Notes: a model not told the origin generated them from the sequence alone. DNA of 64,000 nt from Octopus sinensis (GCF_006345805.1 NW_021833277.1:1-64000), one strand, 5' to 3'. Numbered from the stretch's first letter, positions 1-64,000 are shown. Numbers and translations: made by a program.

Positions 1-1077
1 CAAAGAGTATTCGATAACGAAATTGAACTTTTATCTGATAACTAGGGCAACCAAAAGTCATATAATGCTTATCACAAAATAAGGTCATTTTGTGTTTGTT
101 TATATTAATTAAATATTTTAATTATATTTTTTAACTATTTAAACACTTATTGTTACAGTAAATAGAGATACCAGGAAATAGCGATCCGAAGTAAAATAAT
201 TATAAAATTTTATATTGTCCAAATAGAGAAATCTATAAAGACAAATACTGTGCAGGACGATTTTTTCGTTAATTTGATAATTTTATAAATTAATAAATAG
301 CTTACTACAAAATCTGCTTTAAAATCGTACAGGATAATGAAAATATTTGCTTAAGAATAGATTCGTTTATTGTTTGAATTGTTAATTTTTTAAATGTTTA
401 AATGACGCTTTTTGTTAACAATTTAGTCAATTTCGCGTTTAAATCTTTATGGAGTGTATTTAGTTTCGATTTCATTTTATTTAAACAAAAATGAAAATAT
501 GGAAAAGTAATTCAAATTCTTTTTTTTTTGAAATAGCAATAGTTGTCTATTTTCGATTGCAATCATAAAAGAACAAAGGAACGAATCTGAAGGAACGAAT
601 TTCATTGGCGGTACTGAGTGTTGACGGTAAATTCGCATTGACTAGATAATCAATAATCTGATCCCTTTCATAATTGCACATCGATAGATATCCCATGCTC
701 AATAAAATTTATTATTTTTTGCAAAAAATAAAAACATTTTCAAAAATAAAATGATTATTACTAATAGACATATAAATTGCTTAATTTATTTATATTTGAA
801 TACTATGCGCTCTATTTACTACGGATCGCTATTTCCTGGAATCCCTATTACTGCGACACTTATTAATAGGTCATATAAGTCATATTCAATAATAAAGTTA
901 TATTATAAAAATAAAGTCATATTCAAATTTTTGTATATTTTAATGAATTAGATTAATATTTTTTTTAATATAAATATTTGAATAATAATATTTGAATTAT
1001 TTTTTTATAACGTGAGATATAATCGGTTTTTTGTTGAGTGAGATAAAGGTTTTTATATAAAAGAGGTATATTAATAG

Positions 1078-2070
1078 ATGCCTAAATCAAAAAAATCTAA
1101 TGAATTCAAACTCTCTAAAATATTAAATAAATATCCGCACGAATTTACGAGAAGTACTAATGGGGGACTTACTTGCAAGTTCTGTTGTGTTTCGGTAAAC
1201 TTGTCAAAAAGTTTTAACGTGGAACAACACAGACAGACGGAAATGCATAAAAAAGAAGTAAAACACACGACTTGCATCAATCGAAATTGATTGCAATTCC
1301 AAATGATTTTTGTTTAAAATTGGTTTCGATGATGACGGGTGTGAATATCCCTCTTTATAAGATTCGTCACAATCTTTTTTCTAAGTTTTTCGACGATTTG
1401 GGATTTTCTGTTCCATCAGAAACCTATTGTCGCAAATTGGTATATGATAATTATCTTCTAAATTTTGAACGAATAAAAAATCTTATTTTAAATTTGAAAA
1501 TATTTTTGATTGTTGATGAAACCCAATTTTCAAATAATAAATTTGTGAATGTTTTTGGGGGGACTATTTGTAATCCATCGAAAATTTATCTATTAAATTG
1601 CATTTCTGTTGAAATATGTAATACTTCAGTTATTTGCCAGATAATCGATGAAACTTTAAAGGATTTTAACGTCAAACGATTTAATTTTGTTTTATTGGTT
1701 ATCGACGCTGCATCATACATGATAGCTGCTGCAGAAACATTGTCAATTATGTATAACAATGTTATACACATTACTTGTTTTGCTCATCTTTTACATAATT
1801 GTGCCTTAAAAATGAGTACACACTATGGGGATATTAATAATCTGATTGCCACGATGTAAACTGCATTGCTCAAAAAAAATCTCGAAGAGATCTTTTTGAC
1901 AATATAGAATTACCACCTGAAGTAATAATTACAAGATGGGGAACCTAACTTAGTGCAGCCTTTTACTACTCGAAAAACATGCATACAGTTCGCACTATAG
2001 TTTCTGGTCCTGAATTTAACAAAAAAGGGAAAATCTTAGATAAAGTAAAAACTGCTATCAGTGATAACCA
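1078..2070 (+). pseudogene. hAT-superfamily (DUF659/CGGBP1-like) transposase remnant
   Basis: N-terminal C2H2-like CKFC...H...H, then IVDET, DAASYM, HITCFAHLLH and, past a stop, PPEVIITRWGT*LSA (TRWxxW motif). Frameshift near 1280 and stops at 1857 and ~1950. Confidence 0.7.
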
Positions 2071-2074
2071 GAAG

Positions 2075-2790
2075 AAAATAAGACTTAATATGGAATCTAC
2101 GACAGATCATGATAATTATAACGTGCTAAAAAAAGAAAGGAGTCGTGTTGTCATGGAGATCAAAAAAGGAAGAAGGAAATTTATGTCAGAAAAATACATG
2201 AAAGTGACAGTGAAAATGAGAGGACGGGATACGGAACGAAAATGTTTCGGGCTGTTGAGAGGAGTGCAACCTAAGAATATTTGTATTCACGACAGTTAAG
2301 GAAGAAATTTATTGGATAATAAAGAAAAAACTGGGATTATTGCCGAATACATTTCGTCAAAAAATGATCAGGAACTTGCATCTGTTTTGGAGAAAATTCT
2401 GGACGAATTTGAGAGATGGTGTTCGCACGTTAATCAAGAAAAGACTGAACACATAAGAATCGCAAGGGAATTGAAATATATTGATGAAAGTTGGAGGAAA
2501 AAAGGAAATTGGGATCATTACTTGGTGATAGTGAGGACATGAGAGTTTTAACCTCTGCAATGTACAAGAAAATGCAAAAGATATGGAATCATCGAAAACT
2601 TCAAAAAACAAACATCAAGCTAAAGCTGTACAACGCGTATATAAAACCAGTTCTCATGTATAACTCGGGTACCTGGGGTGGCATAGAGGCAGAGTTACAT
2701 AAAATAGACACGTTTCACATAAAATAACTACGCAATCTACTGGACCTAGAATGGCCAAAAAAGATTCCTAATGGAAAATTATACGCTATG
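2075..2790 (+). mobile_element. Degraded RTE-type LINE fragment, joined to the end of the hAT remnant
   Basis: KLGSLLGDSED, KLYNAYIKPVLMYNSGTWG, *LRNLLDLEWPKKIPNGKLY closely parallel the RT C-terminus at 46093-47160. Confidence 0.7.
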
Positions 2791-2796
2791 ACACGA

Positions 2797-2838
2797 TTGT
2801 TTATTAAATAAACATTCTGTCGCTTATTTAATAAGCAA
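2797..2838. repeat. 15-bp inverted repeat (1 mismatch, 12-nt loop)
   Basis: TTGTTTATTAAATAA (2797-2811) versus TTATTTAATAAGCAA (2824-2838). Confidence 0.7.
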
Positions 2839-3900
2839 AGAATCTACTTTTAGAGATATGTACTCTATAATTTAGTAAAAGATTATTACAATAATTCAGA
2901 AATGTCACGCCGATTATTTTAAATTTATTTTGACGCTTAAAATTATGATATGATTATATTATTTAAATTTGTATTTAAAAATTAACCTAATCGACCTAAC
3001 AAACTTTTTATAAAAACTCTTTTTGGATATTTATTTAAGTAATAACTATTTTTAGACTAAAGTCTAACTCTGAATTGAAATTGACTTTATTGACTTATGT
3101 TGCTCTAATTTATAACTAAATTCGTTTCATCAAATCCTGCGGCTTTTAAGAATATTGAAATTAAATATTCTATAATTTTAAGATTAATAACTAAGAAAAT
3201 TTAAGTTTAATATGTTATAAAAAATTTTTAATGTTAAATTCGAGCATAGGTAGCGCTCGCGACATAATCTTATTCAGTCTTTTTTCTTCACGGCAGTACA
3301 ACAATTTAGTTTTCACATTGTAGAAACACCTTTTTAAAAAAATTTCTGTTTTTTAACTTAGAAAAAGAAAGTGAAAATTCCGAAAAAAAGCCATCCGAGA
3401 CAGATAGGATAAAAATGACTCGTCAAAAAGTCTTTCCTAATTTATATATTCGAGCCTCGATTCAATTTTTAACAAAAACAGCAAGGGGTTATTATTAAGA
3501 AATCGAAGGTGACAAAGATAGCCATTGTGGATAAACTATAAAAATTTCTGTTTTCGCAGAGAAATAAGGCCTATTAGCTTGTTTTGTAGTTTTTAAGAGT
3601 ATGGAATTAGCTTACAATAATAAAGCTTTTGATGATATTAAAATAATGTTTATAAATTGCGAAGACTTTCAACGCTGTGAGGACTACACAATTTGCAAAG
3701 TTTAACTTTGTCTTTTTCAGTCAGGTCATTGAAGCAACCCTCAATTCTCTGTACTTTGTTAGAAACTTTTCTGCGTAATTTGTTCCCGACACATAAAATA
3801 AGTTCAAAACAGATTGAAAGAAAGTTTTTGTTTAAGATTTATTAAATTTATTAAATCAATAGTTTATTGAATCAAAAAATAGACTTTAACTTCAAATTTC

Positions 3901-4408
3901 TTAAAATTTTGAATCACAATTTGAAAAATCAACATCATCTTGATAACTGTAGAAATTATTTTCTGGCCACAAAGAGTAATCTGGGATCAAACTTTTTTGG
4001 GATGAATATAAATTATCTAAATCATTGGATTTGTTGAACAACAAATTGGCCATGACTGGTTCGTCAAAAAATGCAAGTGTGCTTTCACCAAAAATGTCTA
4101 AATTGTTTTTTACCGAAGTATAAATAAATAAAAAATATTCACGACAAAGCGATATTTTAAAATTTAGCATATTCAATCGATTTTCTACGATTTTTTGAAG
4201 TCTTCGTTTATTTTCTCGACATTTTTTAGCAGACTAAGGAAAATCAATTAATATATATACTTCATTATTTTTAAATCTTTTAAAGTAATAAACTTCATCT
4301 TTTTCAGATTCTTTTACTGAAATACGAGGGCGTCTTCGAGGTTTTGTGTCTGAAAGAAACAGAAACTGGTCTATAATTAAAAACAGGCAATAAACTTGAA
4401 TCGCACAT
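3901..4408 (-). CDS. PAR/NFIL3/giant-type bZIP transcription factor (spliced model)
   Basis: Removing a 25-nt intron and the 27-nt intron 4234-4260 gives MCDSNQFLFLSDTKPRRRPRISVKESEKDEVYYFKRFKNNE|SAKKCRENKRRLQKIVENRLNML. This matches the KDxxYxxRRxKNNxAAKRSR basic region. Start and 3' end are uncertain. Confidence 0.7.
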
Positions 4409-4779
4409 TTATTCTATTTCTGCAAAAGTTACTTATATAGTATTTTATTATATAATGTTCATACAAAACACTCATCCGTATCCGTTACTTATGAAAATTT
4501 TTATATAATAATATCAATAATATTGATTTCAAGTATTCAAAAATCACTTAAAATTTTATCAAATGCTATTTTTTGTTATTAAAAATCACAGATTGAGAAA
4601 TTTGTTAAGATTTTTTCGCATAAAGAGTTATTTTTATAATTAATTAAAAAAATGCTTTTGAAAGAATGTTAAGAAAATTATTATTTGAAACTTCCAAATA
4701 GTATAAAAACAGTAAAAAAAGTATAAAACCTAGATGTGTTTTTAAAAATAACTTTCTTTATAAAACATGAATCATGGAG

Positions 4780-5054
4780 ACGTCAGAAGGAGAATCGAGG
4801 ATACCCAACTAAGGCCGTAAAGATAAACTGAACGTTCGATTTATGATAACAAACGCTCCGGAACGGTTCCTTTGGAGGATCTGATCAAGCAGAACTCCAT
4901 ATTGGCGGCTAATGTCGCGGCAAAATCGATCGGCCGTCTAGTACGATCTGTTGTGGGCTCGTGGAAAGTTTACCGAGCGGGGATGAGCTCCCTGGTGGCG
5001 TTTATCGGGATCGCATGACTATTTGTCCGGTTACTGAATGAATGAATGAATGAA
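4780..5054 (+). mobile_element. Probable 3' end of a 5'-truncated LINE with a (TGAA)n tail
   Basis: GC-rich block with an open frame ending ...VAFIGIA*, a short UTR and TGAATGAATGAATGAATGAAT at ~5036-5054. Tail-to-tail with the minus-strand LINE. Confidence 0.4.
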
Positions 5055-5130
5055 TTTTTATTAACGGAAAAGCCGAAAAAAGAGGGAGAAAGTTAATGAG
5101 ACAACGTATGCCTCTTCTTCGTTGTTTCCC

Positions 5131-6250
5131 TCTTTTTTTTTTTTTTTTTTAATATTTAATTCGAGAGGAAAAGGCTCTCTCAAGAACACTTCCAACCGTT
5201 TCCGTCGCGTCTTCCATCACTTGAGGGATGGGTTGGTCCAACTGGAGTCCATTTGCCAATTTGATGGCATATCGCCTCGTCTTTTCGAGCTTAGCGATAA
5301 TGCCATCCTTTCAGCAGTAGGATACCATCCCTCGAACCCGTAGGTAAGCAATGGTTCGACGCACGTTTTATAAACATATAAAAACGTTTCCGGGGAAAGG
5401 TGGAAGTGAATTATGCTCCTGAGAATTTGAGCGCATTTCCTTCTCCTCGAGTCGATGTATCTGAAGTAAGAACCCTTGGATCCAACTTCAACCCCAAGGT
5501 ATTTCAGGTTCTCCGTTACTGTAAACCCATAGAGGTTTCTCGGCGGTTTTCGTTTTGCTCCCTGTTTTGCAATCCAAGTGGCGGTGCACTTTTCTTTTGC
5601 AAGCGTCAGTCCTTTTGATATGCACCATTCTTCCACTCTTGTCACGTATCCTTTTAACTTCCTCCACGAGATGTCTTTTCTCCACGAAGCATCCGTTATT
5701 AATATGTCATCCGCGTAGATCATGAGACGACTGGTAGGATCTTTCGGTTTTGGAATATCAGCAACGTAAATATTAAAAAGCAGGGGGCTCAAGACCGAGC
5801 CTTGAGGTACCCCTCTTTTGAGATCGACAGATTCCGACAAACGGTTTCCGCATCGTATGTATGACCTTCTCATTGATAAATAGCTCTTCAGCCAATTGAC
5901 CGTTTTAGACCCGGGTTTGCTCTTGGCGACACTTTCCAAGAGGCCCAGGTGCCATACGCTGTCAAAAGCTTTTGAGACATCGAGGCAGATAGCAATAGTC
6001 GCTGTATTATTAGCAAGACTAAGCGAGATGACTTTCTCGAGTTCTCCGAAACAATCACCACAGGATCTTTTTCGTCGGAATCCCCACTGCTCTACTGCAA
6101 GTGCACCTGATTCCTCTACGAAGTTCGAAAGTCTTGTGAAGACAATCCGTTCCATAATTTTAGAGACGGAGCATATTAGGCTTATCGGCCTATAGTTCTC
6201 TGCATGGTCCTTTATTTTTCCAGGCTTTGGAATCATACGTACGATTGACT
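5131..6250 (-). mobile_element. 5'-truncated non-LTR retrotransposon, reverse transcriptase (Jockey/I-group-like)
   Basis: NYRPISL, QWGFR, LDVSKAFDSVWH, GVPQGSVLSPLLFNIY, YADD, KYLGV. A19 tract (plus-strand T run 5131-5149) downstream of the ORF. Confidence 0.9.
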
Positions 6251-6839
6251 TTACTATTGCGGTCTTTGTGTTTAAACAAATAAATATAGCCAAATTAAAA
6301 TTTTATGTTATTTTACCGATTTATGTTATTTTACCGTTTCTTTAAGTTTTAATGAAAATTGAAAGAAAATGATTATTGATACCCAAACAAAACACATCTC
6401 TTCAAAATTTTATAAAAACAAATAAAAGAATAATTTTTTGAATTTAAGATTGTTCTAACTCAAATTGCAAATATGTCCTAATGATAAGAGAGGAAACAAA
6501 TTGTTGCAAAATTTTAATTATGTTGATAAAAGTTTTGAAATTACAAATCTAGCCGAGGTGAAAAAACCAAAATGAGGTCATCCGATGAGTCATCAATTAC
6601 GAGTGAAGATACAGAAACTCATCATTATTGATTTTAACAACCACTCGTATTATTTGTTTAGAAATTTCGAATCCCATTTGTTTTACTACGCTTTCGGGAT
6701 TAACAATTTCATTGTCATAATAAATCTTATTGATTCCACAGTTTATATTCTTTAAATCGTGATTACTCAGTAGTGGAGTTATGCAGGATTCAATTCTTGT
6801 TCGAACCTCTCCACCTTTCAGTAATTTATACGTATAAAG

Positions 6840-8452
6840 CCTCCAATTTTCATTAATAACACCAATCATCGTAACAAGGAGCGACATTCATTTGTCAGTA
6901 CATATTTCAATCCGAATTCAACTACTCAAACAAAATACAGTCAAAATAATTTCATTAACAACATTCCAAATACAACATCAGAGAAAACAAATAATATAAA
7001 TCCAGTTCGAAATAAGTCAAAGAAAAACGATTTTATTGACACCTGTCATGCAGTTGGCGCACTTTCAAACCCTTGTGATGAGACGAAGATCCGTGCTTTG
7101 CAGTTTCTTCTGAATTCTACAAATCAAAAACAACGTTTCTTTTCTAGAATACGGTATTTATTTTTTCAAGTTTGTTCAGATTGTTTGGGGGGATTCAAAA
7201 ACTATGCCATCTTTTACGTCATGAAAATATAGCCATCCTGTCTCCCTTGCTTAAAATCCTAGATAACATGACTATCAGAAGAGACGAAGAAGGTGAAAAA
7301 ACCTGCGTAAAAAAAACTTGTAAGTGAATTAGAAAATTTTAATGGAATCAATTACTATTCTGAGCAAATTGATTTACTCTGAAAATGACAATTTTGAAAT
7401 TGAGTTACAAGCCGCAATCATTTTAAAAAACATATCTCAGCATCAGGCAAGATCGATCATATCTAACAAATAGTGGACTCACATATCAATATTCGAGGCT
7501 ATAATCGCTCTCTTGGAAAAGGTTGTACAAAATTTTGCTAACAATTTCTCCGACCCTAAAAAGAGAAAATTATGTTTAACTATTAACAAACCTCCTTTAA
7601 ATCAAGTTCACTACTTACTGGAATGCCTTTTGTATCTAAACCGACTCTAACGTTATCTAGAAATTGTTGGAAGATGAATTGTGTCAATTCGCTCTATCTG
7701 AAAGAATTTCTATTTTAATAAACATGTTGGAGGTGATAAAACTTGCAGTTATATTTCGCAACATTAATCAAAGCACAGTGATCCTTATTTATGAAATTTT
7801 GAGACTTATGTCTATTTTTATGAAAGTAAAATATCTTCCAGACAAACAGAAAGGCTTATTTTGTTTAATTTAGTAATTTATAATTATAGTCTTTAAACAA
7901 ATGGCTAAGAAGAAAAGAAGAAACTACCCAGATAATTCGTTGTAGCAAAGTAATAATGTGACCAGATTTGCAATGTATTGGCTGAATAATGTGCAAGAAA
8001 CCTTTATTTATGTTCTTATTAAAAGCTCTGAGTCACTATATGTAGAATATATAATCGGAATATTTACTAATCTCATTGTGGGAGATCCAAAAGTAAGCAT
8101 TCATTAGCATTTCTTAGTTTTCCTCTCAATTCAAAGAGAAGATGAAAGAAAATGATGGATTATTTGCTATTCTTAATTTATTGAGTCTAGATTCTCCAGA
8201 AATGATGCTGGATATACTCTCTCTCCTAAGTATTTTGTCTCAGGATCCAGTTATCGGAAGTATTCTTGGTCACCATTAATTTCAAAACGATATGCAGGTT
8301 TTCATGGTCTCAGGCACGTTACAAATTTAATGGATAAAATAACAAGATTTGAAAAGTTTGGCAAAAATGAAAAAATTGTTCACCTTTCATTAAATCTTTT
8401 CTACTTTATTCTGAAACGGTCGAAAAATTATGAGCCTGAATTGTGTTTTTAA
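6840..8452 (+). CDS. Armadillo-repeat protein, p120/delta-catenin-like (multi-exon, tiny introns)
   Basis: Exons translate to GGIQKLCHLLRHENIAILSPLLKILDNMT, ITILSKLIYSENDNFEIELQAAIILKNIS, VEYIIGIFTNLIVGDPK|FSSQFKEKMKENDGLFAILNLLSLDSPEMMLDILSLLSILSQDP and GFHGLRHVTNLM, paralleling the p120-family ARM repeats. 5' end not resolved. Confidence 0.55.
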
Positions 8453-9419
8453 AGTTTCAATATTTATAGATTTTTTATTAAGTTTCGGGGAATACAAGTT
8501 TTGATTGAATTCAAAACAAAATATAAACAATATTCAAAGAAGGTGGAAAAGGTAAACATTTTTTGAAAGTTTAGTAGATTCTGAAGTTATTTTTGAGAGA
8601 TAAAAATATTCAAAACAACTTAAATGGCTTTAAAATCAATCATTTTATAAATGAAAAGTATTTTTACGACGTATTTTATATTGATAGTATATCCAAAGTT
8701 GAATCTATTAGTTTGAGGAAATCAATGAAAAATACAGACTTCAAAAAACATTGGCGGTATTCTTCATTCCACAAATATCATTTTAAATGCTTCAATTTTA
8801 TTTGATAAAATATTTTGTGTTATTTTGCAAGTCAAAAAATAATTTTAAAAGATCTTTCCGTTTGTTGTCGTATAAACACATTTTTTAATTTTTAAAATAC
8901 TTTTCTTACAATTTTTTATTACAAATTTACAAAATTATTTAAAAAATTCACAATTTACTTATAAGACACGTAGAAAGTCATTTAAAAAATAAAATTCATA
9001 TGAAAGTACTCTTTTCGAACTCTCAAAGTATCGACTCTGATTGCAAAGAAAAAGACGATCAACCCGAACCAAGTCTGCATAGGCCAGAATAGATGATTAA
9101 TAAATTAGAGTTTAAGAACGTCTTTAAATTCATTTTTTATTTTCAGATTGATAATTTGAGTGATATATTACTAATTATATAAAATGTTTATCCGAACGGA
9201 CATTTTAAATAAAATTAAAGGAATACTTTAAAATGAGTATTTCAACCAACAAGAAAATCTTGAAAACAAAGAAAATTAATATTTTTATGCACAGAAACAA
9301 CAAACTTTCTAAACAAGCGACATTCCAAAGGTGTGCATTAAGGTGGATCTGGGTTAAACTCTCAGTCGGAACAATTTAAAATAAGGTCATCGGGGGAATA
9401 AATATTTTAAAGGTGATTT

Positions 9420-9930
9420 GACTTTTTGAGGGACGATAAAACATTTATACAATTTTCATTGTCGCAACTGCCGAATTTTTTGAGCGAACGTCGTGGGAAA
9501 GTGTGCGTCGGGAACGAGAGTTCAAAATCACGCTTATTGCCCAATGGTGTACCCCAGGGTTCTCCTTTATCCCCGACCCTCTTCAACTTGTTTCTGAATG
9601 ATCTCCCGGTTCCTATGGAAAATAATGACATACTACTCTCCTATGCCGATGACATAGTTGTCGCATCTAGGGATGTAAATGTCGAATACGCGAAGGAAAG
9701 ACTACAAAGAATACTGGACGACTTATATGGATGGCTATATGAAAACAGACTACATGCATGTTCCGAAAAGTCAGCAGTCACTCTATTCACCTCGTAGAGG
9801 CAAATGGGGGGATCGTGGAAATGGACCACAAACCATTCACCGTACATACAGAAAGTGTGTGGGGTCACGGTCGGAACATTGTGAAAAGATGCCTCGACTG
9901 TTGAGAAGTGTCGAAATCACCTGAACGTGT
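9420..9930 (+). mobile_element. Ingi/Vingi-like LINE reverse transcriptase fragment
   Basis: GVPQGSPLSPTLFNLFLNDLP, LLSYADD, SEKSAVTLFT, then a stop. Confidence 0.8.
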
Positions 9931-10249
9931 TAGTTAATGGTTAAGACGGTGATTTTGTTTGGCCTAAATAATAATAATTGTCTCAACTGCCCCATTTCCA
10001 ATGCCAGCTCAACAAAATAATCAAAAACAGAAATTCCTCTCAAAGCCTAACTAACATGTAAGCAATACCAAAGTCGACTATTTCATAACATTAACTTTTT
10101 GGGACTTAAGTTATATCCATGTCGAAGCTGAAAGAATTATCTCTTACCCTCCACATGAATCTAATTATAAAATTAGGTTCACAATAAATTTGAAATATAA
10201 ATTATATAATTTAATAATTTAGTTTTTGTTGTGCACTTGATTTTGACTG

Positions 10250-10966
10250 ATGGATTCTGAAAATGAAATTTCTGAATTTTTTGATGCTGACGAGACTTCT
10301 AATTTAGAGGAAATAAATGAAGAAATTAATGTAGAATTATCACCAGAGGAATTAGATGTAAAATTATGAACAACATTCTAGAAACTAAAAAATGATATTC
10401 TCAAAGAAAAAAGCATCGGAAATGAATTTTTCCAAAACAAAAAATACATTCAAGCCATAAATAAATATTCAGAAACTTTGAAGTTGTGTCCTTCGGAATA
10501 TTTTCCTGACATTAAAGCCAATTTATACCACAACACAGCAATCTCGTTAAAATATCTTGTTATTAAACAAAAAATAAATATTTAGTCCCAAGACTCAGAA
10601 GCCATCGAAAAATGTACCAATGCCTTGGAATTTGATCCAAATTATATCAAAGCTTATCTTCTGAGGGCAAAACTTTATGAAAAAACCGAAAAATTGGAAG
10701 ATGCTTTAAAAGACTACAAAAAAGTGTTGGAACTCGACCCAAAAAACCAAGTCGCTCTCAAAGGAAATTTTGAATTGCCCCCTCTGATTGAAACCAGGAA
10801 CGAGAAATTAAAAACAGAGGCAATGGGTTGGGTTGGTGTATTAATTTTGTTAGCTAAATTAAAAGAATTAGGGAATATGGTTTTAAAACCATTTGGACTG
10901 TCGACAGATAACTTTAAATTTGATAAAGATAAAGGAGGCGGGTATTCTGTCAATTTCCAAAAGTGA
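10250..10966 (+). CDS. TTC1: Tetratricopeptide repeat protein 1
   Basis: Acidic N-terminus, TPRs (KSIGNEFFQNKKYIQAINKYSETL; ALEFDPNYIKAYLLRAKLYE) and the diagnostic C-terminus LKELGNMVLKPFGLSTDNFKF...YSVNF. Three introns of 24, 27 and 27 nt. Confidence 0.9.
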
Positions 10967-11229
10967 CTATTTTGAATTTTAATTACTGTCTTTATTGAAA
11001 AAAACAATCTTTATTAAATTCGTTTCTTAAGAAGCTCAAAATCTTAGCTTGGGGGCTTAAAAAAGAGCTTAAGATACTAAACAACGTATTTTGGCGGTAT
11101 TTAGAAGGCAAATATGAAAAAAAATAACAATTAAATAAGCGTATAGATTTCTATAGTGACTTGAGAGCTTTAAAGTGCCATTTACTGGATTATTTATTTA
11201 ATTAGAGTACAAACTAAATATTGTTGGGT

Positions 11230-12350
11230 TGTTGTGGTGTAATTTCTTCCCATTTGTAATTTTGTCACATTCATTGTTGTTTTTCATTGTACTGCCTTAT
11301 TTTCTGTGTATCTCATTGTATTGTCTTATTTTCTGTGTATCCTATTGTATTTTATTCTAATCTATTCATGGAAAAAGTAGATAATCCCACATGCCTTTCT
11401 AGCAAGAAATCAAACAGACGGAAACGTAGAATTAATTGCTCGACCTGTGGGAATTTTTTCCATCTTTCTTGTATTGGTCTTAAGAGGAAGCAGCCATTTC
11501 CCCTCCAGACGTGGAATTTCTTTTCGTGCGTAGTTCCTGGATGGTTTCCACCTCCCTTTGTCCTTCCCGTCTCTGATGCAGAGGATTTCCTGCGATATCT
11601 GTCCGCTTTGCGACGGTGTAGATACATCTCAAAGGCAGCCAGGTTACTTGCTGCGGAGAGTCTTGCCACCTTGATCGGAAATACCACGAAGAGACACTCC
11701 GACGCCCTTCCATGGGCAAAACTATTCCTCTCTCCCGTCTACGCTTTGAGCGTCCCGATACAGCAACGAACGGATGGGCAATCCCTTGCTAAAGCTTTGA
11801 AAGCGCAGATCCCTGAATGAATGTCCAATTTCGAGTCCGTTCTCTACCCCCCCTACCGAAGGGACGCCGGCCTTCAGGGAAAAACAGTACTACCTTGCTT
11901 GAAAAGATCGTCGAAGGCAGGTTCTGGGGCACTTGTACCGTACTTCGTACCAACACAGCTCAAAGTTGGTATCCGAAGAGGCGCCGAGGCCGGGGTCCAC
12001 GCTCTACGTGAGTTTGTTAACTCTTCCACTGATTCCCAACGAATTCTGGCCAAGATCGACTTAAAGAATGCATTCAATTCTGTTAGAAGAGACTGTATCC
12101 TTGAAGCTTGCGCCAAAGAAATTCCGTACATCCTACCGATTGTCAACTTGGCATACTCCACTGGGCCCTTTTATTGAGGAACTGTCTATCTATTCCAAAG
12201 TTAACATACGTTTTGAGGACGGCCCAGTGCTATGAGGAAACAGATCTTCTCGAAGACTATTCCGAGCACATGAAAGCTTGCACTGAGGACATCCTCAACG
12301 TCAGCTTCGATACGCAGTCTTGGAGACAGGCGACTCTTCCAATGGCGTCA
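11230..12350 (+). mobile_element. CRE-clade non-LTR retrotransposon, 5' part (PHD finger plus RT fragments, internally deleted)
   Basis: CSTCGNFFHLSCIGL...W (PHD-like); ISKAARLLAAESL; QLKVGIRRGAEAGVHA...KIDLKNAFNSVRRD; LLRNCLSIPKLTYVLRT...SWRQATLP. Confidence 0.8.
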
Positions 12351-12559
12351 CTTTTCCGAAAGAAGGAGAAGTCAAAAACCTATCTTTTTTTAATTTTATA
12401 TTTTATTAAAATGGAAAAATATTAATTCTCTTTAATTTTATTAATATTTGAAATTATTAAATAAATATTTAAAAGCATTAAATATTCTGCTACCAATTAT
12501 TGCTTTGTTATATTCTGACTGTTGTATTTTAATAAATATTAATTTTTAGGTGCCACATA

Positions 12560-13034
12560 ATGTCGTTTCTAAACCAATCGTATCTTCGCATGCTAGATGA
12601 AGATGACACAAGCTCAATTCAGTTCTTAAAACAATTTGTAACTCATAGTGATCAAATATCTGAGCATATATATTTAGTATACACCGCTATGTTTGAAGAT
12701 TCTCCAAATGTTCAATTTAATCAACTCGTGGACGCACTAAATGAGAATATTTCAAGTTTTTGTGAATGGGTTATTAATTTAATTTAAACGATTTAAGAAA
12801 AAAAGATCAAAGGTATTAAAATCGGCTCTTAAAAGAATTAAAACATGTGTTTATGATACTCTGGAATTAGACATTGGTGACACCTGTTCTATATGTCTGG
12901 ACATTTACAAATCAGGGGAGAATGTGGCTAAATTAAAATGCGGTCATTTTTTTCATTTCTCTTGCGTCAAGAAGTGGCTACAAGGAAAAAATTCTCGTAA
13001 ATTATCCTGCCCGTTCTGTAGGGCAAAAGTTTAA
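12560..13034 (+). CDS. Small RING-H2 E3 ubiquitin ligase (2 exons)
   Basis: A 28-nt GT-AG intron at 12770-12797 joins the 12560 ORF in frame to ...DTCSICLDIYKSGENVAKLKCGHFFHFSCVKKWLQGKNSRKLSCPFCRAKV*. All 8 RING-H2 ligands are present. Confidence 0.85.
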
Positions 13035-13086
13035 TATTTCAGTTTTGTTATTTCAATCAATTTTTTAATTTACATAAATTTTTTTT

Positions 13087-13182
13087 AATTTCCCAATTGA
13101 TTATTCTAATCACAAAAATCTTGCCGCTGGCACATAACGCTTTTCTTCTATTTCTGTGATTAGAATAATCAATTGGGAAATT
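13087..13182. repeat. Perfect 28-bp inverted repeat (foldback) with 40-nt spacer
   Basis: AATTTCCCAATTGATTATTCTAATCACA (13087-13114) is the exact reverse complement of 13155-13182. A 13-bp direct repeat AATTTACATAAAT lies at 13067-13079 and 13179-13191. Confidence 0.9.
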
Positions 13183-13859
13183 TACATAAATAATCGGTAA
13201 AATAACGTCAATTATGTTGGCGGGGTCCACTTCGGATAGATGGCTTTGTTAACTTCTAGTAAATAACAGTTTTACTGCAATCGGTAAAATATATTGAAAT
13301 TATAACATACGCTTATTTAAACGAATTAAGACAATCTGAGTCGAGTTATTTGTTAGGATTGATTCATTTTCTTATTTTATTTAATTTTGACAGTGATTCT
13401 GGACATCCAGAGGTTGATGCTTTATTCTATTTTTGATTTAGTGGGGGTTGTCTATAGATTTCCCATCTGATTGACAAACCAAAACACGTGTAGACATGAT
13501 CAAATTGGATTTATGGAAACAGCCAATCAATTTTCTCCCTGCAAGAATGATTTTTTTATTTGTTTAAAAACTTAAATTGGATTGTTTTTCTCACGTTGGG
13601 GGGAAGATTGCTTTACAATTACTTCGGAGGATGACAAAAGAAATGCGTTAGAAAATCCAAACCTTTTTGTCAAAGATCTTGGAGGAGATCCGTGTTTTTA
13701 CAGGAGGAGATCCGAAGTCACAACTTGTCTGAGAGGCAAGAAACAAAAAAGAAAGATTTTGGAAAAGAAGCATATTTTTTGATCCTCGAATCTTTGGGCC
13801 TAGAAAAGACTAATCCGAAGTCACTGCTGAGAGTTTTAGGAAAGTAGCTGAATAGGTAC

Positions 13860-14675
13860 GAATAGGTACGGATGATATCTCCAGCAAAGCTAAAATGGAA
13901 GCAATCAGACCTACATTGGATCAGCATCGCCTCGCCGGTGCCGCTGCCAGACCTGAAAGTGGGGCGTGGCTTAATGCCCTCCCTTGCTCCCAATCTGGAA
14001 CCCTTCTCGATAATGACTGTGTGAGGATTGGCGTAGCAATACGTTTGGGACTTAATGTCTGTTCGGGGGGCCAATGCCGATGTGGTAGTAAAGTCGATAC
14101 CAAAGGACTACATCCCCTGTCATGCAGGAGGAGTGCTGGCCGTGCTCCCAGACACTCCGCTATCAACGAGACTATTTCGGCTGCGTTACAAGCAGCTGGA
14201 TTCCCGACAGAACTGGAACCCGTTGGGCTTGACCGTGGAGACGGTAAACGCCCAGATGGAGTCACCATTTTCCCGTGGAGTAATGGGAAATGCCTCGCGT
14301 GGGACTCCACGTGCACAGACACCTTCTCAAAGACCAATATAGTTGACTCCGCGATCAGTCCAGGCTCAGCCGCTGAGAAGGCTGAGGCACATAAAGTTCA
14401 GAAATATTCCAACCTGTTGGACAACTTCATCTTCTCCCCAATATCCATAGAAACCTCCGGGGTCATGAGCCAAAAATCGTTCGAACTCGTCGAGAAAATC
14501 GGGGATCTGATCTCGAGAAGACGGAGAGAGCCTCGGGAGAAGCAATGGTTGTTCCAAAGAATATCCATTGCGATCCTGAGGGGCAACGTCTTCTCGATCA
14601 TCAGTAGCTTTAGATTGTAATAATTATTTTCGGGTGTTAAAAAAAAAAAAAATTTGTATTAAAAAAAAAAAAAAT
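13860..14675 (+). mobile_element. CRE-clade retrotransposon 3' part: zinc knuckle plus restriction-like endonuclease, poly(A) tail
   Basis: SGAWLNALP, CRCG...HPLSC...RH, KRPDG, WDSTC, SIETSG, LFQRISIAILRGN; A runs at ~14639-14652 and ~14660-14674. Confidence 0.9.
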
Positions 14676-14978
14676 TTTAAAAAGGTACGCGCAGGTTCCG
14701 TATACAAGTTACTTTCCACACTAATTTTAAAAAGATTTAATTTTTTATATAGTGACAAAATTTTCTTTGTGGTGACGGTTTCTTACTCATTTTGAACTTT
14801 CCGTTTTAGCAGTAAATTTACTACAAACTTTAATTCACATAGGAGTTTGACAAAATTATTATTATCATAATATTGTTATTAATTCAGAAAATTACCTTTG
14901 TGGTCTTTAAAGCCTGATTTTAAAAGCAAGGTTTGTGTAAGATACAAATAACCTTATTAGTACTAATAATGTTAATTA

Positions 14979-17900
14979 TTATTGATGGTAAAGATTTTTA
15001 ATTCTTTCGATGCATGAAGTCCAATAACAATCCCACCGTGTTTTTCCTGCAACCCATTATTTGACGCATCCTCAATTTCTTTTATATAATCCTCCATAAC
15101 TTCTGCATTCTGTTCAATTCATAAATCAAAACCACCTCAACTACGTTGTACTTATGTTCTCTCACTCTCTGATGAGCCAATGTCTTTCTAAAATATTCCT
15201 CGTCGTCGAAGAGATCCATTATTTGTTTCCATTTTTTGTTGTCAGTTTTTGAATCCAAGTGATCCCTCATTCTTTTTAAAAGCTTCTTAATTTTATCTTT
15301 GTATCAAATTTTGTAGTTTCACAAATGTCATAATCAGTGAATGCAGTTGCAGTGTTATTTTCTCTCAATTCTCCGAACAGGAGTGCCTCGATTGGTTTCC
15401 GTTCGGGAGGAAGTTCTTAAAATTATAAATGTCATGTTTCAACCATCAAATGTTATTTCTTCTTCAGTCAAAATGTTGTCAAATATTTTGAGGTAATCCA
15501 AGGCCAGGACGAGATAGTCTTCCACGTATTGAATTGTTGTTAAGGCATATGATTTCTAAATTAATGGTATTTCTTTACTTTAAATTCTTTGATCAATGGT
15601 AAAAAATTGGCTTGAATTTTATTTTCCGAAGTTTCTTGATCATTTACTAATTTTTCTAATTTTCCAGTATGTGCAGGATGGCCCAAAATAGGAAAGAGCT
15701 TGGCGTCATACATTTTCTTGGCTTTTAAAATATTTGACAGACTTTATGTGATCCAAACTTGTCTATAACGTCCTTGATTCTTGTATTAAATTCACTTTTC
15801 TGCTGTGCCACCGATTCCTCGAATTTGATTGTACAATTTTTTAAATTTCCTAAAGAAAATTTGACTACAGCATCCATCAATTTACGGACTTGGTCTCCAA
15901 ATTCTATTTTTTATAATCTCATTAATATAACCATTTACGCAGTTTTGTTGATATGTTGTTATCTGACTCAGAAAATTTTCAATTCTGGTAAGAACAGAGT
16001 TTGTACTCTCGTCAAAACTCTCGTTTCCATCGGCCAATATCTTTGATTTGTTTTTCCCAGTTTTAGTTTTAAAAAATGCCTTTTCATTAGAAAACAAATA
16101 TCACTTCAATCCTTTCAAACAGTAAGCCAATGGTTCGATTGAGTATCAATTTATTATTGTAAATAAACGTATGGGGTCCGGTTGGTTCAAATTGTTTCAG
16201 TCTCAATTTGATCTTTTCTTTTTTAGTCATTGATTTCATGACCAGACTACAGTCTAATGTATCCCTCACCTTGCTTGGTCTGATATTTTACTGTACGTGT
16301 CACAATTGACGTCTCTTCGAGTAGTTCCAATGCTCACTAATATCATATTATATTATTTTGATTTAAATATAGAATGAAAACCAACTTTTTTTAGTTATGG
16401 AAGGCATCACATTGTCGTTAAAATTGGTATGACTTGATTTATTTAATATTTATTACTTTAATTTATTAAAATTCGTGTTGTCTAGTAGACTTTTTGAATT
16501 ATTTCTGCTTGGTTTTGTAGCATACATGTCATATTGGGGTGATTGAGAAACTTCAAATCCAGATTTAAGGCAATTTAAATCGACTGCCCGAGCTTTAAAT
16601 TCTTCAAAAACTGTCTTCAAATTATAAATTTCCTAAAATATTTAAAATTTGAATACTTTGCCAGTCCGAATATTTTCCAACATTTCAAATAAAATTCGTG
16701 CTTTTCCGTTGCTTTTAGCGGCCAATGATTTTATGTTTATTTGACAGTTTGTGAGTATTTTACCGATGTCACTCAAAAAGTGGACATCCTTGGAATGTTC
16801 ACCAAGTCTAGCTTAATTAGTAAATAAACTAAACAAATTGTGACATTCGGAGCAAATTCGGGAATATTGTAACATTCGTTTAGATTCAGTCGCCTCTAAT
16901 TGGTCCAATATTTCCAATTCAGTGTTGTCAATTTCTTGGGATATTTTGTGAATCTGTTGACGGTACAAACCAACTTCTCCAGAACTAAATGTCCCTCCGT
17001 CACAGATCAGCCTACAAAATCAATTCAGAGAAAACTTGAAAGACTGTACGAGAGAATATGTTTTTTCTCTGCACTCCTGACTACACTGTTCTAAACTTGT
17101 TCGAAAATTACGAAATGAAGATTTTATTGTTTTTGAACAGTTTTCCATCTCCATTTCATAATACTCGCTCACTTTTGAGAATCTAGTAAATTTCTTAGTT
17201 CTTGGCAACTTGGAAATGTGATAGGTGTTGTCCAGTATGGTCTCGAGTTTAATCACGTGGTTTTGAAGCTTGTTCACAGTATTGCACTGAGTTTCTTCTA
17301 CCCGACTAAATTCTTCTGATATGTTTTTCAACAGCTCACGCACATTCCCACAAAATTTATTAAGTTGTTCATAATGTTGATTGATTTGATCTTACTTATT
17401 TAGCATTGCAAAGCTAACCAACTCGGAATCGATAAATATCGATTTCAATGCGTTTCTGACGGGGTTTTAGTAGATTCAATTTTATTTGAAGTTCTGATTT
17501 GACTTCCTCACTCTTTAAAATTTAATTTAAAGTAAGACCTTAAACTCTACGATATCTTTGGTTTTTTCTTCCACCTCGATTTTCCATTCAGAAAATTTAC
17601 TTTTGAACAATTTTTTCAATCTTTAGAGTTATTAAAATATTTCAGACCTTTCTGCTACATCAGTAAAAAACAAGTCAGAGATTGTCAGACTTTCCTGAAA
17701 ATTTTCTATCATTTTTCTTTTAATATTTTCAGTGATTGTATCTGATCTGGTCAATTGATGACTTGTTTTTCGATTTTGAAAAAATTCTGTAATCGATCTA
17801 TGAATTTCGCGTAAAATTGTCCGTATTGTTCCCGGGTAAGATTTGAGAAATTTTATTTGATTTTTTCCAAAATTTTCGTAGCTAAAAATACTAAAACAAA

Positions 17901-19700
17901 ATACCTTGATTTAATGTTATTCAAATATTCCACTGCCTTAGTGAAATTGTTGTTGAGCTGATCTTGTGTGTAATCCTCTCGCATATCCTCGATATATTTT
18001 GTGATGTTATTTTCAATTTCCAAAGAAAAAAATGTAAATAATATACTTCTAAATATTCTCGATTTTCTGTTATATCACGGAGCATTGTTTGATTCATTTC
18101 ATCGAAGGATGAATTCAACTTCGTTTCTCCATTATTCCAAAGAAGGATAGCTTTTTCTGTGAATTGAACGGTTTCGGATATTTTTTTGGACATGTTTTTT
18201 TGAAATATTTTAATTTTTTTCTGAAAAAATACATTTGAAATACTTACCATCAGAACAGTTGCATCATTATTCCAAATTAAAGTTTTTCGTCTTAATATGC
18301 TCATAAATGAATTATTAAAGTCTTCTATTCGTTGTTCTGCCTCTTCGACGGAAAAGATATTGTCCAAAGAAGTCTTTGAATTTATATGTACAACTTACCA
18401 TAAACTCGTCTTTCCTGTTTTTCATTTCTAGAATTCTCTCAGATTTTAACAAATTCAGTTCTTCTTTAAGTTCAACAAATGTATTTTCTATAAATAGTTC
18501 TTTATTATCGATGACCATATTCTTTATCAATTTCTGTAATTTGGAAGGCCGCATTTTCGGTTTGTTCGCGAATTTTATCAAATCCCGACGAACTGCATAT
18601 TTTAAATTAATCCACAATAAACCCAAGAGTTTCAAAAATGAATAAAATTTGTTTATTTATTTGAGCAAATCTATTTACATAATTTTGTAAAGTTTCTTTA
18701 TATATATCATACATGTTGAATGATACGCCTTCAATTTGCTCACTACAAAGTTACACAATATATTTTACAGAAATTGTTTTATTGCAATCTCCATCTTGTC
18801 ATTCCGTAAATTACTCTTTACTATGGTCCATTTTTCCAACATAATATGTTTAATCTCGATATCTCTCATTTTTAGTGCTTTTCGCACATTTTCATATTTT
18901 TTGAGATTTGATACTACAGATAAATTGAATAACTGAATATTTAATTATGTTTCTGATACTAGTGACTTTTCGTCCAAAATATCGTCGACTTGTTGGGGGA
19001 GAATGTGTGCAATGGCGATTAGATTTTTTTTGGTTTGTGTAAATAAATCAATCATCTTTGAAAATAATAATTTAGCACATACTGATTTGAGTCGTCTATT
19101 CTCCAATTGTTTTAATTCGTCATAAAACGATAAAATAATCATTTCTCTTTTTTCCATTAGACTTTCTAGCTGAATTTTCCGTTGAGGAAGTTGGTCATAT
19201 TCCATGTCGTTTTTCTAAATAAATATAAATTATTACTTCTTCTAGAGAATTTGAAATGTCCTCAATTTCCTTTTTATATTGATGTGATGATTCTGTCAAT
19301 TTGTTGCATATTGATTTCACTTGATGGTACAATTCCTATAAATATTGAGGTAAATAGATTCTACATTCTGGATGAGGAGAGATTTATTTTCATGTTGCTT
19401 CAATTCGTTTTCGTGTCTGTTTATATTATAATATCGTTCACCGTTCTTTCTTATTTTCGTTATATTGTTTGATATATTTTGAAGGCATTCTTGTAGACGG
19501 AGAATTAATTTTTGGCAACTTTTTTACAGAGTCAATATTTTCTTGTTGTTCTTTGATTAAATCACTTAAAATAATAGCAAATAATATTTCACTTATGCTG
19601 AGTCTGGATTTTCCGATCAGCAACAGTTAATATCATCTCGTTGTTCTGTAGACTTTTTTTTCTTGTCTTATACACATTTAGAGACTTAACCAAGCTTGTC
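14979..19700 (-). CDS. CCDC180: CCDC180-like coiled-coil ciliary protein (many tiny introns; boundaries approximate)
   Basis: Exons ELKQLENRRLKS...LIAIAHILPQQVDDILDEK and INLKYAVRRDLIKF resemble DUF4455; KLFPILGHPAHTGKLEKL resembles DUF4456. Consecutive minus-strand coiled-coil exons cover ~4.7 kb. Confidence 0.6.
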
Positions 19701-21180
19701 TTTAAACTGTAAACATTCAAACCAACTATACTTGAGCTAAAAATAGCGGACGGTATGATTCCTCCATTATATATCCAGAATTGTTACGATTCCATAGAAA
19801 CAATTTTATATTAAAATATCGTTAAAATTATTCTATTTCAAAAAAATAAAATCAGTTCAACACAACATTTTTATTATCAGCTTCCTCTATGATTTTTATC
19901 TGCTTAAAAAACAATGTTTTAACTTTGCATGAAAATAATCTAAATTTGATTTAATATTAATTTACGTTCTCTAGAGAAAATTTATGATTTACAAGACTAC
20001 CTTTAATAATGTAGGGTCCTTTGAGTCCTTATAATTTAGAATTTAGAATATTCTGAACAATTTTAAAGTATTTAAGTCTTAGAAATTTGAATAATTGGTT
20101 CTGATTTGGCTGGAATTGTATTTGATGTTTGTACACATAAAATAAGTAAAAATTCTTTGATTTTTGAAATCAAATCTTTTACAGATTTCGATTGAAGTAG
20201 TTTGCATTTACAATTAAGTAGTTTTGAAATTTTATCAAACTGTCACATTTACTACACTTCATGTTAAAGAGGATTCATACTTGAGAACCATTCTTCTAGC
20301 AGAATGTTTAGTTTTTTAAATGTTATTTGGTCAGCGGGGTTTTGTGAAAGTTTTATTTTTAAGACTAACCTTGGAGAGTCCATTTGTGCAAGAGCTACCT
20401 TATTTTGGAGTGACGTTCGAAAAGAATAGTAAATTAAAAAAATACATAAACCGCTCCAAAAGACATGCTCAAATTAAAAAATTTTGTTTTTGCCAGTCCT
20501 CTGAACGTACTCAGAGCAAGCAAAAAATTTGCCTAAGATAAGCAAAATTACATGAATGTATTAAAGACAATCCGTGGGACTTGATACTCCATAGACTAAA
20601 CTTAGGAGAGCGTCTAAACAAAGATCGAAACTCGAATTTAACTTCTTTTCTCATTGAAATATAAATGAAAAAAATGTTTGGAAAAATAGTCTGAATGTCT
20701 TAGAGAAGGCATTGGATAAATAAAATAATACTAATTCGTGCTTTCTAAAAAGTCTTCAATCATAAATATTTTCAATTTAATTTTATAAATAAATTCTGAG
20801 AGCATTTAGAACGAATGAATTTGAGTACGATTTTGAGAGTTTGAATGATTTTAGCGATTTTAATTAAATCGATTAATTAGTAAATTAATCAAAAAAAGTA
20901 AAATCACAGTTTTTTAGTTATTAAAGTAGTTGAGATTGTTGGGATATAATAATTTGTTATTTTTAGTTAACAAATATTTAGATTTTGATTTAAAGTGAAC
21001 AATTTTATTAATTTTTTGAAGATTTAAAAAATTATTACATATTTCAATTTTATAACAAAAATATTTATTTATTATTATAATTAATTTATATTAAAAATGT
21101 ATACTATTTTATCTTTGGCTTACCATTTACAAATAAATATTTTAAATTTTAAATCAAATCTGAATACAAATTTGATCAAA

Positions 21181-22929
21181 ATGTTCTACATACATCAACT
21201 TTTACAAAGAAGGACAGGAAAATTTGGAATTATTTGGTACTAATTAGCCACATATTTAAGGATCGCTGCCACCAAAAGTGGGAGAATCTCAAAACTCGAA
21301 TATAACAAGACCAATATTGTAGAAAATTGGTTTTTCTGTACAAAAATATTCATTTAGCGAGGAATTGGCTGCCCATGTCCTTGGTCTCCTCGACACAGAG
21401 CGTGGGAGGAGAAAGACTCGCTTCTCTTTATATCTTTCGGCCAAATTAGTCATTGGAGTAGTCCGAGTTTACTCTAAGCAAATCGAATACCTGATAAGTA
21501 AGCAAATCATTAAATTTCCTAGCCGACATCAAGTCCTTTACTCGATCTTTCTACTCGAGGCACTTGTCTGCCAGTTTTACTCCCACAAAGAGGCCTATTC
21601 GGAGACAGAGAGTTAAAAGAAAAGAGTTTTTTATTCGCGATGAAGACCAGAACAATTATTTTGACTTTAATTATCTGGTTTTAGTTCACTATATTTATTC
21701 TTAGGACGAAATCACCGATTCTATGGGTATTTTAATTTATTATATATTTAATTAATTCCACCACGTCATTCAAAATAATTTTCCCGCTCTTTTTAGATTT
21801 GTACACGGTTAACCAACAATTAATAACACTTCAAGAAGAAAATTTCAGCAGAAATACAATCCAATACAATCAAGACATTATTCCCCCCTTAAACGAAGAA
21901 GAATTCCAAAGTCTCCTCAACGAATTACAAAATCAAGAACAAATCTCCTCCATTTCCGACACAAGTCCATCCAAAAGACCCCAAAGTGTTAGAAATGAGC
22001 AACCAAATACTCCAATTCCAAAAAGAAACCGACCTTTGGACGAGGCATTGGGCCTTCAGGGAATGTCCATCAGTCAGGGAATCGAGCTCAGTCAACCCAG
22101 AGAATCGGTAAGTGAGAATTATACACTTAATAAGTCAAGTAGTGAATTTGTCACATTTGAATAGCACTTGTAGTATAAATTTGTAGAATAATTAAATTAA
22201 TTTTATAAAATTGACTCTTTAGCAAGTCAAGAGGTGTGTTCGGAAAACTAAAAGACTAATTGTAGATCAAGTGACTAACTACAGCATTGACAAATTAAAA
22301 GAAAATAAAAACAGAGCTGAATCAACAAGTAAAAAACTTAAATTGGTTAATCACGAACTTCCTTTGTCATTTGAAACACTTTCAAGCAAATTTGCCAGTC
22401 TTTTTAACAATAAATCAACTTTTAGAAAACTTTAATAACCTTTGGTCTCCACCGATTGTAATCCATTTTCCGAAACGCGGAAAAATGGCGAAATATAACA
22501 GCATTGAGGTGGCAAGGAGAATGCAAAGTGAAGAAGAAGAACCAAGTGAAAGATTTCACAAATCTCCTGCAATTCTAACAAATTATGAACCAATGTAATT
22601 TTGACTTGAAAATTGATAACAGAAGTTTTAATTCTAAAACTGAACGAAGTATTCAAATCCCCGAATTGACTGAAACGTCGCTTAATAGTTCTGCCACGTC
22701 CACATTTGATGAGAGAGTGTTGGAGAAATGTAAGGAACAGTCATTTCTGAGGGGGGTCACTACATTCGACCAAATTTGTCCTCCAACACGGAACAGTCGA
22801 AAAACTGCAGCGAGATATTTCTCGAGTTTGTTGGGTGAGTTTTTTGTAAATATTTTATCAGTTCTTTGCAAAAATTGTAAAATTATGTGCCGACAAAATG
22901 AGAAGATTATTGAAATTTCTATTTTATAA
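21181..22929 (+). CDS. REC8: Meiotic cohesin kleisin REC8
   Basis: Spliced N-terminus MFYIHQLLQRRTGKFGIIW|IAATKSGRISKLEYNKTNIVENC|EELAAHV...RFSLYLSAKLVIGVVRVYSKQIEYL; C-terminal winged helix RKTAARYFSSLL|VLCK. Confidence 0.85.
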
Positions 22930-23304
22930 TTCTGTTTTTTTACGTGTTGTTTGTGTTTTTTGTTTATCTATTTTTAATGTATATAAATTTATAAATGAAG
23001 ATGTTTTTTTAGTTTTACTTTTCAGATTTTATCACAAAGTCTATTAATATAAAACCCGAGCTTTGGTCCCTCAAAAAAATTAAGTAAAAAATAAATTAGA
23101 AGTATTTTTTAAAGATTTTTTATCGTCACAAACTGGGGGTACCGACTATATTCCAATAACTGGTCAACCAAACTATATTTTAAATAAAAGTGAAGAGTGA
23201 AGAAATAGATTTTAAATAAAAGCTTATTAATGTTAAGTATTTTTATAAATATGATAATTTATTAATTAATAAATACCACGTGTATTATTGTGTTCTAGTG
23301 AGCT

Positions 23305-23817
23305 ATGCAGATATTCGTCAAGACTCCCTCTCAAGGAACACTGTGCTGTAATGTAATGCTCAGTTAAACCATCTAATCTAGGTCTTAGAGACCGACCAGA
23401 CTCGAACATTGCTTGAACAAATTTCCATAAAGATAGGTTCCGTTTAATTCTCGAACATTTAAAGGAATTTCACTCAATGAGGTGTATATTAGCCACAAGG
23501 GTTCAACATTGAGTGCAGATTGTTCGTTGGATTCGTATGGAATAAAAGATCTGTCAACCCTCCATCAATTTGTGCCCCTCCTGGGAGGAAAGAAGAAGAA
23601 GAAATCCAAAAAGCACACCACGCCAAAGAAGAGGAAACACAAAAGAAAGAAAGTCGTGATGGCTGCTCTGAAATACTACAAAGTCAACAACGACGGAGAA
23701 GTCACGTTGTTGAGAGATCGGTGCCCCAATCCTGAATGTGGGCCTGCATCCATGATGGCCAAACACAAAAATAGGAGCACATGTGGGAAATGTACCAGGA
23801 CAATCATGGCTAATTAG
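23305..23817 (+). CDS. RPS27A: Ubiquitin-like-ribosomal protein S27a (eS31) fusion with highly divergent ubiquitin moiety
   Basis: Introns 23353-23381 and 23437-23464 give a 76-aa Ub-fold ending LLGG, followed by KKKKKSKKHTTPKKRKHKRKKV...CPNPECG...CGKC. Confidence 0.92.
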
Positions 23818-24114
23818 GACGTACTCTTTCTTATTCATTAATTCTTGTTTCTTTTCGTTGGTCAGTTTAGGCTGTGTGTTTTGAAAATAGGTTTTAAATT
23901 GGGTTATTATTAATAAAAGTGCATTTAAGTAAATCTATTCAGGAAAAGATCGTGTATGTAATATTTAAAATACATATTTTTTTAAGGAAGAATATGCTTT
24001 TTAAATACTTTATTGACCAAAGGATTTGTAAGTTGTATTATTTTTTTATTTTTTATAGCAGATTGTTTTCAATTTGTGAGTATTTTTCGGGTTTCTTAAA
24101 TTAACTTTTATTTT

Positions 24115-24440
24115 TGAAATTTTTCATAAATGTTCGATTAAATTGCAGTCTGGCGATTGATTTGGTCATTCCAAAACATTTATTTCGTTTTTAGCAAACA
24201 TTTAGCAGTCATTTTGGAGTTTTGTTTTGGATCCTTGTCAACTGGAATGTGTTGTATTAACTTTAATTTGGTGATCTGAATGTAAAATATATTTTTCTAG
24301 GATTTTGCAATATTTGACTGAATTCATTATTCTATCTATTACATATAGTTGATGAAAAAGCCACATAACATGATACTTTCTCCCCCGTATTTTATGGTAG
24401 GTATGATGCATTTTTGGAATATGCGTGATTGAATTTACGC
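24115..24440 (-). pseudogene. Tc1/mariner transposase remnant
   Basis: Broken frames give KYGEKSIML, IMNSVKYCKILE, FQLDKDPKQNSK and NVLE*PNQSPDCNLIEHL, decayed versions of KHGGGSIMVW / FQQDNDPKH / WPSQSPDLNPIENLW. Confidence 0.65.
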
Positions 24441-24519
24441 CGAATTGATGGTTTGTAATTTTGATTTTTCCGGCTATAAAAAATTGTTTATGTATTCATT
24501 TTCTTTATTAAAGGAATAA

Positions 24520-25093
24520 TTGACATATTTAATTTGTCCAGAAATGTATTTTTCTAATAACGGAACACGACTGGATCTTCGTTTATTAGTACGTAGTGAA
24601 AGGGACACTGGAATAATCCCATCATTTTTTCCACATCAATTTACATTTTTTATAAGTAAAGTACAGTTTCAACTTTTTCAAAGGCAAAAAATTCCTCATC
24701 TCTTAAAAATTTTCAAAATTTCATTTGAATTCATTTTTGGCTCGAAATATTCGTTTATTCTACAAGTATTTTCGTTTACCCAGGAAATTGAAAGCTCTCT
24801 GGATACAAAAGTTAGTGAACTCAATATCACTAAGAAAATTGACAAGTGGAGAATATTGATTCCATATTTCCCTTAAATCAATAAGAAAGACTGCTGGGAG
24901 AATTTTGACGAAGAAAGTAATTCTGGGGAAAATCAGAGAAGTGCTAATGAAGAACATGCAAGAAACGATGCCTATCAATCACTTGATAGATTCAAAAAAT
25001 ATCAATCCAACGAATGACTTCGAGAAATTACACATAAAAGACCCTTATTTTAGCCCTTTTAGTTGGAAGGGACATAAACCGACGACACCATAA
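24520..25093 (+). CDS. Hypothetical tiny-intron gene
   Basis: Adjacent plus-strand ORF fragments separated by plausible ~28-31 nt GT-AG introns; no family recognised. Confidence 0.25.
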
Positions 25094-26268
25094 TATCACA
25101 TTATTATTTTTGGTTTCTGTTTTTCCAGTGTTATTATTTTATTAATTCAAAAATTTTAATAAAACTTGCAAAACGGCTCGATTTGTAGATGTTCGAAAAC
25201 AAAAACTCTCAATTCACAATTCAAAAACGATAAAGGCTTTTAGCACCTATCTGATGACTACATGCTTATAAAAGTCTAACGTACAATTAAAATGAGGGAA
25301 AGTCATTTTTCTTTAACTTCCAGTTGAATTGGAGCTGAATGAACTGTGAAGTACTTCCTAGTCTTTTCACTTTTAATCGTCCCATCCAAAGTCTGGAATA
25401 CAACTGATGCATTTGGCAACAATTTTAATGCTATGTAATAAGATTGTTGATTTGAAAATCCGTTATTTTTTCAATGAGAATATTTAAAAAATTTTATTTA
25501 CAGGGGTCAGTTTCATCTACAATTAAGAAAATCTTTTCATTAACTAACAATTCTATTTTATCAATAATACGTTTCTCGGCCAAAATTTTGACATTTTTTC
25601 GACATTTTGAATCTGAATTCAAATCCAATATTATTAAAAAAATACTTAGAAAGGATTCCGTAGGTTATAAAATAGAATATTTGCTGAAATAAATTCGCCA
25701 ATCTGTTTTTTCTACAGACCATTTTTACGGAATGCTACGCGAATGTTGGATACATTGCAATGTAAAATTTAACCAGGAATAATTGAAACATTCATGGATG
25801 ATTCTCAAGACTTTATAATGAGAGGATTTTGTAAATTTAAGCATGAAAATAACAATTGAACAATTAAAATTGACAAAATTGTCCTAAAAAACATAAAATA
25901 AAAGCTTTTTAAAACACCAAATGTATTTCTAGTATTTTATAGCATAATAATTTTTTGTTGACGTAATTACTAATAATATTATTAAAATTTTTTTACACAT
26001 GATTTGAATCACTTTTCTGTACCATTATTTAAATTTCTCCCTTGAATGTGCTTTAATACACAGTAATGAAGTTATAATTAGTGTGCTTTATATTTATGAA
26101 TTCTTAATAAATTAGAATTCAAAAAATTAAAATGCATTCAGCATTCAGGGTAGTAATTTCGATTTAAATTTGAATGAATGAATCTTTAATGAATTCAATA
26201 TAGGATAATTGTTGAAATCAATGTTTTTCACTATTTATAAATATGAAATCAACTACTATATATTCTAA

Positions 26269-27220
26269 ATGCAGCAAGAATTCCAAGTAAATATTTATTA
26301 TATTATTAAAAATTGTAAATTAGGAAGTTGTACTCTTAAAAGAAACAAAACCATATTTTCATCAGGTTGCAGGAATAAGCTCTAAAGGGGAAAAGGATGG
26401 TAGTATCACAAATTTTGTTTAAATATTAGAATTTCTTAGTTATGGAGAAGGAAAGTTATTAAAAAAGTTAAAAAATGATAATCGAGGAATTATGGAAACA
26501 AATTACTACAAAACAGTTTCACAAGCTCCGATTGGTAGTATACAAAATCTTTTGTATACATTCACTGCAGATTATTTTTATACTGTATATTGTAAAGAAT
26601 CTGAGAATTGTAATTTAACAATTAATAAATAATTAATTTTAGATTATGTTTGTCTCGAAGATCTATCAGCAAAATTTCAGAATCCTTCATTAATTGATAT
26701 CAAAATTGGTCAAGTCACATGGGAATCTGAGCTTCAAAGGGAAAAAAAGATGAAAAAATTTCCATTTGCAGATATCATCAAATTTCGAATATGCGGAATG
26801 AGGGTTTTTGTGTCAATACTTAAATTCTAAAGAGATGGTGCCGTTTGATTATTACGACGTTTACGATAAGGAATATGGCCTTCAGCTTACACCCGAAACA
26901 ACTCGTAATGGTGAAAAATATTTATTTTATTAATAATTACAGCATTGAGTCTTTTTTTCGCAAATGGGAGAGAATATTTAAAAATTGTAATACAAAAACT
27001 GAAAGAGCTCCTAAAAATTTTCGAAATTCAAAAAACGTGGAGATTTATCGCAACATCAATTTTAATAATTTATGAAACTGATTTCAAAGAATGCAAGGAA
27101 GAGCAGATTGAAATAAAAATGATTGACTTTGCTCATGCATTGCCTTCTAATGAGTTAGACATGAACTATATAAATGGCCTCACATCCCTTATAACCTATC
27201 TCGAAGATGTTTCTGAATGA
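26269..27220 (+). CDS. IPMK: Inositol polyphosphate multikinase
   Basis: PYFHQVAG, CLEDLSAKFQNPSLIDIKIG (PxxxDxKxG), TSILIIYE and MIDFAH motifs joined by 29-37 nt introns. Confidence 0.85.
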
Positions 27221-27299
27221 TCAATTTTGTTCTTTGGTTTCATTAAAAAATTCCTCAGTTTATTTAATAAATTTAAAAATCCACAATTTCTTTTTAATT

Positions 27300-27565
27300 C
27301 ACGAAAAATATTTTTTGAGTCGCGGCCTTGCCGACAATTCCTGAGGTTTCAAAGGCAAGGGAGACAAACTCAAAGAGTCCGAAATACATAGGGTGAGACT
27401 CGCAGATGTTCAAGTCCAAGCGTAAACAGATCCCGATCCGTAAGGATTCATCGTCCAGTAGTAATCCCGTGCTGGGGATAGGAAGTGCTTTGATCCAATA
27501 AAAAAAAAGAATAGAAATCTTTAAACTATAAAGCAAAGAATCACAACTTATTTTATTATCGAAGT
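27300..27565 (-). mobile_element. Short CRE-derived element (copy 1)
   Basis: WIKALPIPSTGLLLDDESLRIGICLRL fused to FEFVSLAFETSG; shares ~145 bp including a non-coding 5' segment with 29930-30075. Confidence 0.7.
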
Positions 27566-27642
27566 AAAAGAGTTTTTTGTTCGCGAAGTAAATAATAATG
27601 TAAATTAAGTATTAACTTATACTCAAACTATAAGTTAATACT

Positions 27643-28720
27643 TTACGCCAACAAAATGTAAATACGTGCTACCTGTGCTGAAAAAAGGTCTTCACCACGA
27701 GTAACTTGGGGATAATACCTTTCAACCCGGTTAACAAATCCCATTAATTTTTGTGGTGTTAGAACCTTTTTTGCCTCTCCTGCGATTTCTTCCAACATTT
27801 TTAGCCTATATTCAGAAATTGAAGAACCATCCGAAGTTTTCTTATATTTGAGAATTATTGGCATCTTTTCTCTTAGCATTTTTTTACTTCTGCTTTGAAA
27901 GTACTCCAGGCTAATTTAATTGGGTTTAATAAGTAGGAATATGGAGCCAATCGTAAAAGTTCAATATTTTCTTCTTGATCAACAACTGATTCCAATTGAT
28001 TGTGAACAGGAGCATTGTCAATTATAAAAGTGGGATCTTGTACGCCTGAAGACCTGCATTCATTAATTAACTCTTTCATCCAATTTTTACAATCTTTTCC
28101 TCTGTAAGAACCTCTTTTGAATGAAAATTAAACAATGTTGAAGCAGACATTGCACTTATACAATGTAAGTTAGAGCCTCTCGAATTTGGAGTAATGACAA
28201 AAGAACGAGATCCTATTTTTGATCGTTCTTCTTTTCTCTTACAATATAAATTAAAATTGGATTCATCGATCCAAATTAAAGTTCTTCCAGGAGACCTTGC
28301 TTTAAACAAGCAATCCAAATAATATATTCTTTTTTCTTTATTTTCAGGTGAATTTACGTTTGCAACTATTGGTCAACAGGTTTTGAGAGAAATAATTCCC
28401 CATCAAGCCAATTTTTTACTGTTGTAACCGACACAGACATTGAATAATTTTTTCGTATTTTCTCCGCGCATTCTTTCAAAGTGATCTGAGGATCAGTTTC
28501 AATCCAACTGATTAATTCATTTATATTTATTTGATTTTTTTGAATGTCTTTTACCTCCTCTTGGATGTCTTTCTTTATCTTTATTTTCAATCCAAAGATA
28601 AGCTGTTCTCAAATTAACTCCAGGAGAGGAGCATAGAGACTGCCAATCGCCAAAATTTTAATGTGCTTCAATTATTATTTTTTTTGTATCATCATTGTAT
28701 TTTCGATATCTTGTTTTTTC
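27643..28720 (-). pseudogene. IS630/Tc1-family transposase remnant
   Basis: HTH-like DPQITLKEC, WIDESNFNL, FIIDNAPVH and LAPYSYLLNPI, spread over frameshifted ORFs. Confidence 0.8.
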
Positions 28721-28849
28721 AGGCATCAAACAATTTTCGATGTATTTTGACGAAAATTTCTTATATGCAAAATTGACTTTCGTAATTACAAATTTAAAGG
28801 TTGTTATTGACAAATTGATTTTTTCAGATGACATTTGAAGTTTGCCTGC

Positions 28850-29100
28850 GTTTTCCAAGAGGATGCCTGTCGAGCCAAGAGGAGACTACCGAATTCTTCC
28901 GCAATCAGCTCGCAGTGGTTTTGGAAGAAGATCCATCTGCCAGCCTCCAAAGAGGATAAGTTCCAAAGTCATAGAAAAAAACTAAAGTGTATATGGAAAA
29001 CTTTCCAAAACATGTGTGCATCTCAACAAATGTGTTTATTTATGCTGATGACGTTATTATTACGTTCGAGGCAGCCTTTCAGGCGAATTCAGGAATGAAA
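28850..29100 (+). mobile_element. LINE RT remnant
   Basis: IYADDVII motif in a GC-richer patch. Confidence 0.3.
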
Positions 29101-29399
29101 CTAAAAATCTACTTAAATAAAACAGTGGGTGACAGTGAATTACTTGACTCTGTCAATTGAGATGTCACACTCGAGTAGAAGTGCAAAAACCTTACCATAC
29201 ACGATTGACATTATTCGGAAGACCTAATCGTTTTTATACCTGGGAGTCCAATTTTCTGAAAATGGAAAGTGTGACGAAGACATTATTCTAAGGAAAAAAC
29301 GATGTACATAAATGAGCATGTGCCTAATCAAATTTTTCCTGCCCCTGGAGACCCTGCTATTTATTTTCCAGGTTGGTATTCTTCCTGTGGTGATGTATG

Positions 29400-30075
29400 G
29401 GCTGGAAGGGTGAATCTTGTCCCCTTCTAAGGCAAGAATTATAAAACTACTGGAAAAAACGAGGAGATTCGATATCAAGGTGGTTGTGGCGTAAATCTAA
29501 CAGAGAAAATGCCGAGCTGTCACAAAACCTTTCCTATGATTGGTGACCTTGTCCTTTCGAAGGCAAGGGGGCAAACTCAAAATAATCGTGTATTTTGGAC
29601 TCTTTAACTCTTCGGCCTGATCACTGGCAAAGCCCGGGTTGCTGCAAGTTTTGAGTAACATGGTCACCAAGAAGGAGTCGAGGCAGGTGTCGTTCCAAAC
29701 CAGGGACTTGCGTCCCCTGAAGGAAAGGTCGTCATCCCGTCGGGACGCTTATCGTCGCTCCCGGAAAGGCCGACAGACCTTAGAATGGAAGGGAAACTAG
29801 CCGACTTTAAAGTTGAGTGTGGCGAGAAATTCTACCGGCACTCTTTGTACACGACAAGGCGTGGAGCTGTTCTACGAAATTGTGGACCCGCACCGGCAAT
29901 GGTGGGGCTGGCAGATGTTCAACACAAGCGTAAACAGATCCCGATCGGTAAGGATTCATTGTCCAGTGGTAATCCCGTGCTGAGGATAGGAAGTGCTTTA
30001 AGCCAATGAAAAACAAAATAGAAATCTATAAACTATAGAGCAAAGAATCACAAGTTATTTTATTATCGCAATAAA
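29400..30075 (-). mobile_element. CRE-derived element (copy 2), RLE domain remnant
   Basis: WLKALPIPSTGLPLDNESL, CRCG, DKRPDGMTTFP, FAPLAFE. Confidence 0.75.
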
Positions 30076-30989
30076 AACACTTCGGGAGAGGTATATGAGT
30101 TCATTGTTTGCAAGGTAAGCAAAAATGTAAGTTAAATAAACTATAAAAATACTTTGAACCAAACCCTAGTTTTTGATGGCACTTCCGCTTTAAATTTATG
30201 ATGATGAATACAAATTAAACAATTTTCATATTTCTTAGAAAGTACTAAGCTGACAGCAACATGTAGGAGAAAGGATTATTGAATTAAAAACATGGAAAAT
30301 ATTCAGGGGTACATGTACTTATGTAAAGAACAGTGAAAGTCTATTTCTTTTTTCTTTGATAAATGTTGAATTATAAATAAAGTCTTTTAAAGTCGTTTGA
30401 AAAATAATGAGTTATCAAATAAGCCATCTTATAGTAAGGTTCTTGCTGCTTGATGAATCAAAATTAGTTTCTTGCTTGGTCCACTCTTAAAGATATGCAT
30501 AGTATTTGAGTTTGTTACTAAGACGTGAATTATTTTATGGAAAGCAGACTTTTTTGAGTTGGAAAAAACAATCCAGTCGCCTTTTACATAAAACAATGAA
30601 TTTTTGACTAGCTAAAGTAGTCATTTAAATTAATGTTTACTTTTGAAGCGGCCGAAGTTAAGAATAAAAATACTTCAGCCCAAAATGCTGCTTTGTCACG
30701 TTGCGATCCATTTCAGTGTATATTTGTATAGAATTGGCCGAGATGAAAAAACTAAAGACTACTTAGACTGTTGGAAATGGATATACAAAATTCACAGCGA
30801 TCTCAAAGCGTATTTCTTGGCTTGAAACTCAAGACGTGAACAAGAGACAACTTAATACTACAAAACATCCCCTCTCAGTTTAATCTGTCAAAACTCCTTG
30901 CCTACCCTGAGTTAGAAATATAAGACTAGCAAATGCAAAAACAAATAGAAAGATTTTTAATACAGTCAAATAGAACCGAATTTCAATAT

Positions 30990-33900
30990 CTACATCCTGT
31001 TCTTCCATGCAGAAATGAAACTAAAATATTAAATAAAAAATCAAACTCCAATCCGATAAAAAGAGCATCATTATTTACAGCAAAACAATTAATCCCCTTG
31101 TCACTAATTTTAAACGAGTCATTGCACTCCATCGACTCCGAATTCCACACTTTGACCACACTATTCCGACACCCACTAACAAACGCATTCTCCAAAAACG
31201 GAATATCGTGGACACACTGAATACTCCTTCCAGAATGTTCCAGAACATTCCTCTAGAAATATAACCATAGACATCACATTGACTATTCTTAACGAATCCC
31301 TCACATCCCATTTACACACACACCCGTCATGACTTACTGAGAATAGAAAACTCCCAATCACATATAGATGGACAATTCTATCATTGTGGGGAGTGCGAAC
31401 AACACATCTGGGGTGAACATCCCCAAAAGTGTCCCCTTTCACATTAAACACCTTATCAAGTTATTCTCCCAAAATATACACAAAGAGTTCGATCTTTCAA
31501 AGCAGCAATGAGATAAAGAACATCCTCAATGACCACCTCAAGCAAAAATACAATCAAAGAGTCGCACATAAATGTATTGGGACGTGCTTCCATTCTAAAA
31601 TAATGACCCAATGTGCAAACCTGGACAAATCCCAGACATTCACAACATTGGAATGAGAAGAATACAGACTTAGTCTATCCACAGATAACACACAACCAAC
31701 GGCGTCGAACAAGCGTTGGGCATTTCATTAAAACTTTGTGCATTCCTGAATACACTTCCATCAGAACTGACACTCAAAATGTAAAAATAACCAAAAAATA
31801 GAAAATTTCTTTTTAGCAGGCTCTCGAATGTCCCACACCATTGAGCAGTACGAAGCCGTCATGACCACCATCCTCAGTTCGGGGGAAAGGTTGATATTCC
31901 TCGTGACGTGGGGGTATCCACTGTAAGTCTGCACTTCACAAAACGCCTCCAAATCCCACAAATTATTCGAACAGTCTGGAATCAGTTATTGAGAGTAACC
32001 CTTGCTAGAACTCACAAGTCTATCCTGACTGGCACTCATTGACACAATTCCCCCACGTGGCCCTCTTATTTCGAACACATTCTCCAGGAATAAGGACTTG
32101 GGTCCGCTCTTTCCTTCAGAAAAGTGGGAAAACCGAGAACTAAATTTGAGGTATGGACACTACCTCTCCATCGCGTCCTTTATTTTCTGTACATCTGAGA
32201 TAGAGAAAGTGTGACTGGCCGACTTGATGAACATGTGATGAGGCACAGGTACAACACTTCCACTCGACGACGTAGCAATAGTACTAAACATGCAACAACA
32301 GTTCAACCACCTGGACAAAGTGTCAATCATCGAGGGCATGGCAGTCAGTCTGTGTTTTCTTGGAATAACTTCCTAAAACTAAACCAAAATACCAACATCT
32401 TGGACGACACCAACTTGAACTGTCCTGCAGTGTGAATCATAAGGTAATACAGTTCATTAGGATTGGTTGTGGAAGGAATGTCTCCGTCAAATTCATCCTC
32501 GGTCTCTGGGAGGAATATTAGTCACTCAACCTTCTTCATCGTCGAAATCTGGATCAGACACGTCATCTCCGAGGAAACTCAAGTCAATATTCAACTTGTC
32601 TTCGTCGTTGGGCACCAAGTCCATCAGATTGCCATACAATTCCGCCCTGAAACTACTCCGTGCGTCCAATTTGGAAATTCTCGCACGAAGTGCCTTATTA
32701 TCCACAATTGTCTTCTCCAACTGCACAATCTGTCTATTAGTCTACAACAATCAGCCTTCTCGATCATGTTCTCGAGGATATTGACCAGAATCGGCTTGAT
32801 ATCCTCAGAATTCTGTAAGTAATCACATAGACTGGAGGACAACTCGTCGGCAGACCCAAATTCATTCTATACTCATAATTCACTCACTCCACCTTTTTGG
32901 ACATGAAATGTGTTATCTTTGACTGACAATCCTTCACGTGACTGCTTATAAACTCAATCGTAGACTCCACCGAGGATATCTTTGTATCCAGCAAATCAGC
33001 CTTATCCTTCTCGTCATAATTCATAACCAACTGTTTTATGAGCAGGGAGACGTGATCTCTTCTCCCTTAATGATACAAGCCGTTTTTTATATGAATTTTG
33101 TTTCTAGAAGGACTAGAATGTTCTCAAACTACCTTAACCCAACTGAACATGTCCTTTTCTATATTGTTGATTGTCACTTGATGTCCACTCATGTTGGAAA
33201 TCCAATCCTCCACTGTTTTTATGTTCTTGTCGACCAATTCCTTCAATATCTTTCTCCTATCTAAGCATAAATAACACAGTCATACTCGATTTAGTCGCCT
33301 CCACACTGATTAGCCTATTCTTCCTTCTCAGACTCTCAATCTAATTAGTTAATCCACCACACTCCAACATCGGCCTGCTTCCTCTTTAGCAACGAGTCTT
33401 TCTGCTCCAACCCAATTTTTAGACTTCTGTTATCAGACAATGTTCGCTGAAACTTCCTTTCGAGTTGATTGACTTCTTTGGTATGACCCACATCCCTCTG
33501 TCGACTCCGAGTGGCTTCCTCTCTCATTTTCTTCATCATATTGACCTTAAATATATTTCACAATACACCTTTAATTTCTTCATCTCCGCCAATTCTTTCT
33601 TCAGCATTTGAAGGTCCCGCTCAGAAGTGGCAGTGATTTTGAGTTGCTGTGTCTTCTCTCGCAGTAATGACTTGTATTTCTGAACACAACTATTTAATTC
33701 TGCGATCTTCTTCTCACATTCCTCCACTCTCTCGTTAGAACGGACATCCTTCTTGTCTATTGAGTATTACAGAGGTTAATTTACTGCTGTTTCGTCTTGA
33801 TATCAAATCACGTTCTTGCTCCAAGGACTTTATTTTGCTGAGCATTGCTCCTATTTTAGTCTCGTAACAAGTCTCCATCTCTTTGCAGCGAATACGGGAG

Positions 33901-35843
33901 GTTTCAATCACTCGAATCAGCCTTTCTTTCGACTCAATCTCCTGTGCCAGACTGACCATTTGACTGGAATCAGAAATGCCGTCCACAGTCCCATCTCTCT
34001 CAATCAACGTGTTATCTTCCTCTCTGCTCTCCATATCCTCACTTTGTCTAATAAATTAACTAATTGGCTTATTATTTACGTATCAGAACACATTCTTGTA
34101 GATTCCTCTCTTTGTCTGCGCACTGTTTGGATGAGTTGATTAATCTATTAATTCATTTAGACCACTCACATCAGTGTCGGGTGTTTTGTCATCATGTTTG
34201 AGTGACTCCAAATCAAATATTTTATTCCTTCACATTACTCAAATGAGATTACTTGAGTGACGAGTTCTCTTCTATTAGTTCTTTTATGATAATATCCGAA
34301 CAACCCATGTCCTCCCCACCACACACTACACTCAAATCACACAACTCACCTGCCAAATATTCTTCCAGCCTATTTTTATCTGAATTGATCTGAATCTCTT
34401 CAAAACGGGAAATATGACGACTAATTTCTAGCTTCTGTTCACTTATTTGCTGGTGAAGCTGCGAATTCTCCATTTCTAGGTCAATCAGTCTCAGTCTCAT
34501 CCCATCCGAATTCTACCAGTCCACCACAAGTCCAAATACCCCACAACTGGCCAACTCCTTCTGCAATTTCAATATTTGTGTCCGAAGAGTCATAATTTCC
34601 CGACTATTGAGATCTTGGTTGACTGTTGCCTTATTTTCTATATTCTTTGCTCTATTTGCATATTCGACTGTCCCAGTTGTCTCAATACAGTCACGGACAG
34701 AGGGGGAAACACACGCCAACATGACAGTCCGACTATTCCCCCCAAGCGAATCCTGCAATATTCGAGTCAGCTTTGAAGTCCGATAAGGCACAAATGTCCC
34801 TGTCTTCATTTTATCAGCCAAAGCTGAGATTACGTTGCCCAATGCAAACTAGAGTCCTCCAAACACACCAAACCAGTCCACAATTTATAGAAATCCCCTC
34901 CTTTGCCCTCTCTCCGGTCGCACCAGTCCTTTTTAGTCGTTCTGACCCAGCAAGATCCACAAAATTAAATTTAGATGTGAGAATCTCCTTGTGTGACTCA
35001 CCCTGATCCAATCAGACTAATTAATCAACTTTTTCCAACTCAATGACTTTCTCTTGGTTAATTAAAATAGAAAATATTGCATGAGAACGAGAAGATTGGT
35101 TGTTCATGTTAGTACTTCCTGTCGTTCTCTGATCACAACCCATTCTGAGTTGGTTTGTCACTTGTTCCAAGTCAGTCACCACCTTCATGGTTGCCCCCAC
35201 CAAATATATTCCTCCCTGGGAATCCTCGTGGATTTTTATTTGACTTTTATTCTACGATATGACCATTTTGGACTACTTTTGTGCCAATGTCCAACAAATC
35301 TCTGATTTCCTCGTTGTAAATCTGCCAATTTGAACTGACCTGACAAACCTCGACAAATTGGATGGACAGTTTGAATTCTGACTCAGAACGTGCTTTAATC
35401 CCCGAAAATAAATGAGAAAGAGCACGAGGAATTATCCCCACTTGGTCTTCCTTCAAATCCACGTTGAATGACGAGCCCATCGAGAAAGTCTTCCCAGAAC
35501 CGGTCTAAAGTAGAAAGGAGTTATAAAACCTGTCCATATGCGAGGATTGTGGCATTGTAGCCTTCGAAGGACCTACAATTAGATAGGGAAATACCCTTCC
35601 ACTAAATTGTGGGCGATTGAGGAATAGATTTGAGATTGGTTGGATTTGACCCCAAAAACGTGGTCGAAAGTGAAATATTTATTGCCTCCCAACAATATTT
35701 GGGAGGTCTCAGGTAGGACTTTAGTGTAGTAGGGATATTCCTCACATAACTCACTCCCGGTGAGAGGACGGACACTGGTGGTGATTGAAATTTATTTACC
35801 GAATGGCCACCTTAACTTTCGAATTCTCGTTCAATTTATTCAT
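30990..35843 (-). CDS. KIF21: Kinesin-4 family KIF21 (motor, coiled coil, WD40)
   Basis: VKVAIR|VRP, AYGQ|[62 protein letters not shown], coiled coils, then WD40 exons (VWDIR, CKWDVR, VKVWN). Many 20-30 nt introns. Continuity across ~32150-32500 not fully resolved. Confidence 0.88.
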
Positions 35844-36185
35844 TTATTCTACTAATAATAAATATATATAAATGTATAAGATATGGAAAACACTACCACA
35901 ACTTAAAACGACCGCTTGTTCATAATTTATTTATTATTTTATATAATTTATGAATATATATTTATTAATAAGTAAATAATATTTATTTAACCGATAAATT
36001 GGTTTTAATTAAACAGACATTTTTGAATATTAAAGTAGTTCTTCTAACTAATTCATCATTGCTTGGTTACTATAATTAATCAATATTTAACATTTATTTT
36101 TATAAAATGTAATTAAGATGTAGACGATTAGAATATTATAAATAATTTTAAATTAATACAAGTAATATATCACATTGTTACACAA

Positions 36186-37698
<1,513 letters not shown>

Positions 37699-38733
37699 TT
37701 ACTTTTTTTGTCATTTCATTTTTTGTTGTTTATTTTTTCTAATCTGAAGATTATAGTGATTTGACTTATAATTTGCTTTGAACAAGATAATTTGAAAATA
37801 AAAACACAAATTGAAAATCAATCGAGTTTTATTTATAATTGTCAGAAACCTGGAATGAAGTTAATGTTTCTATTTCTAGACTTTGTGGTTAACTTAGTTG
37901 AGAATCTGGACTCATTATTATTTTTATCATTCTACATAACTTCTTCGGACCCTCCTCAGAGAAGTCGGGATCACCTGATTATTTAGTTCTATGATTTTGG
38001 ACGGTGATCTTGGCTATAATAATACATACTCTTCCGGGGTCCCCAGTTTTTGAAAATTATTTTTAGAGTCGAAATTTTTATCACTTGACTCCAAAACGAA
38101 ATATACAACTGAATCTATTAGTGAGATCCTAATAGTCCGATAGATTTTTTAATAGGTCATTAAAATCAGAATCATAAAAAAAGATTATGGAGGATTTTGG
38201 CAGCGGTCTTACATATAAAAGAAACTAAACCGTCAAGTTGATCAAGTAGAAGAGTTCCTCTTGAGTTGAGGCATTGATTTTTAGCCAAATCGGGCTCTTT
38301 GTTCATATCACCACAGATAAAGACATTACTGAGGGAATGGAGGTTTTGTATTGAAGGGGTCCACCGTAGACAGGATGACCAGGAGGGATGTACATGTTGA
38401 TCAGCCTTCTGGTTGGCGCCTGTAGAGACCGTTATAGCCGTCAGCTCAATTACAGGGTCGTTATCGATTAGTGTGTAAGCTTGTGATGTACAGTTAGAGA
38501 AAGGGATTGATTTCTGATAAGGGTTCAAAGGCCCCCGCCATTACGGAGTTCGGTCTGTCGACGGATGTATGAGTACCCGGGAAATCGGGCAGGCGGTTTT
38601 TGGGCGAGAGCTTCGTTTCCTGCACCAAAGCAATGTCCACGTCGTACTTCTCCATGAAGGAACAGAGTTCAGTGGTCTTGTGGGCGATCCCATTAATGTT
38701 TACTTGCAGGATACGAAGTAGGTTCTTCCTGGC

Positions 38734-38772
38734 GGGTCCAGGGTTTTGTTCGATGTCTCCGGAGAGGAGAAG
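38734..38772 (-). other. 2A-like StopGo ribosomal skipping motif LLLSGDIEQNPGP
   Basis: Matches D(V/I)ExNPGP, placed immediately before the APE domain. Confidence 0.9.
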
Positions 38773-38875
38773 GGCGTTGGGAGTGTAAAAGAGAGGCCTT
38801 GGGAGCAACGGCTTCGCGCCTGCTCTGCTGCCACCGACGTCACGGAAGGTATCCGATTCCGACAGGGGGGGGGTT

Positions 38876-38948
38876 GTGGGTCTTTTGGTAGTTAATTCCA
38901 TGAGAAACTATCATTGCCACCACGAGAAGGTGACCCACATCGACAAAC
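38876..38948 (-). ncRNA. HDV-like (nested double pseudoknot) ribozyme at the LINE 5' end
   Basis: GUUUGUC GAU GUGGGUC ACC UUCUCGU GGU GGCAAU GA UAGUU-UCUCAUGGAAUU-AACUA CCAAAA GACCCAC. Perfect 7-bp P2, 3-bp P3, L3 matching UYCHCG*Y, P1.1 GA, 5-bp P4, C-AAAA J4/2. P1 3' strand is one nt short. Confidence 0.75.
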
Positions 38949-39469
38949 ATCCGCTGCCCTGTTCTCCTCCTGTCCGCAGGAAATTGCTGTCCACTCCCCC
39001 GAGGTCCTTTGGGAGCAACCCGCGAAGGCGCTGTTGGTTCTGCTAGCCGCCGGTCTCATACCCTAATGTGAGACCGGGGTTATGCAACAACAACAACAAT
39101 AAAAGAAAGCTCCGACACACAAAAAACGCTTTTTCACAAAAGTGATGATAATTGTGTGTTTTAAAATGTTCTGTATTAAACGAAATATTGCTCTTCTTAG
39201 GCAATAGTTGTTTTATGTTTCAAATCAACATAAAATTAAAGAAGCATTCTCTCCGCTGATTCCAGGCCTTTCCCAAATTCCTTTCTTGCATAAAATTGAC
39301 GAATTTGGTATAAATATAATTATTTCGCATAATAAACAAAACAAAAACATTTAACAAAATCATAAATTATGAAAAACACATTTTTACACAAATCATTACA
39401 AAACCTTAATTTTAAATAACGAATTTTTATTCTCTTCAAAATTCCGAAAAAACTATATTTATTTATCTT

Positions 39470-40030
39470 CTCCCTTGTAAGAAACTTGATGACACACGGC
39501 GAATCTTCAAAAAGACGGCCTGCACACAGAAACTAATAACGACACCAAAGGTCTCAAAGTCCACTAAATAAGCCAAGTTTCTCTCAGTACCGAAACAGTA
39601 AATTGGTGTCCTCAACTACCATAACACCCTTATTCTTCAAATTAAATAAATGCACTGCCAAAAAGAATTTAAAGTTCGTCTCCGCCAACGTGACTATTTG
39701 TTGTAGCCTGAAAATTAATAAATATCCCACCATTTCCACTTCCATCCATTTTGACCCTCTCCAAAACTCTTTTGGTGGAGTAACAAACTAAACAGGGAAA
39801 CTTAAAAGTGAAAATATGACTATACATTTCTAAAAAGCATTGTGGGACAGGCTCAGATGACGCCTTTACTGCATATATGAACACCATCATTATTCACATG
39901 AAGATAGCCTATAATTACAAGAAAACAACCTTTCTAAATATTCTACAATCTTAAAATTGATGAAGCAGGATGGGTTGGACATATTTGGGATGATGACTTA
40001 AAGAAGTTTGAGCAGCTTTTCCAATACCTG
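39470..40030 (-). CDS. Hypothetical tiny-intron gene (3' part)
   Basis: G/T-rich sense strand with plausible 23-28 nt GT-AG introns; exon peptides such as LQQIVTLAETNFKFFLAVHLF and PSFEDSPCVIKFLTREDK*; family not recognised. Confidence 0.3.
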
Positions 40031-40440
40031 CAATAAAATAATTTGTTTTCATTAGAAAATAAAAATTGGTTTTATTTTTTATTATATGTCACAGTCCGAA
40101 TAAAATACGCTAGAAATTTAAAAAATTAGTCTGACTATAGGCTCACAAAATTGGAATGGAATTTCTATTTTGAAAATGGAAAAACATATTTTTGAAAGAA
40201 TGGGCTTAATTTGCGTTTTTTCTGTGAAGATGAAATCGAATTAAAGTGCGTTGAGGTGCAACAATAAAAGTTAGGCAGAACATTACACTTTGGGAGAGAC
40301 CGGTTTTTTTCGAAATTAAGAAATCTCAATTATGGATTGAATAGTGAAGAAATTAAAAATTTCTAAGGTGATTTCGCTTTGTGCTTTCTGTCAAGTAATA
40401 ACTCTTTTCAATAAATATTTTTAGTCGAAAAAATTATAGT

Positions 40441-40625
40441 ATATGAAGCCTCCAATTACGCCAATCATTGCAAGGAGATGTAGAGACAGATACATTGCGG
40501 ATTTAATTGACCTCAGAAGATATTCGACGATGAATGATGGCTGGGTGTGATATGTTACTAAAATAGATTTTGGTAATTGTAAATTCTTTTTCCAAATATG
40601 TAATGCTTGAAATGTCGGTGACCAA
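40441..40625 (+). pseudogene. GIN/KRBA2(SCAND3)-like integrase remnant
   Basis: MKPPITPIIARRCRDRYIADLIDLRRYSTMNDGW*...FSKYVM...KSSAEE. Confidence 0.55.
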
Positions 40626-41053
40626 ATCTTCTGCTGAAGAGATTTAAATTATGTCTGGAGTATTTCAAACTACTTAAATCTTATTTCTTTGTTGAAATCC
40701 GGTTTGATTTACTATTTAAATATTTTAAAAATTAATCAATCATGTAATGTTATTATATAATAATTGACTATATAATGAATGTAACTTGGTTTATAATAGA
40801 CTAATACAAAAATATCTGATAATATTTCTCTCACAAGTAACATATTGATCAAAAAATAGTCAGCAAAAATAATAATACATTTACTTTTTTATTAGAAAAA
40901 GTGAGTAATAATCATTATTTTAATATAATCAAATTTCGAATTTTTATGAACAACTTTGTATTTACAGAAAATTATACCTTCCACTTTATCAACATCATTA
41001 CTATTTTTTACTGCTTATTATGTCAGTTTTTCCAAAACAGCATCTTTTAAACA

Positions 41054-41775
41054 ACAGAAACATTTCCAAACAAATCAACAATATGTCACAAGTAATATTA
41101 CATTTGCTTCAAACACATCTAAAATAAACATTATTACATATATGATTCTTATTTACCATCGTTTATCTATCTCAGAATTTATCCTCTTGCTCAATGGCAC
41201 GTGCTAAAAATTCATATGTCAAAAATAAAAAAATTGTCCTAATTTTTTGGTATATTGTCTACAATGATACAAAAAAAGAACACAAAAATAAGGTTTCATC
41301 TTTCCCTGTATATATTCCCTGTCCAAAAATCACCAAGTCCTCTCAAAAAATAAAAAAACAAATAAGAGCATAATAATCAAACAAATTAGACATTTTTATC
41401 ACGATTTGTTTGCCAAATAAAGATCCTGCTCATATTGACTTCCAGAATAGTCTTCTGGTCCTGAATATAGTTGAGTCGATCATCTAACTTGCAAATCTGT
41501 CTGAGTGCTTCCTTATAATTTTTGTCTAAAAATGCTTCTGCCTCATCCAACTCATATTCCATCAATATATTCGCCTGCATCCTTTATAACACATTTATAC
41601 TCCCAGCAGTAAATACACACTCGATACTGATTCTATTCGAGCCTTTGAATATTTTTAACGACAGAAACATTTCCAAATTTTATAATGATTAAACAACAAA
41701 CAAATCAACAATATGTCACAAATAATTACTTATCTATCATCGTTTATCTATATTACAGAATTTATCTTCTTGCTC
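41054..41775 (+). repeat. Diverged direct repeats (41054-41192 and 41661-41775) bracketing the prefoldin fragment
   Basis: Shared blocks in the same order: ACAGAAACATTTCCAAA, CAAATCAACAATATGTCACAA, CATCGTTTATCTAT, CAGAATTTATC(C/T)TCTTGCTC. Confidence 0.8.
41193..41651 (-). pseudogene. Partial DNA-level duplicate of the prefoldin 3 gene (last exon, intron, 3' flank)
   Basis: About 460 bp aligning by eye to 55241-55706 with scattered differences; retains the intron and lacks the 5' exons. Confidence 0.85.
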
Positions 41776-41805
41776 TCCAAAAATTCCGAAATCGGAATCG
41801 CCCTC

Positions 41806-42630
41806 TTATAGAGTCATTGACTCTTTCCACTTCTCTATGAAGTCATACGCCATTCCGTCGGCGATACTCTGATCCACAACAGCAACACACTCACCAAAAT
41901 AACAAAACAGTACACACCAATTAAAGGCAAGAACAAGAACGGAAACACAGCTTTTGTCGTCAATGACAATATCTTTTAGTGACGACTCCTCTTTGAAAGG
42001 CTGAACCACCTAACTGGATAATCTAACGAAGATGAGTACAGCCATTTTGAAATCCGCCTGCCCCTTTTTTCCAGATGTCAATTTCGTCGTGAGCAACGAC
42101 AATGCAGTCAAAGTTGACCTCTCTCCCGACAGAATCTTCAATTGTTTCCAGAAATCTGGGAAGCGCCTCTCAACTAGTCTGCAGGCCCGCTCTTACCGTG
42201 GACTTTCGATTTCACGGATTTCTCTCCTGATCTCCATCTGAAGCCGGCTAATCCAGCTCTTCATAGACGTATTTCCCATAGTCTGGACAGCCGGGCTTGA
42301 ACTTAATTTTATTTAACACCCGGCACGGAATCTTGGGATGTGACTGACCCTGCACTGAGTTCTGTTTGAAAAAACAACATCGTAACAGGCACGAGACAAC
42401 CCAATCATTTTACATGCTTTTGTCAAAATTCGTCTTCTTTTGATCCTAATCTTACTCGAACAGTCCAATCCAGCCACTCTCATCACAGCAGGAATCTACT
42501 CAATCAGACAACACAATACCATTCTATAAATTGCACAAACCACCACTCCAAAATTGAAGTAAATCAATGTGGAATGAAGCAAACCGAGACTTTCGAGCAC
42601 AACAGGCGACTGAGGATGTCCCAACATTCC
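41806..42630 (-). CDS. Hypothetical tiny-intron gene
   Basis: MLGHPQSPVVLESLG...IYRM|IPAVMRVAG..., EALPRFLETIEDSVGREVNFDCIVVAHDEIDIWKKG, ending ...KWKESMTL*; 24-28 nt GT-AG introns; family not recognised. Confidence 0.4.
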
Positions 42631-43039
42631 AAACGTTTTTTTTAAACAGACTTTATATCATTGAACCCTATAAAGCAGTTTAGCTGTTTTTGGTAATAAA
42701 AAAGTATTAGATTTTGGTTTTTCTATTTTTTCTTCAATCTTACGACACAAAAATAGTGAGTTGAGTCACATAAAAAATGTAATCCGAAACTAAACTTCAT
42801 GGACGGGAAGCCGACGCGATCGAGAAATAATTAGAGCGTATTATCGCGAGGGATATCCGCTTGAAAAACCATCTTGATTCGCGGGCGTCGCCTGTGAGAG
42901 CAGAAATGCGGAAATAAGCTTTAAGTCAATAAAAAGAAAATGCTTAGTCAAAAAGAATAAACTCTTCAGCTATTCTTTTTCCATCGAGCAGAAAAATTCT
43001 CCTGATATTAAAATTGTGTTTAATTAGACTCCGGTACCT

Positions 43040-43250
43040 GAAGATATACCAAAAAGTTATTCATGTCGCTGGATTCTTTCCACAGAATCCAGTTAAGAAG
43101 AATCGGTAACATATTTTTTCCAGGAAGAGTATCAAATGAAAGTCTTTACAAGATGTGCAGTTCGCGGCCATAAGCATTGATGTGGGGAAAAGCGGGGAAG
43201 GGCCCTTTAAACACATTCTAAAAATGGATGAAAAAACACCTTGTAATATC
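43040..43250 (+). mobile_element. RTE-type LINE remnant
   Basis: RVSNESLYKMCSSRP...HILKMDE parallels KIKNSTLYNICNSRP...HILRLD of the 46-kb copy. Confidence 0.45.
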
Positions 43251-43542
43251 TACTTCATAATAAAAGAGTTTACTGAATTCAGGGGAAGGTTTAAATATTA
43301 ATCTAATAATTTGATTGTGTCCGAATCTGATATTTTCCAAGTAAAACAGTTGTCACAAGATCGCCTAGGTCAGGGGTCAGCAAATACTTTTGATGTTTTT
43401 TAGAAATTTAGAAAAATTGAAGAGTCACTTTTTACCACTCTTACAATTCGAAATTCTGTTTTACAGTCAAATCTCCCTAATTTACCACCTCTATGATTTG
43501 CCACTCTCTTTTTTACCAAAAAATTGAAATTCTGTTTTTCTT

Positions 43543-43700
43543 ATGTTTTTTCTATTTTTACCACTTTTTTCATGTATAAATTCAAATGAATTCAATTTAT
43601 TGTTGCTAGATATAAACATAAAGTTAAACAGGAAAATATTATTGATTTTTGACAATTGTTTAAGTCATAAAATTAGTTATCACAGTAAATTTATTGGAAT
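43543..43700 (+). pseudogene. Possible pogo/Tigger DDE_1 remnant
   Basis: RKILLIFDNCLSH motif only. Confidence 0.3.
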
Positions 43701-46042
43701 ATTATTCCATGTTGTGAACGAAATTGATTCCCAAAGACATGCTGAATTGTTATTTATTCGCAGATGAGACTTCCGATTCCTTGGGTGAAAAGGCAATCAG
43801 CTTTGTTCAGGAGATCTGGTCCCGGATTTGATAAAGATAATAGAGGCTGATTCTTTTTCTATTCCCCAATACAGAATTTTATTATATGGGTTGAATTGGA
43901 ACACCACAGGGGGACTACCTATCTCCAGTTTTATTCATCATATACCTGGAGTCTACTGAAAGCTCTCAGAACTATTTCTGGAGAATTAATGCCAATTGAA
44001 TTATATGATACAGACTTTGTGTCAGAAAAAGATCTTTAACTTGTTTATGAAAAAAATTCATAACGAATTTAAGAACTGGTCCCTGCACGTTAATGAAGAA
44101 GTTCGATTTGTCTGTTAATGTGGCGAGTGAGTTGTCGTACTCACCCATAATGCAGAAACAACAACCCATCAATGTCATATTCTACTCATTATTGGCATGC
44201 TTATGCTGTACACTGACGGCACAGGTTTGGGGGGTGGAGTGCATCTTCGTGCGATGGATCTGGTCGAGAATGTGTCTCCGGCAGTCGATAGAATTAAATT
44301 AGCATTTCGGACTTGTCCTTCAAGCTTAGGCCCATGCTTGGGTTTTTTATTTGGAAAATATTAGATTAGGGTTTATTTAAATGAAATTGACGATTGAATG
44401 TTAAATAATACTGTTCACAATAAAAGCAAAATTGTCGAATTTAGGATTCACAATTATATTACAAATAAAAAATGTATTGTCTTTTTTATTTGTGTTTTTG
44501 GATCTTTCTTTGATTTTTAATATGAAAGAATTAAAAATTGATTTATTTTGAAAATCCGGGTTTTAATGTTTAATTTAAATGTATTAGTAATTCATGTCGT
44601 TGTTTTGTATTGTTAATGTATTTCAAACAATTTTTCTAATACGTGAATTTTAGGTTGCTGATTAAAATGCACTAAATATTTTAGCGCATGTTTAAACAAG
44701 GCGAGTTTAATTTATATTACTTATTATGTCATTTTTGCAATTTATATTAAGTAAAAATTTCATTACTGATCGATCGAATCGAGGTTTTCTTTTGAAATTT
44801 CTATAAAATAAAAATAAATTGTTTAACTAAATCTCCAAAGAGGCTAATCCGATATTTGTTTTTATAATCTTTTTTTTATTAAATCGTTTATTCTCGAGAA
44901 CACAAATGGTCACATCCATCCATAATTGTTCGATTTAATTCTTTTAATAGCCATTTTCTTATACACGTTTACATCCTGATTTTAACTAAGTCAAAATTAG
45001 TCAATTTAAATTTGATTAACTTTTTTGAAGTTTATTTACTGTCGGAACAAATTACTTGTTTTCTGACAAACATTTTATTTTTGATATCAAGTGAAAATTC
45101 AAATCACCGCCCACATAATTTTGGTTCTTATATTAAAATAAAAAAGCTCAAACATTATCTAGAAGAAATAGTTGATAAGATGCTAGCGCCTTATCAAAAG
45201 TAGCGTTAATGCCAGTTGTCAATGTAACACCACAGAAAGGTGGAATCTTCAATTATGATAAACAAATGAAATTCAGTCTCAAAAACCAAAAAAAGTGCAG
45301 ATCCTGCAATACAGAAAAGTATCCAGGATGTAAATAATAAAAAACCAACTTACTTTTTGACAAACTCGAGAGAGACTCACCCCCAAAACCAGAACTAATC
45401 AGGATAATCTTTATAAATACCCTTCTCTCAGACAACGAGCACCAGCTGATTGGTTAACCAGCGTCATTAAGATGAATTTTTGAGTAATAAATAAACTAAT
45501 CTTTCTGCAATTAGAAAAAACATATTCTGCCTAAATGAGTTCACAGTCTCAAAAATACCAATTTATAGTACAGAATCGAGAAAGTCCTAATAACTGTAAC
45601 TCGTTAAAAAATAAGCCAATCAAGGATGGACTACTCTGAATAACGCGTTTAAGAACAAACCAAAAATACTGATAAAATCTAATTCCGTTAATAACTACCG
45701 ACTTGTGTATCTTGTTTTTAATATTACTTAACCAATTTGATAATCAAAAGTCATTCGAAAACACTTAGTATAATTTTAATCATTACGAAGTTTTAAAATT
45801 CGGGTACATTTTCATCCAGACACGAGTTCACTCAAAACAACAAAAATCTTAAAAATAAATAAAATCGACTAGAAGCAATATGACATTAAAACTGTGAAAG
45901 TTTCTTTTTTAAGCCCGGGTTTTTATTTATGAGAACTATCAGGTCAAAAACCACAGAAAAGCAATTTTTACTTCATGGACCAACAGAGTAGGCAATCTTG
46001 GAGACTCTTGAAATAATTCAGCTTAGTGTTTGACTAATGAAA

Positions 46043-47511
46043 TTATTATTATTATTAGCACTGTCATAGGAACATAATGTAATTTAAACTAATTAAGTTC
46101 CCACATGTGCCACATATGAGACTATCTTTTCGGTCATAATTTTCCATGATGTGCGGTTGTATGCTATACTCCTGAGAGTATCTAGGTCGTCTCCATTTTT
46201 CAGTTGTCTTTTAACGCGTTGTAGTTCTTTTGAGATTACAATAGGTAATGTATTTCGTGGGCGTCCTCGGGACGCAGATCTTTCGTCCTTTGCGTAATAT
46301 GATTCCATTGCCCAGTTAGCATAAACATCCTGGTCGAGTCTTAGAATGTGGCCCAATAGGCGCCAACGTGCTTCGGTAATGTCCACACTGACGGGTCTGC
46401 TGTTGCAGATATTGTATAGGGTGGAGTTCTTGATTTTCTTTGGCCAGTTGATGCCAATAAGAATTCTTAACTGTCTTCTATGGAATGCATCAAGAGATTT
46501 TGATTCAGACTCAGATATTCCCCATGTTCCTCCGTTGTACAAAAGTATGGGTTTAATAAAAGCATTGTATAATTTGGCACGTAAGGCCGTTCCAACCTCG
46601 CGGTTTCGTAGCCAAGTGGTCCGCAGTTTGTTAAGTGCAACAGTCGATAGCATCTTTCTCCTCATAATGTCTTCACTATCTCCTAAAAGAGTTCCAACTT
46701 TTTTCGAGTTTCGCCATTTTTCGTCTGTTCTATTTGCCTCCCGGTTGATTGTTACATATTCGGTTTTTTCTATGTTCACTTTTAAGAACCATTTTTCCAG
46801 TGCCTGGGGAGCAATGTTCAGCAGTTCTTCGAGTGTCGACTTATCATGAGACAAAAAGTCTACATCGTCGGCATATATCACTTCAGTTATTGAAGTAGTC
46901 TTCACTAGTTTTCTCAGATCTCTTAGTGCCGCTTCAAGATAGACAATGAATAGTACAGGTGATATTGAATCACCTTGGGGCGTTCCAATGCTTGTTTTGA
47001 AAGATCTTGATTGTACGGGTCCGATCTTCACCGTTAACTCGGTGTCTATAAGTAGTGCTCGAACCATTCTGATCGAGTCATTGTCAAGAATAGTTTTGAG
47101 GATCTCCATTAGCTTGTCTCTGCGGATTGTATCAAATGCCCTGCTCATATCAATGCCCATATTGTGGTCGCCATTTTAAATTTCTGAGATATGGCACAGA
47201 TCCATCTATGTCCCCATACTACATCTGCAGTTGATCGCCCAGGCCTGAATCCACTTTGGCTAGCCGACAGATATTCATTAACAGGGTCCTTAATACGTTC
47301 CAGTGTTACGAGCGAGAAGATTTTCCTTATTGTGTTCAAGAGTATGATTGGGCGAATGTTGTTAAGAGGACCTTGCGGCTTGTTGGGTTTTTGGAGAGGA
47401 ATTAGCGTTCCTTTCCCAATAGGCGGTATGGTATTTCCATGGAACATCTCGTTCAGGAGATTTGTGATTATAGTTGAGATCTCCATTGGGGAGTACTTTA
47501 TCAATTCACCG
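46043..47511 (-). mobile_element. 5'-truncated RTE-type LINE with (TAA)n tail and 13-bp TSD
   Basis: TTGACTAATGAAA at 46030-46042 and 47512-47524. RT motifs NIRPIILL, QSGFRPGRS, IDMSRAFD, GTPQGDSISP, YADD. One frameshift near 47150-47160. Confidence 0.92.
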
Positions 47512-47637
47512 TTGACTAATGAAAGAAGAGATAAAAACAATTTTTTTTCTTTTTCAAAGCAAATAACTAAAATTAAATTTTTGTGAATATTTTTTAATCA
47601 AATATTTAAAATAAAATTCCCTTATTCTTGTTGTGGT

Positions 47638-48666
47638 ATGGAAAATTCAACAGAAGATTGTCTAAACAATTGTTTGGAGTCTGACCAGTCAAACAAAACC
47701 TCAGACAGCCAGACTAACCTCAAAATCACATCATTCAACTACAAATCACCCCTCAGTCGGGAAGATAGGCAATTAATAATATCACATTTTAGTACTCGAC
47801 ATATTCTTGTAGACACACAAAACGACGGTTTATTTAATAAGATAATCTTTTAGACACAAACCTGATCCAAGTATGAGGGCATTAAGCATTTCTGTAGTCC
47901 CCAAAGCCCCTCTCCAGCTCAATATTCCGGGATTTTGACCCTCTCCACATTCCTACTCCAGAAAATGGCGATCCTTTTATAGCTTCCAGCACAAACCTCA
48001 ATTCGATAGAATTTCCCGCCATTTCTGACTTCCCGGAGCAGTCTCCTGAGGTGAATGTCCCTAAAAGGACTCTGGCAGACCAGCTTTTAGCACTGTATAA
48101 ATCAACGACCCTTGAAATTATGGGTTTGGAGTTTTTTTGCCAAAAAATAGACAAATATGAGTCGGAGGTTGCGAAATGGCGAGAATCTGAGCTCAATTTG
48201 AAGAAAAACGTGGAATGTATGAAGAATGACTACACGGCACTGGAAGCCTCATTTCATAACCTCCACGACCGATTTGAGAAGGCTCGTGGTCTCCTGGTAG
48301 AGTCTGAGCAAGTTTGGGAGAGGGGTCTATTCGATAGGCTCGGTCAGAACTGGAGTCGACGAATGGCTTGTTGAACAAAGAAGTAGAAAAACTGACAGAA
48401 AAATATAATTTGTTGTTGGAGAAGGCGCAGAATAAGCTTGAGGAGTTAGGATGGGTGTATTATGGTTGTAGGGCTAATTCGGCTATTTGTGAAATGGGCA
48501 ATCAACATAGCACTGATGTGGCTGCTGTCGAGGAAAATTATCGCAAGATTGAGATGAAGAATGCCTATTTGGTGAGTTGTCTCAATGCCAAGGTTTTCTG
48601 ATTTTCAAATCTCAGGAAGCCGAGTTGGCCCAAATAAAGACAATTTTTAACCAATATATGACCTAA
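47638..48666 (+). CDS. TACC: TACC-domain protein
   Basis: C-terminal exons NDYTALEASFHNLHDRFEKAR, EKYNLLLEKAQNKLEE|ANSAI..., LNAK|EAELAQIKTIF match the TACC coiled coil. Includes a 17-nt micro-exon (47854-47870). Confidence 0.8.
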
Positions 48667-48684
48667 GTTCATTCTGTTTTAAAT

Positions 48685-49620
48685 GCTTTTCTATAATTCG
48701 TTCATGTATCTTTAATGGAGAGTGGATAGCTTTTAAATACCCAAAGATTTAGTAAAGAGTCGCGGATTTGATAATGAAATTACACAAAGAACAAAAAACT
48801 ATATCAGAAGAGGGTTAGAACAAGTTTAATATTAGTAAAATTAAAAAATGTAATTATTCGGTGTCGATCATGAATTTATCATTAATGTTAATTAATTATC
48901 ATATTTAACGGCTGTTTAAAATGATTGAATATCTGAAATAAATTTTTCATTATGAATGATAAAAAGAGAATAATTATTAATCTAACTAATTTTTTTGATT
49001 TTTGCTTTGATAAAATAGTTTGACTTGAATAAGACACAATTTCAATGGATAACTCTCAAATGCGTATTTAGTTGACTAAAAACACAATTTCATTTCAGTA
49101 TCTTGCTACTAATGGGAGAGTGGATAGTTTTTAAATGCCCATTCAGTTCACTTGAATGAGACAAAATTTGTCTATTTTGTTGACCAAAATGATACACAAT
49201 TTCATTCAACTATCTTACTACTAATGGAAGAGGATAGCTCTCAATAAATGCCCATTTAGTTGACTAGAATAGCACACAAGTTGCCTATTTAGTTGACTTG
49301 AATGAGACACGATTTCATTTAAGTATTTTACTACTAATGGGAGAGGAGAGCTCTCAATAAATGCTTATATAGCTGACTTGATTGAGACACAATTTTATTC
49401 AACTATCTTGCTTTTCTATAATTCGTTATTCGTTCATGTATCTTTAATGGAGAGTGGATAGCTCTCAATAAATGCCTATTCAGTTCACGTGAATGAGACA
49501 AAATTTTGTCTATTCAGTTCACTTCGGACTCTCCTTCCTACTCTCGATTAGTCACAACTAATGGGAGAGGATATCTCTTATGCCTATTTAATTGACTAGA
49601 ATGAGACACAATTTGTTTAT
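48685..49620 (+). repeat. Degenerate modular tandem array between convergent TACC and WDR33 3' ends
   Basis: About 6-7 copies of (CTA)CTAATGG(G)AGAG(T)GGATAGCTCTCAATAAATGCC interleaved with TTAGTTGACTTGAATGAGACACAATT modules. Confidence 0.85.
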
Positions 49621-49642
49621 TTTGTTACCGAATATACAAAAA

Positions 49643-51283
49643 CTAATAAGGACGGTCATTGAACTCTCCCAGGTTGCTTTGATGACTGTCATCTACAACA
49701 TTATAAACAATCCAAACAATAATCCCCACGAAACTGGCCATAGTTCATTCCATCTATCATATAAACACAAATAAATACACGAAGGACCAGAAAAGCGAGA
49801 ACCAGATGGCCGACTGTAAACAGGAACCGGCCTCCGAGGAACCTCGAGTGGCTCAGTCCCCTCCAAACCAGGTATTTTCCCCACATATTTACAATTTTGC
49901 ATATCACTGAGAATAGTCAGCACATCTGACTCTCCTTCCTCCTCTCGATTAGTCCCTCCATTGGCCACAAACTCAAGCTGAGATTGATCCCCAGGCTGAT
50001 AACGCGTCCAGAACTTAATAGAATGGTCATTCGACCCAGAAACAAGCAAATGGCCAAGAGGATGCCACGACAGTGACCACACAGTACTGTCATGGGCGTC
50101 CTGCACCACCCCAATCTCCTTCTCAGTCCCCACCGACCAGTAGAAAATAGACCCATCATTCCCCCCACTCGCAAATACATCCCCATAAAGCGGATGCCAC
50201 TCCAATACTACAACTCCCCCAATAAGGGTACCACTCACTTCCTTCTTGTGCCCCACAAATGACTGAATTGGCACACTCAGCTTCCTCGTATCAAATAATT
50301 TGATCGTCCTGTCCTCCGATCCCGACAGTAGTCGATTCCCGTCCACACTCCACCGGACATGAGTCACCCCTGCCTTATGCACGTGACTAAACCCTCCTAT
50401 ATATATTTCTACAGTGTCCTCAGACTAGTCTCAGTCCGGGGGTCCCAAAACTTGATTGGACGTTGGGAATCCCTACTTCCGGAGACGAGGAGCCCCATTT
50501 GAGGGTGCCAATCCACGGAGGACACATCCGCTCCGTGTTCTACACTCCCCATACCACGGAATACCACGGAATATCCTCTCTTCTCGACAGGATATGAAAT
50601 CCCAGACCCTCACTGTCCCATCGTTGGAGGAGGAGGCGAATTTGACGTCGTTGGGGGAGAAGGACAGTGATCTGACTGACTCCTTGTGGGCCTGGAACAT
50701 TTTTACGTTGTTCATGTTGGGCTGCCAGTATTTAAGGAAGCCCAGACTGTCCCCCGAGACCAGCCAGTTGTCGTTGTGACTCCACGCCATTGCCTGAATT
50801 GCCTCATCGTGGGCCTACTGCTTTAAAATATCACCAACTTGCAAAATTGTCTCGAAATTGAAAACCAGGCCATTCCAGAGGGTGAATTCTCCACTGGCCG
50901 AGCCTGTGGTCAATCTCCGGCCATCGGGAGTCCACTAGTCATATTTAGCCCACTGACCATGACAGTGTAGATTGGACACCTCTTCTTGTTGGTGGCTTGT
51001 TTGACAAATCGAGTGCACGTGACTGAGACTGCACTGGATAGAGAAGGGCAGGGCTTTCTTGTCTGGTTGTTTTATTTGTTTTTATTACTTGGAAGGCGTA
51101 TAATTCGTTTGGTTGAATGCACTGCTTTCTTCGGCCTGGGAATTTTGAGATGTGTCTGTTTTGTACATAGTAGAGGGCAGAGGAGTTATAGTCGATTGTT
51201 TTACGGTATAATGACTTTCTTAAACGTTTTCCGTCGAAGGTCAGTTTTACGTTTGGCCGGGAAATGGAATCTTCTGTTATCAT
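49643..51283 (-). CDS. WDR33: mRNA 3'-end processing factor WDR33/Pfs2
   Basis: [78 protein letters not shown]. Confidence 0.95.
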
Positions 51284-51499
51284 TTTTTTGTTGTACCACT
51301 ACGATTAATAAAATTGTTTTATTTATTTTTAATATATTTTATTATTTGTTGTAATATAATATTTACTTTTTACTAATACTTATAAAATTAAATTAACACT
51401 TTATTAAAATTTAAAATAAACAATTTTTCTTTATTTTAATGTAGTTATTTTTTACAATAAATAATATAAAGTTAAAAAATTTATATAAAAATTAAACAA

Positions 51500-52870
51500 C
51501 TAAAATAAAATAAATATATCAATATTCATCAGATGATTCTTGTGGTGCCATCTATTATAGTCACAAAACAAGCTCACTCGAATACAACTGGGACGACCCT
51601 GAGACCTGATATACAAACTATCAACATGTGATGACTGTCCCCACCCAGTCCCATCAACATCTCTGTGTCCTGCATGATACACAGTCCCCGGAACAATCCT
51701 CCCAACTTCAACAAAGTCAACAGACTTGACTGACTTAACCATTCTCACAAGCTTGGAGGGAAAATTCCCGACTTGCAAAGTTCTGAGATTCTGCCCCCTC
51801 CACTCATAGTCATCCCTCCAATCAATCACAGCAATACAGTCACGTGCTGTCACCTTCAGCCCCCTCTCCCACCTGTCCTTTGCCTCAACCACTGGAATAC
51901 ACATCTACACTCAATATACCACTCATTACATCATTTAGTTGTAGAATTAATGATATAAATGAAGGTCTCTTCCTTGAGACCCAAATCCGCTTAAGGATGC
52001 CTTCTAAGGGGAAAGGACAGGTGTCGTTCTTAGGGAGTGTCTTCTCTTTGTGTGCCACCAACAATTCTTGGGGACTGAAGCCTTCCCAGGGGGGTGTTTT
52101 ATGTGCAAATATTTCCCAAACAGTCACTCCAAATGACCACACGTCACCATCTTTGGTTATTCTAGAACATTCTAGAAGTTCTGGGGCTCGCCAGGCTGGG
52201 TTGTTGAGAGAGAAGTCACATGGGAGGTAATAATCGGTTATTTTGACCACATTTACTGGAGAAAGAAGGACTTGGCTGGCAGAGAGAGAGCCATGGATAA
52301 TATTATTGATATGTAGAAAGGCCATTCCACTGGCTATTTGTCTTGAAAAGTGTAGGAGTCTGTTTATTGGGGGGAGAATAGGCTGATCATTCAGAAATTC
52401 TCTAAGGGTCCCCCCTTGGATAAATGTGGTGATTATGAGGAGTGGGGATTCGACTGTTAGGCCTATTAACTGGACTAAATTGGCATGTTCCAGACTAATG
52501 AACATATTTCTGTCCAGTTTTGAGGGTTTTGTGTCAATAGATTTGACTGCCACTCTCATTCCGGCCATAAATCCTTCATGGACAGTCGTGCTCTGTCCAC
52601 TGCCGATGAGGCGTGTGTATGTTATGTCCTCATGTGGCACACAAATGACGGAATCAGCAGATGTGGATTGGTTTATTGCTTTTATTAATATTCGTGCAGA
52701 ATTCTTGTTTATTCCCACTGATTTGATGAGTTTAATACTCAGTTGAGAATGTCTATTGGTATAAGAGGGTGGGTGTACTCGGAGATTTTACTTTTGAGAG
52801 GATAGTAGTGGTGGAGGAGGCCTAATTTGGCCATTGTGTATTTTAGAGTAGATTTGTCAACTGATGACAT
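51500..52870 (-). CDS. ACK/TNK-family kinase-like protein (SAM, kinase, SH3, CRIB-like), predicted pseudokinase
   Basis: SAM-like N-terminus after removing a 25-nt intron; tyrosine-kinase fold with HGS for HRD and DYY for DFG; SH3 EWRGQNLRTLQVGNFP and CRIB-like PGTVYHAGH follow the kinase, as in ACK. Confidence 0.75.
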
Positions 52871-53182
52871 CAAGGCACTGATTAGATACCACAAAATAGT
52901 GTATTTTTTTCGGATTAAGTTTTATTTTATTCTAAATATTGAACAATTTTTTAATTTATTTTTATTTTTAAATAATTTGTTTTTTTGTGATTACACTTTG
53001 TAAATAAATTATAATTTATAACTCACGTGCTGGCTATTTTCATTAAGTCACAGGAAAAACCATTTTTTAATCTACAGTTGAAACTTTCTTAATTTTATTC
53101 TGAGAATATTTTTTAGTTTATAAAAAAAATATTTATGATGTTTATGAAAACCCAGAAAATTGATATTAGTATATTTTAATGG

Positions 53183-53682
53183 TTAATAGGGTGTTCTGTT
53201 ATTATAGTTGTCGGGAATGGAAAAGTGACAAAGTCCTGGTCCTCTGCGGCATTTGTCCTTGTATGACATTCTGTGTTGTTGTACTTTCTATTTAAATTCA
53301 AAAAATAGCAAAACCTCATAAAATTCGTTCATTTCGGCCATTTTTTTGGGGGACGAATTTAAAAAGTCGAAATAATTTTTAGGGAAATTAGCTTTTCGAG
53401 TGTTTTGTCGTGCTTCCCAAACAAGGTTGGGTCTGTTTGTGAAATACGTGGGAATCGACCCTCCTTTAATACTCCCAGACTCCTCCACGCATTTGAGACG
53501 ATTATAAATAAAATAATCCGCACTTATATTCCCAAATGTATCCCCAAAACGATACTTTGTTGTCGGCACGTGTCCTAGGTAGCTGCCATGGCTTAGTTAG
53601 TTCACATTTACCCCGGCATTTGACTTGGAATGCAGTAAGTGGATTTATAAGTCGTTTCAGCGTTCTTCTTTGCCTCGCACAT
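53183..53682 (-). CDS. CIMIP2C: Ciliary microtubule inner protein 2C-like (C2orf70/FAM166 family)
   Basis: Spliced PSQMPG|YLGHVPTTKYRFGDTFGNISADYF...PTYFTNRPNL...EFYE|KVQQHRMSYKDK; introns of 29 and 27 nt. Confidence 0.75.
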
Positions 53683-54179
53683 TATTTACTTATGTTTCCA
53701 TGGGTATTCCGATTTATGAAAATAGTCCATTTTTATTAATTTGATAAAAATAAGCTTTTTTATTAAACAGGTTTGGAAAAAATTGTGTGAAATATCACAA
53801 AACTGGAAAGCCTAAACTTTCAATATGGCCGGAATATTTTAACTTCTTGTCTCAAGGAACTGGAAACCTTCAAAAATAATGCACGAATGTGTCTGGCTGT
53901 TTAGAGAAAGAAAAGAAGCTCCAAATTTCAGCTCTCAACCAACAAAGGAACTGTAATATCGTACTCGGGGGAACAGGCGAAGCTTATAGCGGATTTATTT
54001 TAACAACACTGAGCCAATTTTGTTTTGCTCTGGCTCACTGCGATTCCTGAGGAATATAATCACTTGCCGGAGTTTACAAAGGCAGTTAGCAGGCTTAAAA
54101 ACAATCGACGACATCAATGCGAAGCTTCTGAAATACGGACCATTTTAGACCTAATTTCTATAAAATCTTATTCCTTGTC

Positions 54180-55195
54180 TAAATATAGAAATTTGGAACA
54201 TTAAGAATATACTCAACGATATGTTTGTCACAAACGACTTACTCCTGCTTGGCTCTGGGGTCCTAATTCCTATTTAAAAGTCGGACAAGTCCGTTGGCCC
54301 AGTAGAAAACCTCTGCCCAGTCATTCTGCTGAACTGCCTCAGGAAGATTCTCTCATTGATTGTGCTGGATTGAATCAAGGACAGATTTTTGTCTCCAAAT
54401 CACAATGGTTTAAAGAAGGACGTTCAACTGCAGACGTCTGTGGAGTCACCGATGGCGGTTCACAACACACCAAAGATATAAAAAGGCATCAATATGTCAA
54501 AAGCGTTGACTCCATCCGTCGAGATTTACTCATGAAGAGTTTAAACGAAGATGACATCAAAATGATAAGAGTATTACTAACAAAGACGAAACTTGCTGTT
54601 CGTCTTGGAACAACATCGTCCAGACCTTTCCTGACAAATGTGGGAACCTCTCAAGGCGACTTTCTCTTGCCTCTGCTGTTTGTGATCTACTTCAAGGCTG
54701 CCTTGCGAGATTTGAGAAGTCTATATGGTGCAAATCACCAAACTAATTTACGCTGATGACTTTGTGTCGACCGACTATTGGTGATTGCACCTGGAAAATG
54801 GTTTCTAATTATGAACAAAACCGATGTCACCTTCGAATAGCCAGCTTATGGAGACTGTCGAAAAAGCTTGGCTCACTGCTTGGAGACCGGGAGAACATAA
54901 TGCGCAGAAGAACTCTGGACGCTGCTGGTATAAAAACCGTCATAAAAAACTGGCTAAGAAATTGACCTCTCACTACGCTCAGAATCTACAATGCCTTTGT
55001 AAAACCCGTCTTAATGTATAATTCATCTACATGGGGCATTTCTGATACCGAACTAAGGAACAAACTGACGGCTGTTCTGCAACATGAAAAACCCTAAACA
55101 ATTGCGATGATCTGGACGAACTCTGCAGACAGGCCCAAATCCGCAGAAAGCGGAAAACGGTGGTTAAGCAGGTCGTATCATATGTGGCACGTGAA
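54180..55195 (+). mobile_element. Heavily degraded RTE-type LINE
   Basis: GPVENLCPVILLNCLRKILSL, FLTNVGTSQGDFL, YADD, KLGSLLGDRENIMRRR, ending SYVAR; same family as the 46-kb copy. Confidence 0.75.
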
Positions 55196-55440
55196 TATGA
55201 CTTATTCTGTTCTTGTTCCTATGGGAAGTGCTATAACAACAATGGCACGTGCTAAAAATTCATATGTCAAAAATAAAAAAATTGTCCTAATTTGTTGGTA
55301 TATGGTATACAATGATACAAAAAAAGAACAAAACACAAAAATAAGATTCTATCTCTCCCCCTTATATCTCCTGTCCAAAAATCACCAAGTCCTCTCAAAA
55401 AATAAAAAACAAATAAGAGCATAATAATCAAACAAACAAA

Positions 55441-56075
55441 TTAGACATTTTTATCACGATTTGATTGCCAAATAAAGATCCTGCTCATATTGACTTCCAG
55501 AATAGTCTTCTGGTCCTGAATATAGTTGAGCCGCTCATCCAACTTGGCAATCTGTCTGAGTGCTTCCTTATAGTTCTTGTCTAAAAATGCTTCTGCCTCA
55601 TCCAACTCATATTCCATCATTATATTCGCCTGCATCCTTTATAACACATTTATACTCCCAGCAGTAAATACACACTCGATACTGAGCTTATTCGAGCCTT
55701 CGAATAGACCTGACTACAAAGCAGATAACTGCACGTGAGATCCTCGTCTCCACTCAGCGTCTTTAGGTGTCTTACTGAGTCCAAGGAAGCCGTAAAGTCG
55801 GGGATTTGTTTCAGGTAACTTGATATTGAGAATCAATGATTTAAACCGAGATTTGCTTAGAGAAAAGTTTGATTCGATGTATCTGAATTTCCTGTGTAGA
55901 TCTTGGAATCGTTCGAGTGCTCCTTGTGCGTCCCCTTTATTGAGTTCCATGAAGGAATCTACGTCTTCCTGGAATAAATTTGGAAATTTATTTTTTATAC
56001 CACAAATTCGGCTTTTATAAAATGATCAAAATTGTCTGGATTTTTGCTGATAGTTCCATTACCGTTTTCTGACAT
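55441..56075 (-). CDS. VBP1: Prefoldin subunit 3
   Basis: KAEFV|EDVDSFM..., YLLCSQVYSKA...LLG|ANIMMEYELDEAEAFL...EVNMSRIF; introns of 32, 28 and 26 nt. Confidence 0.92.
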
Positions 56076-56773
56076 TATTTCGAACAACTACGCACAACAA
56101 CTGAAACTCAGGTTTTTAATTATGTATTTAAAAATATTAAAGATAATAAAAAACTTCAAATATTAACCATAGAAAAAAAAATAGAAAAATTATTCTGATT
56201 CTTATTGTTTTTAATATCTACTTCACCCCCCACAGTAAGCCATCACTACAAACTTGCTACAAAGCCTCTGGGAATCAGTTCTATTAGAATTTAGTATTAA
56301 TCGGGCTCATAATGACAGAGTTGTTAACTTTTCTTATTAGCAGTGCTTACTGACTTTGTCCCAATATAATACTTGATATGTGGTTTAGAAATTTGATCAA
56401 ATAATTTTTTGTGTCTTTTTGGAATATTTAAATGTTTCTTTTTTGGGTGAATTCGAGAATTTCCCTGAGAAATTTGTATTTTTATTTAAAAAATGGCGGA
56501 TTCGAGAGAGTTTATTGCATTCAAATATTTCATTTTTTGTTTTAGTTAATAAAAAACGCCAAAGAATTATTTAACCCTCATAATTTCTATTTATGGACAA
56601 TGAATAAGATTTTATGGAAATTTGGTCTAAAAATGAATTGTACATAGAAAAATAAAACAAAATTGTAGTAAAACCGTTAGTAAAATCGTATAAAATAAAA
56701 TAGTTTTGCTAAGCCTAGTATTGCATAGCACATTAGTGGTGAGTGTGATCCATTTGAAACTACAGAAATATTA

Positions 56774-57703
56774 TTAAAAAAAAACTTTTCCAGAGTTATG
56801 TCGACGTTGTGGGTCATATCTTGATTGGTAAATTGAATAATCGGTTGTTTCTTGATTATTTTGTAAGGAATTTCGATAGTAGTCAAAACTGGATGCCAGC
56901 TGTATTCCGTTCTCAGGGTTGATTTGAGGAATAAAATTCGACATTTGCTGATATTGGACAAACGCGTTTGGATTGTGAGGGAATTGTCCGTTTTGGAAAC
57001 TAGTTCCAAAGTTGGAATATGCTTGATAGTTAAATGGATTTTGTTGAGAGTACAAATCAGTCAATGGGGGTCTCGTAAAGTTGCCATTTTCAGGGAAATA
57101 ATTTTCACTGATATTCATGCTATGACTGGATATAGGATGTGACACAACTTGATGTGTCATGTCCATAGGAATAAAATGATGGTCCTTTTTTGCCAGATTT
57201 TTGTTTTTTCTACGTGGTCTGTATTTATAGTCCGGGTAGTCTCGCATGTGGATAGTTCGAAGTCTTCTGGACTCTTCGACGAAAGGTTTTTTGTCTTCCT
57301 CGGATAACATCTTCCAATTATTTCCCAATCTTTTTGAAATTTCAGAATTATGCATTTTTGGATTTTCCGAAGACATTTTTTTACGTTGGACTCTCGACCA
57401 GACCATAAAAGAATTCATTGGTCTCTTGATTCTATTTTTTCCATTCGAAATTGGAGCACTTTCAACGTTCTGGTCTTGCTGGTAGTTAACAATCGAAGTT
57501 GATTGAGGATTGTTTTCAAATTTATCGGAGATTGAATTGTATTCCATTTGTGGAGCGGAGTACACTTTTTCCAAGTTATTAGAAACATTGAATTTGTAAT
57601 GAGAATTATAATTTTCGTGGTATTTCTTTGATAATAAATTACCCGTTGAATCATTCTGATTGTATTCCAATTGTTGAATAGACATCAATTTATGCTGTTC
57701 CAT
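56774..57703 (-). CDS. SoxB: SoxB HMG-box transcription factor
   Basis: [14 protein letters not shown]...[15 protein letters not shown]...[23 protein letters not shown]; a single 930-nt ORF. Confidence 0.93.
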
Positions 57704-60248
57704 TTACTCTATAAATTATTATGAAAATAATAAGACCAACAAAATCTCCACACTCAAACTTTGTTTGCGAAACAATGACCATTTGTTCTCTTGAATAGTC
57801 GAAATAACGCGTTTATACGCCGCCCTGACGACGCGTATTTTATTTTTCAACAAAATATGTCTTTAAACATTCAACCGTAAAATTAAAGCTCATCCCCTTT
57901 TTTAAAATATCTCAACATCAAATATTCGGGGAATTTTTAATGTTTTTCTACACGTAAAATAATTTTTTGGGTTAAATTGGTTTTAAGTGCGGTATTGAAA
58001 TATGCACTTGTGGGAACAAAAGGGAGCCATAAATATTGGATTTTAGGCAATAAATCACAGCTGAATAGAAAAACTCTTTGTTATTGAGGTTTTATTAATG
58101 GGATGACGGAAAGTGGAAACAATAGGCTGACCCAATTCAAAATCTGAATTACTTTCGTATCCAAGGCATTAAAGAATTGAAGTAAATATGCCAACAATGC
58201 AAGTATTAAGCCACAAATCGACATTCGCTTATTGACGATTAAAGATGGTAGATGATAGGAAACGCTATATAATTATTAGAAATATTGAACAAGGAATAGA
58301 CTGAAGACAATATCATTTATCAATTGCTGGAACATCAATCAAACCGCTTTGATTTGTGCACGTGCAAATACCCATTTTATATCCTAAAAAATATTTATTT
58401 TACCAAAAATACATTCATTTTTGATTATATAAAAATTGAGTCAATCATATTATATCACAATAATATTAACTCATATGGTCTTAATTAAAACTTTTAATTC
58501 TTTCTTCAATAAGTAGATGTATTATATCTTTCTTTAAAAATGATTGGTCTTCCTCACTTTGAATTAAACTATTACTTTATAGTAACTGGCAATGGAGTGT
58601 ATTTTGTCGGGGAATTGTTTTTTATAGTTGAAACACAATGGACTTCCAATTAAAATTGGCCAATTGTAAAAATATAATAAGGTAATTCATTTATTTCTCA
58701 ATAGACGTGAATATTGCTGTCATAAAATCATTTTATGAAAAACAATAATTACAAGAATAAGAGAATATTGGTTTTTCTATTATTTTACGTACATTAATTA
58801 CGAAATTTTCTTTTTGATTTCCCAAAAATAATTTGAGTCTCACTTTCAATATTTAAAATCATAAATTATATTTTTTCAGTTATTTTGCCTTTTTCAAACT
58901 AGTTTCAATTATCAGGATTATTTTCTAGATTATAAAATTTATGTCAATATCCAAAGCTTTCATCAATCATAATCCGATTTATAAAAGTCGTCAACATAAA
59001 CCAATAATGAATGAAAATGTAGAAAAACAAATTCCATTTAATAATTGTGGATTCTTATGTCATTATGACGATCAAGATTTTCTACCAAAGCCATCATATT
59101 GCACGTGGCATCTCTTTTGGAAGCCGATCTTATTTCTGATGTCATTTATAAAGTCAGAAGTTAGTAGTTGTCAAGTCCTGTTTTTGCCTTTACAGCAGAT
59201 TACTTCTGAGTTTCCAATGGCAGGATAAATGACAAATGAGAAAACATGTCCGTGCACGTTGAATTTAACTTTTTACTGAAATTTTGATTGTCGTTCACAT
59301 TTTCTTATTTTTAGGACTAAAGAATTTGAAATTGACACGAAAGAGTTAAAATATAAAAACCAACCTCATTGTTGTAAAATTTAAGAATCCCATACTTTCC
59401 TGAAACATTTGTTTATTTAAAAATATCCCAAAAGATATGACTGATTTTACCATTGGTGTATACTGTTTGCGGTATCTAAAATACATTGTTTGTGGTATCT
59501 AAAAATAGAAGTGATTGATCGCTGCATTTTTAGGGTTAGGGTCTCCTCGGTGTATCGGGAAAAGTTCTTTTAAAATACCCTGAAAAGATGTGGGATACAT
59601 CCATATTTATGGTAAGGAATTTGTTACAAAATAAAAAAAGTTATCCAAATGTACAATTTGGTTAGCTGGCTTTTTCAGAAAATATCGGTCACTGTGCTTT
59701 GCGGAAACTGCTACTCAATACGGCGGCACTAAGCTGACTTTTAGGCTCAGATGTATTAACAACACAAAAATATAAGACCACCGGTGACATTAATTAGGGA
59801 AATGAATTATTCGATTGACTAAATTTTATTTATCAGCATATAACATGATCTAAAATTTCCGTTTCTAACTATCAGTGTCATATAGATGATCACATCTTCT
59901 AACAGTAAAATGAGGTGTTCGGATAGGACAGTAAAATGAGCAAAGTTGTTGAGTTCAAAAATCAAAAAAAAGACACTCCGAAGCAGTAGCAAAAGCTTTT
60001 TGTTTGAATTTCAATTGGTCATAAAAATATAAATGTCTTTTTAGAAGTATCTCACAGAACATAACATCCAACGTGATTTCCAACGTTTTATTTCTTATTT
60101 CCTTTTTCTTTTTATAGGCTAGTCCTTATGGTGGAAACCTTAAATGTCTATTTATTTAAAAAATGAAATTCTTTGATGTTAGAATATTAAACTAAATTAT
60201 TTTTTGAATAATTAAATTTTTTAATTAATTTTATTATTCTATTTTGTG

Positions 60249-62589
60249 ATGGGGATCCTGTATCACCAAAAAATAGAAAGGCAAAAGACATTTCTGCTGA
60301 CACTAATTCTGATCTCAATATGTGTCTTATCGTTCATAACAAGACTCCACTCCGTCATAAAATTCGAAAGCATAATCCACGAATTCGACCCCTGGTTTAA
60401 CTATCGTGCCACCAAAATGATGGTCGAGAACTCATTTTATGACTTTATAAACTGGTTTGACGAGTCAGCCTGGTATCCCCTCGGAAGAGACGTCGGCGGA
60501 ACAGTCTACCCAGGCATAATGAGTACATCCGGCCTCCTCCATTGGGCACTCCACTCCCTCAGCCTCCCAGTCCACATCCGTGAAGTCTGTGTATTCCTTC
60601 CTGCCTTCTACAGTGGTCTAATGGCCATCACAGCCTATTTATTTGCCTCAGAAGTGTGGAATAAATCAGCCGGGTTGATCTCCGCCTTCATAATGAGCAT
60701 AAGTAGTCCCCTTCCACTCATTTCCAGTCCCCGGATATGTCTCCCGATCAGTTGCAGGGAGTTATGACTATGAATGTATTTCAATATTTATAATCATGTT
60801 TACTCTGTATCTGTGGGCCAGGACTGTCAAGTCTGGGAGTCTCCTTTGGGCAGTTTTTACTGCTTTTTTCTACTTATATGCAGTTGGTGGAGGTTTATTG
60901 ACTTGTAGGTGGCTTCCTGGGGAGGATATATTTATGTAATCAACGTCATCCCTCTCCATGTATTCATACTTGTTATATCTGGTCGATATACTAGTAAATT
61001 GTTTTGTGGTTTGGTTTATACATGTTTTATTATCAGCTTATACTACTTTTTATATTCTTGGCCTACTTATGTCTATGCAGATACCTTTTGTGGGATTCCT
61101 TCCGCTCACAACCAGCGAACATATGTCTTCTCTCAGTAATATTCGTATAATATGTCAGTGGTGTTTCTACTGCTCTGTTTGGTCGGACTTTTTAAGCATT
61201 TGGGATCACTAAGTGACTCTCGTTGGGCAGCCAAGGTGGTTTTGTTGTGTTTGGGTGTGTTTGGCCTCGTTAGTGTGTTGATGGTGGGCGTCCTTACTTA
61301 TTTGGGTAGTCTTTTTGGGGGTTATTAGTGAAGGGGTTATTTCCCCTTGGACTGGCCGTCTTTATTCGTTGTTTGACACTTCCTATGCGGCCATCAACAT
61401 TCCAATCATTTCTTCTGTCGCTGAACATCAGATTTCTATTTGGACGAGATATTTTATTGACTTGCATTTTATTCCGACTGTTTTTCCGATTGGAATTTGG
61501 CTGGCTTTTTCTCGTTTGAGTGATCAAATGATTCTGGTTCTCACTCTGGCTGTCACTTCTGCTTATTTTTCTGGGATGATGGTCAGACTGGTGATTATTC
61601 TGACCCCAATTTCCGCGATTGTGTCATCCTTTGCCTTGGAGTCCGTTTTCCGTAGAATTTCTCGATCCCACCGAACTGAGAAAAATTCATTTTTTTCATT
61701 CTCGATGGCCACAACTTCACTTTTTGCCGCGATTGCGTTATTTGTTGTGCACAGCACGTGGATTACTGCCGTGATGTATTCGGGGACTTCGATCGTGCTG
61801 GAAGGAAGCGGACAGGACGGGTACTGGTCAGTCAACTATTGGCAGAGCCCACCACATTATCGACGACTACAGAGAGGCCTACTACTGGCTGGGAAGGAAC
61901 ACCCCAAAGGACTCCAAGATCATGTCCTGGTGGGATTACGGATACCAAATAACGGGGTTTTCTAACAGAACCACCATAGTGGATAATAATACGTGGAATA
62001 ATACTCATATTGCCACTGTACTGTTCTCCTAATCAAATTAGGTGGGCAAAGCTATGGCCTCCAATGAGTCACGGGCTGCCGAAATAGCTCGGGAATTGGA
62101 CGTGGATTATGTTCTGGTGGTGTTTGGGGGATATTTGGGGTATGACTCGGACGATATCGCCAAGTTTCTGTGGATGGTCCGAATATCCGAAGGGGAGTAC
62201 CCTAACGAGATCCACGTGCCCAATTGCCCGATATTTTAGGAAAATGAGTATTTTGACTCGGAGGGGAACTATAACATTGGAAAGGGCGTTTCTGAGAGGA
62301 TGAAGTCTTCTTTGATGTTCCGACTTTGTTACTACCGTTTTCATAACAAGCTGGTAGTATTATACATATATTAAAGACTAATGGATATGACAAGTCGAGG
62401 AGACAGATGGTTGGGCATGTAGTCAATGAGTTGACTCACATGGAGGAGGCATTTACGAGCGAGAATTGGATTGTGAGGATATATAAAGTTAAGGATCTGC
62501 CTTTTCGTGTCAGACTTACATATAAGCCGACATTTCCAATAAGTCTGCCAATGTCTAGAAAAGTAGATTTGTGTGGTTGTAATGTGTAG
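60249..62589 (+). CDS. STT3: Oligosaccharyltransferase catalytic subunit STT3
   Basis: [48 protein letters not shown]|[16 protein letters not shown]; many 24-27 nt introns; 3' end approximate. Confidence 0.95.
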
Positions 62590-64000
62590 AATTCGAGGAC
62601 CACTAAGGGGTCCATTTATGGAAGAGGGTGATTGTCTGGTTTTTTGACTTTATTTTTGGTTTAAACTAAAGTTTATTGGGATAGTTTTATTGTTATGTTT
62701 GTGCTGGTGTTGGGGGTTTTGTAGTTGCTGATTTTTGAATTAGGTGGTCTGATTAGACACAAAATATATTTAAAATTGTAGTATCTTCTTGGGAGATTTC
62801 CTAACTGAATTTTCAACTACACTGAATTTAAAAAATATTTCAATTAGAGCTGTAATCTATTTTAGACTAAATTATCCAGGAATAGTTTTCATTTAGAAAA
62901 GAATAACGACGTCAGCAAAACTACAATTTATTGATCTCTTATAATCAATGATTGCTGTATTCCTGATCAAGTTGCAACAATCGCTTCAACTAAATTTAAT
63001 ATAGTTGGCAATTTAGATTTAAAAACGTTCAAGGTCATTAGAATGAATCAGCATTTCAACATCAACAATATGTTGATCTGTAGGAAGCATGTAATTAGCG
63101 TCTCTAACAATCGATTGCATAAAATTCGTAGCGGATTTATTATGTCCATTCACTTGGATATACCTTTCCTTGAGAACCAAATTTGCTGAGGAACATCAAC
63201 AAATTATTATTTCCCACTCCAATAAAGTTCTCTCAAAAATGCACGTCTATTTTCTTGAATAAAATTGTCTATCTCTCCGCCTTCAATTGTGTACTTTCAT
63301 CTTTCTTCCACTTTTAATACCATAGATTCGACACAAATTTAGATAGATACACCTTACAACTTTTACGGGCCTGTGTTATAAATAGAGCGGACTAGGTACC
63401 AAAGTTAAAATTTAATAATAGTAAGTAAATACTGTTATCATCCCAGAAACTGGAAATTTGATTGGGTAACCTTTCGACCTGAGATTACAAAAAATCTCGT
63501 AAACTTGGGCATTCAATTCGTGTCCAATTGTCGCTTTGGATGTTGAGAAGCCTTGAGCTAGGATTCCTTTTCTTGCTGGCAGGTATAGCATTCTTTTAGA
63601 GATGTTAAATCTTTCTCCTTAAAAAAATAAAACAGAAAATATTTAGGTCAGTTTTATCAAAGACGACTAGAATATTATAACCCTAGTCGATGTAAATATA
63701 CAAATTTTCTGTAATTTCATCAATTCGTTAAAATAATTTAATTTAAATGTCACAAGGTTGAAGTATTGCTGTCGTATTTTCAGAAAGATATTTAAACGAT
63801 TTATATTTGAATAATTCTCAGTTTTATGGCACCCAGCATTATCCAAAATTAAAAAATTTCTTCTTCGATATATTATCCCGTGTTGAAAATTTTATTTGTC
63901 ATCCACGAATTTTTTGAATGAATACATAGGATTCCTATCCAACATATCGAAATCTCTTAGCAACGATGAAATCTGAATTTTTTAATAACCAAAAGTTACA

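Follow-up and report, generated by a model that had tools for sequence, protein, structure and literature searches.

An HDV-like ribozyme candidate at the head of a decayed 2A-bearing LINE on a probable dicyemid contig of the Octopus sinensis assembly

HDV-like ribozymes at the 5' ends of LINEs have been known since 2010-2011, so that a further element headed by such an RNA is in itself no surprise. Eickbush & Eickbush in 2010 and Ruminski et al. in 2011 reportedly described them at the 5' ends of R2, R4, R6, SART, Baggins and RTE elements. The R2-type ribozyme has been suggested to favour cap-independent initiation of translation. R2 is site-specific and has an endonuclease of a different type, and R2, R4, R6, SART, Baggins and RTE elements are not known to carry a 2A peptide. 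In R2-type elements the ribozyme processes a co-transcript at the first nucleotide of the element, and the ORF is open to the 5' end, a conserved AUG being missing in some of them. The same processing is proposed here for a family of LINEs in which the frame is likewise open to the 5' end and some members likewise lack a conserved AUG; unlike R2-type elements, the element studied here has as its tail a (CAA)n microsatellite that follows a 3' hairpin. The evolution of R2 is treated in PMC3774820.

The predicted design of the present family is closest to that of L1Tc, which combines a ribozyme with a 2A peptide, and to that of drz-Spur-3. In L1Tc the first 77 nt contain an HDV-like ribozyme (PMC3185411) and the ORF contains a 2A sequence in its N-terminal region (PMC3708506). 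In L1Tc of Trypanosoma cruzi and in the ingi clade (PMC3185411, PMC3383444, PMC4035085), the ribozyme, termed L1TcRz or Pr77, also occupies ~77 nt at the 5' end of a single-ORF APE-type LINE, and its cleavage 5' of +1 is the one proposed here. In contrast to L1Tc, the hosts of the present family are animals or animal-associated eukaryotes, represented by a dicyemid-like contig and metagenome contigs, many members have a PHD/zinc-finger segment between 2A and the AP endonuclease (APE), and the reading frame runs through the ribozyme.

Drz-Spur-3 is an HDV-like ribozyme of the sea urchin, reportedly described by Webb et al. in 2009. Rebuilt from the primers given in PMC5984629, it has a 6-bp P1 starting with G, a J1/2 of GA, a 3-bp P3, a 7-bp P2 (GUGAGAA/UUCUCAC), the L3 sequence UCCCCGU, a P1.1 of GG and a J4/2 of CCAA, which is nearly the layout of the family described below. 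Sea urchins have 2A-bearing LINEs, the STR elements (PMC3708506). Published 2A-bearing LINEs belong to the Rex1, Crack, L2, L2A, CR1 and Ingi clades (PMC3708506), and the placement of 2A in LINEs has been explained as translational down-regulation (PMC3894237). Ribozymes are unmentioned in this literature on 2A in LINEs (PMC3708506, PMC3894237), and 2A is not discussed in the trypanosome ribozyme papers.

The RNA at 38876-38948 and the insertion that carries it

The stretch of DNA that was analysed, here called the window, is 64,000 nt long and, as located by an exact look-up of its SOX-type ORF, comprises positions 1-64000 of contig VCDQ01008871.1 of the Octopus sinensis assembly GCA_006345805.1. 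The ribozyme candidate, an HDV-like double-pseudoknot RNA in a fossil LINE copy, was assigned with covariance models and a structural alignment to positions 38876-38948 of the minus strand, with 38948 as the predicted G+1. Read from this nucleotide, the 5' strand of P1, GUUUGUC (38942-38948), is followed by J1/2, GA(U), and by the 5' strand of P2, UGUGGGUC or (U)GUGGGUC (38932-38939), whose partner, GACCCACA or GACCCAC(A), lies at 38875-38882. P3 (38919-38931) consists of ACC (38931-38929) and GGU (38921-38919), and these 3 bp close the 7-nt loop L3, UUCUCGU (38922-38928). The 3' strand of P1, GGCAAU (38918-38913), and P1.1, GA (38912-38911), together span 38911-38918 and lead into the P4 hairpin (38889-38910), in which UAGUU (38910-38906) pairs with AACUA (38893-38889) around the 12-nt loop UCUCAUGGAAUU, where the ATG of the ORF is located (38901-38899). 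J4/2, CCAAAA (38883-38888), connects P4 with the 3' strand of P2. The HDV order P1-P2-P3-L3-P3'-P1'-P1.1-P4-J4/2-P2' is complete at 38948-38875, and the sequence and all of the segments named in the initial annotation, that is, P1, P2, P3, L3, P1.1, P4 and J4/2, were recovered on the minus strand.

HDV-like ribozymes have a P1 of 6-7 continuous bp from the cleavage site, usually with G+1 in a G.U or G-C pair. Here the strands of P1 are unequal, with 7 nt opposite 6; G+1 (38948) is able to pair with U38913, and one U is left unpaired. The unpaired base of this copy sits beside the predicted cleavage site. P1.1, GA, is able to pair with the U-C of L3. Judged by sequence alone, J4/2 fits the C-N-R-A rule, with a C followed by purines. 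The candidate catalytic C had been placed at 38887; a candidate C is indeed present in J4/2, at 38887 or 38888. Directly 3' of the ribozyme the minus strand has a run of nine C (38865-38873, AACCCCCCCCCUGUC). Indels arise readily in homopolymers of this kind, and the frame of the leader could therefore shift between copies.

What remains of the coding region is an ORF of 135 aa (38494-38901, minus strand), recognised by translation and by comparison with 296 relatives, which comprises a leader, a 2A peptide and the first part of an AP endonuclease. The 2A 'StopGo' motif read from the translation, LLLSGDIEQNPGP (38734-38772, minus strand), fits D(V/I)ExNPGP after a hydrophobic/helical tract and has the letters of a textbook 2A. 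The APE remnant (38225-38733, minus strand) is interrupted by frameshifts and stops and was identified on stitched frames as Pfam Exo_endo_phos (2e-7). Its homology stops at 38225, at the left target-site duplication (TSD), and the copy has no RT.

On the other side of G+1 lies a LINE 3' UTR fragment in the opposite orientation (38950-39084, plus strand). It is GC-richer and is part of the 150-nt 3' end, which includes a hairpin as well as a tail: the hairpin (39050-39077) is a perfect 9-bp pairing of CCGGTCTCA (39050-39058) with TGAGACCGG (39069-39077), and the tail is a (CAA)5 microsatellite (39085-39099), also on the plus strand. The exact 10-mer ATAAAAGAAA occurs at 38215-38224 and again at 39099-39108 and forms the left and right TSD; random window pairs shared a 10-mer in 77 of 20000 trials (~0.4%). 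The copy is composed of a 724-nt inverted 5' piece (element nucleotides 1 to ~724) and a 150-nt direct 3' piece within one TSD pair. As had been claimed initially, G+1 coincides with the inversion junction to the 3' end (38948/38949), inside the single TSD pair; the 3' fragment has no independently defined start, so that the junction is known only within 1-2 nt. When the 3' fragment was compared with all loci, microsatellite matches alone were obtained. An 11-nt match, GTTGCTCCCAA, between the leader (38799-38809) and the antisense of the 3' fragment (39009-39019), through which the RNA could pair its 5' end with its 3' end, is no better than chance (E of ~4) and was rejected.

For human L1, 5' inversions due to twin priming were reportedly described by Ostertag & Kazazian in 2001. 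In these, one TSD pair surrounds an inverted 5' portion and a direct 3' portion with tail, and the same holds for the window copy. In contrast to human L1, the portions are here far apart and several kb are missing, the two cDNA pieces being separated by ~3-4 kb in the element, a wider spacing than that of classic twin priming, and the inverted piece extends as far as the RNA's 5' end. The window copy would have arisen in one event of the twin-priming type: a first cDNA would have covered the last ~150 nt and the (CAA)n tail, whereas a second cDNA, primed in the RNA ~724 nt from its 5' end, would have run to that end, and both would then have been joined head to head. If so joined, the junction 38948/38949 would record the 5' terminus of the template RNA, which is the predicted G+1.

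The element is flanked by a gene for a proteasome Rpt2-like ATPase (plus strand) that ends at ~37680. The gaps between its exons measure 25 nt (36904-36928), 26 nt (37184-37209) and 27 nt (37408-37434), and those of 25 and 27 nt run GT..AG. Introns this short are a hallmark of dicyemid mesozoans, which are parasites of the octopus kidney. Gene density and mini-introns indicate that the contig is probably DNA of a dicyemid parasite in the assembly of its host; the mesozoan-type animal of the initial annotation is a plausible source in view of the two GT..AG introns. Host genes on the minus strand are a flanking kinesin motor (~33000-35500), a tyrosine/serine-threonine kinase domain (51888-52787) and a SOX/HMG-box protein (56777-57703); a protein identical to the SOX-like one was seen on two more contigs of the same assembly. 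Two LINE fragments with RT, both on the minus strand (5220-6302, Pfam RVT_1 8e-39; 46096-47597, Pfam RVT_1 3e-20), resemble the element neither in nucleotide sequence nor in APE, and there is no ribozyme match beside them. Other copies of the element within the 64-kb window were found neither by blastn nor by tblastn.

Shape, relatives and covariation

The fold proposed initially, with its imperfect P1, would not stand by itself. Neither at gathering scores nor, in a scan of 400 nt, at E <= 10 did Rfam yield an HDV-type family in the window. L002 and L003, which are clean relatives, likewise lack an HDV-type match at E <= 10, which makes the negative Rfam result uninformative for this lineage. 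The nested fold of minimum free energy is ordinary (z = -1.06), keeps P2 only and does not inform on a pseudoknot. HDV descriptors, suggested at the outset, were run in forms of increasing looseness; the loose form gave ~8 matches in the window (34% GC) and 5 on the antisense strands of control loci. The strict form misses members with bulges. Descriptor counts were dropped as a significance test; the loose form floods AT-rich DNA with false matches. Searches by nhmmer with single ribozyme sequences revealed no cross-matches, and a pattern scan of viral contigs for the core of the window RNA gave 0 matches.

The relatives were obtained through the protein. A word-indexed protein search with the 135-aa ORF gave no matches, and an exact look-up of the ORF among called genes gave no record and hence no allelic or empty site, whereas an exhaustive protein search with the ORF identified the 296 relatives, and a 2A-like NPGP-type motif is present in 114 of the best 150 of these. 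A Trypanosoma vivax endonuclease/RT is among the matches of the APE profile with 29% identity, a value that does not place the element in the Ingi/Vingi clade given in the initial annotation; such a placement would call for a phylogeny of the RT domain, which this copy lacks. The anchor for the next scan consisted of P3, L3 and P1 only; it was applied to the contigs of further relatives and to 62 metagenome loci that a 2A+APE alignment had retrieved. Complete HDV-like folds, lying in sense orientation at the ORF start or across it, were present in L002, L003, L004, L005, L010, L018, L019, L020, L023 and L029; with L001 and with L024 and L043, which were found by a covariance model, 13 other loci share the architecture in order and position. 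Most of the 62 metagenome loci have no such RNA, and these may be 5'-truncated or may belong to other lineages.

Several loci stand apart. L007, L012 and L038/L041 have P1/P2-like pairings with a non-canonical P3/L3 or P2 and were left out. L007, the metagenome relative closest to the protein of the window, contains at 64-140 a perfect 7-bp P1 (GGGAGUG/CACUCCC) interleaved with a P2 of ~10 bp, and a J4/2 of CUAAA. Its P3/L3 segment is replaced by a tandem duplication of CAGCAC, so that it represents a broken or a variant ribozyme. The AT-rich 2A-LINE loci L021 (~500-560) and L027 (~150-210) have in common the upstream motif GCAGAUUGGRACUUUCCCWGGRAAU, without an HDV-like fold; they may have a 5' leader of another kind.

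One relative, P0015, is an annotated Octopus sinensis protein of the same assembly, encoded by L001, a paralogous element on the 509-kb contig VCDQ01001009.1, and its N-terminus, MWFTFSGG, is the translated ribozyme-like RNA. Window and L001 are identical in 65% of the nucleotides of the ribozyme, 44% of the leader and 58% of 2A/APE, the ribozyme being conserved best. Compensatory changes in L001 replace a G-C pair of P2 by U-A and two U-A pairs of P1 by C-G and G-C. If the L001 contig is host DNA, one LINE lineage would be common to host and parasite.

The comparison also bears on P1, which has 6 bp in L002-L005, L010, L023 and L029, all with a 2-bp P1.1, and 7 bp in L018 and L043. L001 displays the same 7-versus-6 asymmetry at the same place as the window copy (G[C]GCGUC versus GGCGCC), and the asymmetry may therefore be a trait of a sub-lineage instead of damage private to the window copy. 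In the window it may reflect an A lacking from the 3' strand or one U too many in the 5' strand. The initial annotation described P1 as one A short of 7 bp and the copy as possibly impaired; the asymmetry stands and an impairment is probable, but the missing A is one reading only.

Covariance models were derived from nine relatives in 'core' versions from which the variable loops had been removed, and the window and L001 were left out. Model R2 comprised P2, P3 and P4, and model R1 comprised P1, P3 and P4. With model R2, the best match on both strands of the 64-kb window was obtained at 38878-38944 on the minus strand, with 27.5 bits and an E of 5e-5 that is rough, as are all E-values from the shortened calibration used; the robust figure is the gap of 17 bits to the runner-up (10.4 bits) over the 128 kb of both strands. 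The native training members themselves score 17.8-36.5 bits with this model. With model R1 the top match in the window was the same site, at 14.8 bits and an E of 0.33, which is not significant alone. In 176 kb of other loci, model R2 yielded weak matches only, two of which, L024 and L043, are further members; L001, in which L3 is degenerate (UUUUCU), was not detected by model R2.

A structural alignment, A4, was made by hand for 11 members, the window and 10 relatives, with N padding so that MAFFT kept the columns; it was used instead of the MAFFT alignment of raw ribozyme sequences, which was structurally wrong. Standard pairs occupy 97.3% of the cells of A4 (shuffle mean 56.5%), 24 of 27 pairs have changed on both sides (shuffle mean 16.7), and the covariation score is 0.964 (shuffle mean 0.231, with 0 of 500 shuffles reaching 0.964, and at most 0.157 with slid partners); since A4 was fitted to the structure, the pair counts of P1-P4 are partly circular and biased towards that structure, and the leave-out covariance models are less circular. 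P1.1, which was part of no search descriptor, is paired in 77% of the cells of A4, with 4 to 5 pair types. The family consensus of L3 is U-N-N-N-C-G-N, the U, C and G of which are invariant in A4. J4/2 reads CAAAU, CGAAU, CGAA, CAAGA or CCAA in the family, with a literal CGAA in L018, L020 and L043, and G+1 is often part of a G.U pair.

The position of the RNA within the elements was examined at their 5' ends. In L018 and L019, two copies of one family, similarity is lost upstream exactly at the P1 base, and in L003, L020 and L043 microsatellite tails abut +1. In L043 (290-349) a hairpin-capable-looking stretch followed by (CAA)7 lies directly before the G+1 of the ribozyme, in the same design as the 3' end in the window. 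Either a head-to-tail tandem or an insertion into an existing tail accounts for this arrangement; in arrays of the L043 type, the ribozyme would separate the units. The element ends of L018, L019, L003, L020, L043 and the window coincide with the P1 base, to within 1-2 nt, and they support the assignment of +1 of the ribozyme to nucleotide 1 of the element. With covariation present among the 11 aligned members, and with the relatives, the structural alignment and model R2 in agreement, the proposal of an HDV-like fold at the 5' end of a LINE is supported. It is homology, not shape alone, that makes the predicted HDV-like RNA at 38876-38948 more than a product of chance.

The open frame, its start codons and 2A

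The frame of 2A is open from +1 to 2A in 10 of 12 members, compared with 7 of 24 other frames (Fisher p = 0.003), and in 12 of 14 when L019 and L043 are added. Only the window and L004 depart from this, and both are visibly decayed. The 2A is encoded 56-99 codons downstream of +1. Given the frame that is open from +1 in 12 of 14 members, the ribozyme would normally be translated, sometimes without any AUG, which suggests that the 2A removes a leader encoded by the ribozyme.

The start codons vary in position. An in-frame AUG just after the 5' strand of P1 (codon 3-4) is found in 5 of 12 members (the window, L001, L005, L020 and L029), and 4 of the 12 have no AUG before 2A. In L003 the AUG is downstream of the ribozyme, and L023 is the only relative in which the first in-frame AUG lies inside P4. 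The early AUG of the window is located at the J1/2-P2 boundary (38938-38940, minus strand) in the frame of the ORF, from which it is cut off by two adjacent stops, UGA UAG (38913-38908); in L001, L005, L020 and L029 the corresponding AUG either begins the ORF or is contained in it. The placement of the ORF ATG in the P4 loop by the initial annotation is correct for the window copy; among the 12 members it is not conserved.

Proposed function, alternatives and significance

We consider it likely that the 73 nt represent a decayed HDV-like self-cleaving ribozyme heading a family of single-ORF 2A-APE LINEs, in a copy generated by twin priming; its catalysis is predicted from the fold and the sequence. 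The ribozyme would form the first 70-100 nt of the element, and the polyprotein would consist, in this order, of a short leader, the 2A peptide and the AP endonuclease. A live element would be transcribed, often within a longer transcript or a tandem array, and the ribozyme would cut immediately 5' of P1, as expected from the fold, and thereby create the 5' end of the element; HDV-like ribozymes cleave at this place with formation of a 5'-OH and a 2',3'-cyclic phosphate. Ribosomes would translate through the ribozyme sequence, and the 2A, 56-99 codons downstream, would free the endonuclease/RT from whatever N-terminal peptide precedes it. The window copy itself is dead: it lacks RT, its endonuclease is frameshifted, its leader contains stops and a base of P1 is unpaired. 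Its RNA is probably inactive or impaired, with no function at this locus.

The descriptor counts in the window and on the antisense control strands, the unremarkable nested fold and the imperfect P1 are what would be expected of a chance HDV-like fold in AT-rich DNA beside a LINE fragment. Such an origin is nevertheless very unlikely, given the 17 bits by which the leave-out model favours the site over the rest of the 128 kb, the placement with respect to the 2A-APE ORF, which is shared by 13 other loci, and the 65% identity with the L001 RNA that includes compensatory changes in P1 and P2. We also regard as quite improbable the proposal made initially that translation starts at the AUG of the P4 loop and that folding of the ribozyme gates initiation. 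It agrees with the first usable in-frame AUG of the window copy and with the first in-frame AUG of L023, both inside P4, but not with the variable position of the AUG in the other members, in which it follows P1, is missing before 2A or, in L003, lies downstream of the ribozyme. Moreover, the earlier AUG of the window in the same frame is blocked only by the two stops, in a copy with other disabling mutations.

A different function of the RNA has to be weighed as well. The element might have a conserved structured 5' leader with another job, such as a Pr77-like internal promoter or an IRES-like entry site, in which the resemblance to HDV is incidental. The same 77 nt of L1Tc double as a promoter (PMC3383444), and the RNA of the present family lies inside the reading frame, with an AUG within it in several members; its catalysis is read from the sequence, and the HDV models of Rfam do not match it. 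Arguing against a leader of this sort are the conserved unpaired letters, which are those needed by HDV chemistry (the U..CG of L3 and the C followed by purines of J4/2), the frequent G.U pair of G+1, the covariation of the 2-bp P1.1 and the coincidence of the 5' ends of the elements with the P1 base. In addition, drz-Spur-3, which has the same layout, is treated as an active self-cleaving ribozyme in PMC5984629. An incidental resemblance is for these reasons unlikely, and a dual role of the RNA as leader and ribozyme is possible.

The self-cleaving ribozyme at the head of a 2A-APE LINE, which is the explanation we prefer, has consequences beyond this copy. The curated models of Rfam miss the lineage; the model made here recovers members in contigs of animals and of metagenomes. 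The inverted insertion is a natural record of the 5' end of the template RNA, and the parasite-like contig matters for users of the Octopus sinensis assembly. The co-occurrence of ribozyme and 2A connects two bodies of literature between which there are no citations and provides a testable explanation for the position of 2A. Tentatively, and with somewhat less than even confidence, we propose that ribozyme and 2A constitute a single functional module, shared by animal LINEs of a widespread group, in which the 2A would discard the arbitrary N-terminal peptide encoded by the ribozyme. Translation could then initiate at an AUG directly following P1, at a codon other than AUG or, when the co-transcript is left uncleaved, in a host frame upstream. 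If this proposal is true, the endonuclease/RT would always start at the proline of 2A, and the module would explain why 2A is found 40-80 residues from the N-terminus in single-ORF LINEs of several clades.
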